Shown here: piece by piece, positions 1 through 64,000 of the stretch
How positions within the stretch are numbered: position 1 is the first letter of the stretch
How the letters are laid out: the number at the start of each line of letters is the position of its first letter
From: Candidatus Iainarchaeum sp.
Lineage (GTDB): Archaea > Iainarchaeota > Iainarchaeia > Iainarchaeales > JAGVWC01
Assembly (NCBI GenBank): GCA_018304465.1
Contig: JAGVWC010000011.1
Location: 64,001-128,000, forward strand
DNA: 64,000 bases
Direction of reading: 5' to 3'
Position numbers and translations under genes: made by a program
The notes under the pieces: generated by a model
The model's database searches: none
The model's input: only the letters and a program-made list of their open reading frames with translations
What the model was told of the DNA's origin: nothing

Positions 1-838
1 GCAATCCCGCGGATTGTTCGACAAAGAAGAAGGCGGTTTTTTTCGCTACTGCACCACGCGCGAGTGGAGTATTCCGCATTCCGAAAAAATGCTTGAAGAC
101 AACGCCCAACTCGTTGAAATCTTTGGCCGCGCCGGAAACCGGTTCAAAAAACCCGATTACATCAAAACCGCCCAAAAAACAATGGATTACCTTGAAAAAA
201 ACCTCAAAGACCCCGTTTCGGGTCTCTTTAACGGATCTCAAACCGCCGACGAAAAGTATTATTCCCTTTCGTTATCCGAACGCCAACAAAAAACCCCTCC
301 AACGAGCCAGGAAACCCAGTTTCTCGGAGGAAACGCGTTCATGGTGCGTGCGTTTCTTGGTTTGGGAAAAAACGAGGACGCACGAGTATTGCTCCAAAAA
401 ATAACCGCGATTTTTTATCGTGAAAACCACGTGCGACACAGCACCACACCCGGCTCGAACCTGTTTTGGCTCGAAGACGCCGCGCTTCTTTTGGACGCCA
501 TTCTAAACTATGAAGAAACAAATCCGGGTCAAAACAGCGACGAGGCTCCGATTCTTGCCGGCCTCATCATCAGAAAATTTTTCTCAGCCGATCAACACGC
601 GTTTGCCGACATTCCGGATTCCTCAGGACACCTTGGACTCCTCGCCGAACCGCTGTACCCGATTTTTGGAAACAGCCTCATGATCCGAAACCTGAACCGG
701 GTCAGCCGGCTCACCGGTAACCCCGAATGGAACGCGTATGCCAAAAAAACCTTTGCCTCGTTTTATTCCGATTACAAAAAACACGGAATTTTCGCGGCGA
801 CATACGCGTTGGCGGCATCTGAACTCAAAAACGCTTAG
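1..838 (+). CDS. YyaL/SPATA20-like thioredoxin-domain protein, C-terminal part (5' end outside window)
   Basis: FDKEEGGFFRY..W.IPH.EKMLEDNAQL motif typical of the YyaL family. Confidence 0.85.
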   Translation, partial: QSRGLFDKEEGGFFRYCTTREWSIPHSEKMLEDNAQLVEIFGRAGNRFKKPDYIKTAQKTMDYLEKNLKDPVSGLFNGSQTADEKYYSLSLSERQQKTPPTSQETQFLGGNAFMVRAFLGLGKNEDARVLLQKITAIFYRENHVRHSTTPGSNLFWLEDAALLLDAILNYEETNPGQNSDEAPILAGLIIRKFFSADQHAFADIPDSSGHLGLLAEPLYPIFGNSLMIRNLNRVSRLTGNPEWNAYAKKTFASFYSDYKKHGIFAATYALAASELKNA

Positions 839-841
839 CGT

Positions 842-1885
842 TTAAATGATCCGGTTCTGTTTTTTTCCCCGTTGGAACGCGACGATGTTCGACAAGGTTT
901 CGTCCAAAATCCGCTGTAACGCCTCTTTGGAATTAAACGCGTTGTGCGGCGTGATAATCACGTTCGGACGGTTTAACATCCGGTACTCGAGCAGCAACGA
1001 ATCTTTCTGCGTCTGGGACAAGTGCTGAAAAAACACCTGGGTTTCTTCCTTGACCAGGTTTTCGTTTTCAAGCACGTCAAGACCCGCTCCCGCGATCAAC
1101 TTGCGGTCCAACGCCCAGCTTAAAGCCGCGGTATCCACGATTCCGCCGCGCGCCGTATTGATCAGGATCGCGTTTTTTTTCATCGACCGGATATTTTTCT
1201 TGTTGATCAAATGAAAAGTCGACGGAAGCAAGGGACAATGCAGGCTCACCACATCCGAAGTTCTAAGCAATTCCTCCAATGAAACGAACTGGCAGTTAAA
1301 CTCCTTGACCCATTCTTGTTCCACGGTGGGATTATTCGCGATAATATTCATGCCAAACCCCTTGGCGATACGCGCCACGTGCCAACCGATACGCCCCGCC
1401 CCCACGATTCCGATGGTTTTTCCCTTCAAATCCCACCCCGTGAGACCCTTCGTGGAAAAATTCCCCCGCGTCGTGCGCTCGAACGCCAAATGCACTTTTC
1501 GAGAAAGATTCAGAATCAAGGCAAACGAGTGTTCGGCCACGGTGTTTTCACCATATGCCGGAACATTTGCCACCGCGATTTTTCGTCGACGGCATTCTTC
1601 AAGATCCACATTGTCAAAACCCGTGCTCATGCAACAAATCAGTTTCAGTTTCGGCAACCGATCCAATAACGATTTGTTCAATTTCGAATTCACGAACACG
1701 GTCAGGATTTCCGAATTCTCATGACGCTTGATATTTCCCTTGGTCAAGACCGAAGAATAACCAATGCCGGTCATTTTCGGAAGGGTTTTTTTAAACAATT
1801 CTTTTGCTTCCGGAACAAGGCTATAGAAAGACAATTGATTCGAAAAAACGGTTTTGGTCACGGTTCGGGAGCTGGACTTTTCCAT
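842..1885 (-). CDS. D-isomer-specific 2-hydroxyacid dehydrogenase (D-lactate dehydrogenase-like)
   Basis: STGFDNVD, GIVGAGRIG, INTARGG, GLDVLE, TPHNAF motifs. Confidence 0.9.
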   Translation of the reverse strand: MEKSSSRTVTKTVFSNQLSFYSLVPEAKELFKKTLPKMTGIGYSSVLTKGNIKRHENSEILTVFVNSKLNKSLLDRLPKLKLICCMSTGFDNVDLEECRRRKIAVANVPAYGENTVAEHSFALILNLSRKVHLAFERTTRGNFSTKGLTGWDLKGKTIGIVGAGRIGWHVARIAKGFGMNIIANNPTVEQEWVKEFNCQFVSLEELLRTSDVVSLHCPLLPSTFHLINKKNIRSMKKNAILINTARGGIVDTAALSWALDRKLIAGAGLDVLENENLVKEETQVFFQHLSQTQKDSLLLEYRMLNRPNVIITPHNAFNSKEALQRILDETLSNIVAFQRGKKQNRII

Positions 1886-1987
1886 GAATATACCTCATTA
1901 CCCAACTATTAAAATACTATAACTCCTCTATGATATATACCACGCTTCTTTAAAAACTTTTGAAACAAAACCATCGGAAGGAAAAAA

Positions 1988-2944
1988 ATGCAACTATCAG
2001 CAACGGTTCCAAGAACCATTGAAAAAGAACCGATTTGGGATCTCGTCATTGTCGGATACGGCGTTACGGGTCTTGCTGCCGCTATGTACGCGGGGCGGCT
2101 CGAAATGAAAACGCTTCTGGTCGGGGAAAATCCTGGCGGCGTCATCACGTGGACCGACATCGTTGAAAATTATCCTGGTTTTATCAAGCTCACGGGACAA
2201 GAACTCGTCGACAAACTCAAAGTGCACGCCCAACAATACAACGTTCCGATGGAATACGACCGCATCGAAACCATCGAGAAAAACAATAACGGTTCGTTTC
2301 GACTTGTCGGAGTGGATAAAACCTATCACGCAAAAGCTGTGCTGATTGCCACCGGAACCAAAGTCAAAAAACTCGAAGTACCCGGACTGGAAAAATTCGA
2401 CATGCGCGGAGTCCAGTATTGCGCATTATGCGACGGCGCGTTGTTTAAAGGACGAAACATCGCGGTGATCGGCGGAAGCGATTCCGCTGCCAAAGAAGCC
2501 ATTGTACTATCTCGATTCGCTCGCCAAGTCTACATGATTTATCGCGGAGACGCCATCCGAGCCGAACCCTCAAACCGCGACCGCATCAAACTGATTCCCA
2601 ACATTGAAATCATCACGAACACCAACGTGACCGAATTCTTGGGGACCAAATTCCTTGAAAAAATAAAAATCGACCGTCCCTACAACGGAAAAACCGAATT
2701 GCCCCTGGACGCGGTGTTCGTTGCCATCGGTCACATTCCCTTATCCGAAATCGTCAAAGAACTTGGCGTCAAAACCAACAACCACGGAGAAATCATCATC
2801 GACCGGGAATCCAAAACCAACGTTGCGGGAATATTCGCCGCAGGCGACGTCGTGGACACCAAATTCAAACAAGCCATCGTTGGCGTGGGCGAGGCAGTCG
2901 TCGCCGTGTATTCCGCTTTTCAGTTCGTTTCCGAGAAAAAATAA
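1988..2944 (+). CDS. trxB: Thioredoxin reductase
   Basis: VENYPGF, CALC redox motif, GGSDSA, FAAGDV. Confidence 0.9.
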   Translation: MQLSATVPRTIEKEPIWDLVIVGYGVTGLAAAMYAGRLEMKTLLVGENPGGVITWTDIVENYPGFIKLTGQELVDKLKVHAQQYNVPMEYDRIETIEKNNNGSFRLVGVDKTYHAKAVLIATGTKVKKLEVPGLEKFDMRGVQYCALCDGALFKGRNIAVIGGSDSAAKEAIVLSRFARQVYMIYRGDAIRAEPSNRDRIKLIPNIEIITNTNVTEFLGTKFLEKIKIDRPYNGKTELPLDAVFVAIGHIPLSEIVKELGVKTNNHGEIIIDRESKTNVAGIFAAGDVVDTKFKQAIVGVGEAVVAVYSAFQFVSEKK

Positions 2945-2948
2945 TTCC

Positions 2949-3605
2949 CTATTTTTCGATCTTCAAAAAAATACCCGAAACGATTTTCGGATCCGCTTTG
3001 TCAAAAAAAATCGTTTTCACGATCGAACACCCGTTGACCACGAGCGGCAAGTCCACCAAAAAAACCTCGTCCGCTTCCGTCATTTCACCCAGAAAACTTT
3101 TTTTTCCGCCGATCGACTCCGCGATCCGAAACGAAAGCAAACCAACGCCGCCAATTCCAAGTGCTTCGGTTATTTTTTGAACCATGTCCTTTGAAAAACC
3201 GACTTCATGCAGGGCCCGAAAAGAAAAAATCACGTTGCACTCGCGCGGAAACGGGATCCTCCACGCGTCGCCTTCCAAAAAAACATCCGAGTGATTTTTC
3301 TTTGGGACCACCAGATCGATTCCGATGGTCTCGACTTTTTTACCGAACTTTTCCTTTAATTCAAACAAAGCCCGGGCTTTTCCGCATCCGATTTCAAGCA
3401 CCCGGACCGGAACCGGTTCCAAAAACCGCTCCGAAACAAAGTCTTCGATCGTCAACGGCTCCCCCATGTTTTTCAAAAAACCGTTGTATTGGGAAAGCGA
3501 GTTATCCTGGTCCAAAATACCCAGGGAATACTTTTCGGACAAACGGGCCATTTTTTTTTTTCGGTCAGTCATATGGACTATGTATAACACCGGCCAAAAA
3601 CCCAT
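2949..3605 (-). CDS. Class I SAM-dependent methyltransferase (true start may be downstream)
   Basis: VLEIGCGKA motif I, GID, EGDA. Confidence 0.75.
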   Translation of the reverse strand: MGFWPVLYIVHMTDRKKKMARLSEKYSLGILDQDNSLSQYNGFLKNMGEPLTIEDFVSERFLEPVPVRVLEIGCGKARALFELKEKFGKKVETIGIDLVVPKKNHSDVFLEGDAWRIPFPRECNVIFSFRALHEVGFSKDMVQKITEALGIGGVGLLSFRIAESIGGKKSFLGEMTEADEVFLVDLPLVVNGCSIVKTIFFDKADPKIVSGIFLKIEK

Positions 3606-3637
3606 TAAAAAACCTTTTGATTCTTTTCTTTTGTTGA

Positions 3638-4168
3638 ATGAAAATATACACCAAAACCGGCGATGACGGTTCCACGCGCCTGGGCAGCGGACAAGTGCTC
3701 AAAAAATCCAGCCAGCGCATTGAAGCCTACGGTCAAATCGATGAACTTACTTCCTGGATTGGCGCCGCATTGGCATTCATGAGCAAAGAAGAACACGTCG
3801 AAGTACTCCGGGAAATCCAAAACGACTTGCACAAAATGATGGCGGAACTCTCGCAAAGCGAAAAAAAATTCGAAGGAATCGGCGAAAAAGACATTTCCGT
3901 CATCGAAGCCCTCATTGACGATTACGTGGAACAAATGCCGCCGCTCACCGCGTTCATTTTGCCCGGCGGCAGTAAAACCGCGGCGCTCATCCATTTGTGC
4001 CGCACCAGTTGCCGAAAAGCCGAACGCGAAGTCGTCAAACTCGGCCAGGAAGAATTCGTCAACCCGGTTCTGATCAAATATTTAAACCGGCTGAGCGACT
4101 TGTTGTTCGTTTTGGCCCGAAAACTCAACCATGAAGCCGGTGTCGTGGAAAGCAATCCCGAATACTAG
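3638..4168 (+). CDS. pduO: ATP:cob(I)alamin adenosyltransferase, PduO type
   Basis: MKIYTKTGDDG, YGQIDEL, FILPGG, YLNRLSDLLF signature. Confidence 0.92.
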   Translation: MKIYTKTGDDGSTRLGSGQVLKKSSQRIEAYGQIDELTSWIGAALAFMSKEEHVEVLREIQNDLHKMMAELSQSEKKFEGIGEKDISVIEALIDDYVEQMPPLTAFILPGGSKTAALIHLCRTSCRKAEREVVKLGQEEFVNPVLIKYLNRLSDLLFVLARKLNHEAGVVESNPEY

Positions 4169-4222
4169 TTTTTTTTTCATTGTTCCCATTCTTTTTTATT
4201 CCGCTGGCATCCTATAGTATAC

Positions 4223-5728
4223 ATGGTGGATCACCCTCCAGCGATTTTTGTGGTTTTCGGCGCAACCGGCGACTTGTTCAATCGAAAGCTGGCGCCGGCG
4301 TTCTTTAAAATGTACCAAAGCGGCTGGCTCTCCGACGCATTCGCCGTTGTTGGAATCGCGAGAAAACCCAAAGCAAACGAAGAATTCCGCGAACAAGTCA
4401 AACACGCGGTTCAAACCCACAGCCGCGGCATCAGTGCCACCAAACTCGAATCGTTTTTACCGCATCTTTTTTATCACCAAACCCATTTTGACGAAGACGA
4501 AGGATTCGAAACCCTGAGAGAACTGATCCTGTTCCTGGACAAAGAGTTTCACACCCAACAAAACCTGGTGTTTTACCTTGCCACCTTGCCGCACCAGTTC
4601 CATTCTATTTCATCCAAACTCAAAAAACACGGATTGGACAAAACCAACGGTTTTTGCCGCGTCATCATTGAAAAACCATTCGGAAAAGACCTGCAAAGCG
4701 CCGCGTTGCTTAACCGCCAACTATCCGATGTTTTTTCCGAAGAACAAATTTTTCGAATCGACCATTACCTGGGCAAAGAACTGGTTCAAAACTTACTCAT
4801 CACGCGGTTTGCCAACGACATTTTTCAGCATCCCTGGAACAACAAATTCGTGGACAGCGTCCAAATCATGGTCGCGGAACAAACCGGAATCCAAAACCGC
4901 GGAACATATTACGAAAAAGCCGGCGTATTAAACGACATGGTGCAAAACCACATTCTGCAACTGGTCGCGCTCACGGCCATGGACGCGCCCAAAAGTCTTG
5001 ATGCAAAAGACATTGTCACGGAAAAAATAAAAGTGCTTAAACAACTGCATTCCTCGAACCGAAAAGGAAACAACGTCGTGGTCTTGGGACAATACCGGCA
5101 AGGAACTGTCGATGACAAACCCGTCGTGGGCTACCGCGAAGAAAAAGACGTGGACCCCTACTCGAACGTTCCGACGTTTGCCGCGCTTCGGCTTGAAATC
5201 AACAACAAAACCTGGAAAGGCGTTCCATTTTACATCCGGACCGGAAAACGCATGCCGAAAAATTCCGCGCGCATCTGGCTTGATTTTAAAAGCAAAACAA
5301 AACCGTTATTCCAAAATCTCAGTCAAAAAATTCACTCCAATCACCTCGAATTTCGCATCCAACCCGACGAAGGCATCGCGCTTTTCTTCAATGTCAAAGT
5401 TCCCGGACGAAAACTCGAAATAAAACCGTATCACCTGGACTTTTGCCACGAATGCGAATTCGCGTTAAACACGCCCGAAGCTTACGAACGCTTGCTCTCT
5501 GACTGCTTGCATAACGACAAAACGCTTTTCACGAGCTGGGAAGAAACTCGCTACGCGTGGAAAGTCCTCGAACCCATCAAGCACATCTGCGAACACACCG
5601 TCACGGAATGCCCGACGTATCTCGCGGGAACCTGGGGTCCCAAAGAAGCCGACGAACTCATCGAAAAAGACGGCCGAACCTGGCATGCGCCAAAAGACTA
5701 CACTGGAGGGAAAAACGGTGCCTATTAA
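4223..5728 (+). CDS. zwf: Glucose-6-phosphate 1-dehydrogenase (bacterial type)
   Basis: GATGDL, EKPFG, RIDHYLGKE, DMVQNH, GVPFYIRTGK. Confidence 0.97.
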   Translation: MVDHPPAIFVVFGATGDLFNRKLAPAFFKMYQSGWLSDAFAVVGIARKPKANEEFREQVKHAVQTHSRGISATKLESFLPHLFYHQTHFDEDEGFETLRELILFLDKEFHTQQNLVFYLATLPHQFHSISSKLKKHGLDKTNGFCRVIIEKPFGKDLQSAALLNRQLSDVFSEEQIFRIDHYLGKELVQNLLITRFANDIFQHPWNNKFVDSVQIMVAEQTGIQNRGTYYEKAGVLNDMVQNHILQLVALTAMDAPKSLDAKDIVTEKIKVLKQLHSSNRKGNNVVVLGQYRQGTVDDKPVVGYREEKDVDPYSNVPTFAALRLEINNKTWKGVPFYIRTGKRMPKNSARIWLDFKSKTKPLFQNLSQKIHSNHLEFRIQPDEGIALFFNVKVPGRKLEIKPYHLDFCHECEFALNTPEAYERLLSDCLHNDKTLFTSWEETRYAWKVLEPIKHICEHTVTECPTYLAGTWGPKEADELIEKDGRTWHAPKDYTGGKNGAY

Positions 5729-6347
5729 AATCATCGATATCTCCATGCCGATCACAAACGAAATGTCCGTGTACAAAAACAAACCAGACAAAAAACCGTT
5801 GATTTCAATCGAACAAACCATCGAACACGGCGCGCAAGAAACCCGCCTGGACATGAATCTTCACACCGGAACCCATTTTGACGGACCTAATCACATGATC
5901 AAAGACGCGTTTTCGGCGGACCAACAACTCGGAACCCAATTCGTGTTTGCCGCGCAAGTACTCGACGTATCGGACGCGCTGGAGGCAATCGACGCCACGG
6001 TTCTTGAAACCAAAACCATTAGCCCCGGCAAATTCATTCTCTTAAAAACCACAAACTCTTCCGACGAAACATTCGACCCCCGATTTGTTTATTTGGAAAA
6101 AACCGGTGCCCAAAAACTGGTCCAAGCCCATGTTGCCGGTGTCGGAATCGACGCGCTGGGAATCGAACGAGACCAACCCGAACACGAAACCCACCGGATG
6201 TTGATGCAAAACAACGTGCGGATCCTTGAAGGATTGCGATTGGCCCACGTTCCCGAAGGAAATTACACCTTGGTGGTGGCACCGCTTTCAATTCCGGGTT
6301 CGGACGCAACACCGGTACGCGCTTTTTTGATTTCCGAGGGGGACTAA
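5718..6347 (+). CDS. Cyclase-family (KynB-like) metal-dependent hydrolase
   Basis: HTGTHFDGP.H and GIDALG motifs; GTG at 5718 after GGAGG, overlapping the zwf stop. Confidence 0.88.
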   Translation: MPIKIIDISMPITNEMSVYKNKPDKKPLISIEQTIEHGAQETRLDMNLHTGTHFDGPNHMIKDAFSADQQLGTQFVFAAQVLDVSDALEAIDATVLETKTISPGKFILLKTTNSSDETFDPRFVYLEKTGAQKLVQAHVAGVGIDALGIERDQPEHETHRMLMQNNVRILEGLRLAHVPEGNYTLVVAPLSIPGSDATPVRAFLISEGD

Positions 6348-6350
6348 ATC

Positions 6351-7247
6351 ATGCGGATTGGCTTTATCGGACTCGGACGCATGGGCAAAAACATGGTCCT
6401 GCGGCTTCTAAGCAAAAAACATTCCGTCGTGGCATGGAACCGATCCATCGAACCGCTCCAAGAAGTGGAATCCCACGGCGCCATTGGTGCCACCGACTTT
6501 AAAAATCTTGTATCCCAATTGCCGTCTCCGCGCATCATTTGGACCATGCTTCCGGCCGGCGATGTCACGGAAAAAACTTTGGCGGAACTATTGGAGTTGC
6601 TTTCGAAGGGGGATATTGTGATTGATGGCGCCAATTCAAATTATGTAGACACTGTGCGTCGTGGCGAACAGTTCAGGGAACGCGGAATCCATTTTTTCGA
6701 CGCGGGAGTTTCCGGCGGAATCGTAGGCGCTCAAATCGGATACTGCATCATGATCGGAGGCCCCCAAGCGGCATTTAAAACCATCGAACCCCTTTTTTCC
6801 GATTTAACCCAACCCGAAGGCTACCGGTACCTCGGACCCAGCGGCGCCGGACACTTTGTCAAAATGGTCCACAACGGAATCGAATACGCCATGATGCAAG
6901 GCATGGCCGAAGGCTTTAACCTCCTCAAAAACGGGCCGTATCCCCACCTCGATTTGAACGCAACCGCCACACTCTGGCAACACGGAAGCATTATCCAGTC
7001 CTTTTTGCTCGAACAAACCCAAAAAGGCCTTGAAAAAGACCCTGGATTATCCTCTTTTTCGGGTCACGTGGAAGATTCCGGCGAAGGCCAATGGACGATT
7101 GAAACCGCCTTGAAATACAAAATCCCGGTTGAAACGATTGCCGCCGCGCTTTTTTCGCGTTATCATTCGCGAAAACGCGGCGAATTCGGACACAAAACAT
7201 TGTCTTTGCAACGATCGCAATTCGGCGGCCACCCGGAAAAAAAATAA
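6351..7247 (+). CDS. gnd: 6-phosphogluconate dehydrogenase, decarboxylating (short YqeC/GntZ type)
   Basis: GLGRMG, DAGVSGG, KMVHNGIEY, SQFGGH. Confidence 0.93.
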   Translation: MRIGFIGLGRMGKNMVLRLLSKKHSVVAWNRSIEPLQEVESHGAIGATDFKNLVSQLPSPRIIWTMLPAGDVTEKTLAELLELLSKGDIVIDGANSNYVDTVRRGEQFRERGIHFFDAGVSGGIVGAQIGYCIMIGGPQAAFKTIEPLFSDLTQPEGYRYLGPSGAGHFVKMVHNGIEYAMMQGMAEGFNLLKNGPYPHLDLNATATLWQHGSIIQSFLLEQTQKGLEKDPGLSSFSGHVEDSGEGQWTIETALKYKIPVETIAAALFSRYHSRKRGEFGHKTLSLQRSQFGGHPEKK

Positions 7248-7334
7248 TTCATTTCAAAACAAACGGGTTCTATTCCTTCAAATCTAAAGCCTTTTTTCCG
7301 CAGAGATTAATAACCCATCGGACTTTTCTTCGAT

Positions 7335-7904
7335 ATGAACTTTTTCCGGCTCCTCCACGACAACGACATCATTCGACGCTACATCGTCATGAATTCGTTC
7401 GACGGAACCCTCACCAGTCTTGGAATCCTCATCGCGATGAAACTCTCCAACATCACCGACGTCAAATTGATCGTGATTTCAGCCATCGGAGTGATCTTTG
7501 CAACCGGCATCAGCGGCGTTTGGGGTGCGTACCTCGTTGAAAAAGCCGAACGAAAACACGAACTCGCGGAATTACACCGGCTTTCCCCCAAAGAAGACCT
7601 CGAAGAACGCCGACGTGAATTCAAACAACTGACAATCCTGATGGGAATCGCGAATGGCGCAAGCTCGGCGTTGATCGGACTGGTCATCATCAGTCCGTTT
7701 TTTATGGCGAGCATCGGAACACTCTCGGTTTCGAACGCGTTCAATTATTCTTTTTTCCTGGTTTTTTTGGCGCTTATCCTCATTGGAAGTTTTACCGCGC
7801 GCATCGCGCGAGAACCGGTTGTAAAACACGCCATCATGACGATTTTGGCCGGATTATTCGTCGGCGCCGTCATCTATTTGTTCGAATTATTGAAATTTAT
7901 CTGA
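7335..7904 (+). CDS. VIT1/CCC1 family membrane protein
   Basis: MNSFDGTLT and GAYLVEKAE motifs; several hydrophobic segments. Confidence 0.75.
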   Translation: MNFFRLLHDNDIIRRYIVMNSFDGTLTSLGILIAMKLSNITDVKLIVISAIGVIFATGISGVWGAYLVEKAERKHELAELHRLSPKEDLEERRREFKQLTILMGIANGASSALIGLVIISPFFMASIGTLSVSNAFNYSFFLVFLALILIGSFTARIAREPVVKHAIMTILAGLFVGAVIYLFELLKFI

Positions 7905-7973
7905 ACCGAATCCCGGTTGCACATTTGCACCAGCAGACAAACGAATTAATCCTTTTCGCAAATAGAATTATGC

Positions 7974-8519
7974 ATGAACGACCGGGCCAGAAGTTTTTTT
8001 GCGGTCAATTTTTCTTTGGACGTGCAAGACGAAATCACCCGGACATTGGTTTCGAAAATTCCTTCCGATGGATTCGGACGAACCCGCGTAGAAAACCTTC
8101 ACCTGACTCTTTTTTTCCTCGGAAACATTTCCAAAGAACAAGTCGAACAATTAAAAGAAAAAACCCTTTCGTTGACCCAAACCAACCCGTTCGAAATCGA
8201 ATTAAACGGAATCGGCCACTTCAAAAACAACATCATCTGGCTTGGAACCGGCAAAGGAACACCCGAAATCCAAGCGCTTGCAACAAACCTGGGAGACGCC
8301 ATCGGAATCAAACCCGCGGATTTTCACGCGCACATTACGCTTGCGCGAACCAAAAGCGCGTCCCCTCGAAGTGTTCGAGAAACCGTTGAAAAACTTCGAT
8401 CCGAAAAATACTCCAAAAAAATCTTCGTACGAGGATTCGATTTGATGCAATCCACCTTGACCCACCAAGGACCCCGCTACAAGGTCCTTTTTTCGATTTG
8501 TTTTGAAGAACCCCGCTGA
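7974..8519 (+). CDS. thpR: RNA 2',3'-cyclic phosphodiesterase (2H family)
   Basis: Two HxT motifs (HLTL, HITLAR); STLT..GPRY. Confidence 0.9.
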   Translation: MNDRARSFFAVNFSLDVQDEITRTLVSKIPSDGFGRTRVENLHLTLFFLGNISKEQVEQLKEKTLSLTQTNPFEIELNGIGHFKNNIIWLGTGKGTPEIQALATNLGDAIGIKPADFHAHITLARTKSASPRSVRETVEKLRSEKYSKKIFVRGFDLMQSTLTHQGPRYKVLFSICFEEPR

Positions 8520-9151
8520 CCCGTTAATTCAAGCGAAAGCGAATCATCAAACCGGCCGAAAAAATACCGGTACGTTGGAGACAACACTTTTTTCCATTTA
8601 AACCCCTTTTTTTTCATGACATCAAACAAACGAATATCCAAAAAATCTCCGACAAAACCACCCGCGTCCAAAAAACGTCGGCGTTTTCCGAACAAGATGC
8701 CAAGAACGCATTCGATTTTGGAAACCGGAATCGTTTTTTTCGGATGAAAATAATCCGCCACCCGCAACACCTGTTTTTTTTCCGGTGAAACCACGATGAA
8801 CGAACCCAGCACAAAATCAAGCGACGGATCCGCGTTCAAAACCCCTACAAGAGTTGACACGTGATCGGGAAGCAATTCATCATCCGAATCCACAAACCCC
8901 ACGTATTCCGAACGACAATGTTCAAGCCCCCAATTGAGGGTTTCGGCTTGACCGTGATGGCCCAATTTGAAGTATTTCACGCGCGCATCCACAAGAAAAG
9001 GACGGACCCTGTGTTCGGTTTCATCCGTGCTGCCATCGTCCAAAATCCAATACTCAAAATCCCGGTTCGATTGCTTTAGAACCGACGAAATCGTCTGGGA
9101 AATCGAGTGACTCCGATTATACGTCGCGGTAAAAATCGTGGTTTGAACCAT
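8477..9151 (-). CDS. Glycosyltransferase family 2
   Basis: TYNR, LDDGSTD, FVDSDD. Confidence 0.88.
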   Translation of the reverse strand: MVQTTIFTATYNRSHSISQTISSVLKQSNRDFEYWILDDGSTDETEHRVRPFLVDARVKYFKLGHHGQAETLNWGLEHCRSEYVGFVDSDDELLPDHVSTLVGVLNADPSLDFVLGSFIVVSPEKKQVLRVADYFHPKKTIPVSKIECVLGILFGKRRRFLDAGGFVGDFLDIRLFDVMKKKGFKWKKVLSPTYRYFFGRFDDSLSLELTGQRGSSKQIEKRTL

Positions 9152-9181
9152 AGTATCTGGTGGTTGCGAAAAGAATAAACG

Positions 9182-10159
9182 TCAATTGGGAAGTGTCAAA
9201 ACCCGGTTTGTGCGAAGAATCTGGTATTTGGTGGCTTTCACTGAAAAATTGAAATCCATGCTTCGAAACGATTGAATAGACCGGTTAAAATCAAGCCCGA
9301 TGTTCATGTCCACGGAACGATTGGCATCCGACCACGCGCGAAACCTTGGACCGAACGCCAAGGTGACTCCTTTGGAATGACAATTTGGCCCGCTGCAAGT
9401 CAAAAAAACATTGAAATCCGCAGTCGTGGCATAATGACCTGACACCAGCGTCTGACTCAATGTGCATTTTTGACACGAGTCCACCAGAAAATTCACCGAA
9501 AAAAACGGCAGCGGATTCGCGGGGTTAAAACTGTCCGTCGGGCACGAAGAACCGTTGCAGCGCAAAAAATTAAAATCCGCGGAAGGGTCTTTCACCAAAA
9601 TATTGATGTCCGTTCGCCGGATCGAATTGGGGTCAAACATTGACGAACACGCCTGGGAACCGCCCCCGTCCACGGTCGACTGTGCAAGGGAAAGCTGGTA
9701 GCGCGCGCACACGGGCTCGAGCAAAAACGACGGCGAATCCAGAATCGATCCCCAATTCAAATCCGTCGCCGCGTTCATGTCGATCAAAATTTCCGTGCGA
9801 TTCAAATCGTCGTGCAATCCAAGATAAAAAACACGGTACCCCTGAACCGAATCAAAGTACCCTGAAAACACCTGTTGATTTAACGGCAGTTCCTGCGACA
9901 AAATAATCCGGTGGGGATTGATCAAAATATACGAAAACGGAAGCCCTTGTTCCACGATTTTTTTTCTCCCTCCGTTCAAATCCAACTGAACCAGCGAACG
10001 TTCGATATCGCGATACACTTTTCCAAGCTCCCGAAGCCTTGTTAATTCAGGCTGCGGTTCCAAATCCCGCGTAGACGACCGGATTTCCGAATTCAAGGTC
10101 AAGATCGCCAAAACGAACAGCAACGCGATCAACGTAAACAAGATTCCCCGCTGGTTCAC
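9182..10159 (-). CDS. Class III signal-peptide (pilin-like) protein
   Basis: GTG at 10159 overlaps the upstream TGA (GTGA); begins MNQRG-ILFTL followed by a hydrophobic helix. Confidence 0.7.
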   Translation of the reverse strand: MNQRGILFTLIALLFVLAILTLNSEIRSSTRDLEPQPELTRLRELGKVYRDIERSLVQLDLNGGRKKIVEQGLPFSYILINPHRIILSQELPLNQQVFSGYFDSVQGYRVFYLGLHDDLNRTEILIDMNAATDLNWGSILDSPSFLLEPVCARYQLSLAQSTVDGGGSQACSSMFDPNSIRRTDINILVKDPSADFNFLRCNGSSCPTDSFNPANPLPFFSVNFLVDSCQKCTLSQTLVSGHYATTADFNVFLTCSGPNCHSKGVTLAFGPRFRAWSDANRSVDMNIGLDFNRSIQSFRSMDFNFSVKATKYQILRTNRVLTLPN

Positions 10160-13100
10160 GAAACCACCCTTTTTTTCCAAACCCACAAATCCATATCGTA
10201 AAAAACGTTCAATTGAGATTGACAATCGATCCGAATCGCATTGTTGTTGGGGCACTCCCGAACGGCTCTATCGCCGTTAATGACCGCAAACAACGTTCCT
10301 CCAATCCCGGAATCACGATCGAGGAGCAATTCGAAAAAATCCGTGCAAAGCGGTTGTTTTTCCCCGCACGAAAACGCGCTCACTGAAAAAGTTTTGACCA
10401 CCGAACCCGAAATCGTTTCCCTTCGGATCTGAATCGTGCTTTCGGGAGAACCCAAATATCCCGCGTTAATCGCGTTCAAGTCAAGCAACGCGCCGCCGCT
10501 TGTACTGGGACGCGCGCCGATGACCGCCAAGGTCAAATCCCGGTACCGCAACGTGATCGAAACGTTGGCGTCCCACGGAAAACCCGTCTGCAGGTTTTCG
10601 TCTTTATCCAAAAAATCCAGAAAGGTTCCCGGTTGGGGCACGACCCTGTTTTCATCCGAACACGAATACGACGAATTGCAGTCAAACGAAAACGTATACG
10701 AGCCATACCAAACTTTGCGAGTATTATTCAAATCCCCGATGTGATAATAAATGTAATTCTGATCCGATCCTTCGATGAAAACCCCCGTGTTCAGGTCCTT
10801 GACCGTTGTTCCATATGGAATCGGCACCGTGAGGTTGACGTCCGAAACCCGGTTCGTCGTGTACGCCGACGCGATATCCCCGATTTCCTGGGCGATGATT
10901 TCATACAATGCGATCAACGCGTTCTGATCCCACGCCACATACGATTTTCCCCCCGTAATATCGGCCACGTTGGTCAGTTCGGCTTGATCCGCATCCAATC
11001 CGAACGCGACCGTAAAAATCATGACATTATTGTCGCGTGCTACCAAGGCGGCGGCGCCGCTGTCACCCGAATTGGACTGCCCGTCCGACATCAACACAAC
11101 GAACTTTAACGCAAGCGGGTTCTGCGAACTTGGCACGTACCGGATTTCCACCATCATGTCTCCCGATTGGCTTGAAGACTGCTGAAACGCGTTTCCATTA
11201 ATATAATTGTTCGCCGAATTGCGTCCCCACGCATAATAATTTCCAGTGGACTGTCCGGTCGTGGAAAGCACGATATAATACGTGACTCCGGAAGAAAGCG
11301 AAACCGGCGACGGAAACGACACCGAATGCCAGTTGTAACCGGAAGAACTGATTTCGCTTGCCGGAATCGTGGCGGTCGCCCAATCCGATCCACTGATCGA
11401 ATTTCGAAGCCGAACCGTCACCGGCCCCGAAGGATCACCGGTTTTTTGAAGAAAAACATTGACTCCCGAAATCTGGTCGCCTTGCAGTTGTCGAAACGAC
11501 TGGCCCGCGGTGGATTCGGAAGAACTGTATCCGAATCGCAATTGCGAATTCCGAATATTTGTGGTCAAAAAACCGTCTTTTAACACAACTGTGCCCAAAT
11601 CCACTCCGGATTGGATATCCGTTCCGCCGTTCGCCGTCAAAGCATACAATGCCGAATTCACGTCGTCAAAAACAGCCGTCAATTCCTGGTTTTGCGTGGC
11701 CACAGTGTTAAACGAACTCAACCCGATCTGATCCTGGGGCTTCCACAAGAAGTCAAAATTCAAAAAAGCGCTTCCCGCCGCTTTCGCCTGATTGATGCGT
11801 GGCCCCAGCGACAAATCAATCGTAACCAAACCCTGGTTATCCGCGGAAATAAACGCGATATTGTTCCGTACAACGATTCCCCGGTAAACCGAAATCGATG
11901 GAAAACTCGTGAAAAAAGACGGGGCCGACGGAACCGATACATCCACGACCTGCAAAGACGAATCATCCGCGATATACGCACGATCGTTTTCAACCCAAAC
12001 ATCCCACGCGCTTCCAGGAGAATTGAACGTGCTTTCGACAAACGGCGCCGTCGGCGTGGACACGTTAATGATCCGCAATCCGGCCCCCCGATCCGCAACA
12101 AACGCGTAATCGCCCCGAACAAACACGCCTGTTGCGTCCGTCGTGTCCTCGATTCCCAATTGGAAAACGTCTAACGGGTTCGAAACATCCAGGATCCGCA
12201 GTCCGGAAGTATCGTCGGCAACGAATAATCGCGACCCATCCACAAAAACCTTGTTCGCATTGGTGGTCGGAAACGTTTCCACGAGTTGCGGATCGCTTTT
12301 ATCGGACACATCCACAACTTGGATTCCCTCCAAAATAAACGAACGCAAAAGCAAATCGCTGGTCAGCGCCGTCGACTGCTGGAACGCGTTTCCGCCGGCA
12401 TACGGATTGCTGGTTCTAACGCCGACTTGATAATAATTGCTCGTGGACTGCGTGGTTGTCGTCGCGACCACGAAAACCGTGTCATCCGGAGTCACTTGGA
12501 CCGGTTCCGAAAACGAAACGGTTTCCCAATTCAGCGAACTCGTGGAAATCGACCCGGATGAAATCTCGGCGGACGCAAGATCCGCTCCGGTAAGGCTTGA
12601 TCTCAAATGAATCGTCACGTTGCTCGGATTTCCGAATCTTCTCAAGTACAATTCCACTCCCGAAATCACGCCATGATTCGAAACAAACGATTGTCCCACC
12701 CACGATTCACCGGCCGAGTAGCCTAACCGAAGCGTGGAATTACTGGACGTGGTCGTGGTCACGTCGTAAATGGCGCCCGAAGCCGAAGCGGCTACAAACG
12801 CGTAGTTACCACTGACGGCAATTCCGTTAGCGGTTCCCAGGTTCGTGATCGTTGAAACCGAAAAAATGTTGCTCGGGTTCGACGCGTTCGCAATCCGGAA
12901 GCCGGACGCGCCGTCCGCTAAAAACACATAATTGCCTTGCTTGTTGATATCCATGGCCGTTCCAGGCGTATTCAAAGTCATGATCAAGGAAGGCAAACGC
13001 GGATTTTGGATATTCGCATCGCGAATTCCCGCGGATCCGTCCGCCAAATACAAATAATTGCCATCCAATGCCACGGCATAGGTATCCGTGGAAGCGGCGT

Positions 13101-13899
13101 GGCCATCCCAGCTCATGGAACCGCTGCGATCCATGACCAATGCGATATCCACCGGTTTTCGGCCGGTCGTTAACACCATGACATTCAGATCGACTTTGAT
13201 ATCCTGATCGCAATCCACGCTTCCGCTGGGGGCAGTGGACACGCCCAAGGTGATATTGGCGTCGCTTGCTCCCGCCAAATGCATTGCGAATGTTTTCGAC
13301 GAAAAACCGGGTGACTTTAATTCCGGTTCGCGGGCCATTCGGGCCAGAAAAACCAATCGGTCCCATCCAAAGACTTCGGGGTAAGCGGGTGAAAAAGGCG
13401 CAAGCGAAATCTGGCCCGGATCCACCTGACAGGCCAACACGTTTCCTTTGCGGAAAAAACTCAGTTTTTCGCGTGTCAAGGAACTGCCGATGGGAATCGG
13501 TTGTCCTTTGGATGGAAGAACGGTCCTGAATTGAAAACAATTGTCAAACGTCTGGTTTTGGATGCATTGGGCGCCGTTCAAATCATACCGCGTCATATCA
13601 ATGTGAAATTCGGTGTTCGGAGGAAGAACCGAACGGACTTTTTCCGAAATCGCGTCCATTTTTTCGCTGTCGTTCAAATCGTTTCGATCAAACGTGAAAA
13701 TGATGTATCCGCTTTCATCCAAACTGATCAGGGTGTCGCGCGACAATTGTTTGAGATTGGATATTTCCGACAACGGCTTGGATTCAAACGGTCCGACCCA
13801 TGCGACCGCGAGAAAACTGGTCACCAAAAAAACGGCAAACAACAAATCCGTCGACAAGGCGAAGCCTTTATCGGAAAACCGTGAGCCTGAAAATGGCAT
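10156..13899 (-). CDS. Large pilin-like surface adhesin with a vWA domain, LVIVD repeats and two repeated beta-rich modules
   Basis: KG-FALSTD class III-like N-terminus; DRSGSMS (MIDAS), GGTDI, LMSDG; LxIxDVSNP repeats. Confidence 0.75.
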   Translation of the reverse strand: MPFSGSRFSDKGFALSTDLLFAVFLVTSFLAVAWVGPFESKPLSEISNLKQLSRDTLISLDESGYIIFTFDRNDLNDSEKMDAISEKVRSVLPPNTEFHIDMTRYDLNGAQCIQNQTFDNCFQFRTVLPSKGQPIPIGSSLTREKLSFFRKGNVLACQVDPGQISLAPFSPAYPEVFGWDRLVFLARMAREPELKSPGFSSKTFAMHLAGASDANITLGVSTAPSGSVDCDQDIKVDLNVMVLTTGRKPVDIALVMDRSGSMSWDGHAASTDTYAVALDGNYLYLADGSAGIRDANIQNPRLPSLIMTLNTPGTAMDINKQGNYVFLADGASGFRIANASNPSNIFSVSTITNLGTANGIAVSGNYAFVAASASGAIYDVTTTTSSNSTLRLGYSAGESWVGQSFVSNHGVISGVELYLRRFGNPSNVTIHLRSSLTGADLASAEISSGSISTSSLNWETVSFSEPVQVTPDDTVFVVATTTTQSTSNYYQVGVRTSNPYAGGNAFQQSTALTSDLLLRSFILEGIQVVDVSDKSDPQLVETFPTTNANKVFVDGSRLFVADDTSGLRILDVSNPLDVFQLGIEDTTDATGVFVRGDYAFVADRGAGLRIINVSTPTAPFVESTFNSPGSAWDVWVENDRAYIADDSSLQVVDVSVPSAPSFFTSFPSISVYRGIVVRNNIAFISADNQGLVTIDLSLGPRINQAKAAGSAFLNFDFLWKPQDQIGLSSFNTVATQNQELTAVFDDVNSALYALTANGGTDIQSGVDLGTVVLKDGFLTTNIRNSQLRFGYSSSESTAGQSFRQLQGDQISGVNVFLQKTGDPSGPVTVRLRNSISGSDWATATIPASEISSSGYNWHSVSFPSPVSLSSGVTYYIVLSTTGQSTGNYYAWGRNSANNYINGNAFQQSSSQSGDMMVEIRYVPSSQNPLALKFVVLMSDGQSNSGDSGAAALVARDNNVMIFTVAFGLDADQAELTNVADITGGKSYVAWDQNALIALYEIIAQEIGDIASAYTTNRVSDVNLTVPIPYGTTVKDLNTGVFIEGSDQNYIYYHIGDLNNTRKVWYGSYTFSFDCNSSYSCSDENRVVPQPGTFLDFLDKDENLQTGFPWDANVSITLRYRDLTLAVIGARPSTSGGALLDLNAINAGYLGSPESTIQIRRETISGSVVKTFSVSAFSCGEKQPLCTDFFELLLDRDSGIGGTLFAVINGDRAVRECPNNNAIRIDCQSQLNVFYDMDLWVWKKRVVS

Positions 13900-14359
13900 T
13901 CTGTCCCTCCAGTGAAACGTTTCGCCAAACCACCGCGGTATTCGACGCGGGGTTGGGGATGCGACCGATGTTTCGATCCAACGAATCCTTGTTCGAATCG
14001 ATTTCGATGAAAAAATCGTATTCGAAAAACTTCATTTTGTGTTTTGTCAGGTTATAATCGTCAAGCACCATCTGCGAAAACATCTGTAACCGGTTCGAAT
14101 CCAACACGTTTTTTTGAACCGACAGCCCCACGATCTGAACCGACTGGGGATTCCAATCCATCGGATAGCCCGGCGACTCCACCAATGCCGTGGATTCCTG
14201 TTGCGCGCGGTTATACATGGTCTGGAATTCGTATTCTCCTTTCCAACGACTCACGTTTTCCGGCCAGATGTTCTCCAAAAAAAGAAAAATAATCAGAAAA
14301 ACGAACAAAACCCCCACGAGCTCGAGCATCAATGCCTGTCCTTGTTCATTGATTCTCAA
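13868..14359 (-). CDS. Class III signal-peptide pilin-like protein
   Basis: QG-QALMLE plus hydrophobic stretch; SPGYP.DW motif. Confidence 0.7.
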   Translation of the reverse strand: MRINEQGQALMLELVGVLFVFLIIFLFLENIWPENVSRWKGEYEFQTMYNRAQQESTALVESPGYPMDWNPQSVQIVGLSVQKNVLDSNRLQMFSQMVLDDYNLTKHKMKFFEYDFFIEIDSNKDSLDRNIGRIPNPASNTAVVWRNVSLEGQNAIFRLTVFR

Positions 14360-14702
14360 CTTCGACCACCCCGGTTCTGTTGGAAAGAACGATCATTCCT
14401 TTTGAAAGCGACGCGGGTTGTGCGATTCCCGAAAAAAAACAATACGCTTCGTTCACCGAAATCGACGATTCATTCAAAACAAAATCCGCGCGTGCCTCCA
14501 CCACGATTTGGGTGCCGGGTCCCTGAATGAAAACTTCCTGAACCAATTCGGATAACCGCGAGCAATTACCCATGTCAAACGAAGAATCCGAAATAAACAG
14601 CGTGTACTCCTGAATATTCAGGATGGACGACACCGCAATTACGAGAAAAACAAGAATCAACAACACCGAAATGAGACCCTCAAAAGAAATCTGGCCCCTC
14701 AT
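14346..14702 (-). CDS. Type IV pilin-like protein
   Basis: MRG-QISFE class III signal peptide. Confidence 0.8.
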   Translation of the reverse strand: MRGQISFEGLISVLLILVFLVIAVSSILNIQEYTLFISDSSFDMGNCSRLSELVQEVFIQGPGTQIVVEARADFVLNESSISVNEAYCFFSGIAQPASLSKGMIVLSNRTGVVEVENQ

Positions 14703-15130
14703 CCGCTCACCACACTGATGTTGACGTCGGAACCCAAAGACACCAGTTTAATTTTATACGCGCCGCCTTTGACGGGAAGAGATCCTTTGACATTGGCGTC
14801 CAAATACACGAAGTAATTCCGCACTCCAAAAGGAGACGACAAATCAAAACCGACTTCTCTTCCGGACAAACCGCCGACATTGCTGTCTGAAACGCTTGCC
14901 GGAAGCGCGATTTCAACGATCAAGACGTTTCCGGGCCCCAAAGCATAGGAATGATTGATCCCCGTTTGAATGTTACGCAGACTATCCATGGCCATGCTTG
15001 ACGAAACCGACTCCGAAAATGTCAAAAAAGCCGATCCGCCCACGACTGCGATAAACAAAAGCATCACTACGGTCAAAACGAGCAATTCGAGCGAACTTTG
15101 ACCCCGGGAAGAAACACGCCAAACAGTCAT
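14699..15130 (-). CDS. Type IV pilin-like protein
   Basis: RG-QSSLE class III signal peptide; translationally coupled to the next gene. Confidence 0.8.
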   Translation of the reverse strand: MTVWRVSSRGQSSLELLVLTVVMLLFIAVVGGSAFLTFSESVSSSMAMDSLRNIQTGINHSYALGPGNVLIVEIALPASVSDSNVGGLSGREVGFDLSSPFGVRNYFVYLDANVKGSLPVKGGAYKIKLVSLGSDVNISVVSG

Positions 15131-15450
15131 ACTTTCCGGTTTTATTAGGACTTAATATATTAATAATGGTTTTTGTAAAAGCAGGGTTCAAAAAAATAGG
15201 AATTCTCCAACGGAACCGTAAGCAAAACGTTTTTCACAATCGAATACACGGTGTTTCGCGGTAAAACCAGGTCTTCGGACAAAAAACCACGGTCCACGAC
15301 GATTGACCGATATTATTGGTGGAACCCGCGTGCAAACCTCGTTTACCTTGCCGATTTCGCTTCCGTCCGGTCAAAAGCCTTCAATTCCTCGTATTCCGTG
15401 ACCGGCGAAATCTTTAGGATCACCCCTAACTGGGTTTCTTCAAGAACCGA

Positions 15451-16749
15451 TCAATCCGAAAAAGAATCCCAAATTTTTTGCACAACGCTTTTGTTCGGAT
15501 GTCCCCGAGTCGATTCCAACACGTTCACCAATTCTTTTACCAACGGTCGAAGAACCCTTTTTTTAGCAAGTTTTTTCCCGTTTTTTCCAATGCGGTTTCG
15601 AAGACGGAAATCCGACAACAAGCGATGCAAAACTTCGGCCAGCACGTTCGGATGCGACAACGGAATCACCACCAACGGACTCGATTGAGAAATATCTTTG
15701 GCCAAAAAAACCTCTTTTGGATGAATCGCTTCCATCACCGAAATCGCGCGCGTAGTCGTAACCACAGGCTTTTGCATCGCCATGGCTTCCCACACCGTAT
15801 TAAGATACGATTCCGGATACTGCGAATTGCACACCACCATATCCGCCCGCCGGTATTGTTTGAGAAAATCCTTCCGAACCGAATCCGCGACCGAAAGAAA
15901 ACGGATACGCGATTCGATTCCACAATTTTTTGCAAACTGTCGAATGGCATTCAACGCAAATCGATTGTTCTTATTCGTGGGATCGAAACCACCGAAAATC
16001 AAAACCGAATCCGGAAACTCGGAAGCGATCTTGCTGTATCCAAACAACAAGTCTCCGATGCCCTTGTCCCAGATCAAGCCGGGAACCCGCGGAAAAACCC
16101 GGCCCGGAAAAAGAATCCGTAGTTGTTTGGAAAAACGCGGCACGAAACCCGAAAAAAAATCTTTTGAAATTCCGTTATGCACCAATCGTATTTTTTTGGA
16201 AGACACTTTTTTTTGCGTCAACCATTTTTTCATCAGTAAAGAAGGCACTACGATTCGATTCGGACAAGACAACACCGTTTCCTCGACTTTCCGGTACTTG
16301 AAAAAATGCAGTTCCGATGCTTCTCGAGACACCAACGGAATCTTTCTTTTCGCGCACTCAAGAATCACATTGATCGAAACCCCCAGGAAAAAAAGACGAT
16401 GGATACTGACAAAGAACACGACGTGTTTTCCGGGGTCTGATTCGAATTGATCAAAAAAACGGGTCACCTTTTGACGAAGCGCGTCTGTTGCACTCACCAC
16501 CGTTTTTTTGGACAAAATTTCTTCTTCCGCTAATCGCCACAAATCATGCTCTGTTTTTGAAATCGCCGGGTCAACCACAAACCGAACCCCTTTTTTTACA
16601 AGTCCCGCCGGAGGCCGACTTGACGACAACACGTGCACACAATGCCCCTGATCCAAAAGCTCTTCGACCAGGGTTTCGGTGTACGATTGAAAGCCGCCGA
16701 TGCTCTGAAAGTCACGCGCAATAATACCGATCACAAGCCCCATAAACAA
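15451..16749 (-). CDS. Glycosyltransferase family 4
   Basis: GG..Y, VHNGI, KG, ESY...VWEAMAMQKPVV. Confidence 0.85.
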   Translation of the reverse strand: MFMGLVIGIIARDFQSIGGFQSYTETLVEELLDQGHCVHVLSSSRPPAGLVKKGVRFVVDPAISKTEHDLWRLAEEEILSKKTVVSATDALRQKVTRFFDQFESDPGKHVVFFVSIHRLFFLGVSINVILECAKRKIPLVSREASELHFFKYRKVEETVLSCPNRIVVPSLLMKKWLTQKKVSSKKIRLVHNGISKDFFSGFVPRFSKQLRILFPGRVFPRVPGLIWDKGIGDLLFGYSKIASEFPDSVLIFGGFDPTNKNNRFALNAIRQFAKNCGIESRIRFLSVADSVRKDFLKQYRRADMVVCNSQYPESYLNTVWEAMAMQKPVVTTTRAISVMEAIHPKEVFLAKDISQSSPLVVIPLSHPNVLAEVLHRLLSDFRLRNRIGKNGKKLAKKRVLRPLVKELVNVLESTRGHPNKSVVQKIWDSFSD

Positions 16750-16826
16750 CCCCTGATTTGCAGCTATATAAATGTATCTACTAATTCTACCGACGTTTTT
16801 TTATTGAAATCAATTTTCTATAAATA

Positions 16827-17633
16827 ATGATCAAAAAGGACAAGGGGGTTCATTTACTCGTCATTGCCCCGCACCGCGACGATGAAACACTTGGTTGCGG
16901 CGAATTCATCTTTGATATCCAATCCCAAGGACATTTCGTCTGGGTCGCGTTTCTTACCAGCGGAACTTCCCCGGAAGGAAAATTAAACCATAACGGACAC
17001 GTGCAGCTTCGACGACGCGAAGCGCGACGCGCCTTGAAATTCCTCGGAGTCCCGTCGCACCGCAACATTTTTTTTCCTTTGCTTACCCGAAACACGTACC
17101 GAAAAATTCCTTTTTTATTCGCTCAGCTGTCCAAGCACGTTAAAAAAATCGAGCCCCAATTCATTCTGGCTCCCGCCTTTGAAGGCGGTCATCCCGATCA
17201 TGACGTCGCGTCGTTTTTGGCGCATCTGCTAAAACAACACCACCCCAACGTCGTCGTATTGGAATACGCACTCTACAATTGGAAAAAAGGAGCCCGAAAA
17301 TGCAAAGAGTTCCTGGAAAAAGACGGATTCATCACCTGGCATCCGTCCAAAGAAGCAAAAAAAGCCAAAGCCCGCGCCCTGAATCAATATCGAACCCAGC
17401 AGCACATTCTTTCCCTGGAAAAAAGGACTTTCGTCGAACGGTTTCGACCCCAACCCGAACACGATTATTCCCGTCCGCCCGCGCACCAAAAAGCCCTTTA
17501 TGAACGATGGGCCAGCGGCGTGCGACAACAAGACGTTATTTCACACATATCCGCTTTCGAACAGCAATTCGCCAAAAAAAAACCGAAAAAAAAGCACACG
17601 AAAAAACTTTGGCACTCACTTGTTTTTCGTTAA
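16827..17633 (+). CDS. PIG-L/LmbE family deacetylase
   Basis: APHRDDETLG and GHPDHD motifs. Confidence 0.9.
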   Translation: MIKKDKGVHLLVIAPHRDDETLGCGEFIFDIQSQGHFVWVAFLTSGTSPEGKLNHNGHVQLRRREARRALKFLGVPSHRNIFFPLLTRNTYRKIPFLFAQLSKHVKKIEPQFILAPAFEGGHPDHDVASFLAHLLKQHHPNVVVLEYALYNWKKGARKCKEFLEKDGFITWHPSKEAKKAKARALNQYRTQQHILSLEKRTFVERFRPQPEHDYSRPPAHQKALYERWASGVRQQDVISHISAFEQQFAKKKPKKKHTKKLWHSLVFR

Positions 17634-18776
17634 CCGCAGGTAAATCTCTTCATACTGTTTCGTTTCTTGTTTCGGATGAAACGAACGCACGCGTTTCATG
17701 GCGGCGGATCCGAGCCGGTCAATCAATTTCGGATCCGCAAAAACCTTTTCGAAAACCATCCGAAGCGATTCGGAATCCCGCGGATTCGCCAAAAGCCCTT
17801 CAGTCTGGTCTTCCAACACCTGCATGACCCCCGGAATACGCGTGCTGACAATCAGCTTTCCGAACAACATTCCATCCAAAACCACGTTTGGACAGCCTTC
17901 GCGCGTGGAAGGAACCACCAGAACATCGCAGTCGTTATACTTTTCGTGGATTTTTTTGCGCGGCACCGGATCGAAAAAACGGATTCGCTTCGAAAGACCC
18001 GTTTTGGCCAGCAATTTTTCATACGATTTTTTTTCCTCCGCGTTGATTCTACCCGTGACCTGTAATTCGAACGGAAAACGCTTTAGCTCCGACAAAGCTT
18101 CGATCAAATACACGAACCCTTTTTTGCGATGAACATCGCCCACGTACCCGATCGAGATTTTTTTTCCTCTTTGACGAGGTTTCACGGGCAAATGTTCCAT
18201 GAAACCGGAATTCGGAATCACCGCGGACTTATCCAGAACAGGGGCGATGACATTTCCGATTTCGCGTAACTCGGGATTCACAAACGTCAAAAAATCCGCG
18301 TTCTGCAAAGTCCAAAGCACCCACGGAAAACGAGTCGCCACGAACACGTTGCGCGCGACATCGCTTCCCCGCACGCTGACCAACACCGGAATCTTCAAAA
18401 TTTTTCCCGCAAGAACGCTGACGTAACCGGTCGGCACCAGAAAATACGCGTGAATCAAATCGAACGAATATTTCCGATGCAAAGACGAAATCGCGAAAAA
18501 AAGATTATCCAATCCCCATTCGTACTGGGAAGAACCGTCATCGGGAGCGACGAAAACCGAATGAAGAAAAAAATTCCCTTTTTTTTCCGTTCGAAAATCG
18601 GATTTGATGAGATCCAATTGATCGGAAGCAAACGCGCCCGCAATCAAGTGAACCTCGAACCGGTCCGACAAATGGGAAATCAACCGATGCGCGGAAATCG
18701 ATACGCCGTCCGAATCCGGGTCAAAATGGTGAACCACCACCGCGATCCGCAATTTTTTATTTTCCATCCCAACCAT
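17616..18776 (-). CDS. Glycosyltransferase family 4
   Basis: RGSD, KKG, PSTREGCPNVVLD. Confidence 0.87.
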   Translation of the reverse strand: MVGMENKKLRIAVVVHHFDPDSDGVSISAHRLISHLSDRFEVHLIAGAFASDQLDLIKSDFRTEKKGNFFLHSVFVAPDDGSSQYEWGLDNLFFAISSLHRKYSFDLIHAYFLVPTGYVSVLAGKILKIPVLVSVRGSDVARNVFVATRFPWVLWTLQNADFLTFVNPELREIGNVIAPVLDKSAVIPNSGFMEHLPVKPRQRGKKISIGYVGDVHRKKGFVYLIEALSELKRFPFELQVTGRINAEEKKSYEKLLAKTGLSKRIRFFDPVPRKKIHEKYNDCDVLVVPSTREGCPNVVLDGMLFGKLIVSTRIPGVMQVLEDQTEGLLANPRDSESLRMVFEKVFADPKLIDRLGSAAMKRVRSFHPKQETKQYEEIYLRLTKNK

Positions 18777-18872
18777 ACCAACACAGTCAAAGAATAACTA
18801 AAAATACCTTTCTTTTTGTTTTTTTTCAGCTTAACGGAAAAAATCGTTAAAAAAAGCCCGATCGAGGAACAC

Positions 18873-19172
18873 CTAAATCAAACTTCGTCCTTTTTCCATC
18901 AAACGCAAGGCAAACGACAATTCCAAAACCGATCCTAAGAGCGAAAAAAATCGTATCCGAAATCCATTCGGCGTGAACTCTTTGCCCGTTGCGTTCTGCA
19001 AAATCAAATAGTGCCTTCGTTCATCCGCCGAGATTTTTTCCAGTATCCTGCGATTATTCTTGTCTTTGGTCAGTTTCGCCAGATTCGCGTACGTGTGATA
19101 CTCGTTCAATTCGCCTTGCTGAAACCGCAAAATCCTTGCCAGGATATCCGGATCCAGTTCTTTGCTTTTCAT
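18873..19172 (-). pseudogene. Truncated rubrerythrin-like N-terminal domain of a ferritin/VIT1-CCC1 fusion protein
   Basis: QQGELNEY..Y..LA, DERRHY, LSFALRLMEKG, then an abrupt stop at 99 aa. Confidence 0.55.
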
Positions 19173-19284
19173 GACAATCCTCTATATCAACAAGGAAAAA
19201 ACATTTAAGGCTTTATTCCACCGAAAAGAAGACTCAAAAACGTTTTCAAGTTTTTTTCAAATTCGGTTCAAAAGAAAAAGAAGA

Positions 19285-19298
19285 AGGGCTTTCGCCCT
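19285..19298 (-). terminator. Intrinsic terminator-like hairpin
   Basis: agggc-tttc-gccct just after the 19308 stop, followed by a T-rich run on the minus strand. Confidence 0.5.
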
Positions 19299-19307
19299 CC
19301 TTTACCG

Positions 19308-21041
19308 TTACTTCCAGATCTGATAGTTTTTGAACTGGACATCCATAAAGTCCGTTCGAAAACCGTCAAAACCCGCGGTTTTGTGGGGCAAACCGCCGGC
19401 ACCGGTATCAACTGTTTCGAGTTTTTTCTCCCATTTTTTGGTGGATGCGTTATAGATGTACAACTTGAGATTAACGCCGTTGCTGACGTTACGGGTCTCG
19501 AGTTTTAGGGGAATCCATGTGTTTTTTGGAAGAAGCGACGGATTCGACTCATGATGATAGGTTCCAGAGAATACTTTTTTGGAGGCAAGGGTGAAATAAT
19601 CCCCGTTGATTTTTTTCTTGATCACGGCTTGTCCATCCACGCGGATTCCGGCATAATACCCGTTGTCCCCATTCTGGAACCGGCTGATCAAGAAAATACC
19701 GTTCGAAGATTTTCGGGTCGACGCGTCGCTTAGGTTATCGCGAACGATCCGAAACCATGCGATTTCCGAGTGATTTTCCCACAGGTGACGCGTTACGAGT
19801 TCGAAGAGATTCTGAGGTCGGTCCCCGAAATCCGTTGTCGCGGAAGACGCGAATTTTACGTGCAACGGATCATTTGCCGCTAATGGTCCCTGTAACGTGG
19901 CTCCGACTCCGTTTGCTTGCGTCATTTTTCCCCCGGCGCGCAGCCAAAAGTATGGATTCGTGTTGTTATCCGGATCACTTTGGTTAAGAACGCTCGTTGA
20001 ATCGAATTGGTATTTGAACGGCGAACTCAACGTTCTGGGAGTGACAGGCGGAATCACCGGCGGATCAACGGGTGGAACGATCGGAGGAACCACCGGAGGA
20101 AAAGTTCCGTTCGGGTCGATTTCCCGAACGCTCATTTTTTTGTAAATCAATCCGTCCGATCCGACGCCATCGCTTCGGAAATAAACCGTCGCGTTTGGAT
20201 TTCCAGATTCGGAACCCGGCCGATTATTGCTGTTCGTCAGTTTTTCCGCCGGATTGATTCCCGAATCACAGGCTCTTCCACCGGCTCCGAAATTGTTTCC
20301 GTTATCGATGAATTCGTTGATCTTGACCCAGTTACCGCCGTTAGCTCCGTCGGTTTCGTCAAGCCACAATTCCAGCTTGACATTCCCGTCAAGAAGATCA
20401 TACACGACGTACTTGTAGCCGATCCATGTGTTTTTCGGCAATCCTCCGCTCCATTTCTGAGTGCTTTTGACGACCGAAGAACTCGGATGCGACGTTTCTT
20501 TTTCAAAATCGATTTTTCCGTCATAGCGCATGCGCGCGGCGATTCCGCGCGTATCGCACAGGTTATCGGTTTCACGTCCGCCAACGGTTCCGTGATTGGT
20601 CCGGGCAAGACCGACAATGCCGCCCCAATTGATTCCGTTATCGGAAATCCGCTTGGCGTACACGGTCATTTCCACGTTGGTCCATCCATCTGTGTGCTGT
20701 GGATCATGGATGTACATGCGCGGAACAGAGCCGGATACTTTGAGTTGCCCGGTTCCGTCCACCTTGTACGAAGCGTTGCCATGGTCGGCATCGAACCAGG
20801 GATCTTTCGGATCGACTCCGGAAAAGTTTCGGGAAACTCCGTTGTCCCAGGTGGAAGTCCATTCTTTTCCGCCGGTCGGATACAGTTCCTTGATCCCGAA
20901 ACGATCTTTTTGAGTCGATGTTTCTGCTGCGAGTGCAGCGGACGCCACCAATGCAATTAATGCAAATGCAATCATGGCAAACATCCGCCAATTCGTGAAT
21001 CGAGTTGTGCGTGTGTTTGTTCGTGTCATTTCTATGTACAT
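19308..21041 (-). CDS. Secreted two-domain beta-sandwich (lectin/carbohydrate-active-like) protein with a Pro-rich linker
   Basis: Signal peptide; two Trp/Gly-rich domains joined by [18 protein letters not shown]; start may be 21029. Confidence 0.6.
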
Positions 21042-21048
21042 CTCCTTT

Positions 21049-21300
21049 TTTGTGGTTTGTACAGACTGCTGTCTAAGGTATGTACGACAGGCATCTGTAC
21101 TACATTGTGTATGATTGACTTATGGTGCAGTTTCTTGGAAGTACTGACCTTTATCCACTCAGGGGTATAACAACTTGACGTTCACCTGCGAGAAAAGCCA
21201 GGGGGCCCCGAAAAAAAGGATAGGCGCACCGCTGTTTTCCAATGAGGCTCCTGGAAACGAATCCAGGTAACTGCCTCCAACAAACCACAAATCGGGGCGA
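21049..21300 (-). promoter_or_regulatory. Candidate structured 5' leader RNA
   Basis: Nested inverted repeats: 21049-21060 pairs with 21280-21291; hairpins at 21059-21100 and 21244-21277. Confidence 0.4.
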
Positions 21301-21412
21301 ATTCCAAAAAAAAGCGGTAAAAAAAGGTTTGTTTGAAGCGTTTTTTGAGCATTTTTCCGGAAAAAAAAGCAGATAACCGGATAATAAAAAACACATTTTT
21401 TATAACCCGGTT

Positions 21413-22594
21413 TTACGGTTGGTTCGTGACTTTAAGCTTTGGCATGGCAAAAACCGTGAACAACAACAAGTAAACAAACACCACCAACGCCATTCCCAAA
21501 AACGAAAACAAGTGATTGATGCCAAACAAAAAGCCGCCCAACAGCGGACCGATGATCTGGCCGCCGGCGCTAAACGAATTATTCAAACCCAATACGACTC
21601 CGCTTTTTCCCTGAACTTTCTTTGTAATCAACGAAGTAACCGCCGGAAAAACCGACGCGTTTCCCGCGACAAAAATCGCAAGCGGAATCAAAAGCGAAAT
21701 CCAGTCGTTTGTCAAGGCAATGAGAAAAAAACCCAGGCCTGACAAAAACAATCCCGCTTGAATCATGCGAACCTCGCCGAAACGATTTACGAGCGTTCCG
21801 CCGACAAACTGCATGATCATGATCAAGACGCCCACATACGTGAAAATCAAACCCATTTGCGTTGCGTTAAAACCCAGTTTTTCGCTCGTATACAACGCCA
21901 ACGTCGCTTCGATTCCCCCGATCATAAAGGTGATCATCAAACTCGACAAAAACAAAAAAAGCAACGGGGAAGACAGATGCGACAAAAGCGAAACTTCCTG
22001 AGAAACGATTTCCTTGCTTTCCGGTTTTTCTTTCGGTTCTTTCAATTTGAAAAAAATCCACAAAAAATTCAGGAACGAAAAACCCGCTGCGAGAAAAAAC
22101 GCGTCTTGCACGGCAAAAGTCGAAGCGAACCCACCGAACGCGGGGCCGAAAATAAAGCCCAGCGAAAACGTCATTCCCATCAAACCCATGGCGTGGCCCC
22201 GCTGTTTTGGAGTCGTCAAATCGGACAACAACGAAATGCACACCGGAAAAATGCCGGCGGCAAAAAAGCCTTCGAGCGCGCGACCAAGAATCGCCATCCA
22301 AAACGAGGTGGCAAACGCGAACACCAGATACGCCGCCATAAAACCCAGGGTGCCCATCATCAAGACTTTTTTCCGCCCGATCCGGTCCGCGAGTTTTCCA
22401 AACACCGGACTAAAAATCAATTGCATCACGGCAAACGTCGCCGTCAAAAAACCGAGTTCAACCGGCGCGGCGCCAAGAGAAAGCGCGTAAAACGGAAGCA
22501 AAGGCAAAATGATTCCAAAGCCCATGGACGTCAGAAAAAGCGTCAACAGAATCGGTTTCATTCCCGGGATCGAAAAAATTTCCTTAAACGACAT
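21413..22594 (-). CDS. MFS transporter (TetA/DHA1-like)
   Basis: GKLADRIGRK motif A; GFIFGPAFGG; about 12 TM segments. Confidence 0.9.
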   Translation of the reverse strand: MSFKEIFSIPGMKPILLTLFLTSMGFGIILPLLPFYALSLGAAPVELGFLTATFAVMQLIFSPVFGKLADRIGRKKVLMMGTLGFMAAYLVFAFATSFWMAILGRALEGFFAAGIFPVCISLLSDLTTPKQRGHAMGLMGMTFSLGFIFGPAFGGFASTFAVQDAFFLAAGFSFLNFLWIFFKLKEPKEKPESKEIVSQEVSLLSHLSSPLLFLFLSSLMITFMIGGIEATLALYTSEKLGFNATQMGLIFTYVGVLIMIMQFVGGTLVNRFGEVRMIQAGLFLSGLGFFLIALTNDWISLLIPLAIFVAGNASVFPAVTSLITKKVQGKSGVVLGLNNSFSAGGQIIGPLLGGFLFGINHLFSFLGMALVVFVYLLLFTVFAMPKLKVTNQP

Positions 22595-22643
22595 GAAACC
22601 ACAAAACCATGCGAGAAATCAAAAAAAAGTTTATATAAACAGA

Positions 22644-23300
22644 TTATAAACAGATCTCTTGGCGTGTTTTTTCCGGAAAACCCCCCGCTATCCACACCCG
22701 GGCAAGATCGACATCCGCCAAAGAAACATCGTGCCCCAACTCGAGCCATTCGCATTGAACCTGACAGCGGGTTTTTTCCAAATACGCAAGCAATTCCGTC
22801 GTCTTGGCGGGAAAAATCAGCGCGTCTTTTTTTCCGGCCAACACCAACACTTTTTTCCCCGATAAATCCGGAATATTCACCGGTTTTGACGGCAACAAAG
22901 GCCTAAGCAAAATAACGCCGGAAATCGAATCGGGATAATGCAACAACAAATTCACCAGCATGTTCGCGCCATTCGAATATCCGACCCCAACCAACGCGTC
23001 CTCGGAAAAAGAATATTCTTTTGCCGCGTTCGAAACAAATTTCTTCAGTTCTTTGGTGCGAAGACGCAAATCCTCCAAATCGAATGCCCCTAGCGCGGTT
23101 CGCCTGAAAAAACGATTCGCGTTTCCTTCCAGCACTTTTCCGCGAGGACACAGAATATTCGCGGCGGGGCGAATTGCTTTTGCAATTTCGAACAAATCGT
23201 TTTCATCTCCGCCCGTGCCATGCAATCCCAGCAATGTCATCGAATCGTTTTTCGCCGATCGCTCGAATCGATGAAAAAAACCCAATTTCGGTGTCGTCAT
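22644..23300 (-). CDS. Alpha/beta hydrolase (MhqD-like carboxylesterase)
   Basis: LHGTGGDE, GYSNGAN nucleophile motif, GH. Confidence 0.88.
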   Translation of the reverse strand: MTTPKLGFFHRFERSAKNDSMTLLGLHGTGGDENDLFEIAKAIRPAANILCPRGKVLEGNANRFFRRTALGAFDLEDLRLRTKELKKFVSNAAKEYSFSEDALVGVGYSNGANMLVNLLLHYPDSISGVILLRPLLPSKPVNIPDLSGKKVLVLAGKKDALIFPAKTTELLAYLEKTRCQVQCEWLELGHDVSLADVDLARVWIAGGFPEKTRQEICL

Positions 23301-24232
23301 GCCTTCGACTCCGTTTTAAGCAAAGGCAGCGATTGTTCGATTTGCGATCGCATGGATTCAAACCACGGCGGAAGCGTCAATTCTTTTCCCAGTTTTTCCA
23401 CGGATTGATCGATCAAAAAACCAGGCGAATCCGTGGCAATCTCAAACAATGCGCCGCCCGGTTCGTTAAAATAAATCGATTTGAAATAAAACCGCTCGAC
23501 TGCAGGAGTCACGTTTACCTTTTTTTTGACGAGCTGTTCACGCCAACGAACCTGGTGATCGGCGTCTTTGACCCGAAAAGCCACGTGATGAATGCTACCG
23601 TTTCCTTGCCGAGCCAAACGCGAATCCGGCTGAATTTTCACATCCACGAAACTGTTGCCGCTCGAAAACCGGGCCATGTCGCTTTCGGGTTTTTGATGCG
23701 GAGCAAACAAAAGAACTTTTTCTAAAAAATCGGCAGTCCGGCCAAAATCGTTCGGAATCAACGAGACGCCGGCAAATCCGCGGATCGCATGGTCCACAGG
23801 CACATCGCTTTGATTCCACGGCCGGGTGTCAAATAAGGATTCTTGCCCGACTAATTCAACTGACAAACCGCTTGCATCCGAAAAATTCAAAACGGATTCT
23901 CCAAAACGATTCGTTTCCCCAAAAAAAATCTCGTGTTTTTTCAAGCGTTTTTTCCAAAACGAAATCGAATGAAGCGGAACCGAAAACGCCATCGAATCGA
24001 TACTGCCTGCGCCGGGTTTTTGGTCCGGCAGCACCCAATTGAAAAAAGTCAAAATCGTTCCGGGTTTACCGGTAACGTCCCCGAAATACAAATGATACAC
24101 CGACGGGTCGTCAAAATTAACGGTTTTCTTGACAAACCGAAGCCCCAAAATCTTCGTGTAAAAATCAAACGTAGCCTGAGCGTCTGAAGAAATCGCGGTC
24201 ACGTGATGAATCCCGTTGATCGGTGCAATCAT
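23297..24232 (-). CDS. Ring-cleaving dioxygenase (MhqO-like VOC family)
   Basis: GIHHVTA, VKKTVNFDD, HHVAFR, YF.SIYF.EPGG.LFEIAT. Confidence 0.92.
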   Translation of the reverse strand: MIAPINGIHHVTAISSDAQATFDFYTKILGLRFVKKTVNFDDPSVYHLYFGDVTGKPGTILTFFNWVLPDQKPGAGSIDSMAFSVPLHSISFWKKRLKKHEIFFGETNRFGESVLNFSDASGLSVELVGQESLFDTRPWNQSDVPVDHAIRGFAGVSLIPNDFGRTADFLEKVLLFAPHQKPESDMARFSSGNSFVDVKIQPDSRLARQGNGSIHHVAFRVKDADHQVRWREQLVKKKVNVTPAVERFYFKSIYFNEPGGALFEIATDSPGFLIDQSVEKLGKELTLPPWFESMRSQIEQSLPLLKTESKA

Positions 24233-24311
24233 TACTCAATTATACTCCAAAGTTCTTTAATGGTTTCACTTCAAAAACAAAAATTTTTAAAACAACTGAA
24301 TTATCTTCACT

Positions 24312-24530
24312 ATGGTCGAAAAGGAGGATCAAAAGACCAAATTTATTCCACTCGTTTTCGTGGGAATTGGATTATTGCTGCTGGTCGTCGGATGCATCCA
24401 AGGTTCGCGATTAACGAAGGCTGCGGAAAAGACGCAACAGAACTATTCAACACGCGGCCCACGGGAAGCAGAACACCGTATTCGGATCGCGCGCGAAGCT
24501 TTCTGCCAAAATTCTACATCGGCGAATTAA
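24312..24530 (+). CDS. Small lipoprotein-like hypothetical protein or fragment
   Basis: LLLLVVGC lipobox-like motif; 72 aa. Confidence 0.4.
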   Translation: MVEKEDQKTKFIPLVFVGIGLLLLVVGCIQGSRLTKAAEKTQQNYSTRGPREAEHRIRIAREAFCQNSTSAN

Positions 24531-24583
24531 AACAGTAACATCTCCTTAATTCTATTCTTTTCTTTTTAATTTAGGAAAATTCT

Positions 24584-24641
24584 GCCAAAAGTTATATTTT
24601 TCTTGTTCGTTTTTATTTCAGCGGATAAAGATATCTTCCCA
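24584..24641 (-). repeat. scpA 3'-end repeat copy (WEDIFIR*NKNEQEK)
   Basis: gccaaaagttatatttttcttgttcgtttttatttcagcggataaagatatcttccca aligns to the scpA end at about 33576-33633. Confidence 0.85.
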
Positions 24642-24674
24642 CAACGTTGCGTTTATTACAAAAAAAGAATTTTT

Positions 24675-25079
24675 TCAATCTGATGAAACAATTTCAAAGG
24701 CCAATAAATACTCGTCGTTTATTTTAAGCGCATATTTTCCATTGGCACCCGCTAAACCAACCGTACGGGTATAATATTCAGTCCATCCATCAAAACGCGA
24801 ATCCAACTTCTGCCATCCAAGCTGGTTTAGATCTTGGCTCAAGAGAGTATTTGGGTATTCAACAAACTCGAATTGATTCAGAGTGATTTGGGTTTTTGTC
24901 AGAACATGCAATTCATCGAACGATTCAAAACTTGAACACCGGAAATTAAAATCGGGTGGAAGACTAGCTACATTGCATTGTAATACCGGCTTATTTGCCC
25001 AAAATGGCTTCTCTCCCACACACCCCATCAACAGGAGCCCCCCTACCAGGAGGATACAAACCAAAGAAAGATGTTTCAT
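24675..25079 (-). CDS. Hypothetical lipoprotein (cassette gene)
   Basis: LLLMGC lipobox; flanked by scpA-end repeats. Confidence 0.7.
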   Translation of the reverse strand: MKHLSLVCILLVGGLLLMGCVGEKPFWANKPVLQCNVASLPPDFNFRCSSFESFDELHVLTKTQITLNQFEFVEYPNTLLSQDLNQLGWQKLDSRFDGWTEYYTRTVGLAGANGKYALKINDEYLLAFEIVSSD

Positions 25080-25130
25080 GTTTCAAATACAATTAGAAAG
25101 AATAAAAATGTTCCTACAACGCATTTGTTT

Positions 25131-25146
25131 TGGCAAGAACAATTTC
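25131..25146 (+). repeat. Inverted copy of the scpA WQEQF half-site
   Basis: tggcaagaacaatttc is the exact reverse complement of 32930-32945. Confidence 0.6.
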
Positions 25147-25192
25147 CTTTTTCACGAATTCCACAAAATAAGTTTAATTGCTGTTCTCTTGC

Positions 25193-25226
25193 GTTTTGTT
25201 CGAGCGGATGAAAATATCTTCCCAAA
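25193..25226 (-). repeat. scpA 3'-end repeat copy (WEDIFIRSNK)
   Basis: gttttgttcgagcggatgaaaatatcttcccaaa. Confidence 0.75.
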
Positions 25227-25268
25227 TTAACGAGTCTATTTTTAAAAGAAATTTTGTTTGGATCGGTT

Positions 25269-26420
25269 TCAATTCGGAAGCGACAAATCCCATTCTATTT
25301 TTTGATTCCCCGTAAAATCATCCGTATCGGGATGCGCGGCCCAAGAGTCATTCAATGATCCGTTCAATCTCCCGGATTCGGTCCAGGTTCCCTCGATGAA
25401 CGCCAGAGTTATTCCCAGTGGTTCGTCGTACGATTGGGCGGTTTCTTCGCAGCCTTCTTCGTTGGTCTGGGTCACGGTAACGTGCACCATGACCGCTTTG
25501 TCCACGATGGGTCCCGAATAAGTTCCGTCCGCATAGACGCCGACATATCCATCCTCATATCGATCCAATACTTCGCTTCCACTGCCTGTTCGAACCGTCG
25601 TAGCGCAGTCGTCCCGGGTCGTTTCCTGAAACTCCCAGGTCAATAATCCGTCAGACCAATAATACGTCAAGGCCTCCGGATTCCGATACCCGAAAACAGC
25701 ATGTTCTTTCAAAGTCCCGCCCAGTATGGATACTCGAAGGAAATGGTTATACGAATAATTTCTCGTCGCCCATTCACGGGTGACCCAACTACACTGCAAC
25801 GGCGCCGAAGCCGCCCGGTTCATGATCTGGGTATTCAACGCGTCCAAATCCGCGGTACTTGTCAATTCGGCTAATTCGATCAAACGCCCCTTGCACAGGG
25901 TCGAATTCGTTAACACGCCTTCGATATACGCTTTGATCTTATTCTTCACCGCATCCATCAATTCCGGGTCCTTGATGCCAAGCGATTCGGCCCACGAAAA
26001 CGCATCCAACCATGCGCGCGGAGTGGATGCGGGATCCGATAACACGAACCGAACCCATTCCTTGATTCGGGCCACTACTTCAGCCGGCAATTCATCCTCC
26101 GAGACACCCGCTTCAATCAGGATCCGCATGGCCGCGGACTGCTGTGCGATCGTCGAAGAACTGCTTTTCATCACGTCTTTGGCGTCTTCGATCTTGGGAT
26201 CGTTGTCCGCGTCCGGATCCGGTCCCGGATTGTTTCCCAACGGACCCGAATCGTCATTCGAATCCGATGCGGGATTATTCGAACCGCTTGGCGGAAAAGT
26301 CGCCGCATTTGGACCCGTCGAAGACGGAACCTGGGCACAACCGACAAGCCACACGAGCAAAAGCACGGCCAACGGCCACACGATCAATCGAAGACGCCTA
26401 TTCACGGGAAAACCAATCAC
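25269..26420 (-). CDS. Hypothetical lipoprotein (cassette gene)
   Basis: LLLVWLVGC lipobox, then a P/S/N/D-rich linker. Confidence 0.7.
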   Translation of the reverse strand: MIGFPVNRRLRLIVWPLAVLLLVWLVGCAQVPSSTGPNAATFPPSGSNNPASDSNDDSGPLGNNPGPDPDADNDPKIEDAKDVMKSSSSTIAQQSAAMRILIEAGVSEDELPAEVVARIKEWVRFVLSDPASTPRAWLDAFSWAESLGIKDPELMDAVKNKIKAYIEGVLTNSTLCKGRLIELAELTSTADLDALNTQIMNRAASAPLQCSWVTREWATRNYSYNHFLRVSILGGTLKEHAVFGYRNPEALTYYWSDGLLTWEFQETTRDDCATTVRTGSGSEVLDRYEDGYVGVYADGTYSGPIVDKAVMVHVTVTQTNEEGCEETAQSYDEPLGITLAFIEGTWTESGRLNGSLNDSWAAHPDTDDFTGNQKIEWDLSLPN

Positions 26421-26472
26421 GCTATCAGAATGAATTTTCCTACTATTTATGGATTGCGTTATGAATCGCTCA

Positions 26473-26518
26473 TTACGCTTCCGTGTCCCATTTCACGAAG
26501 AAGTCTTCCCGCGACCGC
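26473..26518 (-). repeat. Divergent scpA 3'-end copy (REDFFVKWDTEA*)
   Basis: gaagaagtcttcccgcgaccgc matches gaagatgtcttcccacgaccgc at 54127; the translation is conservatively similar to WEDIFIRWN. Confidence 0.55.
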
Positions 26519-26625
26519 ACAAATCCAAACGAGCCGAGGCCATTTTGCAGGGAAAAGATATACAGTTGTGAAGGCAAAAAAAAGCATATTTTTATGGGAA
26601 CAAAACCGCCGTAAAACCACGTTTT

Positions 26626-28917
26626 TCAGGGATTCCGTTTCAGGAGAACCCCTGATTTGGCTTCCATTGCAATCGAGGAAACCGGCGCGCCCGAAAGCGT
26701 ATAAAACGTGCCTGCAAGCGAAACCGTTTCGGTCACGGTTCCCGAATTCACGAGCACGAGCACGTTTTGGTATTCGCGCTCATACACGCCGACGGTTCCG
26801 GAACGCAGGTGATATTCTTCACGCGGCTGCCCCACGTTGGTGTCCCACGCGTCAAAATGCACGTAGGTCTGGTAGGGCCCCGGATCCAAACCGAAATGAA
26901 AAAACGCGAACCGCTGGTTTCCAAGCAAGAAAGTCGCGAACGAATAGGACGCCACTTTTTTCATCTGAATGGTATCCGGATCAGAGGGATTGAGCCTATT
27001 CGCGTCCGGCAACCGGAGCCGCCCTTGTGCAAGATAAATCCGCGTCTTCGAAATCGAATTCAGTTCATCCAACTGCTTTTTCCAAGTGGCGCCTGAAAGC
27101 CACGAACCAATGGGAGCCGTCCACGGAGACGCGACGAATTGCTCGTCCATTCCCCCATCAGTTAAACTCGGAAACGAATCGTCTTCGGTCCAACTGTAAA
27201 TGATTCCGTTAAAAACAGTGAGCTTGGGCTTGATTGCGGCCCGAACGAACGAAATCGTATCACTCATGCGCTGGGGCCACGCGTCAATGAAAGCCTGATC
27301 CGGTTCGGACAATGCCCGATAACTCACATACACCGTGCTGTAGGGCTCAACCGGAGTTCCGAGCACGATCTGGTTTTTGGAATAGCTTCCGCCTGCAAAA
27401 AAATCGGTTCCGGTTTGGTCCGGATTATCGAACGCCGTGATGTCGTTTTCACACGCGTAATACGGTTGTGGCGTGTGCAAATTCTCATCCGGCAGATCAA
27501 TGGTTTTTCCGTCGGATCCGACCGTCTGGGACTCGCTTGAAACCCAGCGGATAAATCGGTTGGCGGTCACAATCCGTCCCAGCGCGTTGTCCAGGAATAT
27601 TCCGTCCAAATTTTGGTTTTTGGAAAGAAGCGCTTTCGAATAATCGGCCAACGCTTCCCGCCAAGCGGTTTCCGGATTGATGAGATACCCCGTGAAATAA
27701 CAACGGTGCCGCAGACGGTTTTCGCGAGTAACCGGATGGTTCCGGGCATGGGCAAAGGCGTTCTCGTTGTCTTTGATCGCGTCCCAGACCTCTTTCACCC
27801 AGGTTTCATTCTCGTAAACCGTGTAGGTCTGGGCATACTCGACCACGGGAAGACGGTTACTGGATTGAGACAACAACTCCGATCCAAATACCAGGCCCCG
27901 AATCGAAAAATCCAGTTTGTCAAGCAAAAAATCATGAATTTGCATCGGATCCGTGACTTCCGAGACCGTTCCGTCAAGATGAAACCGCTGTACTTTCGTC
28001 ACATTGTAGGCCGGAAACTGGATTTTGACTATATCGGACTGGCTTGCGATCAGACAATCCCACGGGCAATTGTCTGTTCCCTCGCCTTTGCCGCACACCT
28101 GGTCCCCGCAGACACCCGCGCAATCCGAAGGACACGTCAACGCGGTTTCGCCGGCTTCGCACGCGTCGTTTCCGCACGAGTTGCATTGCGAAACATCGAA
28201 CCCAGAACAATCCGGCTTGCAGGAAAGCGATCCGCCTGCGAAGCCCTGCAATCCACAAGTCTGGGAATTCAAGTCGGAAGAATCACAGGATTCGAATCCC
28301 TCAATGATTCCGTTTCCGCAGGAGTAGACCGGCGGGGTTTCCAAAATGCATTGTTTGACATCAAAGCTTCGGCAATCGGACGCACACAACAAGGTTCCGC
28401 CTTTAAATCCAAACGACCGGCAGGTAGTGCCGTTTAACTTCTCCTTGTCGCAGACCTCCGGCGTTTCAATCACCGAATCGCCGCACACGGGCCGTGAACC
28501 GCAATCATTCGAATTGCAGACGGGTAAAGCCGGACAATCGACTTTACACGAATTCGAATTCTCGCCGATTTCTGATTCACACACGCCATTGGCATTGCAC
28601 ACCCAACAATCCAATAAACAATTATTCACGTTCTCGCCGGTTTCACACACCGAATTCCCGCAAAGGTACTCCGGATTCGACACCGGAAGAACCGGGTCCG
28701 GCAAATTTCCGAAAAAATTGGCATCACTGTTTGAGTCGCCTACCGGCAAAGCAGGCGGTCTTTGAACCGACAGCCCCACCCAAGTGATTCCGATAACAAG
28801 AACAACAAACAAGACCAAGGAAACCGTGTTAAGCATTTGATTGATCGGCGCCTTGCCAGACGGTGTGGACACGAACACAAGATCTTTCGATGCGTCGGAT
28901 TCCATGTAGATTAACAA
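26626..28917 (-). CDS. Membrane-anchored protein with Cys-rich (DUF4215-like) repeats and a putative glycoside hydrolase domain
   Basis: N-terminal TM; CGNSVCE.GE...C..DC repeats; DGIFLDN; VYEREY...VLVN. Confidence 0.7.
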   Translation of the reverse strand: MLIYMESDASKDLVFVSTPSGKAPINQMLNTVSLVLFVVLVIGITWVGLSVQRPPALPVGDSNSDANFFGNLPDPVLPVSNPEYLCGNSVCETGENVNNCLLDCWVCNANGVCESEIGENSNSCKVDCPALPVCNSNDCGSRPVCGDSVIETPEVCDKEKLNGTTCRSFGFKGGTLLCASDCRSFDVKQCILETPPVYSCGNGIIEGFESCDSSDLNSQTCGLQGFAGGSLSCKPDCSGFDVSQCNSCGNDACEAGETALTCPSDCAGVCGDQVCGKGEGTDNCPWDCLIASQSDIVKIQFPAYNVTKVQRFHLDGTVSEVTDPMQIHDFLLDKLDFSIRGLVFGSELLSQSSNRLPVVEYAQTYTVYENETWVKEVWDAIKDNENAFAHARNHPVTRENRLRHRCYFTGYLINPETAWREALADYSKALLSKNQNLDGIFLDNALGRIVTANRFIRWVSSESQTVGSDGKTIDLPDENLHTPQPYYACENDITAFDNPDQTGTDFFAGGSYSKNQIVLGTPVEPYSTVYVSYRALSEPDQAFIDAWPQRMSDTISFVRAAIKPKLTVFNGIIYSWTEDDSFPSLTDGGMDEQFVASPWTAPIGSWLSGATWKKQLDELNSISKTRIYLAQGRLRLPDANRLNPSDPDTIQMKKVASYSFATFLLGNQRFAFFHFGLDPGPYQTYVHFDAWDTNVGQPREEYHLRSGTVGVYEREYQNVLVLVNSGTVTETVSLAGTFYTLSGAPVSSIAMEAKSGVLLKRNP

Positions 28918-29075
28918 AGAGGATTCGCCAATAAAAAGCTAACTGAAAAAAAGATTTTTTTTCTATTTGGAAACGCGAAATCCGTTTTTTTTCAAATCCA
29001 AAATCACGGAATTTAGCTTCTCGATTATTTTCCCACAGCCCGATGGCAATTCAAAACAAAAAAAATAAAAAGATT

Positions 29076-29092
29076 AGAGGCGATTCGCCTCT
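29076..29092 (-). terminator. Intrinsic terminator-like hairpin
   Basis: agaggcg-att-cgcctct, 10 nt after the 29102 stop, with T-rich runs on both strands. Confidence 0.55.
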
Positions 29093-29101
29093 TTTTTGAC
29101 C

Positions 29102-30451
29102 TTACGGAATCGAAATAATGCCGTCGACTCCGATCTCGAGAATGACTTGGGGTCCAATGCGCATATCGACACCCATCTCGCCGTCTTCATTCATTCCAAC
29201 AGCGTGTTTGGTCGTGGTGATTCCACCCACTAAGATCACTTTTTGGCCTTGGGTCACCGAAACATCCACTTCGGATTTGGTTTCAACCAAGATAACGGGG
29301 GCCAAAATATACTTTCCATTGCCCGTTACATGCAGCGAATCATCCGCATTAAAATCCAATACCGCAGTGGCCGTCTCGTTTTGGTCCACTTCAAGATTGG
29401 CGTCAATTCGCAGTACATTTGACGGAAGCTTCGCGGTTTTGGCCTGGTTATCGACCGTCAAGTTGACATCGGACACGGATAACCGAATCTGATCATATGT
29501 TCCGGCCATCACATTGACATCCGCCATCAATGCGATTGAACTGTCGGCACTCAATGCGATCAGGTCGAATGTTTGCACCGAAGAAGAAATGGTATTCCAC
29601 AGGCCTGCATTCGAATCGCGGACTTCCACGCGTGTAACCGTCAGCAAAATACTGGTTACATTGTTCAAGTCTTTTTTGGCATCCGTGATTCCAATGACCA
29701 CGCGTCCGTTTCCCCGGCCTTGCGGACCAAGACCAATTCTAATTTTGCCTTGGGCATCAATGTCAAGGGCCGTGTCGCGGGGAATGCCGATTCCAACACC
29801 CATGTTTCCCTGGATGTCCATTCCGAATTTGGCGTTTGATTTAACAGTTCCGCCTCGAACTGAAATGGAATTGTTCGAACCTGCTTCAACTGTTGCATTG
29901 CTTCGGGTTTCCATTTGAATTACCGGCGCCAGAATATATTTGCCGTTTCCCGTGACATGCAATGATTCGTCAGCCAATACATCCAAAACAACAGTCGAAG
30001 TCGAGTTGCTATTGACATCTAATTGCCCCACTAGTTTTAGTTCGTTGGATGGCAATTTGGCTTCGGTGGTTCCGGTTTCATCCGTGACCATCACTTTAGA
30101 AATCTGCAACCGCAACTGCTGATACGTTCCAGGCTGCAAATTGACATCCGTCAATGCAACCACCATGGATTGCGACTTTAAGGCCAACAAATCCACTGTT
30201 TTGGATGTGGATGATACGGTTACCCAGCCTTTGGATGCACTATGCACTTGAATCTGATCAATCGTCACATCGATTTTTGATACGGACTCCATGTTTGCGG
30301 CCGCATCCGTGATTCCGATGACTATCCGACCGGTTGAGGCACCACCATTTGGATTCGACGGGGCACTTGTACAACCAACGAGTAATAGCAGAAGTACTAA
30401 GGCCACCATTCCGATTGGAACTGAAAAACGCTTCAAACTCATTCTATCCAC
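29102..30451 (-). CDS. Lipoprotein with two tandem DUF4382-like domains
   Basis: LVGC lipobox; duplicated GR.VIGITDA...GTY.Q.RL...KLPSN...SLHVTGNGKYILAPVI. Confidence 0.8.
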   Translation of the reverse strand: MDRMSLKRFSVPIGMVALVLLLLLVGCTSAPSNPNGGASTGRIVIGITDAAANMESVSKIDVTIDQIQVHSASKGWVTVSSTSKTVDLLALKSQSMVVALTDVNLQPGTYQQLRLQISKVMVTDETGTTEAKLPSNELKLVGQLDVNSNSTSTVVLDVLADESLHVTGNGKYILAPVIQMETRSNATVEAGSNNSISVRGGTVKSNAKFGMDIQGNMGVGIGIPRDTALDIDAQGKIRIGLGPQGRGNGRVVIGITDAKKDLNNVTSILLTVTRVEVRDSNAGLWNTISSSVQTFDLIALSADSSIALMADVNVMAGTYDQIRLSVSDVNLTVDNQAKTAKLPSNVLRIDANLEVDQNETATAVLDFNADDSLHVTGNGKYILAPVILVETKSEVDVSVTQGQKVILVGGITTTKHAVGMNEDGEMGVDMRIGPQVILEIGVDGIISIP

Positions 30452-30529
30452 CCAATAAACATGAGTAATATTTCAATATAAATCAGTTGCTTTTATAGCG
30501 ATCGGCCATTGTGACGAGTAACAAACCCG

Positions 30530-30604
30530 GCCAAAAGTCTTATTTTTCCTGTTCGTTTTTATTCCAGTGGATGAAAATATCTTCCCAGAATTGTTCATGC
30601 CAAA
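30530..30604 (-). repeat. scpA 3'-end repeat, long copy (WHEQFWEDIFIHWNKNEQEK*)
   Basis: About 75 bp aligning to 33576-33650, several differences synonymous. Confidence 0.92.
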
Positions 30605-30635
30605 AATGTGTAAATGTGATTGACCACGAAATGAC

Positions 30636-39739: not shown

Positions 39740-41674
39740 CTATTTTCCCGCTTTGAACCGTTTTTCCATCTGATGAATCCGGTCCCGAAGCACGATCGCT
39801 TTTTCAAACTGCAGTTCTTCCGCGGCCACGTTCATTTCCGCTTCGAGTTCGATCAGCAACGCGGGAATATTGTCCTTTGGAATCGTTTCCACGCTTGACA
39901 AATCCATATCGCCTTCCTTGATGGCCTTGATGATCGTTTTCGGAACGATCCCGTGTTTTTCGTTGAACTCCAGTTGCTTGGCGCGGCGACGATTCGTCTC
40001 GTCAATCGCCCGTTTCATCGAATCCGTCATCCGGGAAGAATACAAAATCACGCGTCCCTCGGAATTCCGCGCCGCACGTCCAATCGTCTGGATCAACGAC
40101 CGGTCGTTTCGCAAAAAACCTTCCTGATCCGCGTCCAAAATCGCGACCAAAGCGACTTCCGGAATATCCAATCCTTCGCGCAGCAAATTGATTCCGACCA
40201 ACGTGTCGAATTTTTTCAATCGCAACTGGCGAATCACTTCGGTTCGCTCCAACGTATCGATTTCCGAATGCAAATATCTCACTTTCAATTGTTTTTTGGC
40301 GAAAAACTCGGTCAAATCCTCCGCCATTTTCTTGGTCAAGGTCGTTACCAGCGTTCGAAAACCCTTTGCGGTGGTTGATTCGATTTCTTTGAACAAATCA
40401 TTCACCTGATCGTTTGACGGACGCACTTCAATGATCGGATCCACAAGCCCTGTGGGACGAATGATCTGTTCCACGACTTTTTTCGAATGCTTAAACTCGT
40501 AATCCGCCGGCGTCGCGCTCGTAAACACCACGTTTTTGAGGTATTTTTCGAATTCCTCGAACGAAAGCGGACGGTTATCGAACGCGCTGGGCAACCGAAA
40601 CCCATGGTCCACCAGGCTTTTTTTGCGCGACTGATCCCCTTTCAACATTCCGTGAATCTGCGGCAACGACACGTGCGATTCGTCGATAATCATCAAAAAA
40701 TCTTTCGGAAAAAAATCCAAGAGACAATACGGCGGCTCGCCGGGTTTTCGGCCGTCAAAATGACGCGAATAATTCTCGATTCCGCTGCAATACCCGAGTT
40801 CCTCGATCATTTCCAAATCATAAAACGTGCGCGAACGCAAGCGTTCTTGTTCCAACGGACCCAAGTTCGGCAGCCATTCCTTTAACTCTGTTCGAATCGA
40901 TTCGATCGCCCGGTTCCGCTGGTCTTCTTCGATCACGAAGTGCCGCGCGGGAAACAACACGATCGCATTCATTTTTTCGACCAATTGGTTCGTTAACGCG
41001 TTTCGAACCGAAATCGCCTCTACCGTGTCCCCGAAAAACTCGATGCGCGTAAACGAGTCATCGGTTCCGCTTCGAATATCCACAATATCGCCCAGCACCC
41101 GGATTTTTCCCGGCGAAAAATCGACATTGTTGCGCTGATACTGAATATCCACCAGCTTTTCAATCAAAGTATTGCGGTTAATTTCCTCGCCGACCCGCAC
41201 CGAAACCGCCATTTTGGCATAGTTTTCCGGGTCCCCCAACCCATAAATACACGAGACACTTGAAACAATGATCACGTCTTTTCGCGTCATCAACGCATGC
41301 GTGGCCTCCAGGCGCAATTGCTCGATTTTTTCATTGATTTGCGCGTCTTTTTCAATATACACGTCTTTTCCCGGCAAATACGATTCCGGCTGGTAATAAT
41401 CGTAATACGAAACAAAATAATGCACCGAATTATTCGGAAAAAACGCCTTGAACTCGTTAAACAACTGGGCCGCCAAGGTCTTGTTGTGACACAACACCAA
41501 CGTGGGTTTTTGGACTTTTTCAATCACGTTTGAAACCGTAAACGTCTTTCCGCTGCCCGTGACCCCAAGCAACGTGAGCAACCCGCCGGTCTTGAGGCCT
41601 TCGGCTAATTCTTTAATCGCTTGGGGCTGGTCTCCAGCAGGCTGGAACGAACTTTCCACTTTGAATAGAGGCAT
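39740..41674 (-). CDS. uvrB: Excinuclease ABC subunit B
   Basis: GVTGSGKT, YYDYYQPE, DESH, GRAARN. Confidence 0.98.
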   Translation of the reverse strand: MPLFKVESSFQPAGDQPQAIKELAEGLKTGGLLTLLGVTGSGKTFTVSNVIEKVQKPTLVLCHNKTLAAQLFNEFKAFFPNNSVHYFVSYYDYYQPESYLPGKDVYIEKDAQINEKIEQLRLEATHALMTRKDVIIVSSVSCIYGLGDPENYAKMAVSVRVGEEINRNTLIEKLVDIQYQRNNVDFSPGKIRVLGDIVDIRSGTDDSFTRIEFFGDTVEAISVRNALTNQLVEKMNAIVLFPARHFVIEEDQRNRAIESIRTELKEWLPNLGPLEQERLRSRTFYDLEMIEELGYCSGIENYSRHFDGRKPGEPPYCLLDFFPKDFLMIIDESHVSLPQIHGMLKGDQSRKKSLVDHGFRLPSAFDNRPLSFEEFEKYLKNVVFTSATPADYEFKHSKKVVEQIIRPTGLVDPIIEVRPSNDQVNDLFKEIESTTAKGFRTLVTTLTKKMAEDLTEFFAKKQLKVRYLHSEIDTLERTEVIRQLRLKKFDTLVGINLLREGLDIPEVALVAILDADQEGFLRNDRSLIQTIGRAARNSEGRVILYSSRMTDSMKRAIDETNRRRAKQLEFNEKHGIVPKTIIKAIKEGDMDLSSVETIPKDNIPALLIELEAEMNVAAEELQFEKAIVLRDRIHQMEKRFKAGK

Positions 41675-41866
41675 ATCTCATCAGACAAATAATTTTTTTG
41701 GGGAATTCGGCACCTGCTCGTAGAATGAAAGGAAAAAACAGGAACAGAACAAACAATTAGTTCAGGAAAACGTTAAAAGAATATGCAAGCCGATTCGCCA
41801 GTAAAACCCGACAAAAACCACAAGCAAAAGTCTCAAGCCGAAAAAACATTTTTGAAAAGGTTCTTC

Positions 41867-42619
41867 TTACGCTTTACTTGCTTCCCACATAATATTGAAG
41901 TAAACCTTAAAGCTATCCGCCAAAGATTTGTCCCGAACCAATAACGCAAGCGGGGTTTTTAACACAAAACAAAATAGCACGCATTCATTGTAAATATCCA
42001 CCCAATTCGGACTGACCAGCTCATTTGGCAGGTATCGAACTTTTGTTAACTTGAATTTTTTTCGAACTTGTCCAAAATCACGCACATTGCTGTTATACAA
42101 AATTTTCATGCGAATTCCACGACTTTCCCGTCGACGATGAAAATTCAAAAACCACGACTCCCATTTTTCGTTTGCGATGCGAGGAGCCCCAAAAACAAGC
42201 AAGGAATCCCCTGATTTTAGGCCTTTAAGCAATTCTTCGCGAACGGACCGCAAACCATGAAAACCTTCGGTTACTTCCGCAAAAGACCCAAAGGAAAAAG
42301 ATTTCCGCTGCTGTTCAAGGGATGGAAGCAGCGTCAAAATCTTTTTCTTCATCACGGCTAATTTTTGCTCTTTTTTTTGAACATACTCGACTAGGGTGTG
42401 GGTATCATTTGCAAGAAACTGTTTCACTCTGTTTTTGATAATGTATCCGGCTAAGCCCTTGTCAATCAACCGGTTTAAAATGTCATAAATCTTAGATTTT
42501 GAAACACCGCTTTCCTTGGCTATTCTTCCAACACCGCTTTCCCCCAAGCGAACCAACGAAAAATACACTCGTGTTTCTCCGTTGCTTAATCCCAATTCTC
42601 GAAAAACTTCTTCTTCCAT
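41867..42619 (-). CDS. TrmB-family transcriptional regulator
   Basis: LGLS.GE.RVY..L; HTH SKSKIYDIL.RLIDKGL; F..YF..MW C-terminus. Confidence 0.88.
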   Translation of the reverse strand: MEEEVFRELGLSNGETRVYFSLVRLGESGVGRIAKESGVSKSKIYDILNRLIDKGLAGYIIKNRVKQFLANDTHTLVEYVQKKEQKLAVMKKKILTLLPSLEQQRKSFSFGSFAEVTEGFHGLRSVREELLKGLKSGDSLLVFGAPRIANEKWESWFLNFHRRRESRGIRMKILYNSNVRDFGQVRKKFKLTKVRYLPNELVSPNWVDIYNECVLFCFVLKTPLALLVRDKSLADSFKVYFNIMWEASKA

Positions 42620-42697
42620 AACCTATTTACAAAACAAATGTATTAAAAGTATCCCCCTAGGGGGGAAATCGAAAATATATGGCTAAAACACAGCAAT

Positions 42698-43411
42698 ATG
42701 TATGGTGAAAAAGTGGCAAATGCTCGACCAGACGAATTAAACTATGACCAATACGAAAAGAAAAAATACGATCATGATATCGTACGGGTAATCCCAGGTC
42801 ATGAAGAAGTACATAAACAAATTCCAAGGTTACTGCTAGGAATAAACCAAAAAAAACCAAAAATTCTTGAACTTGGAATCGGTACCGGAATAACCGCGGA
42901 TATCATCCTACGAAGGTTCCCAAAAGCGCAATATATTGGAATCGATTTTTCAAAAAATATGCTTGTAGGCGCACAACAGCGGTTAGAACCGTACAAACCC
43001 ACTTTGATCTGTGCAGATTATGCCACATGCAAATGGCCAATTGAAAATGATGTCATCGTCTCTGTGATTTCGATTCATCATCAAGAAACAGACAGGGATA
43101 AGAAAAAATTATTCAAAAAAATTTATCGCCATCTTGCGGCGGGAGGAATCTTTATTTTTGGAGACCTAGTCACTTTCGAAGACAAAAATACCGCCGCATT
43201 CAACGAAGCACTTCATTTCCATCACCTGGTCGAAAACGCTTCTAGCCGGAAAAATCTCACGGAATGGGCGTTTCATCATAAATATCTCAATTGCTTGGCT
43301 CCTGTCGAAAAACAACTCCAGTGGCTTCAGCAAACCGGATTTGAAAAAGTCCGCCTGATTTACCACCGATATAATACCGTTCTTATTGTCGCCAACAAGG
43401 GTCATTTATGA
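42698..43411 (+). CDS. Class I SAM-dependent methyltransferase (CmoA-like)
   Basis: YD..I...IPG, ILELGIGTG, GIDFS, SIHH, GGIFIFGD. Confidence 0.85.
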   Translation: MYGEKVANARPDELNYDQYEKKKYDHDIVRVIPGHEEVHKQIPRLLLGINQKKPKILELGIGTGITADIILRRFPKAQYIGIDFSKNMLVGAQQRLEPYKPTLICADYATCKWPIENDVIVSVISIHHQETDRDKKKLFKKIYRHLAAGGIFIFGDLVTFEDKNTAAFNEALHFHHLVENASSRKNLTEWAFHHKYLNCLAPVEKQLQWLQQTGFEKVRLIYHRYNTVLIVANKGHL

Positions 43412-44781
43412 AATTTCAAGCAATCGCGCGTGTTATCGGTCAAAAGAATAGATTTCGAACTATTTGTGGATCTACTGTTCGGGTGATTCGATTAAACAAT
43501 GCCGCCACCACGCCTCCGTTTGTAGAAACATGCTCTGCCGTAAACCGATTTCTTAAAACCTATGGCGCTCTTCACAGAGGCGCCGGACCCAATGCCAATA
43601 AAACCGTAAACGAAGTTAATCAGTCGGTTCGAATTATCCGCTCATTTGTAAATGCATCCAAAGACCAGTCCGTTTTATTCACTCAAAACACCAGTGAAGC
43701 GATCAATCTCTTGGCTCGACTCTTTCGTCTGAATAAAAAAGACGTTATTTTGACTTCTTCCGTTGAACATACTTCCAACAATCTTCCCTGGAGATATAAT
43801 ACTCCCGCCAAAATAGTATCCGTTCATTCATTTCCGGATGGCTCACTTGATCTGCGGGATTTTGAAAAAAAGGCAATTCGATTTCGAAAAAAACTACGAA
43901 TCGTTGCGATTACGGGTGCTTCGAATCAGACAGGATATATCCCCAATATCCCGAAAATTTCCAAAATAACACACCAGAATAACGGGCTTCTCTTTATTGA
44001 TGCGGCTCAATTGGCGCCTCATCGACCGATAAATATGAAACGCGACGGGATTGATGCGTTGGCTTTTTCAGGGCATAAACTATATGCGCCCTTTGGAACC
44101 GGAGTTCTGGTCCTTCCGCAAAAGCTGTTAGATTCCGTTCCCGTGAATCCCGGCGGGGGATCAATCGACATGATTAGTACTCACGGAATCATCTGGTCGG
44201 CGCCAGCAGTGCGGCATCAGACCGGTACCTGGAACGCCACAGGAATAATTGCATTGGGCGCAAGCTGTCGGATCATTCGAAAAATAGGCTGGAAAAAAAT
44301 TATGAAACACGAACGGCAATTGCTCAATTATACGCTTCAACAGTTGCAAAAAATTCCGGAAGTAACCTTATATGTTTCTCCAGAAAAATATCTTTTGGAA
44401 AACCGGGTCGCGACAATCCCCTTCAATCTGAAAGGATTTCATCATGCCAAACTATCCGCAATACTTGATCATGAATACGGGATTGAAACTCGTGCTGGAA
44501 CCATTTGCAATCACCAATTAGTCCGAAAATGGTTTCAGGTCAGCAACAAGACCCAAAAAGAAATCGAAAAGAAAATCCGAAAAAAAAATCGATTGGCAAG
44601 TTATGGAATTGTACGAATCAGTATCGGTCTGCACAACAGCTTTTCAGACATGAGAAAATTGATTCGAGCAATAAAAAAAGTGAATCAAAATGGATCCGCA
44701 CTGAAATACAAGCCAGATCCACTTGACGAAACATTTGTTCCCGATCAACGTCAGGTTCCTTCTTTCCACGACGCCAAATAG
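43408..44781 (+). CDS. Class V PLP-dependent enzyme (SufS-like cysteine desulfurase)
   Basis: LNNAATT, EHTSN, DAAQ, SGHKLYAP, RAGTIC. Confidence 0.88.
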   Translation: MKFQAIARVIGQKNRFRTICGSTVRVIRLNNAATTPPFVETCSAVNRFLKTYGALHRGAGPNANKTVNEVNQSVRIIRSFVNASKDQSVLFTQNTSEAINLLARLFRLNKKDVILTSSVEHTSNNLPWRYNTPAKIVSVHSFPDGSLDLRDFEKKAIRFRKKLRIVAITGASNQTGYIPNIPKISKITHQNNGLLFIDAAQLAPHRPINMKRDGIDALAFSGHKLYAPFGTGVLVLPQKLLDSVPVNPGGGSIDMISTHGIIWSAPAVRHQTGTWNATGIIALGASCRIIRKIGWKKIMKHERQLLNYTLQQLQKIPEVTLYVSPEKYLLENRVATIPFNLKGFHHAKLSAILDHEYGIETRAGTICNHQLVRKWFQVSNKTQKEIEKKIRKKNRLASYGIVRISIGLHNSFSDMRKLIRAIKKVNQNGSALKYKPDPLDETFVPDQRQVPSFHDAK

Positions 44782-46007
44782 TCTTTTTGAGCCTGCGTTA
44801 ACTGGTCGATTTTGACGTTCAAACTATCCAGTTTGAGCTTGGCGATATTCGAATCCACTTCGCTTGGCAACACGTGCACGCCCGCTTTTAATTTTCCCTT
44901 GTTTTTGACGCCGAATTCGAGCGCCAATGCCTGGCCGCAAAAACTCAAATCCATGACTTCGGATGGATGACCTTCGGCCGCCGCGAGATTGACCAATCGT
45001 CCTTCACCGCACAAAAAAATCTTGTGCCCGTTTGGCAGTAAATACTCGTCTAATTGCCAGCGCAATCGGCGCTTTGATTTCGCGTTTTTTTCCAAGGCCT
45101 CAATATCGATTTCGACATTAAAGTGCCCGCTGTTCGCCAAAATCGCGCCGTTTTTCATTTCTTTCATATGATCCCAGGTAATGACATCTTTGTCACCTGT
45201 GACCGTAATGAAAATATCCGCGATCGAAGCAACATCCTTCATTTTCAGAACCCGAAAACCGTCCGCGTACGCCTGCAAACCACAAACCGAATCCACTTCC
45301 GTAACGATCACGTTGGCACCGAAGCCTTTGGCGCGCAATGCCACGCCTTTTCCGCAATCCCCGTACCCCGCAATGACCACGGTTTTTCCCGCGAACAAAA
45401 TATTGGTCGCGCGAAGAATGCCATCCAAGGTCGATTGGCCGGTACCATAATAATTGTCAAACAAATGCTTGGTTTTGTTGTCGTTTACCGCGACAATCGG
45501 GTACCGCAACGCGTTATCGCGTTCCATCGCGCGCAACCGGATGATTCCCGTCGTGGTTTCTTCGGTTCCGACAATCAAATCCTTCAACAATTCCGGCCGC
45601 TTCAAATGAATTTCCGAAATCAAATCCGCACCGTCATCAATCGTGGCCTGCGGTTTGAAATCCAGCACCGCGTTCAAAAATTTGTAGTAATCTTCCTTGG
45701 TTTCTCCTTTGTACGCGTACACCCGCACGCCTTCCGCCGCCAACGCCGCCGCCACGTCGTCTTGGGTGGACAACGGATTACAACCCGTGATCGCGACTTC
45801 GGCTCCGCCCGCAATCAACGTTCGAACCAATACCCCGGTTTCTTTGGTGACATGCAACGCCATTCCAACGCGAATACCCTGGAGCGGCTTTTCTTTTTCA
45901 AAGCGTTTTCGAACCTGGGCCAAAGCACCCATCTGCATTTCCGCCCATTCCATATTTTTTTTTCCCTGTTCGGCCAAGGATTCGTCTTTCACAAAAAAAT
46001 TTTTCAT
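44751..46007 (-). CDS. ahcY: Adenosylhomocysteinase
   Basis: CNPLSTQD, EETTTG, GYGDCGKG, GRLVNL, GHP. Confidence 0.97.
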   Translation of the reverse strand: MKNFFVKDESLAEQGKKNMEWAEMQMGALAQVRKRFEKEKPLQGIRVGMALHVTKETGVLVRTLIAGGAEVAITGCNPLSTQDDVAAALAAEGVRVYAYKGETKEDYYKFLNAVLDFKPQATIDDGADLISEIHLKRPELLKDLIVGTEETTTGIIRLRAMERDNALRYPIVAVNDNKTKHLFDNYYGTGQSTLDGILRATNILFAGKTVVIAGYGDCGKGVALRAKGFGANVIVTEVDSVCGLQAYADGFRVLKMKDVASIADIFITVTGDKDVITWDHMKEMKNGAILANSGHFNVEIDIEALEKNAKSKRRLRWQLDEYLLPNGHKIFLCGEGRLVNLAAAEGHPSEVMDLSFCGQALALEFGVKNKGKLKAGVHVLPSEVDSNIAKLKLDSLNVKIDQLTQAQKDYLASWKEGT

Positions 46008-46147
46008 TCCGTCACTTCCGCAAAAAAAAAACCGGTCTTTTTTAGGATTCATGGGACGCATTCATTAAATATGTTTGGTTCAAACCCCAAAATCCACTCC
46101 AAAAGGTTTTATACATTTGCCAAAGGATTCTAATAACCGGTTACCCT

Positions 46148-47416
46148 ATGGCCCACACCACGTATTTCAGCGAAATATATCACAAGCCCATTTTGGACGA
46201 CAAGGGAAAACACCTGGAAAAACTATCCGACTTGATTTTTAAAGATGGAGAAGAACTCGCCGAAATCACGCACATGGTGCTGATCGTAAACGGAAAAAAA
46301 CTCAAATTCAAATGGGACTACGTGGCGACCATCGGACCCAAGATTTACCTTAACGCGGTCAAGGAAAAAGTGCACGTATCCGAAGTAACCGACTCGGATT
46401 TGCTGGTCAACGAAATCCTGATGGACCGCCAGTTGGTCGACATCAACGGACTCAAAGTCGTGCGTGTCAATGACGTGTTGTTGACCAAAAACAAGCAAAA
46501 ATTCTTCATTTCCGCCGTCGGAGTGGGTCTTCGAAGCCTTCTTCGCCGCCTCGGACTCGAAAAACCCGTGCTGCTCGCGATTCCGAATCTCAAAGCAAAC
46601 CTCGTGCCCTGGCAGTACGTGCAGTCGCTTTCCACCGCAAGCTCCCACTTAGAACTCAAGTTTTCCAGACAAAAAATAAACGACGTTCATCCCGCGGACA
46701 TCGCGGACTTGATGGACGAATTATCGCATTCCGAACGACAGATCCTGTTCAATTCGTTGGATGAACAAACCGCGGCCGAAACACTCGCAGAAGCCCAACC
46801 CGAAATCCAGCGAAGCCTGGTGGAACACCTTCACGAAGCCAAGATGAATTCGATTCTGCGCAAATTATCCCCCTCCGAAATCGTCGATTTGTTCGGAAGC
46901 GCTTCCACGGCGTCACGCGTCAAGCTATTCGCATTGATGGAACAAATGGACAAACAAGTATTCAAAAAAATCGCCCGATTACTGCCGTTTCCAGACGAAT
47001 GGGCCGGCGGACTGATGAAAACCGAATATTTCGCCATTCCCGTGAATTTCACGGTCCAACAAACGCGCAATTACCTCAAAAAACAAAAAGACATCGAGGA
47101 TTTTCATCATTTATACGTGGTTGACGAGGAAAGAAAACTCGTAGGACAATTATTGTTAAAAGATTTGTTCCTGCAAAAATCAAAATCAAAAATCCGAGAC
47201 ATCATGGATTCGCAAGTGATTTACGTGCACCTCAAAGACCCGCTTAAAAAAGTCGCGAATACGTTCTCGAAATACCACTTGTACGCGTTACCCGTCGTTG
47301 ACAAAAACGAACGACTCGCGGGCATCATCACCATGAATGACGTCTTCGAAGAAGTCTCGCCCAAACACTGGCGCAAACAATCGTACTTTGCCAAACGCAC
47401 CCACCCCGAAAAATGA
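46148..47416 (+). CDS. PRC-barrel/MgtE-N/CBS-domain protein
   Basis: DRQLVDINGLKVVRVND, HPADIAD, AGGLM.TEY, CBS pair. Confidence 0.85.
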   Translation: MAHTTYFSEIYHKPILDDKGKHLEKLSDLIFKDGEELAEITHMVLIVNGKKLKFKWDYVATIGPKIYLNAVKEKVHVSEVTDSDLLVNEILMDRQLVDINGLKVVRVNDVLLTKNKQKFFISAVGVGLRSLLRRLGLEKPVLLAIPNLKANLVPWQYVQSLSTASSHLELKFSRQKINDVHPADIADLMDELSHSERQILFNSLDEQTAAETLAEAQPEIQRSLVEHLHEAKMNSILRKLSPSEIVDLFGSASTASRVKLFALMEQMDKQVFKKIARLLPFPDEWAGGLMKTEYFAIPVNFTVQQTRNYLKKQKDIEDFHHLYVVDEERKLVGQLLLKDLFLQKSKSKIRDIMDSQVIYVHLKDPLKKVANTFSKYHLYALPVVDKNERLAGIITMNDVFEEVSPKHWRKQSYFAKRTHPEK

Positions 47417-47425
47417 AGTGATGCC

Positions 47426-48667
47426 ATGGGATTCAAATTCGACAAAAAAACAATCCTGATTTTCCTGATGACGCTCGGCCCCGGAATCATTACGAGCGCC
47501 GTGGACAACGACGCCGGCGGCATCACGACGTACTCGATTGCCGGAGCGCACTTCGGATACTCGTTGCTTTGGACCATGATTCCGATCGCGATTCTTTTGA
47601 TCGTCATCCAGGAAATGGGAATCCGCATGGGAATCGCCACGGGCAAAGGATTATCCGACCTGATCCGCGAAAATTTCAAAGTCAAAATCACCATGCTGCT
47701 CATGATCGGGCTTGTTCTCACCAATCTGGGAAACGTCATCGCCGAATTCGCAGGAATCGCGGCATCGGGAGAATTATTTGCCATTCCCAAACTGATACTC
47801 GTTCCGTTATGCGCGATTTTCGTCTGGATCTTAATCGTCAAGGGAAACTACCAAAGCATCGAACGCGCGTTTTTGGTCGCCACCTTGTTTTATTTCTGTT
47901 ACGTCGCCGCGGGAATCATGTCAAATCCGGATTGGGCCGAAGTCGCTCGAAACGTTGTGACGCCCCAAATGGCGTTCGAAGCCGCTTATATCACGATCCT
48001 GGTGGGGCTGGTGGGAACCACGATCGCGCCCTGGATGCAGTTTTATTTACAATCCGCCGTGGTTGAAAAAGGCGTCAAAAAAGAACAATACCAATTTTCG
48101 CGTATCGACGTCATCATCGGAAGCCTGATCACCGTCGTCATCATGTTTTTCATCATCGTGGCGACCGCGGCGCTTCACCCAGCCGGAATCCGCATTGAAA
48201 CCGCCGGAGACGCCGCACGCGCATTGGAACCGCTCGCCGGGGCATACGCCACGATTCTGTTTGGCGTGGGATTGTTCGTGGCCTCGTTGTTTGCCGCCGC
48301 GATTCTTCCGCTTTCCACCGCGTATTTCGTTTGCGAAGCCTTCGGATGGAACAGCGGCGTCAACAAAACCCTAAAAGAAGCGCCTGAATTCTACGGTCTC
48401 ATCACGTTTTTGCTCGGAATCGGCGCCCTGATCATTTTACTGCCCGACATCCCGCTTGTCCGCATTATGTACTTTTCCCAAGTACTCAACGGTCTGATGC
48501 TGCCCGTCATTCTGATCATGATGCTGTTGCTCGTCAACAACAAAAAACTCATGGGAGAACACGCCAACGGCCAGTGGTTCAATATTTTTTCGATTGTTTC
48601 AATCGTGGTCCTGATTCTTTTGAACCTGACGATGATCGGACAAGCCATCGGCTTGATCCAATCCTAA
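47426..48667 (+). CDS. NRAMP-family divalent metal transporter
   Basis: GPGIIT..VDNDAGGITTYS, GTTIAPWM. Confidence 0.9.
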   Translation: MGFKFDKKTILIFLMTLGPGIITSAVDNDAGGITTYSIAGAHFGYSLLWTMIPIAILLIVIQEMGIRMGIATGKGLSDLIRENFKVKITMLLMIGLVLTNLGNVIAEFAGIAASGELFAIPKLILVPLCAIFVWILIVKGNYQSIERAFLVATLFYFCYVAAGIMSNPDWAEVARNVVTPQMAFEAAYITILVGLVGTTIAPWMQFYLQSAVVEKGVKKEQYQFSRIDVIIGSLITVVIMFFIIVATAALHPAGIRIETAGDAARALEPLAGAYATILFGVGLFVASLFAAAILPLSTAYFVCEAFGWNSGVNKTLKEAPEFYGLITFLLGIGALIILLPDIPLVRIMYFSQVLNGLMLPVILIMMLLLVNNKKLMGEHANGQWFNIFSIVSIVVLILLNLTMIGQAIGLIQS

Positions 48668-48692
48668 AAATCGTTTGCAAAAAGAAACCGGT

Positions 48693-48896
48693 TCAATCAA
48701 TCCATTTGAACTGGCAGGTTTTGCATACCCAGTCCGGGTTTCCTTCTTCGTAAAAATTTCCGCCGACAATCGCCCGTCCCGCGGCGACTTCTTGTCTTAG
48801 ATTCGAATCCATTTCCGCGTACACGATGGGAACTACGTTGGTTCCTCGGCACTTGGGACAATTCGGTTTTAGAAACTGTATCGCCATCACAAACAC
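48693..48896 (-). CDS. Small zinc-ribbon protein
   Basis: CPKC...VPIVY...WVCKTC. Confidence 0.65.
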   Translation of the reverse strand: MFVMAIQFLKPNCPKCRGTNVVPIVYAEMDSNLRQEVAAGRAIVGGNFYEEGNPDWVCKTCQFKWID

Positions 48897-48901
48897 CTCG
48901 C

Positions 48902-49813
48902 TTAAAATAAAACGATTTTTCTGAATTCTCTTACGCGTTGCCGGATTTCGGTTTGGGTCAGCGACAAGAGCCGATTGAACGAAAAGTCTTCGGCGTTAAA
49001 CGACGCCACCGCGCTTGCCGTCACCAAGGCGCGTCGAATATTTGATTCGTCAAAATTCATGGATTGCGCCAAAAACCCCAAAAAAGCCCCCGCGAACGCG
49101 TCTCCGCACCCCGTGGGATCCTTGATGTTTTCCAACGCGTATCCCGGCAAGGCAAAATACGAATTGTTATCCGAAAAAAGCACCACGCCGTTTTCGCCTT
49201 TCTTGATAATCGCGTACTTGGAATTCAGTTTCAAAATTTCCTTGGCGCATTTCACCAGATTCGTTGTTTTAAACAACATGCGCGCTTCCGCGTCGTTCAT
49301 CAACCCGATGTCCGCGCTTCTCACCATTTCGCGTACTTTGGCCGGATTTTTCTTGATGTAAAAATTCATGGTGTCGCACACCGACAACCGGGGCTTTCGC
49401 GCCATTTGCTTTAACACCGACAACTGCTGTTCCGGATCGGAATTGGCCAAAAACAAAAAAGGAATCCGCGCGTGTCTTTCGGACAACGTCGGAACAAAAT
49501 CCGCGTACGCGTTCAATTTGATCGCGTCTGTTTTGGCGTCGTTAATATCGTATCCGTAATGCGCCCGCCACACCATGGTTTTCTTGGACGGATGCACTTC
49601 GATTCCACTGGTGTCAATTCCTTGTTTTTCAAATACTTCCATGTGTTTTTTGGAAAAATCTTTTCCCACCATCGACACCAACGCAGTGGGAACAAAAAAA
49701 CTCGCGGCAATCGCGGAATACGAACCGGATCCGCCCACGACTTTGTTGGCCCGGCCAAACGGCGTGGAAACCGAATCGATTCCAATGCTTCCAACCGACA
49801 ACAAATTCGGCAT
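48902..49813 (-). CDS. PfkB-family carbohydrate/nucleoside kinase
   Basis: GGSG, N..EA, DPTGCGDAFAG. Confidence 0.9.
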   Translation of the reverse strand: MPNLLSVGSIGIDSVSTPFGRANKVVGGSGSYSAIAASFFVPTALVSMVGKDFSKKHMEVFEKQGIDTSGIEVHPSKKTMVWRAHYGYDINDAKTDAIKLNAYADFVPTLSERHARIPFLFLANSDPEQQLSVLKQMARKPRLSVCDTMNFYIKKNPAKVREMVRSADIGLMNDAEARMLFKTTNLVKCAKEILKLNSKYAIIKKGENGVVLFSDNNSYFALPGYALENIKDPTGCGDAFAGAFLGFLAQSMNFDESNIRRALVTASAVASFNAEDFSFNRLLSLTQTEIRQRVREFRKIVLF

Positions 49814-50500
49814 TTATTTTTTCCCCTTTTTCGAACCCGGAACCATCTGGTTTTTGACGGCGTCCAGTTTGGCGGTAATGTCGGACAAAATCTTCGGGAT
49901 TTCCCCGCCCGCATTCACTTCGAATACCATTCCGCGTTTCTTGTAAAAATCAATAATGGGACGCGTTTGTTCTTCGAACAATTGCCAGCGTTTTCGAATC
50001 GCTTCTTCCTTGTCGTCTTCGCGCTGGTACAGTTCTCCGCCGTCCAAATCGCATTTGCCCGGAACTTTGGAAGGCAAATTCGTCACGTGATAAATCTTTC
50101 CGCATACCTTGCATTGAATGCGACCCGTAATGCGCTGCAACAAAATCTTGTCATCAGCCCCAAACAACAAAACCAAATCAAGTTTTTTTTTCGTTTGATC
50201 CATCAAAGAATCCAGCATCTGGGCTTGCTTGACGGTTCGAGGATACCCGTCCAGAATAAAACCGTTTTTGCAGTCCTCCGCGCCAAGACGCAATTCCAAC
50301 AATTGCGAAACCAGTTCATCCGAAACCAATCCGCCTTCTTTCATGGTTTTGGCGACACGTTGACCCAGCGGGGACGGCTTTTTGGCTTCTTCGCGCAGCA
50401 AATCGCCCGTTGAAATCTGCGGCAAGGAATACTTCGCGCTGATGCGCTGGGCATAGGTTCCTTTTCCAACGCCTTGCTTTCCCAAAAACACCAAATTCAT
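49814..50500 (-). CDS. adk: Adenylate kinase (bacterial type with LID domain)
   Basis: GKGT, STGDLLR, LDGYPRT, QREDD. Confidence 0.95.
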   Translation of the reverse strand: MNLVFLGKQGVGKGTYAQRISAKYSLPQISTGDLLREEAKKPSPLGQRVAKTMKEGGLVSDELVSQLLELRLGAEDCKNGFILDGYPRTVKQAQMLDSLMDQTKKKLDLVLLFGADDKILLQRITGRIQCKVCGKIYHVTNLPSKVPGKCDLDGGELYQREDDKEEAIRKRWQLFEEQTRPIIDFYKKRGMVFEVNAGGEIPKILSDITAKLDAVKNQMVPGSKKGKK

Positions 50501-50572
50501 TTTTCCGACCTCGCTCTTGCTGATTACAAGAACACCGCACTTTTTAAAAGTGTTCCCCCAAAACCACTCGGA

Positions 50573-51454
50573 TCACTTTTGGGCCTTGACTGAAAAATCA
50601 ATCACGGCTTGCAGGATTTCCTTTGAAAACGAACGGACTTTTTTCTTTTCCAGAAAAACAACCGAAAACCCGTGTTCCTTCGCTTTTTTGGTGATCAATT
50701 TTTCAAGAGCAGAAAACGGGTCGCTTGCGGGAGCGAATGCGTAAAAATGAATGACGCACCCCGCGGGATTAGCCCCAAAAAGCGCAGCGTCCAAAAAATC
50801 CTCGCTTCCGCGGGGCATCGGCATGGTGATCCGGTCAAACGCGCCTTTGAATTTTTTGGGAACAATCCTATTAACGTCCCCAAGCACGGGCACGACTTTT
50901 TCACCGACTTTGTTCGCGGCGATGTTAAATTCCATGTCTTTGACCGCGATCGGATTCAGTTCGATCGCAACCGCTTTTTTCATCAAAGAATTTTTCGCGA
51001 AAACAATCGGAAACGGGCCCACGCCGGCAAACAACGTACCGATGGTTTCACCCGCTTGAATCAATTTCGAAATGCGCAGCCGTTCGGTTCCAAGTCGCGG
51101 TGAAAAAAAAACTTTTCCCAAATGAATCTGAAACACGCAGCCGCTTTCGCGATACGTGGCCAGTAATCTTTTTTTTCCCGCGATGACTTTAAGCGGTTCC
51201 GCCCGAAAACGCCCTTTGTGCGCGCCGGCTTTCTTGGCAATCGTTTCGAAACGTGGATTGGTTTCAAGCAACGCCTGACCGATCTTTTTTTCTTTTTTCA
51301 CCAGTTCATCCGGAATTTCAATGATCGCGACGTTGCCCAGCGAATCAAAACTCGAAACCAAGTACTCGAATTCTTTTGGGGTCAAAATTCCTTTGAGCCG
51401 CTCTTTTAGACTTTGCGGACGCGACCCTTTTTTTATTTCAACCAAACGAGCCAT
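50573..51454 (-). CDS. Trm5/Tyw2 (Met-10+) family tRNA-modifying SAM enzyme
   Basis: FD.LG.VAI, VFFSPRL..ER, FAGVGPF, ELNP. Confidence 0.85.
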   Translation of the reverse strand: MARLVEIKKGSRPQSLKERLKGILTPKEFEYLVSSFDSLGNVAIIEIPDELVKKEKKIGQALLETNPRFETIAKKAGAHKGRFRAEPLKVIAGKKRLLATYRESGCVFQIHLGKVFFSPRLGTERLRISKLIQAGETIGTLFAGVGPFPIVFAKNSLMKKAVAIELNPIAVKDMEFNIAANKVGEKVVPVLGDVNRIVPKKFKGAFDRITMPMPRGSEDFLDAALFGANPAGCVIHFYAFAPASDPFSALEKLITKKAKEHGFSVVFLEKKKVRSFSKEILQAVIDFSVKAQK

Positions 51455-51515
51455 AATCAATATGAAAAACAACAGGCGTTTTGTTTAAAACCATTTTCCA
51501 AACACAAATCGTATC

Positions 51516-52358
51516 ATGGTCATCGAAATATTGAACGATTTTTTCTGCAAGCCAATCCTAAACTACGAAGGATACAACCTCGTCAACACCTTGGTGTACG
51601 GCGTGATTTTGCTCGTGATCGCGTTCAAAATCGTCTACCCGTTTTTTAACAAACGAAACATCCGCTTTGACCACCGATTCCTGATTTCCCTGTTGCCCTT
51701 TATCCTATTGGGTTCCTCGTTTCGGATTTTCGAAGACCTCAAACTGATTCCGCGGTCCTGCAATCCATTAGAACCCGCATTTTACACCATTTCTCCCGGC
51801 GTATACATTTTCATCGGAATCTTAACGATTCTTTCCTTATGGCTCTCGCTTGAAATATCCAAAAAAACCAAGTACAGCGCCTTGACCGTGTTCACGGCCA
51901 TCGGAAGCGTTTTCGCTCTGATCAGCCTCGTATTTTTGGCGCCCTTCATCACCGAATGGATCGCCGTAATCGCGATACCGGTTTTCACGCTGCTCCTCGT
52001 GATCGGCGCGACGATCCTGACGCGTATGCACTCCAAAACCAAAACGCTTCTGGATCACAACCCGCAAAACCAACTCGTTTTGTTCGGACAATTACTCGAC
52101 GGAAGCGCGACGTTTACCGCGATCCAGTTCTTCGGTTTTTCCGAACAACACGTCGTCAGCAACGCCATCATCCAGGGTTTTGGCCCCATCGCGTTTTTAA
52201 TCGTAAAATTCGGTTTGATGCTCGCGATACTGTATTTTGCCGACAAGGAAATCGAAGATGAAAACCTTCGCGGATTCATCAAGATTTTTATCGCCATCAT
52301 CGGGTTTGCTCCAGGAATCCGGGACGTTCTCCTCATCGGAGTCGGACTCGGATCCTAA
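51516..52358 (+). CDS. DUF63-family archaeal membrane protein
   Basis: GYNLVNT.VYG, LDGSATF, EQHV, GFAPGIRD. Confidence 0.85.
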   Translation: MVIEILNDFFCKPILNYEGYNLVNTLVYGVILLVIAFKIVYPFFNKRNIRFDHRFLISLLPFILLGSSFRIFEDLKLIPRSCNPLEPAFYTISPGVYIFIGILTILSLWLSLEISKKTKYSALTVFTAIGSVFALISLVFLAPFITEWIAVIAIPVFTLLLVIGATILTRMHSKTKTLLDHNPQNQLVLFGQLLDGSATFTAIQFFGFSEQHVVSNAIIQGFGPIAFLIVKFGLMLAILYFADKEIEDENLRGFIKIFIAIIGFAPGIRDVLLIGVGLGS

Positions 52359-52392
52359 AAAGGTTTAATAACTTCCAATGGAAATAGTCGCT

Positions 52393-53154
52393 ATGCTGTA
52401 CGTGATCGGAATCGGACTTTCGCCGCAACAAATGACGCTTGAAGCAGTGGCAGCTGTCAAAAAAAGCCGGAAAATATACCTTGAAAACTATACCAGCGCG
52501 TTTGCCAGTGGAACCCGCAAACAATTGGAAAAAATCCTGCACAAAAAAATAACGGTTTTGACGCGAAAACAAGTCGAAGAAGAATTCACGCCGGTTCTAT
52601 CGCTTGCGCGCAAAAAAACCGTCGCATTACTGGTCTACGGAAACCCCTTGTTTGCCACCACCCACATCCAGTTGATCCTCGACGCGCAAGCCAAGCGAAC
52701 CCCTATTACCGTCATTCCGGGAATTTCCATTGTGAATTATGTCGGCGCCACCGGACTTGACGCCTACAAATTCGGCCGCACTGCAACCGTCGTGTTCCAA
52801 GAACCCAATTATTCGCCTCACTCGTTTTTTGACATCATCGAAAAAAACAGCCAAGCGGGACTACACTCGCTGTGCCTGCTTGATATTCGCACGGATGAAA
52901 ACCGTTTCATGACCGTTACCGAGGCCATCGCGATACTGCGAAAAATAGCGGATTTTCGAAACTCCGATTTGATCCAAAACACAGTGCTAATTGGGTTGTA
53001 TGGTGTCGGCGGCAAAAACCAGCGGATCCGAATCGAAAACCCTTCGATCACCCGAAAACCCATCGAAGCGTATCCCCAATCCCTGATCGTTTGCGGCAAA
53101 CTCAATCCCAAAGAACAAGAAGCCATTGAATTGTTTCGGGGGAAAAAACGATGA
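52393..53154 (+). CDS. dph5: Diphthine synthase
   Basis: MLYVIGIGL, YLENYTS, ATTH, YKFGRT, GLHSLCLLD. Confidence 0.93.
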   Translation: MLYVIGIGLSPQQMTLEAVAAVKKSRKIYLENYTSAFASGTRKQLEKILHKKITVLTRKQVEEEFTPVLSLARKKTVALLVYGNPLFATTHIQLILDAQAKRTPITVIPGISIVNYVGATGLDAYKFGRTATVVFQEPNYSPHSFFDIIEKNSQAGLHSLCLLDIRTDENRFMTVTEAIAILRKIADFRNSDLIQNTVLIGLYGVGGKNQRIRIENPSITRKPIEAYPQSLIVCGKLNPKEQEAIELFRGKKR

Positions 53155-53438
53155 ACGAAACACTTCGGCACAAAACCAAAAAATACCGGCTATTAACCGA
53201 AGAAGCATTGCGAGTCATCCAAGTCTCAAAACCGCTTTCAACCAAAGAAAAAAAAATCGCGGCCGACTTTTTGCAAATGACGCGAAATTATTTTTCCGAC
53301 GGACAACACTTCGAACATCAAAAAGAATTCGCTACGGCACTTGCGGCCTATTCGTATGCACACGCATGGCTGGACGCAGGAGTACGCGCCGGATTATTCG
53401 ACGCAAAAGGAAACGACCGGTTGTTCACGCTACAATAA
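53151..53438 (+). CDS. DUF357 protein
   Basis: YFSDG.HF, YAHAWLDAG.R.GLF. Confidence 0.88.
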   Translation: MNETLRHKTKKYRLLTEEALRVIQVSKPLSTKEKKIAADFLQMTRNYFSDGQHFEHQKEFATALAAYSYAHAWLDAGVRAGLFDAKGNDRLFTLQ

Positions 53439-53451
53439 AAAAAGATTGGGG

Positions 53452-53486
53452 GGATGAAAATATCTTCCCAAAACAAGAACACGCTG
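53452..53486 (-). repeat. scpA 3'-end repeat, short copy with the shared arm
   Basis: ggatgaaaatatcttcccaaaacaagaacacgctg; 24 bp identical to 32320-32343. Confidence 0.85.
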
Positions 53487-53523
53487 TTTGATTTTCAGGC
53501 GGAAAAAATGCTGGAATTGGCTG

Positions 53524-53781
53524 TCAAAACTGGGTATACACTTTTTTCCGGTGTTCGATCCGCAGGACAATTATTTTTTTTGTTGCTGGAAATTTTTGGA
53601 CAATTACCCGATAATGCCCCACACGAACCTTTTGGTATGGCGTTCCTTTTACGGCCTCGAGAAAAACGGAATCTTCTTTTTCAAATAATTCCATCTTGTC
53701 GAGAATTCGACGAGTAAGTTCTTTTTCAAGGGACTCAAGATCTTTCTTTGCGCGGTTCGTCCAAACAAGTGTGAAAGGCAT
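53524..53781 (-). CDS. relE: RelE-family toxin
   Basis: RAKKDL..L, KVRVGHYRVI, HRKKVY. Confidence 0.88.
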   Translation of the reverse strand: MPFTLVWTNRAKKDLESLEKELTRRILDKMELFEKEDSVFLEAVKGTPYQKVRVGHYRVIVQKFPATKKIIVLRIEHRKKVYTQF

Positions 53782-54030
53782 TCATAAACCCAGTTCTTTG
53801 CGTAATTGCTTGGAAGAAAACACGCGTCCGTGCCGCAGGTCTTTTTTAGCCTCTTCAATCCCCCTCAAGGTTTCCGAACTCAATTCGAACTCGGCCTCTT
53901 CATCTTCACGTATGCGACTTAATAATTTCTCAATCACATCCGCGTAGGTTTCACGCTCGTTTTCCTTGAATGCATCCAAATCCTTCTTTACTTTAACCGG
54001 GATCTGAATAGTCGAATTATCAGCCATCAT
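53782..54030 (-). CDS. Antitoxin (ribbon-helix-helix-like)
   Basis: TIQI...K..ETYADVIEKL, LSSETLRGIEEA..D...GR; abuts the toxin. Confidence 0.8.
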   Translation of the reverse strand: MMADNSTIQIPVKVKKDLDAFKENERETYADVIEKLLSRIREDEEAEFELSSETLRGIEEAKKDLRHGRVFSSKQLRKELGL

Positions 54031-54110
54031 AACACCTTATAGTATATTACAAACAACTATAATAAAAGACGTTTCTTTCGATGATTGTGGAAATATCTTT
54101 TTGCCGCAGG

Positions 54111-54171
54111 TTTTGTTCCAGCGGATGAAGATGTCTTCCCACGACCGCTCCACGCTGCACGGTTTATCGAC
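54111..54171 (-). repeat. scpA 3'-end repeat copy (WEDIFIRWNK) with the shared arm
   Basis: ttttgttccagcggatgaagatgtcttccca...cacgctgcacgg aligns to 32297-32358. Confidence 0.88.
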
Positions 54172-54256
54172 GGTTTTCTAAAGAAGACTGGCCGAGAACT
54201 TCGCCCGTTTTGAATTCGCCGGAACCTTTTTTAATTATAGGAACTCCGTATATACA

Positions 54257-55438
54257 ATGCCCGCACGAAATCGTCGCATACAACGAGTCCAAGCGGAAAC
54301 CAATCGTGTGATGGACTCTGCCTTTGGAAATCCGCAGCACCGAGGAATAACACGTAGGCAACGCCTGGGAGAACTGCGCAACCAAGCCGCCCGTTATGCA
54401 AAACATGCGCCCGTCCAATTTGCAGCCCGACAAATCGTTAAACACCTCAGCCGCGCGCAAACTACGTTTGAAGGCCATTCAAAGATCACTCCTATCCAAA
54501 GCGCTTCTGTTTTTTACGGGGGTCAAAACATCCGGTTCGGAAAAGCGATTCGGGAACACTTTCGAAAACGCAGGATCACCGCTCGATCCATGCAGCTAGA
54601 TTCAAAACGATCTCCCACCAGCACAGTTGAGAATCGGCGCATCGACGCATTATCACGAGCAAACGCGGTTGTATTTGCAGCGAATGGTCCCGCCAGCAAG
54701 CTTGATGGCCCCGTAGACCGGATTGTGAATAGTGTGGAGCGGCGATACGGAAAAAAAAGCGGTACTCGTCTTGCGCTGATGTACGGCATTACACCGCAAG
54801 CAGTCCGAGAAGTGCTATCCCTAAACTCCAAACGCATGCATGAATTCACACGGCGGACTTTTCAAGCGGTACACGGATGCAAAACCATCCAAGTCCGGTC
54901 TTCCAGCGGGACCAACATGACTTTTTCGATTACTCCCCGACATCGCTGGGTTCAAGATAACGCTATTCTCTCTAAAAACTATTGGGGAAACCTGCCCGCA
55001 GGAGAAGTATTCACCGCGCCCGCTTCCGCCAACGGAAACCTTGTGATCGATGCCGTGATGAACAACGTTGGCGACTGTCATAAAACGCCCATCACTGTGC
55101 AAATCCGAAACGGTCGCGCGATCCCTCAAACCGCACGGTGCAAGAACCCGCGACTGCTCAGAAAGTTTCTTGCCCAAATCCATGCGGAACCCAACGCGGA
55201 CCGCATCGGCGAACTTGGTTTAGGGACCAATGTGGCGGTGACCAAACTCACCGGTAACGATTTGGTGGATGAAAAGCATGTGGGCGTGCACGTGGCGTTT
55301 GGAGACCCCGAAGGCGCAGACACGGGGGCCACATGGACGACGGCAGAAGGCACTCATAACGATGCGATTCTGCGAAAACCCAGCATATTTGTGGATGGGC
55401 GCTGCATCATGCGAAACGGAAAAAGTCTACTGATGTAA
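54257..55438 (+). CDS. M29 (AmpS/T-like) aminopeptidase homologue with a basic N-terminal extension
   Basis: NLPAGEVF, GELGLGTN, DEK..GVHVAFG, H.D. Confidence 0.8.
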   Translation: MPARNRRIQRVQAETNRVMDSAFGNPQHRGITRRQRLGELRNQAARYAKHAPVQFAARQIVKHLSRAQTTFEGHSKITPIQSASVFYGGQNIRFGKAIREHFRKRRITARSMQLDSKRSPTSTVENRRIDALSRANAVVFAANGPASKLDGPVDRIVNSVERRYGKKSGTRLALMYGITPQAVREVLSLNSKRMHEFTRRTFQAVHGCKTIQVRSSSGTNMTFSITPRHRWVQDNAILSKNYWGNLPAGEVFTAPASANGNLVIDAVMNNVGDCHKTPITVQIRNGRAIPQTARCKNPRLLRKFLAQIHAEPNADRIGELGLGTNVAVTKLTGNDLVDEKHVGVHVAFGDPEGADTGATWTTAEGTHNDAILRKPSIFVDGRCIMRNGKSLLM

Positions 55439-55453
55439 AACTCATGGCTGTCA

Positions 55454-55527
55454 CAGCCAATCAGCTTATTTTTCCTACTCGTTTTTATTCCAGCGAATAA
55501 AGATATCTTCCCAGAATTGTTCTTGCC
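55454..55527 (-). repeat. scpA 3'-end repeat, long near-identical copy
   Basis: 55482-55527 is identical over 46 bp to scpA 33602-33647. Confidence 0.95.
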
Positions 55528-55596
55528 TCGATGCGTTCACTTTTCCCAGTAAAAAGGTTTAAATATTTCGAATCTGTATCTAATAAAGGCCTGGAC

Positions 55597-56106
55597 ATGG
55601 GAATATACGATTCGCTTCCGCAACTCGATCTGGACATGGATTCCGCCAAAAAATACGCGGCGATTGTCGCAGCCATTGTGGTGGTCGGATGCCTGGCATT
55701 TGTGCTGTTCACCCAAAACAACACCGCGTTTAGTATTTTTTCGTTTCTCAATGGAAACCCGATCGACGCCAAATTCGACGGACCCATCAACCTTAGCATC
55801 GGATCCGACGGCTTGCCGGTAAAAACCAGTACGAATCTTGTGGTAACATTAACCAACCCGTCCAATCAACCCGCACGCGACGTATCGATTCTGGTGCGCG
55901 CGTCCGATGACCAAGCCCTGATCATTTATCCGTCTTCACGCGTCATCCCCGTGCTTGACAAAACGCGTAACGCCCAATTCACGATCCGACCCAACCCCGT
56001 GCAACCCGCTTTGTCCGGAACCTATCTTATTGAAATACAGGCGTTTGTCGGCGACAAAGAATACTCCAAACAAATCGAATTACAGGTCAAAACCAACGAA
56101 CCGTGA
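55597..56106 (+). CDS. Membrane-anchored Ig-like hypothetical protein
   Basis: One TM segment, then a beta-rich domain (TLTNP, GTYLIEI). Confidence 0.6.
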   Translation: MGIYDSLPQLDLDMDSAKKYAAIVAAIVVVGCLAFVLFTQNNTAFSIFSFLNGNPIDAKFDGPINLSIGSDGLPVKTSTNLVVTLTNPSNQPARDVSILVRASDDQALIIYPSSRVIPVLDKTRNAQFTIRPNPVQPALSGTYLIEIQAFVGDKEYSKQIELQVKTNEP

Positions 56107-56107
56107 C

Positions 56108-56386
56108 CTAAAACCGGATTTCAAACTTTGAAAACGATTCGTAGGATTCCATCCAATCCGACACCACGTGATCCACTCGGGCCAACCAGGTTCCTTTTTC
56201 GAGCATCGCCAAAAAATCGTTCAGTTTTTCTTTTTCGCCGACCGCGACGATTTCAACGCTTCCATCCGGCACATTTCGGACGAATCCTGTCAGTTTATTT
56301 CGATTCGCCGCGGAAGAAACAAAAAAACGGTATCCCACGCCTTGCACGCGACCAAAAACAAAGACATGAACCTGAAGAATCGGCAT
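56108..56386 (-). CDS. acyP: Acylphosphatase
   Basis: GRVQGVGYR, GFVRN..DGSVE. Confidence 0.93.
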   Translation of the reverse strand: MPILQVHVFVFGRVQGVGYRFFVSSAANRNKLTGFVRNVPDGSVEIVAVGEKEKLNDFLAMLEKGTWLARVDHVVSDWMESYESFSKFEIRF

Positions 56387-56395
56387 TTTTCATCC

Positions 56396-56842
56396 CTAAC
56401 CGAGAGTTTTTTTCAATTCGTCTTGCGCAAACGAAATCAAGCGTTTCGTATCCGAAAATTTCAGTTTTCGAATCGCTTCGGAACCCGACAACCATTCAAA
56501 TCCGTCATGTTCTTTCACGATATTATTGGAAAACGAAACCGATTCTTCTTCGTCGGTTTTCACTAAAAATACCGACAATTCATTCTGGATTTTCCGGTTC
56601 CGATCCCAATACACCATGTTCGTATCCAAGTGCTTGATGATCTCGATTTTTTTCAAACCGCTTTCCTCGAAAATTTCGCGCCGCAACGCGTTTTCCTCGC
56701 TTTCGTTCGGTTCGATTCCGCCTTTTAACAATTCCCAACCGGACCAATTCAATTTTCGGTGCATGATCAAGAACAACGGCTCGCCGGACACCGAATCCAA
56801 ACGGTAAATAATCGCCAAAACGCCAAATCGTTTGAGAACCAT
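56396..56842 (-). CDS. NUDIX hydrolase
   Basis: GGIEPNESEENALRREIFEESG Nudix box. Confidence 0.92.
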   Translation of the reverse strand: MVLKRFGVLAIIYRLDSVSGEPLFLIMHRKLNWSGWELLKGGIEPNESEENALRREIFEESGLKKIEIIKHLDTNMVYWDRNRKIQNELSVFLVKTDEEESVSFSNNIVKEHDGFEWLSGSEAIRKLKFSDTKRLISFAQDELKKTLG

Positions 56843-56854
56843 GATTCCCTCAAT

Positions 56855-57202
56855 TCAGCGGATGTGAAATCCTTCCGGCATCTGATCCAATTCGGCGCCT
56901 TCCGATTCCACTTTTCGTTTCTTTACTTTTTCCGCGTAGTCATTCCAGACTTTTTTGGCCACGTCTCCGCGCAAAATCTTGACCACGACCTGCTTTGGCA
57001 CGGGAATCGTCTGATACTTGGGAGAATAATCCAGCAACACCACGTCATTATCCTTGATTTTGTCCGCCAACACCGGTTCGACTTCCACCGTCAACAAATT
57101 GTCATCCCACATCAACACAACCGCTTGAACGCTTTTATCCGCTCCTAAAACGCCTTTATCATCGTTTCTTAAAACCGTCAACACTTTTCCAGGATGAAAC
57201 AT
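56855..57202 (-). CDS. Hypothetical protein
   Basis: Clean ORF co-oriented with the NUDIX and acyP genes; GGAG upstream. Confidence 0.65.
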   Translation of the reverse strand: MFHPGKVLTVLRNDDKGVLGADKSVQAVVLMWDDNLLTVEVEPVLADKIKDNDVVLLDYSPKYQTIPVPKQVVVKILRGDVAKKVWNDYAEKVKKRKVESEGAELDQMPEGFHIR

Positions 57203-57260
57203 CGGCCATCACTCCAACTCAATAGAAACAACCAAATGCTTTAATACATTCCGAAACCCG

Positions 57261-57728
57261 ATGGTATTAGACTCCCCTATGACATCGCCGCATTCCGATC
57301 AATTGCTTGCGCGCCGCTGCGCCCAAATCTGCCGAGAATACTTCAAAGGAAAAGAAATCACCAACTTACTCGTGGTCCGATGGGGAAAACCATGGAAAAC
57401 AAAACTCGGGCACATCAAACCCCTGCGAGGCAATGTTCAATACGGATCCATCATTGAAATCAACACGGTTTTCCAGGATCCGCGCGTCCCCCAATTCGTC
57501 GTGGACGTCACCATGCTCCACGAACTCATTCATTACTTTCAGGGGTTCGGATCCAATCATCCGCGCAAACACCGTCATCCCCATCGCGGCGGAAGCGTTA
57601 CCAACGAATTCCGCGAATTCGGCTGGGTCGAGCTCCTCAAAAAACAAAACAAGTGGATCAAGGAAAACTGGGTCAAAATGTGGAAAGAACACCACGCCCA
57701 ATACAAACTCAGCCGGATCAAGGCATAA
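57261..57728 (+). CDS. SprT-like zinc metalloprotease
   Basis: HELIH motif plus a later HPH. Confidence 0.7.
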   Translation: MVLDSPMTSPHSDQLLARRCAQICREYFKGKEITNLLVVRWGKPWKTKLGHIKPLRGNVQYGSIIEINTVFQDPRVPQFVVDVTMLHELIHYFQGFGSNHPRKHRHPHRGGSVTNEFREFGWVELLKKQNKWIKENWVKMWKEHHAQYKLSRIKA

Positions 57729-57730
57729 GA

Positions 57731-58831
57731 CTACTTGGCCACATTTCGCTTGCGCAATTCCGAAAGGAGGTTGTTCTTGAACAATTCCAAATTTTCCCGC
57801 GACACTTTTCCCGCGGCCGCCGGCGCATGCCCGCCCGCGCTTGCGTTTTCGATTCCTTTGACGCTTTCTTCAAGCAAATCATTCACGCGCACCTTGCCGT
57901 CTTGCCGACGGCCAGAAAAATTCGCGGTCTTCATTCCGTCCAGCAACTGAACCAACACCACGGTTTGATTGGGATAAAAATCGAACGAAATCTTGTTGAT
58001 GAACGGGGACTTGATGGGAAAACGCGGATGGAACACGAACCACACGAGTTCGATCTCCGGAAAAAACTCGGCTTTTTTTTTGAATTCCAAAAGCCAATAA
58101 TCCATTTCTTCCTCCAAATCCTTGGCCAAACCGAAAAAATCCGAAGCCAAAATGTCTCTGGTGCCCGACGCGTCCAAAAACAATCGGTACAACTCCGAAA
58201 ACTTCGAGTTATCGATGATTCCAACCGCGTCGATCACCTGACAGCTTTTTTTGATCGCGTCCAAATCGGTCTTGCTTTTTTTCAATTCCGAGTCGAAAAA
58301 AGTTTTCCACGCGCCGTTCGCACAATCCGCGTACAATCCGATGCAGCAAAGCCAACTCGACGAAGACAAATCCACCTGACGCGAAAACAAATCGAACGCC
58401 ATTTTGGACGCGGGATACTTGGACGGATCCATTCCTTTGGGAGCGATCCATTCCGCCTTGATGAACACGGTTTTCTCCGAATTAAAATCGTTATACACCT
58501 TGTGATGATCGACAAACAGCACTTCTGCGAACGGTTCCAGGTTTTTGATGACAAAATCATCCTGGTCCAGTGACAAATCCAAAATCAACACCTTGTTGCA
58601 TTGGCGGTCCTTTAAAACGGAAATTTTTCTCATTAAACCGTCTTGATTCGGATACCCCGAACAGAAAAAAATATCCGGTCGTTTTCCAATCAAGGACTCA
58701 ACGGCTTTCGCCGCGATCGCCCCGGACATCAAACCATCGCCGTCGCAATGCACCCACAATCCAACCCGATCGTTCTTCGAAAGCGCTTTTAGGAACAGAT
58801 CGAACCGCTTCAAAATCTTCGACTTTTGCAT
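57731..58831 (-). CDS. DHH/DHHA1 phosphoesterase (RecJ-like)
   Basis: DGDG, DHH, GGHAPAAAG. Confidence 0.88.
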   Translation of the reverse strand: MQKSKILKRFDLFLKALSKNDRVGLWVHCDGDGLMSGAIAAKAVESLIGKRPDIFFCSGYPNQDGLMRKISVLKDRQCNKVLILDLSLDQDDFVIKNLEPFAEVLFVDHHKVYNDFNSEKTVFIKAEWIAPKGMDPSKYPASKMAFDLFSRQVDLSSSSWLCCIGLYADCANGAWKTFFDSELKKSKTDLDAIKKSCQVIDAVGIIDNSKFSELYRLFLDASGTRDILASDFFGLAKDLEEEMDYWLLEFKKKAEFFPEIELVWFVFHPRFPIKSPFINKISFDFYPNQTVVLVQLLDGMKTANFSGRRQDGKVRVNDLLEESVKGIENASAGGHAPAAAGKVSRENLELFKNNLLSELRKRNVAK

Positions 58832-58896
58832 AAGGAAAGGTTTTTTACAAACGTTTAATAACCCCAATACCCCAAAACAATACCGAAGGAACTGCC

Positions 58897-59085
58897 ATGG
58901 GATTTGAATACAAAAACAGCAAAGGAAAAACATATTACCTCAACCAAAACGGAAAACTATTCTTTTTTTCATCCGAAAAAAAACCCAGTGCCATCGACTT
59001 GCCCATCGGATACAACGTGGTGGAAAACTCGAAAACCGGGCTTCCCATGCTCAAAAAAAATAAGCCGCTAAAAGAATTTCAGTGA
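58897..59085 (+). CDS. Small hypothetical protein
   Basis: Y.NSKG.TYYL...FFFS...LP.GY.VVEN.KTGLP.LKK; GGA upstream. Confidence 0.7.
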   Translation: MGFEYKNSKGKTYYLNQNGKLFFFSSEKKPSAIDLPIGYNVVENSKTGLPMLKKNKPLKEFQ

Positions 59086-59097
59086 CAGTAGATTACA

Positions 59098-60174
59098 ATG
59101 AAAGAAAAAATCCGGGACTTGTTCCGTCAAACCCCCGCCACGACCGTAATCATCCGAAACACCCGCCAATCCCTCGATCCGGCGTTTCAATATTTTTCAG
59201 GACTCGACCCCAAACGGTTTGACAACAACATTTTGCTCCTTGAAAAAAACAAACCGCATCCCACGCTTTTGGTTCACTCGATGGAATTCGACGAAGACCT
59301 CAAACGATTACCTCTACACGTGGTCATTATCGACCGCCAAAAAAAAATGGACCTTTTTTTGTCCCAGCGATTCAAAAACAAAATCGTCGGCCTCAATTAT
59401 GACACCTATCCCTATCAACGCGTCTTGTATTTGCGCAAACACTTTCACCCCAAACGACTCGTGAACATTTCTTCGGGTTTGGCGACTGTTCGCGCTGAAA
59501 AAACCCCGCAAGAAATCAAAAAAATCAAAACCGCCTGCAAAATCACGAGCGAAATCCTCGAACACGCGCCGGAATTCGTCAAAAAAATCCGAACCGAAAA
59601 AGAACTCGCCGAAAAACTCGAAAACGAGGCATTCAAAACCGTTGACGAACTCGCGTACCCCACGATTGTTGCTTTTGGAAAAAACGCGGGAATCCCGCAT
59701 CATAATCCGGCGCCGCAAAAAATCGGAAAAAATAATTTTCTGCTGATTGATTTTGGCGTGAAGTACGACGGATACTGCGCGGACCTCACGCGGACTTTTT
59801 TTAGGGGAAAACCAACCGAAGAACAGCAATGGCAATACTGGGTCGTCTCTCAATCCAAAAAACGCGCCTTTGAACTTGCAAAACCCGGCGCAATCGCGTC
59901 GGATCTCTTCGAAGCCGCCGACGACGTGATTTTTTCCGGTTTCAAAACCCATATTCCGCACGCGCTCGGACACGGCATCGGACTCGAAGTCCACGATTAT
60001 CCCACGCGCATGGCGACCAAAGAAACATGGAAACTCGCGCCAAACCAAGTCGTGACGCTTGAACCCGCGATTTACACCCGCTCATTCGGCATCCGGATCG
60101 AAGACGACATTCGAATCACCAAAACAGGCGCCGAGTACCTGACCCGTGCACCAGAAGAACTCCACACCCTCTAA
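59098..60174 (+). CDS. Xaa-Pro peptidase (M24 family)
   Basis: PHH, DFG....GY.ADLTRT, HALGHGIGLEVHD, EP, GIRIED. Confidence 0.93.
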   Translation: MKEKIRDLFRQTPATTVIIRNTRQSLDPAFQYFSGLDPKRFDNNILLLEKNKPHPTLLVHSMEFDEDLKRLPLHVVIIDRQKKMDLFLSQRFKNKIVGLNYDTYPYQRVLYLRKHFHPKRLVNISSGLATVRAEKTPQEIKKIKTACKITSEILEHAPEFVKKIRTEKELAEKLENEAFKTVDELAYPTIVAFGKNAGIPHHNPAPQKIGKNNFLLIDFGVKYDGYCADLTRTFFRGKPTEEQQWQYWVVSQSKKRAFELAKPGAIASDLFEAADDVIFSGFKTHIPHALGHGIGLEVHDYPTRMATKETWKLAPNQVVTLEPAIYTRSFGIRIEDDIRITKTGAEYLTRAPEELHTL

Positions 60175-60269
60175 AAAACATACCATAAACCTCTTTCTAC
60201 AAGAAAACACCCCCGATCCATCGTTTTTAAGACTATCGTCAATAGTATATGCAGGGTAGGTGAAAACAC

Positions 60270-60422
60270 ATGCGAATCAACCCACAGCCTGGATTTACGG
60301 CAAACCCGCTCCGAAAAAAAAGAAAATGCCTCAACTGCGCAAAAGACATCGTGGATGACAATAGCGTCGCATTCCTAAGAGGATTTTGTTCGGACAAATG
60401 CCGAAACGAATACATGGAATAA
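60270..60422 (+). CDS. 50-aa zinc-finger (TRASH-like) protein, absent from the ORF track
   Basis: AGGTGA RBS; translates to MRINPQPGFTANPLRKKRKCLNCAKDIVDDNSVAFLRGFCSDKCRNEYME. Confidence 0.7.
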   Translation: MRINPQPGFTANPLRKKRKCLNCAKDIVDDNSVAFLRGFCSDKCRNEYME

Positions 60423-60436
60423 AAGGAGACAAAAAA

Positions 60437-60817
60437 ATGACCACCAGCCCCGAATCGATGCTTTGGACCAAAAACGCCACCAAAAGAATACTTCAATTGG
60501 TGTTCGATGAAAACGACGACGTCCTCAAATGCCTTGAAACCGCCATGATCGAACACAATATCCACGAAGTCACGATTATCGAAGCCACCGGTAACATCAA
60601 AAGCGGCATCGGAAACTATTTGCTGGGATCCCGCTTATTTTCTTACAATTTCGACAACACCCGCATCAAAATGACCACCGGTCATTTCAAACGATCCAAA
60701 GACGGCTTGTTTGGCGTCCTCAAAATCATTCCGCAAGACGACAACAACCACGTCACGATCGCCAAAGCCATCGCGGGACCCGATCTGGAACTCAAAGTAT
60801 CCTACTACGAGTTCTAA
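60437..60817 (+). CDS. PPC/DUF296-like protein
   Basis: L.FDENDDVL..L...M.EHNI....I..ATG; AGGAG RBS. Confidence 0.55.
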   Translation: MTTSPESMLWTKNATKRILQLVFDENDDVLKCLETAMIEHNIHEVTIIEATGNIKSGIGNYLLGSRLFSYNFDNTRIKMTTGHFKRSKDGLFGVLKIIPQDDNNHVTIAKAIAGPDLELKVSYYEF

Positions 60818-60975
60818 GCCGACGGATTTTCGTTCAGCGCTTTCTGCCGGACCGGAAAAAGGGTTCCTGAATTTTTTTCAAACCATTCCACCACACGTTT
60901 CTTTGCTTCGAAAAGGCAAATCACAAAGGGACCACACGCTTTCAAATTAAAAAGAAATTGGTGGTCGCATTAATA

Positions 60976-61722
60976 ATGGAACTATCTTTCGTCAAAGAAC
61001 GAATTGAACACGCGGTGTTGTGCAAACAATTGGCGAACATCGTCGGCACTTGTTATGTAGAGTACTGGGGTCGCGCGGCCTCCAAACTCCCCAAAGGAAA
61101 ACGACTGCTTATGATCAAAGGCGACGGCTCGTTTGCGATTCACCAGAACCGATTGTTGCGTCCAACGAACTACATGATGGGTTCGACCATCGGATGCGAA
61201 CTATCCGACGACACCCTGATCATCACCGCAAGCAAATTGCACCCCAAAGAAACCATGAAAGTCATTTTTTACAACGTCGACGACCTTCAAAGCTACGAAA
61301 TGGACGAAGCAAGCGATCTGCGATTATTCGGAAGCGAACGCGAACTCTCCGACCAACTCATGCAAGACTTATCGTTTCTCGAAGCCGGATTAAAACCGCT
61401 CAACCAAGAAGAAGTCCTGCGCAAAGGACTCGTGGACATCCTCGCCGAAGACAAGGAAGGACGACTCGTGGTCATTGAACTCAAGCGACGCCAAGCCGAC
61501 TTTAACGCGGTGCAACAACTGAAACGCTATATGGACCAGGTCCAAAACATGAAAGGAAAAAAAACGCGAGGCCTCCTGATCGCCCCCGAAATCCGAAAAA
61601 ACGCCCGGGAACTCCTCGAAAAATACGGTCTCGAGTTTTTCGCGATCGATTTTGAAGTATCAAACCCGTCCACCAAAATCAAAGGACTGCAAAAAAAACA
61701 AAAAACCCTTTTTGAACTGTGA
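60976..61722 (+). CDS. nucS: Endonuclease NucS/EndoMS
   Basis: C.VEY.GRAAS, IK.DGS..IH, P.NYM, VDIL, ELKR, QL.RY. Confidence 0.93.
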   Translation: MELSFVKERIEHAVLCKQLANIVGTCYVEYWGRAASKLPKGKRLLMIKGDGSFAIHQNRLLRPTNYMMGSTIGCELSDDTLIITASKLHPKETMKVIFYNVDDLQSYEMDEASDLRLFGSERELSDQLMQDLSFLEAGLKPLNQEEVLRKGLVDILAEDKEGRLVVIELKRRQADFNAVQQLKRYMDQVQNMKGKKTRGLLIAPEIRKNARELLEKYGLEFFAIDFEVSNPSTKIKGLQKKQKTLFEL

Positions 61723-61737
61723 AAAAGAAAAATCCCT

Positions 61738-63267
61738 TCACTTCACCGAAATCTGATTGATGACAATGCTTTGATTCGGAACCGTAGTAAACATTTTGAT
61801 TCCGATCCCGCCGTGACTGACCGCGTCCAGATGATTCGCGGTCAACACCCGAATCCCGTTGATGCTGCAACTGATTTCTCTTGGACCGACAAATGTTGAC
61901 AAAACCACGAAACTACCGTCGGTCAAATGGATTTGCGACGGAAGCGCGGCTTGTTTTAACACCTCGGTCGAATTATTGTAGGTCATGACCGCTGAAACCG
62001 AGTTTCCTCGAAAAAGACACGCCAAATAATTTTCCGGATTCTGGTATCGGACCAGTTGGGCAACGGAAAGATCGGAAAAAAACTGGGTCGAAAAAGAATA
62101 CTCGTAATCCGTCCACAAATACGATCCGTCCAGATACACCAACCCCGTGGTCTTGTCATCGCCCGGAACCAGGCTAATCGAATCTTTTTCCAATGAAAAC
62201 TTTCCCCAATTGTCAATCCAGCGAAAACGACTGGAATAATCTTCCGCGTACGGCAAATCCAACGCGCGACTTGCTTCCATTTGCTCCATCACGTCAAGCG
62301 CCGAATCCTCGGAATACACTGTCAGACGAATCACGAAATCGGATCCTTGCCCCGGATCCGGATAGTTGGATCGAAAATCGCGGTTGGCAATCGGTTTAAA
62401 CTGATAATAAACAATCGGAAAATTCTGCTTCAAAAGCAGTGACATAATCGGCATGACATTGCGGTCGTTGGATTTATACTGTCCAAAATCGCTAAACGGC
62501 AAGGCAAACGCCAACAACTCCGGATTGAATTCTTCCCGAACCAGGTTTTTGGCCTTGATCAAATCCGTTCCCACGCGCGAATAAAACTCGTCATCGGTTT
62601 CCAGACGGTTTTCGTCATTTAGCCACAGCTTGTTTCCATAAAACGAATTTCGATTCGACGCGCTATCGATTGGAATCGTCACATGACCATTGTAACTATG
62701 CGCCCCGATTTCCCACCGGCCCGTTGCCCGCATTTCGTTGATTTCCGCCTTGTTCAGGTAATACCGATGGTTTCCTTCCACGGAATACTTGGCGACAATA
62801 AACATCGCGGCCTTGTAATCCAGGGCTTTTAGAATCAAATCCGTGTTGTAAAAAGAGCTTTTTCGCCCGTCATCAAACGTCAAAACAAACGATTTGTCCG
62901 GCAACGTTTTTGTTCCCTTCAAAAACTCGTACAAATCCTTTTGAGTCACGGTTTCATACCCCGCTTTTTTTAACGCGAACATATGTTGCTTGAATTGATC
63001 GATGGTCACGCTTCCGCTTTCGGGAAACGGCGTCACGCCATGGTACACCAACACGGGAACCGACTTTGCCTCGCCCCCCGAACGGTTTTCATCGAAAAAA
63101 ACCTGTTTTTCCACGATTTCTTCCTCGAGTTTAAGGTAATCCACATGCATGTCCACCGAAAAATCGGATGGTTTTGGATTCAACACCTTCGGATCGTAAT
63201 ACTTGACCAACAGCACCGCGAAAATGAAAACAAGCACCAACACGATGGCCACTTCTTTTAACCTCAT
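61738..63267 (-). CDS. Membrane-anchored polysaccharide deacetylase (PgaB/IcaB-like)
   Basis: PVLVYHG, LTFDDG, WEIGAHS. Confidence 0.87.
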   Translation of the reverse strand: MRLKEVAIVLVLVFIFAVLLVKYYDPKVLNPKPSDFSVDMHVDYLKLEEEIVEKQVFFDENRSGGEAKSVPVLVYHGVTPFPESGSVTIDQFKQHMFALKKAGYETVTQKDLYEFLKGTKTLPDKSFVLTFDDGRKSSFYNTDLILKALDYKAAMFIVAKYSVEGNHRYYLNKAEINEMRATGRWEIGAHSYNGHVTIPIDSASNRNSFYGNKLWLNDENRLETDDEFYSRVGTDLIKAKNLVREEFNPELLAFALPFSDFGQYKSNDRNVMPIMSLLLKQNFPIVYYQFKPIANRDFRSNYPDPGQGSDFVIRLTVYSEDSALDVMEQMEASRALDLPYAEDYSSRFRWIDNWGKFSLEKDSISLVPGDDKTTGLVYLDGSYLWTDYEYSFSTQFFSDLSVAQLVRYQNPENYLACLFRGNSVSAVMTYNNSTEVLKQAALPSQIHLTDGSFVVLSTFVGPREISCSINGIRVLTANHLDAVSHGGIGIKMFTTVPNQSIVINQISVK

Positions 63268-64000
63268 GACCCAACACCACCGTTTAGTTCGTTCACAAAG
63301 ACCATTTCTTCCGGTCGCATCAAATGCTCAAAACCAAACTCGATCACGCGATCCGAATCCCGGACCCTAAAACGAATCCGATCCCCTGAATCCTCAAGCA
63401 AAGTCACCGAAATATCCGGATCCTTATCCCCGATTTTGATCAACGTAATGAATTCCGCAGAAGAACCCGTTTTGGTAAACCCCACGTACTCGCACGGAAC
63501 CGCGATTTCGTATTGTTTGGAACACCAGCCCCGAAAAGGAGTCGTTTCCCCCTTATAAAACGACGTCGACGCGGGGGACGGATGCACCTGGATCAACGCC
63601 ACCGCACGATCGGAATCCAAATCCACGCCCCGCAAAATATTGCCGTCGCTGATGAGTTGCGCTTCCGGAAAAAAATGAAACGCCTGTTCAAACGAATGAT
63701 TCGAATCCGAGATCAAACGATCGATGATGACCACGTATTCCGAGCCGTACAACAGAAAACCGCGTACATGCGTCACTTCCGGATACAGTTGATGAAAACC
63801 CGACTGATATGCAAACCCGTTGCCGGAAATAAAGTTTCCGCTGATGGCAGCGCCTTCGTTCTGATCTTTTCCATCCACCACCACGGTATTGTGCGCGGAA
63901 GTCCCATGAAAATAATCCCTTTCTTCGTTGGATTCGTACGTGAACAACCCGGAGTCCGGCATCAAAACCCCTCCCGAACCATACAAGGTAAAACTAAGCG
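63264..64000 (-). CDS. Heparinase II/III-like protein, C-terminal part (5' end outside window)
   Basis: DSG.FTY, YF.GTSAHNTVVVDGKDQ. Confidence 0.8.
   Translation of the reverse strand, partial: LSFTLYGSGGVLMPDSGLFTYESNEERDYFHGTSAHNTVVVDGKDQNEGAAISGNFISGNGFAYQSGFHQLYPEVTHVRGFLLYGSEYVVIIDRLISDSNHSFEQAFHFFPEAQLISDGNILRGVDLDSDRAVALIQVHPSPASTSFYKGETTPFRGWCSKQYEIAVPCEYVGFTKTGSSAEFITLIKIGDKDPDISVTLLEDSGDRIRFRVRDSDRVIEFGFEHLMRPEEMVFVNELNGGVGS

Follow-up and report, generated by a model that had tools for sequence, protein, structure and literature searches.

Relic scpA ends around a 2-kb toxin–antitoxin and peptidase stretch suggest a cassette-array segment displaced from scpA in a DPANN-type archaeon

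Introduction

Xer-dependent modules, such as IMEX and the pdif modules of Acinetobacter plasmids, are small, often carry toxin–antitoxin (TA) genes, have short sites at their ends and depend for movement on a recombinase that the host encodes at another locus. Integron cassettes that enter a secondary site leave a single crossover point. In Prochlorococcus, tycheposon islands consist of units flanked by partial 3′ copies of the target gene, with older units pushed outward and with integrase-less remnants and extra target copies persisting (10.1101/2020.12.28.424599). Archaeal integrons have been reported as well, and are described as mostly CALINs (10.1101/2022.02.06.479319).

Here we compare with these systems two gene arrays found in a 64-kb window (the whole stretch of DNA analysed): array 1, downstream of scpA, and array 2, a 2-kb TA and peptidase stretch that looks like a displaced piece of the cassette array normally growing at scpA. 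As in tandem islands that target the 3′ ends of tRNA, tmRNA or protein genes, partial scpA 3′ copies bound each unit, and the incoming site would restore the end of the target gene. Unlike in tycheposons, a DPANN-type archaeon's kleisin gene, scpA, is the target, most units are single genes of 0.5–1.4 kb, the ~11 kb of array contain no integrase fragment, and a distance of 21.9 kb separates one array segment from scpA. CALINs appear to be resembled in the compact, mostly single-gene cassettes (TA pairs included), in the ~60–75-bp repeats running one way round and in the lack of a nearby integrase; unlike in integrons and CALINs, the repeats are relic coding ends of a neighbouring gene, gave no hairpin signal when folded and are not attC sites, no IntI is encoded in the window, and the docking site would be a gene end and not attI. 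As in integron secondary-site insertion, array 2 leaves cassette and site off the platform, but its ends overlap by 33 nt of the site and include target-gene DNA. The array units share with Xer and pdif modules their small size, the TA pairs among them and short recombination-like sites, whereas all sites here have one orientation and no 11-6-11 dif architecture is apparent on inspection, just a 10–12-bp palindrome.

Results

The repeat derives from the scpA 3′ end

We built a repeat profile from 7 full copies and searched the window with nhmmer. The results revealed 9 copies at E ≤ 0.012, all in the orientation of scpA, as originally predicted for the array-2 copies, and direct repeat finding in the window recovered the same repeat family. 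The live target gene, scpA, lies at 33586–34392 on the minus strand (Pfam PF02616, E 4e-16). Its 3′ end constitutes the ~75-bp repeat, of which the reference copy (33576–33650) covers the last ~20 scpA codons and 11 nt downstream. The minus-strand pattern [WR]E[DE][IFLV]F[IV] was matched 9 times, by 8 relics and the live gene, compared with 0.04 matches expected from 50 shuffles. In the WEDIFIRWNK block, 6 copies differed from scpA by 0, 2 and 15 substitutions at the three codon positions (15/17 at the third), with 14 synonymous and 3 non-synonymous codon changes, indicating that the copies evolved as coding scpA ends. The relic scpA ends also account for spurious ORFs called across them.

The C-terminal motif WQEEFWxEIF was conserved in most of 120 ScpA homologue C-termini inspected, most of which ended in the WQ[ED]EFWxEIF type followed by variable tails. 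Judged from these homologues, the motif is native to ScpA of this clade, and a crossover would fall where the conserved part gives way to the variable one.

Tails and heads of the repeat assort independently. Tails of scpA and of copies c55483, c30557 and c24611 have 17–23 of 26 positions in common, and the type-B heads of c32297 and c53440 share 16/17, with copy c54111 matching these two at 9–10/17. The heptamer CACGCTG is present in c32297, c53440 and c54111 despite unrelated cargo. The palindrome is formed by the EDIF codons of the repeat; the core pattern GAWRWMTTCCCA, allowing 1 mismatch, gave 11 matches against 7.2 expected and is uninformative alone.

Array 1 lies downstream of scpA

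Array 1 (24584–33575, minus strand) consists of relic copies separating mostly single-gene units. The relics lie at 24584–24653, 25170–25238, ~26470–26520 (degenerate), 30530–30602, 31006–31040 (degenerate) and 32274–32343; in the farthest, at 24.6 kb, neither the stop codon nor one of the Trp codons survives, as expected of the oldest copy. Units of ~0.5–1.4 kb predominate across the arrays, and 6/8 transcription units counted from ORF tables are co-oriented with the repeats, the M29 gene in array 2 and the TA pair in array 1 being opposite. An ESM Atlas search gave a weak multi-HTH lead for the 356-aa array-1 protein (score 0.84, under the 0.9 reliability line) and nothing usable for a 205-aa protein.

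We rejected two links between the arrays. The segments 31006–31040 and 53452–53486 are not two halves of one split site, the 31-kb copy being a degenerate full copy that resumes after a short tandem duplication. Nor was one TA cassette copied from the other, the toxins being 27% identical over 33 residues and the partner proteins unalignable.

Array 2 is a second array on the same repeat without scpA

The original prediction of a second, scpA-free, integrase-less array on the same repeat proved real. Array 2 (53452–55528) contains 3 repeat copies on one strand (53452–53486, 54087–54157 and 55457–55528), and Pfam and the repeat profile confirmed the predicted order at 53.4–55.6 kb: DUF357, repeat, ParE/antitoxin, repeat, M29-like peptidase, repeat and a membrane-protein gene, the last being family-less. 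No scpA body adjoined array 2 in a domain search and a relic-peptide scan. Array 1 ends at an intact target gene (scpA, 33586–34392), whereas array 2 has the membrane-protein gene as its right neighbour. The array-2 units are compact, with gaps of 37, 56, 99 and 18 nt between ORF end and repeat.

The left copy (c53440, 53452–53486, minus strand) is real, as had been claimed for position 53452, but is not whole: it is truncated to the core and the type-B head (model positions 40–74; nhmmer E 2e-5). Its minus-strand relic reads SVFLFWEDIFI and is divergent thereafter. This copy has a 21-nt exact match to 25206–25226 and 91% identity over 33 nt to 32311–32343, and its head is identical to that of c32297 at 16/17 positions. 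The middle copy (c54111, 54087–54157, minus strand; nhmmer E 9e-17) is a full repeat with short tail, core and type-B head; it is 81% identical to 32297–32358 over 62 nt, its relic reads SWEDIFIRWNKT with no stop codon nearby, and within the 10-codon block it departs from scpA at 4 places, all synonymous. The right copy (c55483, 55457–55528, minus strand) is a full repeat whose relic reads QEQFWEDIFIRWNKNE followed by the predicted in-frame TAG, EK and another stop.

Alignment of the copies placed the left junction of array 2 at 53451|53452, with repeat homology starting 13 nt past the DUF357 stop codon; the 13-nt spacer (53439–53451) has no similarity to the repeat. When the left flank (53400–53475) was compared with the left flanks of c54111 and the other copies, the best local-alignment score was equalled in 64/2000 shuffles and the others were lower, so no significant similarity was detected. 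In scpA register, the left junction holds sequence from 33615 onward and the right junction all registers up to 33647. The two ends therefore overlap by 33 nt of the site, yet their sequences are unlike, the left end being of type B and the right of scpA type. Past the likely crossover, the right copy continues for 33 bp identical to scpA, the left copy begins mid-site, and GATG is common to both junctions. On this comparison, the outer ends do not form a matched attL/attR pair.

Cargo and flanking genes

On the left, array 2 is flanked by the DUF357 gene (53151–53438, plus strand; Pfam PF04010, E 4e-22, profile 1–73/73). The first unit encodes a ParE/RelE-superfamily toxin of 85 aa (53524–53781, minus strand; PF05016, E 7.6e-9, 36.5 bits, cut-off 23) and, by position, a putative antitoxin of 82 aa abutting the toxin start (53782–54030, minus strand), which had sub-threshold matches only, to VAPB_antitox (22.1 bits against 27.9) and DUF7557. 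The two are arranged as a type II TA operon, the partner ORF ending where the toxin starts (53781|53782). The second unit encodes an M29-family (aminopeptidase T-like) protein of 393 aa (54257–55438, plus strand; PF02073, E 3e-13, 49.8 bits against 27), its profile match being above the curated cut-off and limited to positions 203–348 of 406. On the right lies the membrane-protein gene (55597–56106 in its 169-aa form, plus strand; ORF start 55531 or 55597), which matched no Pfam or NCBIfam family and has homologues of 64% and 49% identity on contigs of relatives A and B.

The M29-like protein had 2209 relatives at E ≤ 1e-3 and no sequence match in the PDB. Its best homologue (59%, full-length) is on a 149,974-nt contig of the nearest relative (relative A), within the range of core-protein identities to that relative (53–81%), so that the M29 cargo is neither a recent import nor new to the lineage. 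Similarity to relative A was itself discordant, at 81% for ScpA and 53% for Dph5. The 59% homologue may mean that the gene, and perhaps the whole island, is old and syntenic, which would count against displacement.

Exact matches were found on 16 contigs for the DUF357 protein, 15 for the toxin and 14 for the putative antitoxin. Overall, exact array-2 proteins recurred on 9–15 contigs and flanking proteins on 8–16, from several sources; array-2 proteins recurring as often as flanking ones argues that the junctions are real and not assembler products.

The right end of array 2 is identical to scpA over 46 bp

The predicted identity between 55482–55527 and scpA 33602–33647 is exact. No exact run shared by the scpA junction and the 55.5-kb copy is longer than these 46 nt, and the other copies reached only 8–20 nt. 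A 43-mer from this tract had exactly 2 matches in the window compared with 0 expected (100 shuffles). The scpA end and c55483 are 90.5% identical over 74 nt, with mismatches at 0/46 positions in the tract and 7/28 in the adjoining tail (Fisher P = 0.0007). The right end is a mosaic, which fits recent copying of the tract from the scpA junction. The original reading of the near-identity as a recent event is thus compatible with the copy itself, but it does not extend to the M29 cargo.

The two 46-bp copies are spaced 21,880 bp apart and, as predicted, bracket core genes, namely uvrC, uvrA, uvrB, ahcY, adk and dph5, each confirmed by Pfam.

Searches for a recombinase, a site fold and related loci

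No integrase or recombinase domain, including Phage_integrase, was found in the window with Pfam (70 ORFs) or NCBIfam (16 ORFs). When 8 repeat copies were folded as ssDNA, no attC-like hairpin was detected (z-scores −1.18 to +1.53; 23–190 of 200 shuffles folded at least as well), and an attC-like structure was rejected on these scores. The comparison with CALINs therefore stands for an integrase-less array, whereas the repeats are relic scpA 3′ ends without an attC fold, making CALIN an analogy and not a membership. The window had 0 Rfam matches and 0 tRNA genes, indicating that it offers no RNA-gene target. A search of genome contigs with a degenerate back-translation of WEDIF[IV]..W returned 13 loci with one match each, bacterial or unrelated, which is about the chance yield (~13, hand estimate); the source genome and its relatives were absent among them. 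Phage and plasmid collections contained no match to array 2 (blastn) or to the 356-aa array-1 protein (tblastn). A literature search for scpA as an archaeal integration site or for integrated elements of DPANN archaea, judged without full texts, yielded nothing relevant.

Discussion

We favour a reading, to which we give roughly even chances, in which cassettes integrate serially at scpA and array 2 is a displaced scpA-proximal segment. Small circular cassettes of 0.5–4 kb, mostly with one gene or one TA pair, would insert site-specifically into the last scpA codons of a DPANN-type archaeon. Each would bring an attP-like site of three parts: a tail supplying a substitute ScpA C-terminus with its stop codon, a core mimicking the WEDIFI codons and a cassette-specific head. 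Every new insertion would displace the previous tail from scpA, giving array 1, in which cassettes are separated by relic scpA ends. The recombinase would act in trans from a gene outside the window, and the crossover window would be 33602–33614 in scpA register. Array 2 would be a two-cassette piece of the scpA-proximal array end, relocated between DUF357 and the membrane-protein gene. The 33 bp of scpA-proper DNA at the right end and the left end cut inside the site point to a non-canonical arrival, and no single canonical integration into a naive site would produce them. The segment could have come in as a circle produced by aberrant excision or as a linear fragment, with illegitimate recombination making the joins and GATG at both junctions, and the terminal copy, matching the live scpA site, could still act as a docking half-site.

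Tandem accretion with partial target copies and decayed remnants, a pattern that supports serial integration, is known at tRNA-targeting elements (10.1101/2020.12.28.424599). The lack of a recombinase in the window speaks against the serial-insertion mechanism, and neither a circular form nor an empty site nor an array in a relative was encountered. Homologous recombination on 75-bp homology could mimic parts of the pattern expected of a dedicated recombinase. Relocation is pieced together from just two junctions, whose GATG microhomology spans 4 nt.

It is conceivable, though on balance we consider it unlikely, that array 2 is, as originally read, a true secondary docking site into which cassettes were inserted singly by the same recombinase, as at integron secondary sites and in CALINs. 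The terminal copy matching the live scpA site at 46/46 positions, the tail–core–head order of c54111, which is the expected junction of two successive insertions, and compact cassettes with a TA pair like those of array 1 would all suit such a site. The sites, however, lack an attC-like fold, and the ends, with their 33-nt overlap of type B and scpA type, would need a seed of 25–33 nt of scpA-like sequence whose origin this reading leaves unexplained. Since any single crossover position would need a target already carrying that sequence, the nucleation put forward originally is excluded in its simple form, with a naive site as the target.

Array 2 might instead mark an older arrangement, with one scpA-linked array split by rearrangement, either a translocation or duplication–deletion of the scpA–DUF357 block or a deletion that left just 14 nt past the core from the body of a second scpA. 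We judge this quite unlikely: at least two breakpoints would be needed, both inside ~75-bp repeats, the perfect 46-bp tract would require gene conversion or a very recent event, and the window shows no second scpA or other scar. What speaks for a split is that the 21.9-kb block, closed as a circle, puts array 2 right downstream of the scpA 3′ end, that relative A's M29 homologue is as diverged as a core gene, and that the discordant ScpA and Dph5 similarities hint at past exchange in the block. A dedicated recombinase could also be dispensed with altogether, if circles looped out by homologous recombination re-entered scpA-like copies by RadA-mediated, Campbell-type events on 50–75 bp of homology. 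This would agree with the absence of a recombinase gene from the 64 kb and with homology ends that vary among copies, as variable crossover points would give. It nevertheless seems very unlikely, as entry at the DUF357/membrane-protein spacer, which is without homology, is left unexplained, and the head motif CACGCTG, which keeps a constant spacing to the core and is not derived from scpA, suggests a protein-binding site. An assembly artefact could have arisen by mis-threading at the 46-bp repeat, a concern of the original prediction, or as a strain chimera. The contig looks metagenome-derived, and short k-mers could go astray in 46 bp of exact repetition. We regard an artefact as extremely improbable. 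Both outer junctions (53451|53452 and 55527|55528) are unique in sequence and could not be an assembler's invention, a thread swap at the 46-mer would yield a 21.9-kb circle of housekeeping genes and no simpler chromosome, and exact array-2 proteins recur on multiple contigs, as noted above.

A bolder extension of serial integration at scpA, which we consider quite unlikely, is a DPANN integron-like capture platform without IntI or attC. A recombinase acting in trans would dock at the palindromic EDIF core, cassettes would bring kleisin tails and be read through from scpA, and a transplanted half-site of 33–46 bp would found a new active array.

To our knowledge, little is known about how reduced-genome DPANN archaea gain and shuffle accessory genes. 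Relic scpA ends offer a cheap marker for islands of this kind. Were the displacement reading true, it would have left 21.9 kb of essential genes between 46-bp direct repeats, a latent substrate for deletion or excision. If serial integration at scpA holds, the end of a conserved housekeeping gene would act as a cassette platform that time and again gives ScpA, the kleisin, a new C-terminal tail, serves as a store of secreted proteins and TA modules, and has pieces that can be displaced to other places in the chromosome.

The repeat copies encode the 3′ end of scpA

We built a repeat profile from 7 full copies and searched it over the whole window. The results revealed 9 copies, all in one orientation: three in a short orphan segment (array 2, 53452-55528) and the others in an array at 24.6-33.6 kb (array 1) that closes at the 3′ end of scpA (33586-34392, minus strand). 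On its minus strand, every copy codes for the C-terminal end of ScpA. The live gene ends in ...WQEQFWEDIFIRWNKNQQEK*, and the relic peptides are WEDIFIHWNKNEQEK*, WEDIFIRWNKNQEKS*, WEDIFIRSNKTQENSN*, WEDIFIR*NKNEQEKY.., REDFFVKWDTEA*, SWEDIFIRWNKT.., WEDIFI (then unrelated sequence) and QEQFWEDIFIRWNKNE*EK*. In a six-frame scan, the ScpA-end motif gave 9 matches against 0.04 expected, on the minus strand only. Across a ten-codon block, six copies differed from scpA at 15 third, 2 second and 0 first codon positions; 14 of the codon changes are synonymous and 3 non-synonymous, so each copy was at one time translated as an scpA end. Most of 120 inspected ScpA homologue C-termini close with WQ[ED]EFWxEIF plus a variable tail, indicating that the repeat straddles the conserved/free boundary of ScpA. 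The farthest relic has lost both a Trp codon and its stop codon, as expected for the oldest copy.

A tenth, degenerate scpA-end relic lies at 26470-26520; on the minus strand it reads REDFFVKWDTEA*, and its head resembles the one at 54.1 kb. It divides an apparent 5.3-kb unit of array 1, making a 383-aa secreted protein a single-gene cassette. Two short pieces of the scpA sequence that codes for WQEQF are probably also remnants of sites: an exact, inverted 16-nt piece (25129-25144), which lies 50 nt to the left of the copy at 25.2 kb, and a direct 13-nt piece (32932-32944) between the array-1 TA pair and a 205-aa gene. No RNA family or tRNA gene was found in the window. A scan of genome contigs with a degenerate motif pattern returned 13 single-match loci, about the chance yield (~13, estimated by hand), in unrelated organisms only; the source genome and its relatives were absent.

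Site anatomy fits proposed serial insertion

A full copy comprises a left tail (variable ScpA codons, the stop codon and ~12 nt running into the start of the next gene), a conserved core (the WEDIFI codons) and a right head. Tails and heads assort independently among copies. Four tails form one group, with 17-23 of 26 positions in common. The heads at 32.3, 53.45 and 54.1 kb (type B) all have CACGCTG, a motif absent from scpA, at a constant distance from the core, and two of the three match at 16/17 positions despite unrelated cargo. In three copies (scpA, 30.5 kb and 55.5 kb), scpA-like sequence takes the place of this head. Under serial integration, the scpA-adjacent junction would consist of the tail of the new cassette and then scpA, and each older junction of an old tail and then the head of a newer cassette. 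This assortment and the scpA-like continuations are the pattern so expected. In every copy, the EDIF codons of scpA (GAA GAT ATC TTY; 33616-33633) make up a palindrome of 10-12 bp in the middle of the repeat, a plausible candidate for a recombinase core within a conserved protein motif. Type-B sites (32297-32345, 54111-54160) also place a 5-bp inverted pair around the core, with CAGCG on its left side and CGCTG ~37 nt rightward, and the pair persists even where the intervening sequence differs.

The units are compact, and most hold one gene or one TA pair. Array-1 cargo at 24675-30451 consists mostly of predicted secreted proteins or lipoproteins, all co-oriented with scpA (ORFs of 134 aa, lipoprotein-like; 383 aa; 763 aa with a GHL15 domain; 449 aa with DUF4382), and G+C at 25.3-28.9 kb rises to 0.51-0.54 versus 0.47 for the window. 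The sole candidate DNA-handling protein in either array is a very basic 356-aa protein of array 1 (31155-32225, minus strand) that carries several HTH-like segments and matches no family; its multi-HTH lead scored below the reliability line, and it would be at most a multi-HTH DNA binder. No recombinase domain was found in 70 ORFs (Pfam) or 16 ORFs (NCBIfam) of the window, so either the enzyme must act in trans or homologous recombination does part of the work.

Array 2 and its chromosomal setting

Array 2, as originally predicted, is built on the same repeat; DUF357 (53151-53438) flanks it on one side and a membrane-protein gene of no known family (from 55531/55597) on the other. Its three copies (53452-53486, left end; 54087-54157, internal; 55457-55528, right end) enclose two cargo units: a ParE/RelE-type toxin (53524-53781, minus strand) with a partner ORF abutting it upstream (53782-54030), and an M29-family peptidase homologue (54257-55438, plus strand). 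The gaps from ORF ends to repeats are 37, 56, 99 and 18 nt. A search at E ≤ 1e-3 recovered 2209 relatives of the M29 homologue. The closest of them, 59% identical over its full length, lies on the one 149,974-nt contig that also holds the ScpA (81%), membrane protein (64%) and Dph5 (53%) of the nearest relative, so this cargo is not a recent foreign import. The values for Dph5 and ScpA are discordant.

The window resembles chromosomal DNA of a DPANN archaeon. Its G+C is 47%, its genes include dph5, DUF357, DUF63, Trm5/Tyw2, NucS and uvrABC (family searches), and the best named relatives of ScpA and Dph5 are labelled Micrarchaeota or Diapherotrites. The Dph5 and DUF357 genes overlap (52378-53438), and fused Dph5-DUF357 proteins (PF00590 + PF04010; P0151, P0216) occur in other archaeal MAGs, indicating a conserved unit. 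Long antisense ORFs (141, 132 and 313 aa) overlap uvrB (39740-41674, minus strand) and adk (49814-50500, minus strand); a longest-ORF caller takes these instead, calling for caution in automatic annotation of the contig.

Origin of array 2

The predicted identity between scpA 33602-33647 and 55482-55527 was exact over 46 bp, far beyond chance, at a spacing of 21,880 bp, and family searches confirmed all the core genes named within the ~22 kb so bracketed (uvrABC, ahcY, adk, dph5). The left copy starts abruptly at 53452, right after the equivalent of the end of the WEDIFI codons, and continues into a type-B head. In the right copy, the full tail and core are followed by 14 more nt of scpA sequence, up to 55527 within the WQEQF Trp codon. 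These ends do not match as a pair; the 33 nt that they have in common differ in sequence. Any single crossover would need a target already holding 25-33 nt of scpA-like DNA, which excludes one canonical integration into a naive spacer. Against scpA, the right copy is a mosaic (0/46 mismatches in the right part, 7/28 in the tail; p = 0.0007); the 30.5-kb copy is evenly diverged (9 mismatches over 74 nt). In the simplest reading, the crossover falls within the stretch from the last tail difference (33601) to the truncation point (33614), and the part of the 55.5-kb copy to its right is scpA-proper DNA of the same lineage. A two-cassette segment would then have been copied or moved from the scpA-proximal array end with 33 bp of scpA. 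Such a move would be non-canonical; candidate vehicles are a linear fragment or a circle that was excised aberrantly and opened at a single point. The head of the 30.5-kb copy carries ~55 nt of scpA-like sequence, which shows earlier capture of scpA DNA by cassettes. GATG in both outer junctions weakly hints at microhomology-mediated joining.

Misassembly at the 46-bp repeat is an unlikely source of array 2. A thread swap there would yield a 21.9-kb circle of housekeeping genes, both outer junctions consist of unique sequence, and exact array-2 proteins recur on 9-15 contigs of several sources and flanking proteins on 8-16. The observation of array 2 is confirmed and its original interpretation partly supported. 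The 46-bp tract is the one feature that argues for a recent event.

Relation to known systems

Likeness to integron CALINs extends to cassette size, TA content and the lack of an integrase, but the copies showed no attC-like fold against shuffles (z -1.18 to +1.53), failing the defining attC test, and the arrays are without attI or IntI. Secondary-site insertion of integron cassettes, Xer-dependent modules and SSV-type integrases are further comparisons. Judged from listings, the literature gave nothing on archaeal integration at scpA or on integrated elements of DPANN genomes. Of the archaeal integrons reported, most were CALINs, according to one preprint (10.1101/2022.02.06.479319). As outlined in another, tRNA-targeting tycheposons form tandem islands with partial target copies, stacked elements and degraded remnants (10.1101/2020.12.28.424599); the arrays resemble these islands, as outlined there, in targeting a gene 3′ end and leaving partial target copies behind. 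Overall, this is a gene-3′-end integrative cassette array that has an unusual orphan segment of partly explained origin. Within array 1, each tail leads into a gene that starts a few nt past the relic stop codon, so that read-through from scpA would reach a newly inserted gene.
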